24,202 nucleotides of DNA from the IMG/VR virus record IMGVR_UViG_3300030102_001057, positions 1-24,202 of that record. One strand, written 5' to 3'. The translations under genes were made by a program, and so were the position numbers. Source of the DNA: a virus. Its lineage: Duplodnaviria; Caudoviricetes. Positions 1 to 24,202 of the stretch are shown here, in pieces; position 1 is the stretch's first letter, and every line of letters begins with the position of its first letter. The notes below the pieces were generated by a model that did no database searches, was not told the origin of the DNA, and worked only from the letters and a program-made list of their open reading frames with translations.

Positions 1-2
1 TA

Positions 3-155
3 TCTAACGGCGAAGTTATTCTATCAGGAAAAGATTTGGCTGGACTAGATCCAGATGGTAATATGGAAAGAGCGGGTATGCGATTAGGTAATGCACCTAA
101 CGGTAGCCGTGGTGCAGAAGCGGCAAGGATGTTCGCTGAAGTTAACAAAGCATAG
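3..155 (+). CDS. 3' end of a probable virion protein (partial)
   Basis: Open frame from the window edge, SNGEVILSGKDLAGLD...MFAEVNKA*, stop TAG at 153-155. The LSxGExV-like motif is common in phage virion/DNA-transfer proteins. Co-oriented with the downstream structural genes. Confidence 0.55.
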   Translation, partial: SNGEVILSGKDLAGLDPDGNMERAGMRLGNAPNGSRGAEAARMFAEVNKA

Positions 156-167
156 AAGGGTAAGACT

Positions 168-1016
168 ATGGCAGAACAAATAACCAGACAGATAGCGGAC
201 TTACCCGAATATCAAAAAGAATATTTACAAGAGATTCTGCAACGGGCACAGGCTCTGGGCAAACAAGCGTACACGCTTCCATCTTACCAGGTTGCAGAGC
301 GTACACCTATACAACAACAAGCTACGAACCTAGCTACACAAGGTATCGGTGCGTACATGCCTATGTTACAGGCAGGAGAAAAAGCCACCGCTGCTGGAAT
401 TGCGGCTACCGAAAGTCTGTTAGATCCAACTGCGGCTATGGCGTTTATGAATCCATTTCAACAGGCTGTTTCTGATGAAATAAACCGTGCATATGACATT
501 CAGGCCAGAGACGCTGGACTCGCTGCTGTTGGACGGGCGGGTGGCCCGTCTGCTTTTGGTGGATCTAGAGCCGAAATAGCAAAACGCGAGATAGATAGAA
601 ATCGAGCCTCGGCCCTTGCACGAGCACAGGCGCAAGCTTTTAGTCAAGCACAACAGCAACAGTTGGCACGGGCACAGTCGGCGGCACAGGGGCTGGGTAG
701 CTTGGGTATGCAACAGGCTAAACTTGGCGAGGCGTTCCAAGGTCTCAATATCAACGACATCAACATGCTATCTGCTCTTGGTGGTCAGGAACAGCAACAG
801 CGTCAGAGAGAACTGGATGCAGCAAGACAGACACAATATCAGAATGTTATGCAACCATACCAGCAACTTGGATTCTACTCAGATATATTCCAAGGTATGC
901 CGACATCTCAGACTACGTTTACATCGCAGCAGTCTCCAGATCCTAGCATGTTGTCACAGATTGGTGGTCTCGGCATGGGACTCTATAGTCTCGGTAAAGC
1001 TGGAATGTTTGGTTAA
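168..1016 (+). CDS. Putative internal virion / DNA-ejection (pilot-like) protein
   Basis: 282 aa, rich in Q/A/G and likely helical, with an AFGGSR motif and a Gly-rich hydrophobic C-terminus (QIGGLGMGLYSLG). Sits before two larger ejection-type genes. Confidence 0.6.
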   Translation: MAEQITRQIADLPEYQKEYLQEILQRAQALGKQAYTLPSYQVAERTPIQQQATNLATQGIGAYMPMLQAGEKATAAGIAATESLLDPTAAMAFMNPFQQAVSDEINRAYDIQARDAGLAAVGRAGGPSAFGGSRAEIAKREIDRNRASALARAQAQAFSQAQQQQLARAQSAAQGLGSLGMQQAKLGEAFQGLNINDINMLSALGGQEQQQRQRELDAARQTQYQNVMQPYQQLGFYSDIFQGMPTSQTTFTSQQSPDPSMLSQIGGLGMGLYSLGKAGMFG

Positions 1017-1031
1017 GGCAGGAGTTTAAAC

Positions 1032-3200
1032 ATGAATGTAATGAACCGCAAATTGTTTGCTAATCGAGATGCTCGTCGGAAGTTGGCGAACATGGGCGGT
1101 ATAATTGCATCGTCTCCAGAATTGTTGGGTACAGCGCAGAATTTTGAGAATGGTGGTCAAACTTTTTCTTCTATTTTTTCACGCCTTATGGCTCCTCCGA
1201 TATATGATATAGCGGGGGTTAGTAAACCACGGGTAGCGCAAGAACCCACACAGACAGCTTTAGAAGAGACGGAAACTATCTCAGAAGAAGCCGCTAAACA
1301 AATGGCTGTTTTAAGTAAAGCTAGAGCGGGTAATAGTCTAGCACAAATAGCCAAGGATACTCTTTTAGATACAGCAGACGTAATAAATATTATTGCAGGA
1401 AGTGCAGGTCTTTTAATTAATGAAGCAGCTGGTCTTACAGGAGATGTTTTAGCCATAGTGACAGGGGCTGTTAACGAGGATCTTGGAAAAGCTTTTGGTC
1501 GTACGGCTGAAGATATCCGATCAAGTGGTAGAGATTTATTGTTAAAAGAAGGCAAGGTTCTTCCTAGGGTTCTTGACTTTGATTTTTCTGGGGATCGAAG
1601 AGAAGAGATAGAACAAAACCTAAAAAGAACTCTAGGTACAACAGTAACACCAGAACAACGTGCAGCAATTCAAGAACAGTCTCTTGCTGCAATAGAGAGA
1701 GCTAGTCCTGAAACATTAAGGGATACTGGAGAATCAGTAGGGATCACTGGAAGAGCGCGACTTCCGAATGTTCAAGCGGACGTTACTACATCTGTTGGAG
1801 GATTAGGTTCTATTCCTACCTCTGATCAAGTGGGAGTGTCACCAACGGGTGAGATTACTGGTGTTAGAACCATGTCTGGTTATGGTGATTCAGGAATCAT
1901 GAGCCAAGCTCCAGGGTTCTCGGTTCCTAATGTAGACATAGGCGAAGCTGGGTTGGAAAACGCAAGACAACAGGCAGATCTACGAAAGTTTATTGCCACA
2001 GAAAACCCTGAGTTTTATAATCCTCTTGTCAAAGAAATGGGACAACGTGCCAGAGAGTATTACGACACAGATACGTTTACTCCACCTGAGTTGATATACT
2101 CTGGAGATGTTAGAGATATACTTAAAAGAGAAGAGGCTTCTCCAGAAGAAATTCAAGCCGCTTCTGATCGGTTGGCAAAGGAAGCTGCTGCTGATGAGGA
2201 GGCAAAAATAAAACAACAGTTTGGAGGCGAAGACGCGGAGGCGCAAGCACAAAGGGATGCAGAGATTGCAGAACAACAGGCCACGCTTGATAAGGATGAT
2301 GCTACACTAAATCCCTCTCAAAAAATTGTAAAAGAGTTTCAAAGACAAGTTGATATACTGAAAAAAGAAAGAGCCGACAGGAAAAAGGTTGAAGAAGATC
2401 AAGGCTTTTACACTGAGGAAGATGAAAAAATTCCAGTAAAAAACCCTGAATTCCAAGAATTATTAAAAGGGCCGTCTGAACAAGAAGAAGATTCAGAAAA
2501 AGTTATTGAAAAATTAGATAAAGCTGTTGACAAAGAAAATAAAAAGACAGGTGGAGGAAGCCCTGCTAATGCAGGAGCAAAGGTCTTTTTAGATGCAGCG
2601 GGTGTAGACTCATCTAACATGACCCTCAAAGAAAAAGTCACATCAATGAAAGAAATCTACACAGATTTACTAGGTTACGATGATGAAGAAGAGTCTGAGT
2701 TATTCTGGCTAAACATGGCTCAAATAGGTTTTCTAGTTGCATCTGGACAAGATCCAAATGCTTTAGCAAACATAGCCGCTGGTTTTGCTCAAGGCGCAAG
2801 TAAATTTGCACAGGATAAAAGAGACAAAAAAGCTCGTGATGATAAGATTACTCTTGCTGCTTTTAGCGAGGTTATGGCTGATGAAAGAGCCAAAACAAAA
2901 TTTGGTTATGATATGCAAATTGCCGCAATTCGTGCAGCTAAATCTGTTGGTACACAGGAGCCTTTTGTTGATGCAGTCAGAGTTCTTGCTCAAAAAGGTT
3001 TAGATTCTGGAATGTATAAAACTATAGAAGAATCTCTTGCCGCCGCCGATGCTGCGTTGCGTCCATACTATACTAGTACAACTGCAACTGAAAATCAGGC
3101 AGAAGAAACCGTTAAAGTTATTCAAAATGGAAAAACGATAGAAGTTCCTGCTAGTCAAATACCTACTCAGCAAAAAGTGCTAACCGAAGAAAAAGGGTAG
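1032..3200 (+). CDS. Putative internal virion protein (722 aa, acidic, helical)
   Basis: RBS GGAG at 1021-1024; long ORF between two virion-type genes; no catalytic motif seen. Confidence 0.55.
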   Translation: MNVMNRKLFANRDARRKLANMGGIIASSPELLGTAQNFENGGQTFSSIFSRLMAPPIYDIAGVSKPRVAQEPTQTALEETETISEEAAKQMAVLSKARAGNSLAQIAKDTLLDTADVINIIAGSAGLLINEAAGLTGDVLAIVTGAVNEDLGKAFGRTAEDIRSSGRDLLLKEGKVLPRVLDFDFSGDRREEIEQNLKRTLGTTVTPEQRAAIQEQSLAAIERASPETLRDTGESVGITGRARLPNVQADVTTSVGGLGSIPTSDQVGVSPTGEITGVRTMSGYGDSGIMSQAPGFSVPNVDIGEAGLENARQQADLRKFIATENPEFYNPLVKEMGQRAREYYDTDTFTPPELIYSGDVRDILKREEASPEEIQAASDRLAKEAAADEEAKIKQQFGGEDAEAQAQRDAEIAEQQATLDKDDATLNPSQKIVKEFQRQVDILKKERADRKKVEEDQGFYTEEDEKIPVKNPEFQELLKGPSEQEEDSEKVIEKLDKAVDKENKKTGGGSPANAGAKVFLDAAGVDSSNMTLKEKVTSMKEIYTDLLGYDDEEESELFWLNMAQIGFLVASGQDPNALANIAAGFAQGASKFAQDKRDKKARDDKITLAAFSEVMADERAKTKFGYDMQIAAIRAAKSVGTQEPFVDAVRVLAQKGLDSGMYKTIEESLAAADAALRPYYTSTTATENQAEETVKVIQNGKTIEVPASQIPTQQKVLTEEKG

Positions 3201-3203
3201 GAC

Positions 3204-7345
<4,142 letters not shown>

Positions 7346-7349
<4 letters not shown>

Positions 7350-7549
7350 TCCTCTACCTCAATCCTGACGCCCTTGCCCCCGAACAGTCTAACCAGTTCG
7401 TCAGCCTTTCCCTCTGTCTCTTGGACCAGGCCCTCGTCCATTGACAGCACCGATAAATCAACAGCCCATCCGATAAAATCCATCAAGGCTTCTATTTGCA
7501 TAGGATGCATCTGTTTTAGTCCCAGGGTCTTCATATCAGGATCTATCAT
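7346..7549 (-). CDS. Hypothetical protein (67 aa)
   Basis: ATGA overlap with the polymerase stop; its stop overlaps the stop of the convergent virion gene. Confidence 0.65.
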
Positions 7550-9459
7550 TCGATTTCCCCCCAGTTGTCCTTGAGTTCATCGTCAACTTTAGAGGGGACT
7601 TTCAAGACGTCCGACAGCCCATTCTCCATTATGTCCTTGATGCATCGCGCTTGGTCGTCACCCTCTACTGAAAAGCATAACTCATCATGAACCGTAAGCA
7701 TAGGTAAAAGTCCCTCTGAATAACAATCAGCCATAGCTTTTTTTGTCTGGTCGGCTGCTGATCCTTGGATCAATTTGTTCAACGCCTTGTAAGTAAACGC
7801 TCTTTTCAATGGCTGACCATATTCTTTCATGGCTTCTTCGTAGGGCAATGGCTTTTTGTATCCAAACGTTCTTGGTTCCCACAGGTGAAAGCGACAGCGA
7901 CGTCCCAGTATGGTACGGATCTGACCTGTCTTTTCTGCTTGTTTACTTGCCAGATCTGCAAGACCCTTAACGAACGGCACCTTCTCACGATGTGTTGCCA
8001 GTAGTTCTCCTGCTTCGTCAGGTGAGATGTCTAGCTGCGCGGCTAGTTTACCTTTGCCCATGCCATACATGATACCTAGGTTCACGACCTTCGCTTCCTT
8101 ACGCTTGATTCCTGCAATGTCAGCAACCATCTGGTGCAGATCCACATCACCGCTGTGGTATTCCTCTACAATTTTATCGACAATCGGGTGCTTGAAGTCT
8201 CCTCTCAGGCTTGCCGCAAAGTGCACCAGTAACCTCGGCTCTTGGCTCGAATAGTCAAACGACCCCCACTTGGTTCCTTCTTCTGGTATAAACAAACCAC
8301 GGATCATCTTCTTGATCTCAGGATCACGCGAAGGAATTTGCTGTAGGTTTGGGTTGGACGACGAGAATCGTCCAGTCACAGTCCCACCGTCATCGGATCG
8401 AAGCTGATGGAACTCGCAATGGATACGACCGTTGTGTTCGTGCTTCATGATCGTTTCAATGAACGTGCTCTCTGCCTTGTCAAATTCACGTAGCTTGACG
8501 ATCTTTTGTGCTGTCGGGTGGGGATGGGTACTAAGATACTGTTTGGTGAATGAGGGGGCACCTGCGTCAGTCTTAGGGTATGGTAGGTTCAACTCCTCAA
8601 ACACTGCGGCTACTGAGGCCGCTGCCCATGGCTCTATTTTGATCTGTGTTTCCCCAAAAATCTCGTCTTTTATTGTCTGTGTTCTTTTCTTCAACGCAGT
8701 TCTTGCTTGCTCTGCTTTGTCAAGATCAACCCGGACTCCAAGTTCTCGCATGTCACACATCATTGGGATCAAACCTGTCTCCAGTTTCCAGATATTCCAG
8801 AGATCCTGCTTATCCAATTCTATCTTCAGACGCTCCCACAAGCGCAGAGTCATACCTGCATCCTGCTCCGCATACCGTCCGACAGCCTCTGGTGGTAGCC
8901 TGTACATCTCTGCTTTGGGATCAAAACCCCACTCCGCTGCGGATACACGCAGTAACTTCTCATCTTTGCGTTCATCGAGGTAGTCACGACCCAAGTTATT
9001 TAGGCTGTATGACCAACGGTTCTCGTCAACCACCGCCCCTGTAATCATGGTATCAATGATTCGACCCTCAACCTTGACACCCTCGGCACGTAGCCAACCC
9101 AGATCGTAGGTCGCATTGTGCATGATCTTATCTATGTCTGGCGTTGCCATCTGTTTCTGTAGCCATTTGAGCGCGATCCTCGCGTCCATGTTGTGACCGT
9201 TCTCATGGCGGATCGGGAAGTATCCCTGCCAATCCCCTGCGGCTACGGCTATACCTACGATGTATCCATCTTTACGAACCCATCCTGGTCCTAACGTCGT
9301 CAGGTTTGGATCACATGTTTCGAGATCGATTGAGATCTGTTTATACTTTGTAAGGTCAGGAAACTCTGATGGAATGTTCCACGTTAGTTCCTTTCCTTGG
9401 TTCATCTGCTTTGCGATGACATGATCCTTCTCAAATAGATTACCTTGACTCATCTTCAA
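7546..9459 (-). CDS. polA: Family A DNA polymerase (3'-5' exonuclease plus polymerase, no 5'-3' exonuclease)
   Basis: Exonuclease motifs DLET, HNATYD and YAEQDA; TGRFSSSNPNLQQIP; motif A FDYSSQEPRLL; motif B RKEAKVVNLGIMYGMG; motif C TVHDEL. Confidence 0.97.
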   Translation of the reverse strand: MKMSQGNLFEKDHVIAKQMNQGKELTWNIPSEFPDLTKYKQISIDLETCDPNLTTLGPGWVRKDGYIVGIAVAAGDWQGYFPIRHENGHNMDARIALKWLQKQMATPDIDKIMHNATYDLGWLRAEGVKVEGRIIDTMITGAVVDENRWSYSLNNLGRDYLDERKDEKLLRVSAAEWGFDPKAEMYRLPPEAVGRYAEQDAGMTLRLWERLKIELDKQDLWNIWKLETGLIPMMCDMRELGVRVDLDKAEQARTALKKRTQTIKDEIFGETQIKIEPWAAASVAAVFEELNLPYPKTDAGAPSFTKQYLSTHPHPTAQKIVKLREFDKAESTFIETIMKHEHNGRIHCEFHQLRSDDGGTVTGRFSSSNPNLQQIPSRDPEIKKMIRGLFIPEEGTKWGSFDYSSQEPRLLVHFAASLRGDFKHPIVDKIVEEYHSGDVDLHQMVADIAGIKRKEAKVVNLGIMYGMGKGKLAAQLDISPDEAGELLATHREKVPFVKGLADLASKQAEKTGQIRTILGRRCRFHLWEPRTFGYKKPLPYEEAMKEYGQPLKRAFTYKALNKLIQGSAADQTKKAMADCYSEGLLPMLTVHDELCFSVEGDDQARCIKDIMENGLSDVLKVPSKVDDELKDNWGEIE

Positions 9460-9727
9460 ACTCTGCTCCCAATGCTGAATATCCGCACTTGTCGATCCAC
9501 GAATCTTTGTGGTCGATGGTCTCCAACAATCGACAGGTCTTCACCCAGTCCATCATCAGAGCCACATGCTTTGCTGTTATTTTATTATGTGTTGTGAATG
9601 CGTCCTGTACTATTACATTCCAACCAGTTGCTATTCGGTCGAAGTTATCCTTCGCATCTCCATAGTCTTTTGCTCTGTTACCGTTGATCAGTTCTTTCGC
9701 TGTATCTAGATAGTCGTTGCGTTTCAT
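9440..9727 (-). CDS. DUF6378-like phage protein
   Basis: Pattern A..LING.R..DYG....NF.RIA..W...VA.MM...K..R.....DSW.D..GY.AL. Start moved to ATG 9727, which gives an ATGA overlap with the upstream stop. Confidence 0.75.
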   Translation of the reverse strand: MKRNDYLDTAKELINGNRAKDYGDAKDNFDRIATGWNVIVQDAFTTHNKITAKHVALMMDWVKTCRLLETIDHKDSWIDKCGYSALGAEFEDESR

Positions 9728-10176
9728 ACTGCTTCCCATTTAAATTTTAGTTGCCCATATATTGGTTGCCACTTTCTCCCTGGACGGTTCTGCCATCCCT
9801 TGGGTTTCAGTTCTACTTCGCCAACCATCTTCCATCCTGCTCCCTTCAGGCTCGAACCAGCTTCCGATTGTAAGGTGTACGTTATCATTCGTTTACCTCC
9901 CATCTGTTGCCAGATCCGCCAACACCTTCCGTATAGAAAGGAACAGGTGTTCTTTGGTGCATCGTCCTGCACACATACCCTTACTACTTCCGCTGTAAAT
10001 CCATCCATCATGCGCCTAGCTACTGGGTTACCTACAATAGCAACACCCACCAGACGGTCATCGTAACTTGCACCTATAGCAAACTTCCCACCTTGTGGTG
10101 GTTTATTGTGACGGTGAAAGTTTCCAACAAACTCACGAGCTTCACGTAGACTAATAGGCACAGGTATTAGTTTCAT
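9724..10176 (-). CDS. XF1762-family / Mom-like GNAT-fold protein, putative DNA-modifying enzyme
   Basis: A..FV..FHRH..PP.G.KF.IG....LVGVAIVG.PVAR...DG..AEV.R.C...N.CS.LYG....YT...E.G.SLK.AGW pattern. Start at 10176 by ATGA coupling. Confidence 0.75.
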   Translation of the reverse strand: MKLIPVPISLREAREFVGNFHRHNKPPQGGKFAIGASYDDRLVGVAIVGNPVARRMMDGFTAEVVRVCVQDDAPKNTCSFLYGRCWRIWQQMGGKRMITYTLQSEAGSSLKGAGWKMVGEVELKPKGWQNRPGRKWQPIYGQLKFKWEAV

Positions 10177-10982
10177 CCTGTGCACTCCCCATCGTCCGTC
10201 TGGCAAAGGAAAGCTTCGTCATCAAAGATCCAATCCCCTTGTCTGCCTACAAACTCTCCCAGTTCTTTGTACGTGCGTACATCATGGAATGATCTGTCCT
10301 TTGTTTCTTCCCAGTTCTGCCACCACTTCATGCGGTCTGGATACTCACGCCACATAGCCGCTAGTGTTGCTTCGCTCTTCAAGAAACAACCGTCACAGTT
10401 CCCTGATCCTGGGGTAATCTTCAGATCGAACTCGTGCTGTTTCCAGAAGAACATAACATCTTGCTTCGTGACCCCTGCATCTGCCAACGGAAACCAGTTG
10501 TCCCACCGTTTGTCCTTGCTTGGTTTTACCCGCTTGGCTTCGTCTGCACGGATGCCGATGGTGTTTGTCCAGTGCTCCCACCCGACAGACAGCAGATACC
10601 GACGCATAGTCTTGACCTTCAACTCCTGAGTGCAGGATCTACGGAATACATTTGGTAGCATGTTAAACGAAAGGTACTTATCAAACGGCTCCCCCTTTCG
10701 CGCAGCGGAATCCCAACTGACCGTTTGAAAGTGTGCCTTACCATTCTGATATCGATTGGATGGTGCCCTCGAATACTCAAGCCACGTAATGTCTACGCCC
10801 CAGTTCTTCTCTATGTTGTGCACAAAGTCCAGTGTCCCTGGCATCTCACGCCCAGTGTTGGCAAACAAAACCTTCACGCGATCTGGTAGATCTCCGTTAG
10901 CCTTCAGTATCCTATGCAACATATACCCAGAGGTGCGACCACCACTGAAGCTGATAAGAACATTTCCGTCGGGTAGTTTCAT
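10173..10982 (-). CDS. PAPS reductase-like (PP-loop) protein
   Basis: PP-loop SFSGGRTSG, then NTGRE, CTQELK, GIRADE..R, FPL and the Cys cluster GNCDGCF. Confidence 0.85.
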   Translation of the reverse strand: MKLPDGNVLISFSGGRTSGYMLHRILKANGDLPDRVKVLFANTGREMPGTLDFVHNIEKNWGVDITWLEYSRAPSNRYQNGKAHFQTVSWDSAARKGEPFDKYLSFNMLPNVFRRSCTQELKVKTMRRYLLSVGWEHWTNTIGIRADEAKRVKPSKDKRWDNWFPLADAGVTKQDVMFFWKQHEFDLKITPGSGNCDGCFLKSEATLAAMWREYPDRMKWWQNWEETKDRSFHDVRTYKELGEFVGRQGDWIFDDEAFLCQTDDGECTG

Positions 10983-12508
10983 ATCTCGTACCTGTACTTC
11001 TTGTCTGACTCTATAAGATACAGGTTCTGCTTGGCACGAGTCACTGCCACATAGAATATTCTGTCCTCATCCTCTGGATGCTTACCCTCTACACATGCTT
11101 TGGTAGATCCCAAGTATACCGCTACGTTGTCATCCTCACCACCTTTCATGGCATGGATCGTAGAGATCTTGATCCTTGGTTCTTTGTAAACGCTCTCGCC
11201 TTTTCTCTCAATAGATCTGATGTAAATCTTTTCCTGTTCCGATAATCGAATGACATCAAGAGGTGATGTATCTATGGGTGCCAACATCCCAAAGTCCTTG
11301 ACCAGTTTGGCATGGGTCAGCAGTTCGTCAGGCGCAGCGGCATCCAACAGTTTGATAGATCCACGTTTAACAACTGCACCCTCGCCCATCTTTGGCACCA
11401 TCTCGTACAATCTTCTGACTCTCCCGACATACGTGCCCTTCCCTGTGGTGATGTCTTCCCACACAGACATCGCTTCCAGTTTCTTTTCGGGCACAGACCA
11501 GTGACCCTTGCGGCTGTAGAAGTATCCCTCTTGCTCCAAGAACTCTGCTATATCGTTCACAAACGAGTTGGTTCGAGCCATGATCGTCCATGATCCCTGA
11601 TGCAATGGCAGTGCCCATCGGTTCATGACCCTCGTAACTCTACCCTCTTCCTGTCTGGGAAAGAACTCTTTCTCTAGTCTGCCCGGTATGCGGTGGGAGA
11701 TACCCATAGCAAGCTCCCAGACGCTCCGTGGTAAGCGGTACGACTGATTGAGTACCTCAACTCTATCTGTGCAGTTAATGAAGTCCTCAACGTTTACAGA
11801 CGTCCAACGGTGGATAGCCTGATCATCATCCCCTGCAATCAACACCTCGTCCGCATGTTCGGACATCTTTCTTACCATCTTCCATTGTAGAGGTGTAAGA
11901 TCCTGTGCCTCGTCAACAATCAACAGATCTAAGTTTGGTGGCTCTGCTATATCTATGTACTTGGCAATCATGTCAGAGAAATCTACACGATTGGTTTTTG
12001 ATTTGTACTCAAGCAATTGTTTTTCAATCTGCACAAGCTTGGAGAAACTCAGGTCGTGATCCTCCTCGTAGTTGAACTCAAAGTCCAGGTCAGACATCCG
12101 ATAGACCGACCGCATGATGATCTGTAGGTACTTGGCTCCTGATCCTTTCATGCTTGGCATGGCTACCCCATCGTGTACGGACGTAGAGTCTGCGCCATCG
12201 AAGTCTACGGCAAGCATCTCACCTAGTTTGGTAAAGTCTTGCTTGCTCATCACATCCTTCGGGGCCAGGCCCAATCCATGATACCCGGTCGCATGTAACG
12301 TTTTAAAGTGTGGGAAGTCTTGCTTGGTAAGATTGAACTTGTCACAGGCTCTAGCAACAAACTCTCCTATCGCTTTGGTGGTAAAGGAGACCACACCAAT
12401 TCGCGAAGGATGCACACCCTCTTCAAGCTTTGCCTGTACTCTTTCGATTAACGTATAAGTTTTGCCGCAACCTGGAGGTCCCAAGATCAGCGTAGCGTTA
12501 TCAATCAT
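10979..12508 (-). CDS. UvrD/Rep-like superfamily 1 helicase
   Basis: Walker A GPPGCGKT, SFT.KA, DEAQD, GDDDQAI, QSYR, STIHAMKGGE and FYVAVTRAK. Confidence 0.93.
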   Translation of the reverse strand: MIDNATLILGPPGCGKTYTLIERVQAKLEEGVHPSRIGVVSFTTKAIGEFVARACDKFNLTKQDFPHFKTLHATGYHGLGLAPKDVMSKQDFTKLGEMLAVDFDGADSTSVHDGVAMPSMKGSGAKYLQIIMRSVYRMSDLDFEFNYEEDHDLSFSKLVQIEKQLLEYKSKTNRVDFSDMIAKYIDIAEPPNLDLLIVDEAQDLTPLQWKMVRKMSEHADEVLIAGDDDQAIHRWTSVNVEDFINCTDRVEVLNQSYRLPRSVWELAMGISHRIPGRLEKEFFPRQEEGRVTRVMNRWALPLHQGSWTIMARTNSFVNDIAEFLEQEGYFYSRKGHWSVPEKKLEAMSVWEDITTGKGTYVGRVRRLYEMVPKMGEGAVVKRGSIKLLDAAAPDELLTHAKLVKDFGMLAPIDTSPLDVIRLSEQEKIYIRSIERKGESVYKEPRIKISTIHAMKGGEDDNVAVYLGSTKACVEGKHPEDEDRIFYVAVTRAKQNLYLIESDKKYRYEI

Positions 12509-12704
12509 CCGTGCGACGACCCTCTAACCAATCGTCAATGTCCTGTTTACTCCAACGACTGGCAGATCTTCGGGCGTCTCCATTGCCAAACTTATATGGC
12601 TTTGGAAAGTTTCCCTCGTTTACCCATTTGTATATGGCGGACTCGGATACATCGAGCCAGTCAGCCACATCCTTGGCCTTCAAAAAATTAGAACGGTATT
12701 TCAT
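12501..12704 (-). CDS. AlpA/excisionase-like HTH DNA-binding protein
   Basis: L...DVA..L.VS.SAIY.W...G.FPKP......RW...DI..WL signature. Confidence 0.85.
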   Translation of the reverse strand: MKYRSNFLKAKDVADWLDVSESAIYKWVNEGNFPKPYKFGNGDARRSASRWSKQDIDDWLEGRRTDD

Positions 12705-14229
12705 TGTCCATCTCCTTTATCGGTATCGCTACCTCATCGTTCTCAAATGCCGGAACCCACCACACACGAACGGTGGATTTCTTTCCTTCTTCATTTACTA
12801 TTGCTTTATGACCATGACACTCTTGGTCGTTGTTTAATTTCTTCAGCTGCTCTTGAACCTGTGCCCTTGTAAAGGCCGTGAACCTACGGTTGTGCAAGAA
12901 CTCCATCAGCCCTGCTATAGTAAAAGACGTGTACCCTTGGTTATCTGTCCATGGTTTACCCTGTAACAATTCTTCTGGGTGTATCGCCCTGATACGACTC
13001 GTGCAGTATGCTTTGAGTAATGCTTTAAACTCCCCACTCACGGTCAGTTCTTCTGGCACTTCCTGACTAGAACTCTCCGTCATTAACTTGTGGAGCAAAG
13101 CTTGCCATGCTCTGGGTTTTATAATTGGTGGCACCATTTGTGCTTGTTCCATGCAAGCTCTCTGAAATAAACTCTGGGTCTGAAGCTGTTCCGTGTTCAG
13201 TTGTATTCTTTTTCCTGCCACTGTGAGAAAGTATAGCCTGGGTTCCGATAGTATGACCAGTAAGTTTCCTATCTCTGGAACCTCCGCCCCTGTATCCCCG
13301 ATGCCAAATTTCATAGACATACAAAGTTCCTTATCACAGTAGCTCTTGAACGGTTCCTGTTCGCACGTATAGAAGTATTCTTTCTTATCTAAACTTTTCT
13401 GTAACGCCAGAACTTCCTTGGCATCAAGCGGTGGAGAAAACAACTGTTGGTTCATGGTCTCCATCTCAGCTTTCCAATTGTCTCCGTGTTTCATCCGACA
13501 GAATACGCCAAGCATAAAGAGTTTCTTGTTGCGCTCTTCGCCTGACGGACCATCACGAAACAAATGCTGAAGACATGGCGGAGCATCCGACAATAGTTTC
13601 CTCGGCTTGTTGTTCTTGGATCTCAGTCCTTCTAGCTTGGAGATAGGGACTGTGTTCTTATGGATAGCTTTTATAAAGTCCTCAATCTCCATGGCCTCAA
13701 CCTTTGAGTTGAAGCAATATCTCTGTGGCAAGTCCGCATTGAAGTATGGCAAGTTAATGAAGTTTCCTACGTCACCTCTTTCCGCCAAGATAATATCCTG
13801 CTTCGGAAAGATCTCGCATCCACTGTGTCCCAGAGCAACTGCCATTTCCAACAGATACTCCCGCACAACTTTTGCCTGTTCGTACTCTTTGAGAAACAAA
13901 TACAAATGTGCACCGCCTGACTTCGATCTGCAATGCAGCAGCGGAAGCTTTAGTTTCTGTATCCGTTGCTGTAGTTCGTTGTGATCCAGGTCATATATGT
14001 CTATGTCCAGTGCGCCCCACCTACATTTGTTTTCTTCATTGATCGGGATAGCCCCGACCCCCTGCTCACCATCAATGTGTCCTTGCATAATCTCAACTGT
14101 TAATGCTTGACGTACTATCCTACTATCAGCATCGGCTTTACCATTTCTGCCAATCCGACCGACTGTAGTTGTACCATGTGCAACCTTCGAACCCTCGAAG
14201 GCCGCAAGCATTTCGTCTGCTAATGACAT
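12688..14229 (-). CDS. AEP-superfamily primase (prim-pol type) with a Cys-containing C-terminal region
   Basis: DID and RSKSGGAHLYLF catalytic motifs, EIFPKQ, GNFINLPY and PPC...RN. RBS AGGAG upstream of ATG 14229. Confidence 0.8.
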   Translation of the reverse strand: MSLADEMLAAFEGSKVAHGTTTVGRIGRNGKADADSRIVRQALTVEIMQGHIDGEQGVGAIPINEENKCRWGALDIDIYDLDHNELQQRIQKLKLPLLHCRSKSGGAHLYLFLKEYEQAKVVREYLLEMAVALGHSGCEIFPKQDIILAERGDVGNFINLPYFNADLPQRYCFNSKVEAMEIEDFIKAIHKNTVPISKLEGLRSKNNKPRKLLSDAPPCLQHLFRDGPSGEERNKKLFMLGVFCRMKHGDNWKAEMETMNQQLFSPPLDAKEVLALQKSLDKKEYFYTCEQEPFKSYCDKELCMSMKFGIGDTGAEVPEIGNLLVILSEPRLYFLTVAGKRIQLNTEQLQTQSLFQRACMEQAQMVPPIIKPRAWQALLHKLMTESSSQEVPEELTVSGEFKALLKAYCTSRIRAIHPEELLQGKPWTDNQGYTSFTIAGLMEFLHNRRFTAFTRAQVQEQLKKLNNDQECHGHKAIVNEEGKKSTVRVWWVPAFENDEVAIPIKEMDNEIPF

Positions 14230-14252
14230 GCTTGGCTCCTGTTGGGTGAAAG

Positions 14253-14286
14253 ACACGGTAAATCTTTTTGAGAAGATCTACCGTGT
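14253..14286 (-). terminator. 14-bp RNA hairpin between the SSB-like and primase genes (weak terminator or processing site)
   Basis: Minus strand ACACGGUAGAUCUU-CUCAAA-AAGAUUUACCGUGU, with one G-U pair, followed by CUUUC. Confidence 0.5.
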
Positions 14287-14293
14287 TAAGTTT

Positions 14294-15073
14294 TTAGAAG
14301 GGTACTTCGTCGTCTCCTACAGGATCAACTGGCTCTGGCTGTGCCTTCACCTCTCCTGATTGAATAGACTCCCTAAAAGCTTTTGCTTCCACCAACAGGT
14401 CGCGATTACTAACCAAGCTTTCTTTCGATACTTGATAGTTAAACCAATCACCCTTGTCGTTAGACTCTTCAATGACAGATAGTTTCCACATTGTGGCGTA
14501 CACCGCAGGGGTAACCAACTGACCTGTCTTTGGGTTCTTGATCTTCTGCATTGCGATCTGGGTCTTCCAACGACGGCTGACCTTCAACTGGCTAGACTTC
14601 ATGTCTATCACAGCAGGTTGGAATGATCCGTCCTCTCCAACAATCAAGCAGTAATGCTGATCGGACTTCACCAGTTCGTTACCATTGGACAGAACTTCTT
14701 TAGATCCATCCCGCTTTGCACCAGTAACCATGGGATCGTTAGCGGCTAGTTCACCTTGAAACCCACCACCCTGTTCTCTTGGAATGAACTCAAGATACTT
14801 GGTGGTCTGGTAGCACGGTATAACTACGATGCCGTTTGTCCCTTCCCAGTACTGACCAGTGACGTTGTTAAAGATGTCACCCTGTGATGCGCCCTCAATG
14901 TGTTCGGCTTTGCCTTTCTTGAGTTGCGGTGACATGGGTTGCAAGATCCGAACAAACGGTATCTGCATCTCACTGCTATCGAATGATGCACCATCTCCAG
15001 CAGTCTCGAAGATGTCATCTAGCACATCGGTGCTTACTTCTGTGCTTTTTGCTTTTGCTACTGCGGTCGCCAT
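14294..15073 (-). CDS. Putative single-stranded DNA-binding protein
   Basis: Acidic tail GDDEVPF*; located in the replication operon; IP...ILQ.MSPQ...G.IFN pattern seen in phage SSB-like proteins. Confidence 0.65.
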   Translation of the reverse strand: MATAVAKAKSTEVSTDVLDDIFETAGDGASFDSSEMQIPFVRILQPMSPQLKKGKAEHIEGASQGDIFNNVTGQYWEGTNGIVVIPCYQTTKYLEFIPREQGGGFQGELAANDPMVTGAKRDGSKEVLSNGNELVKSDQHYCLIVGEDGSFQPAVIDMKSSQLKVSRRWKTQIAMQKIKNPKTGQLVTPAVYATMWKLSVIEESNDKGDWFNYQVSKESLVSNRDLLVEAKAFRESIQSGEVKAQPEPVDPVGDDEVPF

Positions 15074-15630
15074 TATGCTTTCCTCCTGATCTCAGCTGCG
15101 TTAGCTATGAATGCCCCGAACATATCGAGGTCAATTGGTTTACCATCAACAATACGTTCCTTAACAAACGCCTTGAGTGTAGATGGGTGAACGTGGGTCT
15201 TGGTCTTCGGATCAAAACCTTTCTCTTGCAGGATACCAACGACGTCTCCTGCTATATTGTCTTCGCCTTTACCAAACGAACAGGTGACATCGTTCTTTAT
15301 GATGTCGTCCAATCCATTTTCCCGTAGCCATGCGAAGGCTTCTTCCTTGCGGTCTTGTGGAATAGAAGCATGTACAATCATCTTTCTAGATACAGACACA
15401 CCGTCTACATCTAAGCGATCAACCCCCATCTCATCCATTAGTCCAGGAATGTTTTCAACTGACAGCCTATGCTTCTCAGCTTTCAAGGCTTTCAGGTTTA
15501 ACTCTGCATCCTCGATCTCTTGTTCGACGCTGCGGAGTTTACGAACAAGATCACTGAGTTGCTTTCCTGTTCCAGTATCGACACTGGCGAACTTGTCACC
15601 CTCATCGATTAAGTCTTCAAATATATCCAT
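15073..15630 (-). CDS. Conserved phage replication-module protein (coiled coil plus VHPSTLKAFVKE motif)
   Basis: Start moved to ATG 15630 (GAGGA RBS); AFAWLRENG..DIIK and VHPSTLKAFVKE motifs; its stop overlaps the next start. Confidence 0.75.
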   Translation of the reverse strand: MDIFEDLIDEGDKFASVDTGTGKQLSDLVRKLRSVEQEIEDAELNLKALKAEKHRLSVENIPGLMDEMGVDRLDVDGVSVSRKMIVHASIPQDRKEEAFAWLRENGLDDIIKNDVTCSFGKGEDNIAGDVVGILQEKGFDPKTKTHVHPSTLKAFVKERIVDGKPIDLDMFGAFIANAAEIRRKA

Positions 15631-15655
15631 AAGTAAATTCCTCTTCAGGGTTCGG

Positions 15656-15684
15656 TTGACAAACCATTTCGCCATCCGTATTGT
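15656..15684 (+). promoter_or_regulatory. Sigma70-type promoter for the SNF2 helicase
   Basis: TTGACA (15656-15661), 17-bp spacer, TATTGT (15679-15684); RBS GGAGGT at 15695-15700. Confidence 0.65.
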
Positions 15685-15686
15685 GG

Positions 15687-15716
15687 ACTCTACTGGAGGT
15701 ATGTGATGACTGTCAA
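15687..15716 (-). promoter_or_regulatory. Sigma70-type promoter for the replication operon
   Basis: Minus strand TTGACA (15716-15711), 18-bp spacer, TAGAGT (15692-15687). Confidence 0.5.
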
Positions 15717-17172
15717 GTACAATTTTAAAATGAAACCATTCAAGCATCAGGAGGATGCACTCGCCAAAGGATGGGATAAGATTGAGTTTGCACTATTTAT
15801 GGAAATGGGTACAGGTAAATCGAAAGTTCTACTCGATAATCTGGGAATGCTGTACCTAGCAGGACGTATAAAGTTTGCATTAATAATCGCACCGAAGGGT
15901 GTGTATCGGAACTGGGTAACCAAAGAAATACCAGAGCACATGTCCGATGATGTGCCACATCGAGTGATTCGATGGGTCTCTGGTCCCAACAAAAAACAAC
16001 AGGAAGAAATGAGATCGGTCAAAGATCCATTCGATGGACTGACAATCTTTGTCATGAATGTGGAAGCTTTCTCAACACGCAAGGGCCAGGTTGCCGGAGA
16101 GTGGATGGCTGGTGCGCTTGGGCCTGTGGGATGTATCGCAATCGACGAATCAACTACTATCAAGAACCATAAGGCCAAGCGCACGAAGTCCCTACTAAAG
16201 ATTGCAAGAGGGTTCAAGTACAAAAGATTACTAACAGGATCTCCTATTACAAAAAGTCCACTGGACATCTATGCACAGACCGAGTTCCTTCGCCCTGGTC
16301 TCATGGGTCATGAGTCTTTTTATTCCTTTCAGGGTCGGTACGCTGTCGTTCAACGTCGAACCATGGGTAGCCACGCTTTCCAGCAGATCGTAGGATACAG
16401 AAACCTAGATGAACTGACAGATAAGATCGACTCGTTCAGCTTCCGTGTACTCAAGAAGGATTGTTTGGATCTGCCAGACAAAATCTACACGGCTCGTTAC
16501 GTCTCTCTTACCGACGAGCAGCTGAAAATGTATTTGGATCTACAAAGACAAGCGATGTTGCTGTTCGAAGATGGTGAGATGGTGACTGCTCCGGCTGTCA
16601 TTACACAGATGCTACGCATACAACAGGTTCTATCAGGACATCTGAAGACGGACGATGGTGAGATGAAATACTTTGCTTCACGTCGGATGGATGCATTGGA
16701 AGAGATCCTCGAAGAACACGACGGCAAAGCAATCATCTGGTCTCGGTTCAGATATGACATCATCAAGATAACAGAAATGTTAAACAAAAAGTTTGGAGCG
16801 GGAAGTGCCGCTGCATACTACGGTGATACACCAGACGATGAGCGTAATGACATCGTAACTAATTTCCAAAATTCAAAAGACCTGAAGTTTTTTGTAGGGA
16901 ATCCTGCGACCGCAGGGTACGGTCTGACTTTGACCGAAGCTGATCTCGTGATATACTATGCCAACGACTTCAACCTGGAGACACGCATACAATCAGAAGA
17001 TCGTGCCCATCGTATCGGGCAAAAGAAAAACGTAACTTACATTGATCTCATATCCGAGGGCACCATTGACGAGAAGATAGTCGAAGCACTCAGAAACAAG
17101 ATCGACATTGGAGCAAAAGTACTAGGAGAGGAAGCGAGAGAATGGCTAAGTCTAAAGCCCACGAAGAATTAA
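15706..17172 (+). CDS. SNF2-family (SF2) helicase
   Basis: HQ, EMGTGKS, DES..IKN, LTGSP, G.GLTLT and QSEDRAHRIGQ motifs; ATG 15706 follows GGAGGT. Confidence 0.93.
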   Translation: MTVKYNFKMKPFKHQEDALAKGWDKIEFALFMEMGTGKSKVLLDNLGMLYLAGRIKFALIIAPKGVYRNWVTKEIPEHMSDDVPHRVIRWVSGPNKKQQEEMRSVKDPFDGLTIFVMNVEAFSTRKGQVAGEWMAGALGPVGCIAIDESTTIKNHKAKRTKSLLKIARGFKYKRLLTGSPITKSPLDIYAQTEFLRPGLMGHESFYSFQGRYAVVQRRTMGSHAFQQIVGYRNLDELTDKIDSFSFRVLKKDCLDLPDKIYTARYVSLTDEQLKMYLDLQRQAMLLFEDGEMVTAPAVITQMLRIQQVLSGHLKTDDGEMKYFASRRMDALEEILEEHDGKAIIWSRFRYDIIKITEMLNKKFGAGSAAAYYGDTPDDERNDIVTNFQNSKDLKFFVGNPATAGYGLTLTEADLVIYYANDFNLETRIQSEDRAHRIGQKKNVTYIDLISEGTIDEKIVEALRNKIDIGAKVLGEEAREWLSLKPTKN

Positions 17173-17384
17173 TAGAAGCAGTCGTAGATTATAAACGTGG
17201 ACTACGAAACCTGAAGACAGGATCAGACGAGATTTCTAGGATATCTGGATTACAACCAGAGATCGTTGCCTGTTTTCTCAAAGCAATGAAAAGAGATAAC
17301 GTAACCCAAATCCGTGGGTATTCGAAAGAACCAGAGCACCTACTTAAATCCAAGAAAAGAAAAACCCCGCCGAAGCGGGGCTAG
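17142..17384 (+). CDS. Hypothetical protein (80 aa)
   Basis: Overlaps the helicase 3' end, has a purine-rich upstream region and fills the gap to the terminator. Confidence 0.6.
   Translation: MAKSKAHEELIEAVVDYKRGLRNLKTGSDEISRISGLQPEIVACFLKAMKRDNVTQIRGYSKEPEHLLKSKKRKTPPKRG
17352..17380 (-). terminator. Rho-independent terminator for the minus-strand accessory transcript
   Basis: Minus strand CCCCGC-UUCG-GCGGGG-UUUUUCUUUUCUU. Confidence 0.85.
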
Positions 17385-17436
17385 TTATCGAGGCAATCAG
17401 ACCACAGGCTTGGGTCTAGTCCTTCGAGCAGTGTGA

Positions 17437-17610
17437 CTATACACTAACAGACCCAGTCTGTTTTGCATACTCTTTTCTTATGATCACCGATAACTGTCTT
17501 GTCATGGTGCGCTGTTCGTCGTCCGCAAGTTCTTTTAACTTCTCATGGTCTTCAGGCAACAGTGCCACGTTACAAAACTTTCTGGTCTCCACTTTAATTT
17601 CTTTTTTCAT
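17437..17610 (-). CDS. Ribbon-helix-helix (Arc-like) DNA-binding protein
   Basis: NVALLPEDHEKLKELADDEQRTMTRQLSVII fits a beta-alpha-alpha RHH; RBS AAGGAG before ATG 17610. Confidence 0.65.
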   Translation of the reverse strand: MKKEIKVETRKFCNVALLPEDHEKLKELADDEQRTMTRQLSVIIRKEYAKQTGSVSV

Positions 17611-17642
17611 CAGTTGCTCCTTGGTTGTAGTGAACTTATACA

Positions 17643-18095
17643 CTACTGGTTACCAAAGAACAACATGTAAGCATCAACTTTGTAGAATCTGTCCTTGTTG
17701 TTTTCCATGGCGGCAATCACCTCAGATTCTTCCCGATCCAAGTCAGCAGCTATCATGCTTGCCGTGTACGGATAGTCCATTCCATTAGATTTAATGTACA
17801 TGGCAATCTCATTCTCAAGATTATCGTCCGCCACATGGACCAGGTCCAAGTCAACCTCCGCAGGTTCAACTCGCATCGCTCTCCATGGTATCTGCTCACG
17901 TTTGTCTGGATAGTTCGGCAACAGGAATGCATTGAATATTTCACCAGGTTGGACGTTCATAGTGCTCACAAGTCTTGAGTTTAAGAACACCTGATCCCCT
18001 TTCGGAGTAACAGCAAACCCACTACCAGTAGGCGTCAAGTACTCAACTATTATCTGCTGTCTGCGTGTTTCATTCAAATCAAAAATTTGGTTCAT
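17643..18095 (-). CDS. Hypothetical protein (OB-fold-like N-terminus, possible HTH C-terminus)
   Basis: GSGFAVTPKGDQVFL resembles cold-shock/OB strands; start moved to ATG 18095. Confidence 0.55.
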   Translation of the reverse strand: MNQIFDLNETRRQQIIVEYLTPTGSGFAVTPKGDQVFLNSRLVSTMNVQPGEIFNAFLLPNYPDKREQIPWRAMRVEPAEVDLDLVHVADDNLENEIAMYIKSNGMDYPYTASMIAADLDREESEVIAAMENNKDRFYKVDAYMLFFGNQ

Positions 18096-18261
18096 AGAGT
18101 ATTCCTTCTTCTTCCTTTTGTTTGTAGTAATTGATTTCATTTATTAGACCCTCGATCCTGGGATCATCTGGGTCTGCCCATTCTATATCGTCACGTACCT
18201 TCTCTAACTTTTTCCTCAGTACGCTTATCAGTTCGACCTCCGCTATCCCTATCACTTTCAT
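18079..18261 (-). CDS. Hypothetical protein (60 aa)
   Basis: GGAGGAG RBS; part of a tightly packed operon. Confidence 0.65.
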   Translation of the reverse strand: MKVIGIAEVELISVLRKKLEKVRDDIEWADPDDPRIEGLINEINYYKQKEEEGILYEPNF

Positions 18262-18370
18262 CTTTGTTCTCCTCCCATGGTGCCGCTTTCAATGACACGG
18301 TTTGTCTTCCATACGCAAGCTTACGTTTGTATCCTTGCAATTCTTTTTGCGCCTCTGTCCATCGGCTCAT
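18191..18370 (-). CDS. Hypothetical protein (59 aa, not in the ORF track)
   Basis: MSRWTEAQKELQGYKRKLAYGRQ...; GGAGG RBS; starts 2 nt after the upstream stop and fills the gap. Confidence 0.55.
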   Translation of the reverse strand: MSRWTEAQKELQGYKRKLAYGRQTVSLKAAPWEENKDESDRDSGGRTDKRTEEKVREGT

Positions 18371-18372
18371 GC

Positions 18373-18573
18373 TTATCTTCCTCCATGTATGTGTATTCCA
18401 ATACTTTTTAATTGATTGACGTAATCGTTTAACTCATCCCTTGCTGACCACAACTCTCGTTCAATTCCAGGTCGGGCATCTCTGCGCCCCTTCTCGTCTT
18501 GTAACTTATCTACCTGTTGTTTCAACCATTTAAGTTGTGCAGCTTGGAACACACTTAACTGCTCATCTCCCAT
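18373..18573 (-). CDS. Hypothetical protein (66 aa, helical)
   Basis: AGGAGGAG RBS; operon packing. Confidence 0.7.
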   Translation of the reverse strand: MGDEQLSVFQAAQLKWLKQQVDKLQDEKGRRDARPGIERELWSARDELNDYVNQLKSIGIHIHGGR

Positions 18574-18574
18574 A

Positions 18575-18814
18575 CTACTCCTCCTTTCTGGGTCTTAACT
18601 TCGGTTTAATTAACTTCGATACGGTGTTTGATTTGTGACACATCATCATGATGTCATTGCCATAGAGGTCGTACAGATGGTTGTAGATCCCATCCGCACT
18701 TCCACTATTCATGGCTGACTCACAATGCTTCTCACTCTGAAACCATACAGCCATATCAATCTCACGATCTTGAACGCTGTATGAAATAACTAATGCCGTG
18801 AAGTATTCAATCAT
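18575..18814 (-). CDS. Hypothetical protein (79 aa)
   Basis: ATGA coupling to the upstream gene; GAGGA RBS. Confidence 0.7.
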   Translation of the reverse strand: MIEYFTALVISYSVQDREIDMAVWFQSEKHCESAMNSGSADGIYNHLYDLYGNDIMMMCHKSNTVSKLIKPKLRPRKEE

Positions 18815-19308
18815 GCTACATCCTCTTCGACACCGCGTAGAGTTTGCGCCACATTTTCAAATACACTGAGATCAATGCCAATGTTTTCTGCACACCCTCG
18901 GTATCTTGACAACCAAGATGCCAGAGCAGTCGCCGCTTGTCTACGAAGTTCTCGCTGCGAATCTTCATCATCAGGATCAAACCGCTCGTAGCCTCCGCCC
19001 TTCCCTCGTAAACTCACAGGACTTATAAACGTAGGATATTCCCTCACGGTTATGTTGACCACCTGATCGTTGGGAGACGAATCTTGAACCACGATCCTCA
19101 GTCCACTCGCCATCTGACGAGCCAACTGAATGCGATGCTGTTGTGCAGCTTCCGCATCGTCCATACCATAGAACCAGTCGTATGCTTCATGGTCAGGATA
19201 GTCTCTCAACCAATCCACAAACTCCCTTGGTACAAACATGTTGCGGCCTGACGCCGCTAAGTATTCGTCAATAATTCTTTGACGTTCTTTCTTTGGAAAT
19301 CCAGCCAT
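18811..19308 (-). CDS. Hypothetical protein directly downstream of the pentamer array (candidate accessory protein)
   Basis: AGGAGG RBS; 165 aa; F...DDAEAA..HR...AR-type motif; starts 30 nt after the array. Confidence 0.75.
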   Translation of the reverse strand: MAGFPKKERQRIIDEYLAASGRNMFVPREFVDWLRDYPDHEAYDWFYGMDDAEAAQQHRIQLARQMASGLRIVVQDSSPNDQVVNITVREYPTFISPVSLRGKGGGYERFDPDDEDSQRELRRQAATALASWLSRYRGCAENIGIDLSVFENVAQTLRGVEEDVA

Positions 19309-19338
19309 ATTTTATCCTCCTATATTAGCTGTTTAATT

Positions 19339-19966
19339 GACCGCCAAACCGGAACAGTCCTGAACAAACCCTACCCAGCCGGAACGGGACCGACAAACCG
19401 CGCCCAAACTTACCGGATCAAACCTAGCCACATCCCGACCGCCCTACCTGGCTTGGACCCACCTCATCACAACACACACTACCATGACCGACTTACCGAA
19501 AAACACCAAGACTTACCGGATCGAACCGGAACATAACCGACTCACCGTGTACCGACATAACTTATCCCGACGGACCAGGCCCCGACCGACCCAACTTGGC
19601 TCAACATAACTGATCCTGACATGACCGACTTACCTAACCCTACCGCGCCCCGACTTAACGCACCCGGACTTACCCAGACGTACCCGACCCAAACGGGCCG
19701 CGCCTGACCCCGACTTGACCGACATACCATAACCGACCCCGCCCCGACATAACTCGACCGCCTAGCCCTAACTGACCCCGACATAACGTACCCGAACTTA
19801 CCGCAACGTACCGAAACACACCGCACCATGACCGACTAACCGTGACCAAATGAGATGGGCGATTTAGCCGAGTCGCCCATCCCTTCTTTTTAAGGAGATT
19901 AAAATGTCTTTATAAAGGTCTCTCGACCGCCGTACCTTGACCAAATGAAAGGGGCATTGCTGCCCC
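19339..19966 (-). ncRNA. Putative guide-RNA array: nine units of (NN-GNY)n pentamers separated by GGTC, preceded by two hairpin-leader modules (VIPR-like)
   Basis: Plus-strand delimiter GACCG(A/C)C at 19339, 19388, 19437, 19486, 19535 (AACC variant), 19584, 19623, 19717, 19756 and 19830. Spacings are 49,49,49,49,49,39,94,39,74, all 4+5n. 86 of 91 pentamers begin R-N-C on the plus strand. Co-oriented with and directly downstream of a Cas7/RAMP-like gene. Confidence 0.8.
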
Positions 19967-19971
19967 GATCT

Positions 19972-20757
19972 TTATGCTGCTTCAACGAGAGATATGTCTC
20001 TTCGTGCTCGTTCCTGTTGAATGAACTCCATCAGTTCAGCCGTCTGTTCATCGGCATACACTGGATTGTCCAAGGCTTCTTTCTGTGCCTCGCGACCTTC
20101 AAGCATCAGTTCATCCCAAAGTTCTTGGTATCCGCCCATGCTGTCCTCAGTCACCACATCAAAGCAACCGAACGAACCTTTACCTTTTTCCTGACGGAAG
20201 TCTCCGATACCAACAATCGATCCTGCGTTTGTCAACAAAGACACAATCGAATACGCACTGAGCGTCGGTTGAACGTAGGTTATATCAACCTCCGCACACC
20301 AACGTGGCATATATGCCCTCGTCCGCATGTCTGGTGTCTTGTTCATGTCCGCTGATCGAACCACATCAATCTTCAGTTGAGGCTTACCCCAAATCTGGAT
20401 GTGTGTTTCTGGTAAAAAGATCAGGCGTTGCACACTAGACTTTGTAATGCCGTCTGTTTCCAGAGCTGCTGTCGCCATGGCTTGTTTAACTCCAGGTGCA
20501 GGGAAACATAACAATGTATCGTCTTTAGGTTTTCTATAGACGCTGTCACGAAACTCCTCCTCTGGATTGTGCTTGATCTCTTTCTTCTGTGCGGCTGTCT
20601 TCTTGCCGCCTCCTATAAGTAAATCACGCATGGCTTTTGAACTCATGCTGTTGAAATACATCGGGGTCGTACCTATCATGCGTAGTGTAACTTTACCCGT
20701 TTTAAGTGGTTGAATCTCCAAAGATGTTGATTCTATTTTTTTAGTACTTTTTGCCAT
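19972..20757 (-). CDS. Cas7/RAMP-like RNA-binding protein (Vipr-like), putative effector of the adjacent array
   Basis: RAMP-like layout: VTLRMIGTTPMYF strand, FPAPGVKQAMATAA helix, RTRAYMPRWCAEVDITY, and a C-terminal Gly-rich loop AGSIVGIGDFRQEKGKGSFGCFDV. AGGAAGG RBS. Confidence 0.72.
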   Translation of the reverse strand: MAKSTKKIESTSLEIQPLKTGKVTLRMIGTTPMYFNSMSSKAMRDLLIGGGKKTAAQKKEIKHNPEEEFRDSVYRKPKDDTLLCFPAPGVKQAMATAALETDGITKSSVQRLIFLPETHIQIWGKPQLKIDVVRSADMNKTPDMRTRAYMPRWCAEVDITYVQPTLSAYSIVSLLTNAGSIVGIGDFRQEKGKGSFGCFDVVTEDSMGGYQELWDELMLEGREAQKEALDNPVYADEQTAELMEFIQQERARRDISLVEAA

Positions 20758-20815
20758 TTTATATATTCCTTCCTATGTATGTTTTAAAAATGGTTACGTA
20801 ATGTAGTTTAGTATT

Positions 20816-20861
20816 AACCAAACCACAACTTATCATATAACTACTTGTGGTTTGGTTTCAA
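20816..20861 (-). promoter_or_regulatory. Promoter of the Cas7-like gene overlapped by a 13-bp perfect inverted repeat (operator)
   Basis: Minus strand TTGAAA-N18-TATGAT with an upstream A-tract; arms AACCAAACCACAA (20816-20828) and TTGTGGTTTGGTT (20845-20857). Confidence 0.65.
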
Positions 20862-20879
20862 GTCTTTTTTTTTATTTTT

Positions 20880-21122
20880 TTATTTTACCACCTCCCATAT
20901 GCTTTCATTCCCTGCGTCCTTACCCGTATCTCGGATCTTCCCAGAGCTTTTCAATTGAGACAATGTCGTGCGGACAATCGTCAGCTTCACCCCTGATCTA
21001 TCAGCGATTTGTTTTGCGGTTCCGATATCTCGATCTAGTTCCGCCAGGATTTGTTCCTTGCGCGTAAGCTTTGCGCCCGACCGCTGTTTGGTTTTAATTC
21101 TTTGCCACAGTTTTTTGAACAT
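20880..21122 (-). CDS. Winged-helix HTH protein
   Basis: QIL..L....TAKQIADRSGVKLTIVRTTLSQLK..GKI...G....W wHTH pattern. Confidence 0.7.
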   Translation of the reverse strand: MFKKLWQRIKTKQRSGAKLTRKEQILAELDRDIGTAKQIADRSGVKLTIVRTTLSQLKSSGKIRDTGKDAGNESIWEVVK

Positions 21123-21249
21123 TTCTTATTCTCCATTCGTAAAATATTTCATTTATTACAGCCCGATACTCCTCTTGATCATCGAACTGATCGATTGCCA
21201 GTGACCCTACTATATCACACAGCAAGGCTAAATCTTCTTCTTTACTCAT
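21094..21249 (-). CDS. Hypothetical protein (51 aa)
   Basis: Start at ATG 21249 by TGATG coupling to the upstream gene. Confidence 0.55.
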   Translation of the reverse strand: MSKEEDLALLCDIVGSLAIDQFDDQEEYRAVINEIFYEWRIRNVQKTVAKN

Positions 21250-21461
21250 CAGCCCCAGTCCTTCCTGTCTTCCTCGTTGCGCCACCCTTCCATGTACGCT
21301 TCGATCTCACTCTCAGTCATGTCCTCTTCAGGCACGACATTCCTACCAACAGTATCCAACCAGATATGCGGTTCAGGATACCTCCCATAATATCGATCCG
21401 CCGAACCTCGATCCGCAGCTCGCTCTTCACGATCCATCATCCATGACTTTACTCTACCCAT
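21249..21461 (-). CDS. Hypothetical phage protein (70 aa)
   Basis: GGAGGAG RBS; DRGSAD.YYGR...PH...MT..EI.AY..G pattern recurrent in small phage proteins. Confidence 0.7.
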   Translation of the reverse strand: MGRVKSWMMDREERAADRGSADRYYGRYPEPHIWLDTVGRNVVPEEDMTESEIEAYMEGWRNEEDRKDWG

Positions 21462-21699
21462 TATCTCCTCCCTTCAAACAATCTATAAATCCCTCTGATC
21501 TGAGGTCGTCCATGTAAGGAATTTTAAATCCCTCTTCATTGGGGTTGTCTATGTATGCGTTGTCTTCATCAAACAATACGCTTTTTTTAAGAGTAAGAGG
21601 TTGCCCTTTACTGTTAGTAAAAATTTTATCATTACTTAAATCCTGAAAACAAAATTCTTCTGAATTTAAATCCACTCTTAAAACACCTTTATATTCCAT
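21454..21699 (-). CDS. Hypothetical protein (AT-rich)
   Basis: GGAGGA RBS 6 nt before ATG 21699. Confidence 0.6.
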   Translation of the reverse strand: MEYKGVLRVDLNSEEFCFQDLSNDKIFTNSKGQPLTLKKSVLFDEDNAYIDNPNEEGFKIPYMDDLRSEGFIDCLKGGDNG

Positions 21700-21767
21700 T
21701 ACCAATCCTCCTTGAATACTTTGCGGAATATCTCATCCAACATGTCTTCCATCTCACGGTCTGTCAT
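21699..21767 (-). CDS. 22-aa micro-protein MTDREMEDMLDEIFRKVFKEDW
   Basis: GGAGGT RBS; TAATG coupling to the next gene; amphipathic helix pattern. Confidence 0.5.
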   Translation of the reverse strand: MTDREMEDMLDEIFRKVFKEDW

Positions 21768-22866
21768 CTCTCACCTCCATGTAACTTTCGATTAATCCTT
21801 GCGCGACTTGCGCTGTGATGGCGTTGCCGTAGGCGCGGAGTCGTCCCACTCTGGCGGTAGCCCCATCAACCAACGGGAATGACTGGGGTCTAACTGGCCT
21901 CCACTTTCCATCTCGGCAGAGGAGCCAGTCAGCATCTGACCAGAAACCGTTAGTCTCATAGGCTCTGGCTTGGGCATCATTTCCCCCTTCGCCTCCATTA
22001 CAGCTTCGATCATCTCGGGTGATACTTGCTCCCTCAGATTGCACGGAAACGATCTGTTCTTTCGCGTCGTCTGATGCATCCTGATCATTGCCTCTCGGCT
22101 CCGTAACGGTAGACTGTCCATCGTGTTGGGCGTTGCCCACCCTGCCATCTTCGACAACTGGGTCAGACTGCTCCCCGACATTCCGTCCGTGATCCCCGAT
22201 CCCCCTCGCGTTCCGTCCGTCGCCGATGGTGTCGTCCACCCTGTCAGTTGCGCTGTCACATCCAACGTGTCTGTGCTGATCTTGCCGTTCCGTATCCGAC
22301 CGCCTTGATATCCACCCTTGCCGTCGCGTGTCGTCGGTGTCGGCCACGAACCAAAGTCTTTGCCTGATGTGCGGCGCACCGAAGCCCGCAGAGCAGAGAT
22401 CAAAAGCCCCGATGGCGTAGTCCGCTCCTTCCATGTCAGCTTGTACAAGGTCGATCCAACCGAGTCCGTCTTTCGACGCAACCTGTTCGCCAAAGACCGT
22501 TGAAGGTCGGCACTGTTCGATGAGGTGGAACCAGTGAGGCCAGAGGTGCCGCTTGTCAGCCATCCCCTTTCTGTTACCTGCGCCGCTGAAAGGTTGGCAC
22601 GGACATGATCCTGTCCAGACTGGTCGGTCGTCCTCCCACCCTGCGGCTCGGAGTGCGTAACTCCAGACGCCGATCCCTGCGAAGAAGTGACATTGAGTAA
22701 ATTCTTGAAGTTCATCTGGTCGGACATCTGATATGCTCCTTTCGTCCACTATCCCATCTGCAATATGCCCAGACCGAATTAACGATCTGAGCCACTCTGC
22801 GGCGTATGGGTCTATCTCATTATAGTAAGCCCACTTCTGTCCGCCTATAGATTTGTGCGTCACCAT
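21754..22866 (-). CDS. C5-cytosine DNA methyltransferase, large (alpha-type) chain
   Basis: Motif I FFAGIG, IV GSCPCQPFS, VI EQV, VIII GAPHIRQRLWFVA and X RLRAYGNAI. Motif IX is absent from this frame. Confidence 0.88.
   Translation of the reverse strand: MVTHKSIGGQKWAYYNEIDPYAAEWLRSLIRSGHIADGIVDERSISDVRPDELQEFTQCHFFAGIGVWSYALRAAGWEDDRPVWTGSCPCQPFSGAGNRKGMADKRHLWPHWFHLIEQCRPSTVFGEQVASKDGLGWIDLVQADMEGADYAIGAFDLCSAGFGAPHIRQRLWFVADTDDTRRQGWISRRSDTERQDQHRHVGCDSATDRVDDTIGDGRNARGIGDHGRNVGEQSDPVVEDGRVGNAQHDGQSTVTEPRGNDQDASDDAKEQIVSVQSEGASITRDDRSCNGGEGGNDAQARAYETNGFWSDADWLLCRDGKWRPVRPQSFPLVDGATARVGRLRAYGNAITAQVAQGLIESYMEVRDDRP
21792..22727 (-). CDS. Nested alternate-frame MTase chain (beta-type) with WxTP repeats and motif IX
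   Basis: Own RBS AGGAG 8 nt before ATG 22727; three W(P/T/A)TP...D repeats; GQLDPSHSRWLMGLPPEWD is motif IX-like. Confidence 0.78.
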   Translation of the reverse strand: MSDQMNFKNLLNVTSSQGSASGVTHSEPQGGRTTDQSGQDHVRANLSAAQVTERGWLTSGTSGLTGSTSSNSADLQRSLANRLRRKTDSVGSTLYKLTWKERTTPSGLLISALRASVRRTSGKDFGSWPTPTTRDGKGGYQGGRIRNGKISTDTLDVTAQLTGWTTPSATDGTRGGSGITDGMSGSSLTQLSKMAGWATPNTMDSLPLRSREAMIRMHQTTRKNRSFPCNLREQVSPEMIEAVMEAKGEMMPKPEPMRLTVSGQMLTGSSAEMESGGQLDPSHSRWLMGLPPEWDDSAPTATPSQRKSRKD

Positions 22867-23060
22867 GGTTGCACCATCATTTTCAGAACACGAGCATCCG
22901 TAAGTCTCCGCTTGTATTGCTCTGCGGTCGGGTGCTCATGAACCAAATCCTCAAGGTGCTCAACCATGTGATCCATCGCCACCTGAAGCACGTTCTTTTC
23001 GCCTTCGCTTAAAGTCCAAGCTTCGTCACTAATGATGTGAATTGTTTTCGTCTCACTCAT
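22860..23060 (-). CDS. Hypothetical protein (66 aa)
   Basis: Start moved to ATG 23060 (GAGGAGG RBS). Confidence 0.6.
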   Translation of the reverse strand: MSETKTIHIISDEAWTLSEGEKNVLQVAMDHMVEHLEDLVHEHPTAEQYKRRLTDARVLKMMVQPW

Positions 23061-23520
23061 ATCGATCCTCCTCAACTGGTCGCCAACAATTGTCCTCGCC
23101 TTCAAAAAACTGACCTTCGAACATCGAACCTTCGTCCTCATAGTCAGCCTGAATTTCCATGCCCATCTCGTGAAGCTTTTTCCAAACTGGAATGGGTGGT
23201 GCCCATGCCGTCCAACAACGAAACGTAAAATACTTCGTAGGCACAGGATAATGATCACCGTCTTGCGGTTCTTCAATAATCTCCGCCTGACATATGTCCC
23301 ACTTCGTCATCCAGTTTTCATTGCGCCAATCGTACCAGTTCGGACGACCTTGCGCCTCGCACATCTTGCGCTCTTCTTCTCCCAACGCACCATGGAACAT
23401 GTTACTCGGTTCTGGGATCACGGCATTCAAAAACTTTTCTTCCTTGACCGCCTCGTACAGACGGTCAATTTCTTTTGGGTCTCCTGCAAGGTAGACACTC
23501 TGATAACAATGATTAGGCAT
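23053..23520 (-). CDS. DUF1281/YubB ferredoxin-like family protein
   Basis: MPNHC..., WYDWRNENW.TKWD and F.CWTAWAPP signature. Confidence 0.8.
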   Translation of the reverse strand: MPNHCYQSVYLAGDPKEIDRLYEAVKEEKFLNAVIPEPSNMFHGALGEEERKMCEAQGRPNWYDWRNENWMTKWDICQAEIIEEPQDGDHYPVPTKYFTFRCWTAWAPPIPVWKKLHEMGMEIQADYEDEGSMFEGQFFEGEDNCWRPVEEDRYE

Positions 23521-23687
23521 TAGCCCACCTCCTTTATGTTCTGGATCATTGATGATGTGATTGTAAAAAGTTCACCGCAAATTCCGTTGTACTCATCGAC
23601 TAAATTATCAACGAACTCCTCAACGGTTTCCGCTTCGCGAACTGGGTTTGTGCAACCCAGTTCAATTGTGCATTCGAAAGTCTTCAT
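23520..23687 (-). CDS. Hypothetical protein (55 aa, not in the ORF track)
   Basis: MKTFECTIELGCTNPVREA...; ATGA coupling at the start and TAATG coupling at the end. Confidence 0.65.
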   Translation of the reverse strand: MKTFECTIELGCTNPVREAETVEEFVDNLVDEYNGICGELFTITSSMIQNIKEVG

Positions 23688-24178
23688 CCTAAAGTCTCCC
23701 GAAAGATTGTGAGTGCCTCGTCTTCAGGCAAGTCATTCAAGATTATCGCTTCAGGCCAATTTCGTATGATGGTCTCCGAAGTAATTCTCAAGTCATAATC
23801 ATAAAGACATAGCTTGCCGTCCTTATCTTTACGCTTGACGACCTTTGCTTTCTTTAAAGCTTTCTTCAGATCCTTGCGGTATAGATAAGTGCACACCTGA
23901 TCATGGCACCATTGCTCAAAAGTCTGTTCGATACCTTCAGGAAAATATTCACACGGATCTGTGTTCGGTAATGATTTGAAATACTCATCAACCTTTTTCA
24001 TGGTCGCACGATAGTCGCCCTTGAATTTATTGTGTGAGTAATCACGGTCACAGCCACCATGACCATCGTTGCTCACCATGGCAAAAGGCTTGCCATCCAG
24101 ATAGACATTTGCCTGATAGCAATATGTCTCTTCACTTGCCCACTCTGAGAACTTGATAGCTTTCATTTCCAAATTCAT
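23684..24178 (-). CDS. Hypothetical phage protein (164 aa)
   Basis: AAAGGAAAG RBS; SEET.C..A.VY.DGK......NDG.GG motif. Confidence 0.75.
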   Translation of the reverse strand: MNLEMKAIKFSEWASEETYCYQANVYLDGKPFAMVSNDGHGGCDRDYSHNKFKGDYRATMKKVDEYFKSLPNTDPCEYFPEGIEQTFEQWCHDQVCTYLYRKDLKKALKKAKVVKRKDKDGKLCLYDYDLRITSETIIRNWPEAIILNDLPEDEALTIFRETLG

Positions 24179-24202
24179 AATCTTTCCTTTCTATATGTAT
24201 TA

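What the first reader, a model, noticed from the sequence alone, without database searches (positions are those of the whole stretch)
19339..19829. The dinucleotides form a gapped code that skips the codon wobble position and targets both strands
Joining the dinucleotides as NN-x-NN-x gives codon-like strings. Five or six of the nine units then read as conserved protein motifs, some in the RNA sense (HNH, ParB-like, XRE) and some antisense (integrase, HGGxSTG). Inference: the target is dsDNA, pairing is two-on/one-off, and registering the gap on third codon positions makes guides insensitive to most synonymous escape mutations and able to cover families of elements. The decoded gene set is typical of prophages and phage satellites, which suggests an anti-competitor role. 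Caveat: the motifs were recognised by eye using ambiguous codons and two orientations.
Basis: inference. Interest (0 to 1): 0.93.

Follow-up and report, generated by a model that had tools for sequence, protein, structure and literature searches.

The report
Phage VIPR gapped-code guide array
This is a nine-unit five-letter repeat array beside a Cas7-like gene in a phage; its variable letter pairs spell conserved motifs of other viruses' genes when every third base is skipped, so the units are likely guide RNAs that silence rival viruses, a mechanism (VIPR) already published in 2026.

Summary
The minus strand 19832-19339 carries nine units of G(G/T)Y-NN pentamers, split by one-base register slips. 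It lies between a RAMP-fold gene (profile hit to SUSP1 Vipr, E 1.3e-8) and a conserved 165-aa gene. This is a VIPR system with a staggered vrRNA array (bioRxiv 10.64898/2026.04.26.720920), where the one-base skip, wobble phase and both-strand targeting are reported.

I scored 300 guides of this clade against six gene-family codon profiles. The one-base gap gave 23 hits at z>=4 in 1800 tests, all skipping codon position 3 (16 antisense, 7 sense). Gaps 0, 2 and 3 gave 9 in 5400. The families were chosen after the decode, so this contrast is inflated.

Four window units are supported (integrase and HGGxSTG antisense; XRE and ParB-like sense), HNH only weakly, and four are unassigned. Exact matches lie in phage genes and integrases, but no element is hit by two window guides and no satellite was identified. 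Differences from SUSP1: a GTY-rich scaffold and no per-unit tail. This scan reported such arrays twice on other DNA.

The parts
19972..20757 (-). vipr gene, 261-aa RAMP (Cas7-like) protein
   Evidence: Profile of 137 homologues hits SUSP1 Vipr (PDB 36pp) at E 1.3e-8, the only hit under 0.4. AF2 model pLDDT 95.9; top fold matches Csm3/Cmr/Cas7. R147, D186, F187, R188 align with SUSP1 R138, D177, W178, R179.
20832..20861 (-). sigma70-like promoter candidate upstream of vipr
   Evidence: 10 of 12 consensus match; 6 such sites found vs 4.1 +/- 2.2 in shuffles, so weak.
19926..19966 (-). first leader hairpin (19966-19951) followed by a short stub of pentamers and a junction
   Evidence: the same hairpin-plus-leader starts the array in the relatives printed.
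19833..19881 (-). second leader hairpin (19881-19854) and leader pentamers with the first junction
   Evidence: not present in the two closest relatives L001 and L002.
19763..19832 (-). unit 1, 14 NN; antisense to a tyrosine-integrase motif
   Evidence: z 10.4, wobble phase. 10-NN core hits integrases in 4 of 5 metagenome loci; best full-length match 23 of 28.
19724..19758 (-). unit 2, 7 NN; target unassigned
   Evidence: not scanned in a collection.
19630..19719 (-). unit 3, 18 NN; sense, HNH-like (weak)
   Evidence: z 3.0, wobble phase, aligned on the CxxCN stretch; 9-NN core gave 0 exact hits in IMG/VR.
19591..19625 (-). unit 4, 7 NN; sense, XRE helix-turn-helix motif
   Evidence: z 4.7, best of 300 guides on the PF01381 profile, wobble phase.
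19542..19586 (-). unit 5, 9 NN with one degenerate pentamer; target unassigned
   Evidence: not scanned in a collection.
19493..19537 (-). unit 6, 9 NN; target unassigned
   Evidence: not scanned in a collection.
19444..19488 (-). unit 7, 9 NN; sense, ParB-like/DGQHR motif
   Evidence: z 6.6 on the TIGR03187 profile, none on PF02195. 18 of 18 match in a phage ParB-like gene, sense, wobble phase.
19395..19439 (-). unit 8, 9 NN; target unassigned
   Evidence: not scanned in a collection.
19346..19390 (-). unit 9, 9 NN; antisense to the HGGxSTG motif
   Evidence: z 10.6. 18 of 18 match in an NF041373 gene beside a terminase small subunit, wobble phase.
19339..19345 (-). closing junction; the same 7-base one-base-slip motif separates the units
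   Evidence: 564 such junctions in 65 distinct arrays; conserved 3' end.
18811..19308 (-). 165-aa accessory gene (vap-like)
   Evidence: Found downstream of the array in 60 of 60 relatives with enough DNA. Model pLDDT 78.7, pTM 0.41; fold search inconclusive, Z at most 4.2.

Best explanation
This is a phage VIPR locus: the array beside a Cas7-like gene is likely transcribed and cut into nine guide RNAs, each predicted to be coated by that protein and to pair two bases on, one base off, with double-stranded DNA of rival viral elements, likely silencing their genes. Shown here: the pentamer register; the RAMP fold and Vipr homology; the gene-array-gene order across relatives; and that the dinucleotides of four units (a fifth weakly) match conserved gene motifs only with a one-base gap on codon position 3, on either strand. 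Taken from the published SUSP1 work, not shown for this locus: one protomer per pentamer, thumb flipping of the fixed triplet and the skipped base, triplex-driven R-loop, no PAM, repression rather than cutting. Inferred: cutting at the one-base slips, co-transcription with vipr, and a helper role for the 165-aa protein.
For: Protein. Architecture: 80 IMG/VR relatives, 65 distinct arrays, 303 clean guides. Gap and phase: 23 of 1800 tests at z>=4 with gap 1, all 23 in wobble phase, vs 9 of 5400 for gaps 0/2/3; at z>=6, 16 vs 0. Direct scan of 243 guides on 1.68 Mb: 7 matches at >=90% with gap 1 vs 0, 0, 2 (one of the 7 is circular). Exact hits in the family and orientation named beforehand for units 1, 7 and 9. 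Both strands: relatives' guides hit the HGGxSTG motif from opposite strands (3 pairs at >=7 identical NN vs 0 in each of 3 shuffles). NN positions differ less between homologous guides (8-9%) than the degenerate scaffold positions (14-15%) over 998 pentamers. No unit matches its own window above 79%. A near-identical array lies on a contig of one RNA library (DNA carry-over not excluded). Published rule.
Against: No cognate target element was found. The two phage records with 18/18 hits are each hit by one window guide only, and unit 1's hits do not extend to its last four dinucleotides (1-3 of 8 bases). Two of four 9-NN exact scans in IMG/VR gave nothing meaningful (unit 1: two chance hits; unit 3: none). 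Unit 9 with one mismatch in 201 bacterial genomes gave 1 hit vs 2 for the reversed control. Four units are unassigned. The six families were picked after the by-eye decode; the integrase and HGGxSTG loci were fetched with peptide patterns overlapping some guide motifs (unit 9's, not unit 1's); many guides are related, so the 23 hits are not independent. Only 40 of 91 pentamers are strict GGY, while GGY changes abolished silencing in SUSP1. Processing, binding and repression were not tested.
Confidence: 0.92

Rival explanations
1. Same code and protein, but the array works as one long uncut RNA, and the one-base slips only break the protein filament into blocks.
For: Units have no structured tail between them. 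The paper confirmed ribozyme-type and single-guide loci by RNA sequencing, not staggered arrays. One RNA-library contig spans several junctions, though contigs cannot show RNA ends.
Against: The junction is a conserved 7-base motif, not just any slip (564 junctions vs 114 other shifts). The Fig. S18 legend describes processed boundaries.
Confidence: 0.2
2. The guides pair with mRNA, as in type III CRISPR Csm3/Cmr complexes, rather than with DNA.
For: Closest solved folds in the fold libraries are type III RAMPs. All 11 integrase-matching guides are antisense to the gene.
Against: 7 of the 23 profile hits, including window units 4 and 7, read in the gene's sense and cannot pair with its mRNA. 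SUSP1 VIPR binds dsDNA and silences from either strand.
Confidence: 0.04
3. The stretch is a low-complexity or short coding repeat (a 95-aa ORF overlaps it), and the motifs are artefacts of ambiguous codons read in two directions.
For: By-eye decoding is permissive; four units match nothing; control gaps reached z 5.1.
Against: All 23 gap-1 hits share one codon phase; exact hits fall in the families named beforehand; the array sits between the same two genes in 60 of 60 relatives while changing length and content.
Confidence: 0.02

Closest known systems
VIPR systems, SUSP1 and P. fulva type II (bioRxiv 10.64898/2026.04.26.720920; structures 10.64898/2026.04.26.720927)
   Same: Phage-borne RAMP gene plus one accessory gene; pentamer repeats with variable NN; one-base skip on the wobble position; both strands; targets in other mobile elements; thumb and G-loop residues conserved.
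   Different: Protein is longer (261 vs 202 aa) and only remotely similar (single-sequence E 0.076). Scaffold is G(G/T)Y with 39 of 91 GTY. Units abut with no 3' tail or pseudoknot; a hairpin lies 5' of the array. The array sits between vipr and the accessory gene.
Staggered vrRNA arrays (same paper, Fig. S18 legend)
   Same: Successive units overlap by one base; the end of one marks the start of the next.
   Different: I saw only the legend, not the figure, so the example locus and its type number are unknown to me. In the text read, natural targets were analysed for the SUSP1 and P. fulva clades and types III and V only.
SUSP1 VIPR against its satellite (bioRxiv 10.64898/2026.10.15.759431)
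   Same: Guides aimed at codon positions 1-2 of conserved recombinase residues; wobble skip argued to block synonymous escape.
   Different: There the target has a catalytic serine and lies in a defined satellite; here the matches are tyrosine-integrase motifs and no satellite was identified.
Class 1 CRISPR Cas7/Csm3/Cmr backbone proteins
   Same: RAMP fold with G-loop (VIA Z up to 10.2, rmsd 3.8, 151 residues).
   Different: Contiguous spacer pairing in CRISPR; no cas operon or CRISPR repeats were seen among the window's proteins and repeats.

Membership tests
VIPR | Stand-alone RAMP-fold Vipr protein with thumb and G-loop | tested here: met
   key residues aligned and conserved.
VIPR | Minimal locus: vipr plus an accessory gene, in a phage | tested here: met
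   Virus record; downstream gene in 60 of 60 relatives; phage genes around.
VIPR | Tandem pentamers GGY/NN or a related consensus | tested here: met
   79 of 91 G(G/T)Y, 40 of 91 strict GGY; the paper allows related consensus and internal degeneracy.
VIPR | 9-16 repeats per guide | tested here: inconclusive
   Six of nine units have 9-14; two have 7 and one 18; true RNA ends unknown.
VIPR | One-base skip rule, skip on the wobble position, both strands | tested here: met
   family choice was post hoc.
VIPR | No self-targeting | tested here: met
   Best match in own window 55-79%; the record may be incomplete.
VIPR | Guide RNA expressed and bound by Vipr; dsDNA binding and repression | not testable with these tools
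   Only contigs of RNA libraries were available.
VIPR type II (SUSP1-like) | Each guide ends in a conserved structured 3' tail | tested here: not met
   Units abut through 7-base junctions with no intervening sequence.
VIPR, staggered-array kind | One-base overlap between successive guides | tested here: met
   Every unit boundary is a one-base register slip.
VIPR, staggered-array kind | Type number (I-VII) by Vipr phylogeny and vap family | not testable with these tools
   The paper's type figures and data files are not held as text; vap fold inconclusive.

The most novel reading that the evidence does not exclude
This widespread clade uses a tail-less, GTY-tolerant VIPR array as a family-level watch list. 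Its guides aim at the most conserved motifs of whole gene families (tyrosine integrase, HGGxSTG, ParB-like, XRE, HNH) rather than at one element, are retuned by point substitution, and are cut apart at the one-base slip by the Vipr protein itself. That would give a two-part multiplex array that needs no processing enzyme or structured tail.
Probability: 0.25. Interest if true: 0.6.

Novelty: new member of a known kind. Interest (0 to 1): 0.28.

Why it matters
The mechanism is striking but was published in 2026 with biochemistry and structures, so this locus mainly confirms it in a distant clade. It adds an independent gap-and-phase test on a staggered array, for which the text I read reports no target analysis. 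It also adds a list of target gene families and a scaffold that tolerates U at the second position. If the tail-less units are self-processed, the locus would be a compact multiplex tool for programmable gene silencing.

Tried and rejected
Searches that led nowhere:
- Unit 1, nine dinucleotides, IMG/VR: 2 hits, neither in an integrase, no extension.
- Unit 3 core, IMG/VR: 0 hits.
- Unit 9 with one mismatch in 201 genomes of one bacterial class: 1 hit vs 2 control.
- Unit 9 with a two-base gap as control: 1 hit. No 0- or 3-gap collection scan was run.
- 282 guides against 0.69 Mb of loci, mostly flanks of kin phages: gap 1 no better than shuffles (14 vs 14 and 15 at >=85%), so no sign of targeting kin.
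- The whole records G203 and G204 carry no second window-guide target.
- Host search: only 2 genome contigs carry a close Vipr, both short contigs of metagenome-assembled genomes. Host unresolved.
- Pfam and NCBIfam have no model for either gene; PHROGs gives only unknown-function families. Rfam found nothing.
- Accessory-protein fold searches gave no clear match.
- RNA runs held small shares and only contigs, so no RNA ends or strand.

Ideas considered and dropped:
- Units 3 and 7 both aiming at a DUF262-HNH (GmrSD-like) defence gene: unit 7 reached only 14 of 18 and unit 3 only 20 of 36 on such genes, no better than control gaps (several of those ORFs were cut by locus ends), while unit 7 matches a phage ParB-like gene 18 of 18.
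- Classical chromosomal ParB (PF02195) as unit 7's target: no signal.
- The junction's last GG as part of the code: not matched in the exact hits of units 7 and 9.

Full report
What is there. Read on the minus strand, 19832-19339 is a chain of pentamers with a fixed triplet G(G/T)Y and two variable bases. A 7-base junction shifts the register by one base and divides it into nine units of 14, 7, 18, 7, 9, 9, 9, 9 and 9 dinucleotides. 79 of 91 pentamers fit G(G/T)Y; 40 are GGY and 39 GTY. Seven runs of five or more pentamers occur here and none elsewhere in the window; 67 of 2000 shuffles give even one. A GG-only periodicity test was weak, as expected for a degenerate scaffold.

The neighbours. 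Upstream on the same strand is a 261-aa gene (19972-20757) with no Pfam or NCBIfam match. Its best single-sequence match among solved structures is SUSP1 Vipr (E 0.076), and a 137-sequence profile raises that to E 1.3e-8. The AF2 model is confident (pLDDT 95.9) and matches Cas7-group RAMPs (Foldseek E 4e-6; VIA Z 10.2, rmsd 3.8, 151 residues). R147 and D186-F187-R188 align with SUSP1 R138 and D177-W178-R179, which grip the fixed triplet. Downstream is a 165-aa gene found after the array in 60 of 60 relatives with enough DNA; its fold is unresolved. The window is a virus record whose DNA polymerase is 49-54% identical to those of HTVC023P, HTVC027P and two related phages. The host is unknown.

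Relatives. The best 80 of 162 IMG/VR loci were kept. With the window they gave 65 distinct arrays and 303 clean guides; segments with internal shifts or fewer than 6 pentamers were dropped. Most have 8-12 dinucleotides. Across 111 homologous guide pairs, the first G differs at 3%, the two degenerate scaffold positions at 14-15% and the NN positions at 8-9%, so the NN are constrained.

Gap, phase and strand test. I built codon-level base profiles for six families: tyrosine integrase (76 genes), HGGxSTG (64), HNH (30), XRE (29), ParB PF02195 (30) and DGQHR (6). Each of 300 guides with at least 7 dinucleotides was scored on both strands at gaps 0-3 against 100-150 shuffles of its own dinucleotides. 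Gap 1 gave 23 hits at z>=4 in 1800 tests (11, 7, 2, 1, 0, 2). All 23 put the skipped base on codon position 3; 16 are antisense and 7 sense. Gaps 0, 2 and 3 gave 9 in 5400, maximum z 5.1. Window units: 1 integrase z 10.4 antisense; 9 HGGxSTG z 10.6 antisense; 7 DGQHR-type z 6.6 sense; 4 XRE z 4.7 sense; 3 HNH z 3.0 sense; 2, 5, 6 and 8 none. Limits: the families were chosen after the decode; the integrase and HGGxSTG loci were fetched with peptide patterns that overlap some guide motifs; related guides are counted separately. Independent of any profile, a relative's guide and three others, including unit 9, read the same motif from opposite strands.

Exact scans of window guides. Unit 9 in IMG/VR: 7 loci, of which 5 are one NF041373 HGGxSTG gene beside a terminase small subunit in a 35% GC phage, antisense and in wobble phase; 2 look like chance. 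The two-base-gap control gave 1 hit. Unit 7: 2 loci, one a ParB-like gene in a phage with transposase genes, sense and in wobble phase. Unit 1, ten dinucleotides, in metagenomes: 5 loci, 4 in tyrosine-recombinase genes (3 distinct), antisense and in wobble phase. None extends over the last four dinucleotides; the best full match is 23 of 28. Against this: unit 1's nine-dinucleotide scan gave two chance hits, unit 3's gave none, and a 201-genome search showed no excess. The two hit records carry no second window-guide site, although a relative's guide matches an ATPase gene of one at 15 of 16. These hits are best read as family members that share the motif, not as the elements that shaped the guides.

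How it likely works. vipr, the array and the accessory gene are likely one transcript (one weak promoter match). The array is likely cut at the slips. By analogy with SUSP1, one protomer binds each pentamer, hides the fixed triplet and shows the two variable bases, which pair with one DNA strand while every third target base is flipped out; the bound filament blocks transcription. Only the sequence logic and the homology are shown here. A near-identical array lies on a contig from one marine RNA library, which does not prove transcription.

Comparison with what is known. bioRxiv 10.64898/2026.04.26.720920 (whole main text read; supplement legends; figures not seen) reports the one-base skip, wobble alignment, both-strand targets, competitor targeting, the escape argument and staggered arrays. 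10.64898/2026.04.26.720927 (first sixth and passages) gives the structures. 10.64898/2026.10.15.759431 (first eighth and passages) shows silencing of a satellite recombinase. 10.64898/2026.10.21.760802 (passages and section 4.22) lists non-canonical triplets; a G(G/T)Y form is not named in the passages read but could be in its Fig. S10, which I could not see. Two literature searches were run; they found no paper devoted to staggered arrays. The locus meets the VIPR tests that can be run here, fails the type II tail feature and fits the staggered kind; its type number could not be assigned.

Verdict. Two earlier reports of this scan describe such arrays in other genomes. New member of a known kind; interest 0.28.

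Noticed in passing
clade arrays L001-L080 and window 19346-19832: The pyrimidine of the fixed triplet depends on the next base: C is followed by a purine in 758 of 881 cases, T in 907 of 1756 (odds ratio 5.8; related guides not removed). Unexplained.
   Followed up: partly
window 19833-19966: The leader (hairpin plus first pentamers) occurs twice, with an AT-rich insert between; the two closest relatives have it once.
   Followed up: no
window 19763-19832 vs L001 and L002 arrays: Homologous integrase guides keep nearly the same scaffold but differ at 3 of 12-14 dinucleotides, mostly conservative residue swaps when decoded, which suggests retuning by point substitution.
   Followed up: partly
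arrays of L007, L017, L021, L024, L031, L033, L055: Seven relatives' guides read antisense onto the HDLRH stretch of tyrosine integrases; all 11 integrase-matching guides are antisense.
   Followed up: partly
array of L001 and relatives: One guide family present in 9 loci decodes to a Walker-A-like string (label recalled, not tested).
   Followed up: no
L376:3602-10997: The phage hit by unit 7 has transposase and transposition genes, and its ATPase gene is matched 15 of 16 by a guide of L068; transposable phages may be a target class.
   Followed up: partly
window 21754-22866: Two long overlapping ORFs on the minus strand in different frames (370 aa and 311 aa) both match DNA methyltransferase families.
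   Followed up: no
window 9724-10982: A Mom-family gene next to a PAPS-reductase-domain gene, a likely DNA-modification pair.
   Followed up: no
cultured phage records H1-H30: Remote Vipr homologues (about 31% identity) occur in 25 Mycobacterium and 5 Gordonia phage records, annotated as hypothetical; their arrays were not examined.
   Followed up: no

Follow-up and report, generated by a model that had tools for sequence, protein, structure and literature searches.

The window, i.e., the whole 24,202-nt stretch of DNA that was analyzed, carries on its minus strand a vipr gene (19972..20757), downstream of it a staggered vrRNA array (19339..19846), and, directly past the array, a putative accessory (vap) gene (18811..19308). 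The 261 amino acid product of vipr has no Pfam match; a profile of 46 homologs gave SUSP1 Vipr (36pp_D) as the top PDB sequence match at E=0.0024, and the structural model (pLDDT 79.5) has a RAMP (Cas7-like) fold with a glycine-rich loop, resembling Csm3/Cas7/Cmr RAMPs (best Z 9.2, rmsd 3.8, 157 aligned). The G179-G197 glycines are invariant. The putative vap product (165 amino acids) has no Pfam, NCBIfam, or PADLOC match, and its single-sequence model was uninformative (pLDDT 44); nevertheless, all 61 related loci with room for one have a homolog of it ≤400 nt past the array. Between vipr and the array are two hairpins on the minus strand (19951-19966 and 19854-19881, within 19854..19966), each followed by CATTTGGTC and a pentamer piece of two dinucleotides (NN). 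The two copies are ~92 nt apart (window 19845-19970) and are apparently a duplicated array leader, of which the related locus L001 has the first copy only; the RNA-structure z-score of the region 19845-19975 is -2.55. The plus strand of the leader insert has a ribosome-binding-like site, an ATG, and a stop two codons later. A staggered pentamer array, a RAMP-fold Vipr, and a conserved downstream gene together make up the anatomy of a staggered-array VIPR, and the locus is thus a VIPR system, in which the RAMP-fold gene and the conserved, putatively accessory gene flank the array.

The window, a virus record of 24 kb, is a genome fragment with a GC content of ~46%, and also carries PolA, primase, UvrD, and SNF2 genes. 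Its PolA is 49-54% identical to the DNA polymerase A of 023Pt_psg01, HTVC023P, DSL-LC04, and HTVC027P, and by sequence the window phage is a marine HTVC023P-like phage; the public runs that contain the locus are marine, seawater, or estuary wherever a label exists. The cultured HTVC023P-type phages share PolA at this level but have no match to the window Vipr. When cultured phages were searched with Vipr, 30 records were found, all of them Mycobacterium or Gordonia phages at ~30% identity, and these Vipr-like genes (H26-H55) are annotated as hypothetical. CRP-901-type Roseobacter phages have unrelated replication genes, according to the accessible part of PMC10149686, and the window phage therefore probably lies outside that genus. 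Two further observations on the window can be recorded here. A C5 DNA methylase ORF (21754-22866) is overlapped in a different frame by a second long ORF (21792-22727), both on the minus strand, and the latter contains repeated W[PA]TP motifs. A 16-codon repeat (EFDPTKPFTIV-like) is found on the plus strand at 3209-3304 and 7133-7180, and a 1381 amino acid protein has this repeat twice at its start and once near its end.

The array consists of a leader piece of two NN and nine units, which in array order are 14, 7, 18, 7, 9, 9, 9, 9, and 9 NN long. All 10 junctions in the window read G[GT]C-G-GTY, i.e., a pentamer that is one base short; the units abut through the single G, with no tail sequence in between. 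The third unit, U3 (19627..19716, minus strand), is the subject of this analysis. Its reverse complement is 18 NN+G[GT]Y pentamers with zero gaps, having 11 GGY and seven GTY scaffolds, and on both sides it is flanked by the junction GTC-G-GTC, with one-base phase slips at 19720 and 19626. The gap-free parse of the minus strand yields precisely the 18 dinucleotides of the original prediction (aa gg ca gc cc tg cg ac tg aa cg gc aa gg gc ag ta aa). Contigs of runs X2 and X5, from two studies, cross U3 with no indel or joint within it, and U3 is thus not an assembly artefact. One 343-nt metatranscriptome contig covers 19411-19689, although contigs give neither RNA ends nor strand. No RNA structure was detected in U3 (z -0.56), and the window contains no CRISPR-like repeat family.

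An array of this architecture is present in 78 of 80 related viral loci (the best 80 of 199), these 78 being the loci with DNA downstream of the Vipr homolog. Across the clade arrays, 1683 of 2878 scaffolds are GGY and 757 are GTY. In the arrays of these loci (L001-L080) and the window, a purine follows 709 of 831 C-ending scaffolds and 797 of 1609 T-ending ones; NN=GG is also far commoner after GGC or GTC (143/831) than after GGT or GTT (43/1609). This context rule may reflect a structural constraint or the route by which guides are built. That the scaffold encodes the skipped base was also considered, but the association was weak (chi-square p=0.03, 24 non-independent guides) and was not accepted. 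Among 321 distinct regular units from the window and related phages (75 of 396 units, which have irregular slips, were left out), the commonest length is 10 NN (82 units), followed by 9 (66), and the range is 6-15; the outliers of 18, 19, and 23 NN occur once each. The length of U3 had been described as exactly twice a common unit of nine, and nine is indeed the commonest length in the window (five of nine units), but with a mode of 10 in the clade the doubling looks coincidental. Natural vrRNAs reach 30 repeats in the accessible text of 10.64898/2026.04.26.720927. Other long units, of 23 NN (L024, L025, L029, L032, L033), 19 NN (L036), and 20 NN (L068), have no target that we found.

The original prediction held that U3 decodes to the C-terminal motif of an HNH endonuclease. 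The collection scans return exact matches only, and seeds were therefore made from subsets of the 18 NN. The whole 36-base pattern was absent from the window with three mismatches allowed; a nine-NN seed that included CC at position 5 had no match in viral contigs, and an eight-NN core seed was set aside because its 15 matches were at chance level (best 23/36). A GTDB scan gave seven matches, five of them HNH-like (best 27/36) and none from the close HNH family described below. The loose-seed viral scan gave 28/36 as the best among the 120 matches listed of ~220, and a stricter viral scan, which was complete, did not exceed 28/36, a value reached by an unrelated HNH in the viral contig L111. 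Seeds based on the motif residues retrieved a family of proteins ending in NGQAxCxxCNxxKG, in which an SF2 helicase is often fused to the HNH or follows directly after it. In metagenomes, a seed of 11 of the 18 NN had 12 matches; 12 of 12 lie in HNH-motif ORFs, and nine belong to one family of an HNH gene with a split SF2 helicase. This is above background, but the result is partly circular because the seed itself is the HNH motif.

The best target, L226:371-424, reads NGQATCRPCNRAKGARNA and matches U3 at 30 of 36 bases with a 1-nt skip (29/32 over the first 16 NN), which exceeds the 80% NN cut-off given in the accessible part of the discovery paper (bioRxiv 10.64898/2026.04.26.720920). Outside the seed the match is 8/14 bases, which for the best of 12 matches is modest evidence alone. 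A match within one or two mismatches, as had been expected, is absent; the best has six in 36, or three in 32 over the first 16 NN. Those 16 NN fit the HNH motif NGQA[T]CR[PT]CNRAKG[AG]R, and the decoding to the C-terminus of real HNH genes of the form NGQAxCxxCNxxKG thus stands. Residue 5 is an exception: it had been read as P, which never occurs in the targets, where 12 of the 13 motif variants have T and the remaining one has V, so that CC in U3 mismatches all 13. Relatives have the motifs NGQATCRTCNRAKGGR (P0335-type) and NGQATCRPCNRAKGAR, each identical to the U3-decoded peptide at 14 of 16 residues, and the former predicts a U3 match of ~30/32, an estimate made from protein. As to the HNH assignment, the L224 and L230 proteins score 43.5 and 44 bits against PF01844 (curated cut-off 21.4), and the L226 protein shares 90% identity with the representative of the L230 cluster. 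The L226 site takes in the last 18 HNH codons along with the start of the helicase, an ATG at L226:420. We also considered the HNH protein as the Vap of another VIPR type, and rejected the idea: there are no pentamer arrays near these matches, and one Vipr-like ORF was found in 142 loci (L109, a non-HNH match).

Further evidence comes from other guides of the clade. Nine loci (64 kb, both strands), which had been retrieved with the U3 seed only, were compared with 373 distinct clade guides. Nine guides matched at E<1e-4 with a skip of one, whereas no shuffled guide did, and skips of 0, 2, or 3 gave none. U3 and its L018 homolog account for two of the nine; the remaining seven match upstream in the HNH gene (GGLTDVTNGQ at 20/20 and 19/20, and WEPDHIVPF at 20/22 and 23/28) or in the helicase (16/16, 17/18, and 19/20). 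Weaker matches in these loci fall in a gene with an HGGxSTG domain. That guides of other phages match loci retrieved with U3, and do so under a skip of one only, is non-circular support. In control sets at E<1e-3, random-match loci were matched by 0 of 293 guides, and non-family HNH loci (1.02 Mb) by three of 293, with a skip of one only. Units 2 and 3 of L007, which are consecutive, both fit the same HNH gene (WEPDHIVPF, then NGQA...), keeping the gene order.

A second target set comprised 838 kb around HGGxSTG genes, from genomes of the family reached through DUF6478, which we take to be a Rhodobacteraceae marker. Here, 24 of 338 guides matched at E<1e-3, against none shuffled and none with skips of 0, 2, or 3. 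Pooling both sets (~0.9 Mb) and dropping the last NN of each guide gave 32 of 338 guides at E<1e-3 and again no shuffled one: 17 match HGGxSTG genes, six HNH, four PolA, two the helicase, two a primase-helicase, and one another gene. The skipped base is codon position 3 in all 32 (28 sense and four antisense), the gene frame having been taken from the protein motif or the longest open frame. At least one pooled match was found for 43 of 79 arrays. The E-values assume uniform base composition, for which shuffled guides served as the control; because clade guides are related by descent, the 32 matches correspond to about 13-14 distinct sites. Among the loci retrieved, HGGxSTG genes are matched by clade guides more often than any other gene, but these matches were favored because the loci had been retrieved with an HGGxSTG query; the PolA and primase matches were not so favored. 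Two clade guides also match the antisense strand of the integrase-like ORF of G828:C3 (19/22 and 18/20).

Of the other window units, U9 (19343..19387, minus strand) fits the antisense strand of the HGGxSTG-domain gene, whose sense strand reads NGRCKLHGG. It matches the L224 gene at 15/18 and that of L309 at 15/16 without its last NN (E ~1e-2), and homologous guides in L035 and L043 go down to E 7e-4. Seven of the nine window units have no significant target. No target was found for U1 (14 NN; 19760..19829, minus strand) in five genomes, and its two seed matches, at 19/28 and 20/28, are at chance level. U2 and U4-U8 have no significant target in the U3-seed loci or the HGGxSTG-island set; U2 (19721-19755) has a 12/12 match in L306 at E 0.05, which is not significant. 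Decoded by eye, U2, U4 (19588-19622), and U7 (19441-19485) give protein-like motifs, namely EIGGRI, the HTH-like ISQIENG, and the ParB/DUF262-like IRVVDGHQ; none of these is significant. No unit had a self-target above shuffles in the window, which is a genome fragment, or in the 80 related loci (1.66 Mb), and U3 had none in five related phage records.

The genes that these guides match lie in small, mobile-looking islands, in keeping with the expectation that the HNH genes would be those of mobile elements or defense islands. In L224 the gene order is tRNA-Lys, Sir2, a replication-initiator HTH gene, HNH, two helicase halves, a GIY-YIG-like/MORN gene, and HGGxSTG, the last of these having a weak match to a small terminase subunit (phrog_9231, E 5e-5). 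Sir2 also neighbors the cassette in L231, and in both loci the replication-initiator HTH gene precedes the HNH-helicase cassette. The HGGxSTG loci (L305, L309, L315, L318, and L321-L324) come from G621, G658, G810, and G724; L305 combines an integrase and PolA with HGGxSTG, L318 an integrase and AlpA with HGGxSTG, and L322 has an AAA_25 primase-helicase. Their HGGxSTG genes reach up to 4-6 copies per genome and occur in small islands or alone. An integrase-like ORF is also present in L329. A more distant HNH-helicase in G828:C3 lies between integrase-like and primase-like ORFs (both named by eye), and ~21 kb separates the integrase from tRNA-Ser. No integrase was found on the nine contigs with the best-matching HNH family, which are fragments of 1.2-11.7 kb, one of them covered in part; the HNH protein P0337 is encoded on a 1.44-Mb contig. 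No capsid or tail genes were seen among the island ORFs scanned. A search of IMG/VR viral contigs for the helicase and for HGGxSTG genes found neither, leaving packaging in particles unsupported, and HGGxSTG was absent from five related phage records. The HGGxSTG domain is not named in the literature searched.

One member of the HNH cluster and one of the HGGxSTG cluster carry a Paracoccaceae label. We infer, the link being indirect, that the host would be a marine member of the Rhodobacteraceae, and also that the targeted islands would be helper-dependent satellites. The close HNH-helicase family was found in none of 25 genomes, nor in 401 sampled genomes of the family, which yielded one distant fragment; in four genus searches, distant members were present in 1/7 and 1/23 genomes and absent from six and two. 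The U3 pattern was absent from 23 genomes, and a DUF6477 marker search returned nothing in 81 genomes.

U3 has relatives in other phages. L018 and L007 carry homologs on the same scaffolds, with alignment scores of 117 and 108 against a median of 47; these 15- and 13-NN versions cross the midpoint of U3. They differ from U3 at NN 5, 8, and 12, and NN 11 changes from CG to AG (both Arg), the latter being a reading by eye that spans a one-base deletion in L007. In runs X5 and X9, NN 12 of U3 is TC or AC, and NN 16 is AA in X9. The most variable residues of the target are 8, 12, 15, and 16; position 5 is an exception, varying among guides while nearly fixed in the sampled targets. Because the homologs share their scaffolds and the changes fall at variable target residues, U3 appears, from these sequence comparisons, to be an inherited guide retuned at variable codons. 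Its 3' end is different. In a held-out test of guides located by their cores (24/284), the first NN matched in 96%, the second-last in 58-62%, and the last in 50%; the closing TA and AA of U3 are thus probably filler, and the earlier reading of TA at position 17 as Tyr or stop is not supported. Of 396 units, 110 have AA as their last NN and 376 have GGC as their last scaffold, which together with the weak 3' match suggests that the 3' unit end may be a processing handle rather than guide. U1 and U2 (19717-19846) are replaced or rearranged in X2, X5, and X9, whereas U3 and the units 3' to it are largely kept; this hints at polarized turnover beside the leader.

Earlier publications already describe VIPR as such, along with staggered arrays, long guides, wobble alignment, and satellite targeting. 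Arrays whose units each begin where the previous one ends, shifted in phase by 1 nt, are described in the Fig. S18 legend of bioRxiv 10.64898/2026.04.26.720920, and the window junctions agree with that legend. The features shared with that staggered VIPR, in the accessible part of the preprint, are a RAMP-fold Vipr with one accessory gene, GGY/NN pentamers, one-base slips, the 1-nt skip, wobble alignment, targets on both strands, and no self-targets found. The window scaffolds differ in being G[GT]Y, and arrays with variant scaffolds have been published (10.64898/2026.10.21.760802, accessible in part). Like the window clade, the type II VIPR of SUSP1 has guides that converge on small integrative elements, the F5 satellites, and reads invariant codon positions of a catalytic motif (10.64898/2026.10.15.759431, in its accessible part). 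SUSP1 Vipr is also the best PDB sequence match of the window Vipr (PDB 36pp; 10.64898/2026.04.26.720927). The two systems differ in several respects according to the portions of these papers available: SUSP1 vrRNAs end in a pseudoknot tail, whereas the window units have none and so lack the 3' tail that marks type II; the window has nine units in one array and a Vipr of 261 amino acids, against 202 in SUSP1; the window clade targets HNH, SF2 helicase, HGGxSTG, PolA, and primase genes, and SUSP1 the excision recombinase alone; and here the host is marine and no structural genes were seen in the targeted islands. The terms HNH, marine, staggered, and helicase do not occur in the SUSP1 satellite paper (10.64898/2026.10.15.759431). 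By description, the targeted islands resemble in gene content the VEIMEs (PMC9618062, accessible in part), alphaproteobacterial modules with an integrase, AlpA, primase/helicase, DNA polymerase, HNH, and small terminase. The accessible VIPR literature searched does not describe targets of staggered arrays, and a marine target set, HNH-helicase or HGGxSTG targets, and lineages of guides that follow the variation of their targets were likewise not found in it; among the papers listed in a search of the Rhodobacteraceae, Roseobacter, pelagiphage, and HNH literature, vrRNA occurs in the discovery preprint only.

We judge that U3 is a VIPR guide against an island HNH gene, by which Vipr would silence the HNH-helicase operon of a probable satellite (probability about 0.68). 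On the model of SUSP1 VIPR, the array would be transcribed, cleavage at the phase slips would release single vrRNAs, and one Vipr protomer would coat each pentamer. Pairing of the dinucleotides to the HNH template strand would then leave out the wobble bases and give a gapped R-loop, and the bound Vipr filament would block transcription of the HNH-helicase operon, silencing it without cleavage. Because the U3 site overlaps the helicase start, a roadblock there would also reduce helicase expression; and as U3 passes over the third base of each codon and lies on the zinc-binding Cys/Asn/Lys codons, synonymous changes would offer the target no escape. The phage likely silences the HNH gene because the islands would parasitize or resist it.

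The main rival reading is counter-defense. If the HNH-SF2 helicase cassette were an island-borne anti-phage defense, U3 would be RNA-guided counter-defense and not an anti-parasite guide. An HNH joined to a ResIII/DEAD helicase, with weak PADLOC matches to PbeA, DpdE, and type II restriction endonuclease models, would fit such a role, as would the adjoining Sir2 in L224 and L231, the wide occurrence of the same HNH-helicase fusion in prophage-like contigs, and the lack of capsid or tail genes in the islands scanned and of the cassette in viral contigs. The PADLOC matches, however, are to partial helicase or HNH domains, a replication-initiator gene precedes the cassette in both of those loci, and HNH genes are reported in marine satellites (PMC9618062, in its accessible part); moreover, the same arrays match PolA, primase, integrase-like, and HGGxSTG genes, i.e., core functions of islands, which fits anti-element warfare. 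We regard counter-defense as rather unlikely, but the two readings may overlap and are not exclusive. Taking both together, it is highly probable that U3 acts as a VIPR guide and that its target lies in this HNH family.

It is improbable, in our judgment, that the true target is some other unsampled element, such as the HNH of a competing phage, with the island match due to motif conservation. Six mismatches are left in the best match, the unrelated L111 HNH comes within two bases of it, and the loosest viral seed listed 120 of ~220 matches; yet the stricter scan, which was complete, went no higher than L111, independent guides fit stretches specific to the family (GGLTDVTNGQ and WEPDHIVPF) and the adjacent helicase, and the non-family HNH loci attracted so few guides. 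Still less probable is that U3 arose when two unrelated 9-mer guides fused, or that it is a tandem repeat that has degenerated, its HNH reading being due to chance. It is true that 18 is 2 x 9 in a window where 9-mers predominate, and the motif was picked after the sequence had been seen. The halves, however, fit one site in register (16/18 and 14/18), the midpoint falls within CxxC-N, the homologous guides in L018 and L007 are long and cross that midpoint, and shuffled guides and other skips give no matches; that U3 reads as one continuous target, as proposed at the outset, is thus upheld.

A wider proposal can be made tentatively, at odds that we would place well short of even: the clade, a widespread marine one, may keep an inherited, retunable library of guides against HGGxSTG-marked Rhodobacteraceae satellites, with U3 serving as counter-defense against a new HNH-SF2 helicase anti-phage module, and with guides evolving by point changes at codons that vary in the target. 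Were this so, decoding arrays would reveal satellite and defense genes, and phage hosts, directly from sequence. With the system already published, the element of surprise is limited. The analysis nevertheless adds a marine phage clade to the enteric and Pseudomonas phages of VIPR target biology, and natural targets are now given for a staggered array. By what they match, the guides mark the HNH-helicase module, and likewise HGGxSTG, an unstudied gene, as important in small islands. The versions of U3 across phages and samples make the manufacture and updating of vrRNAs testable; here, updating would consist of point changes in an inherited guide, with 5' units being replaced more often. For an uncultured phage, the guides are a readable record of what it fights, and point to the family of its host.
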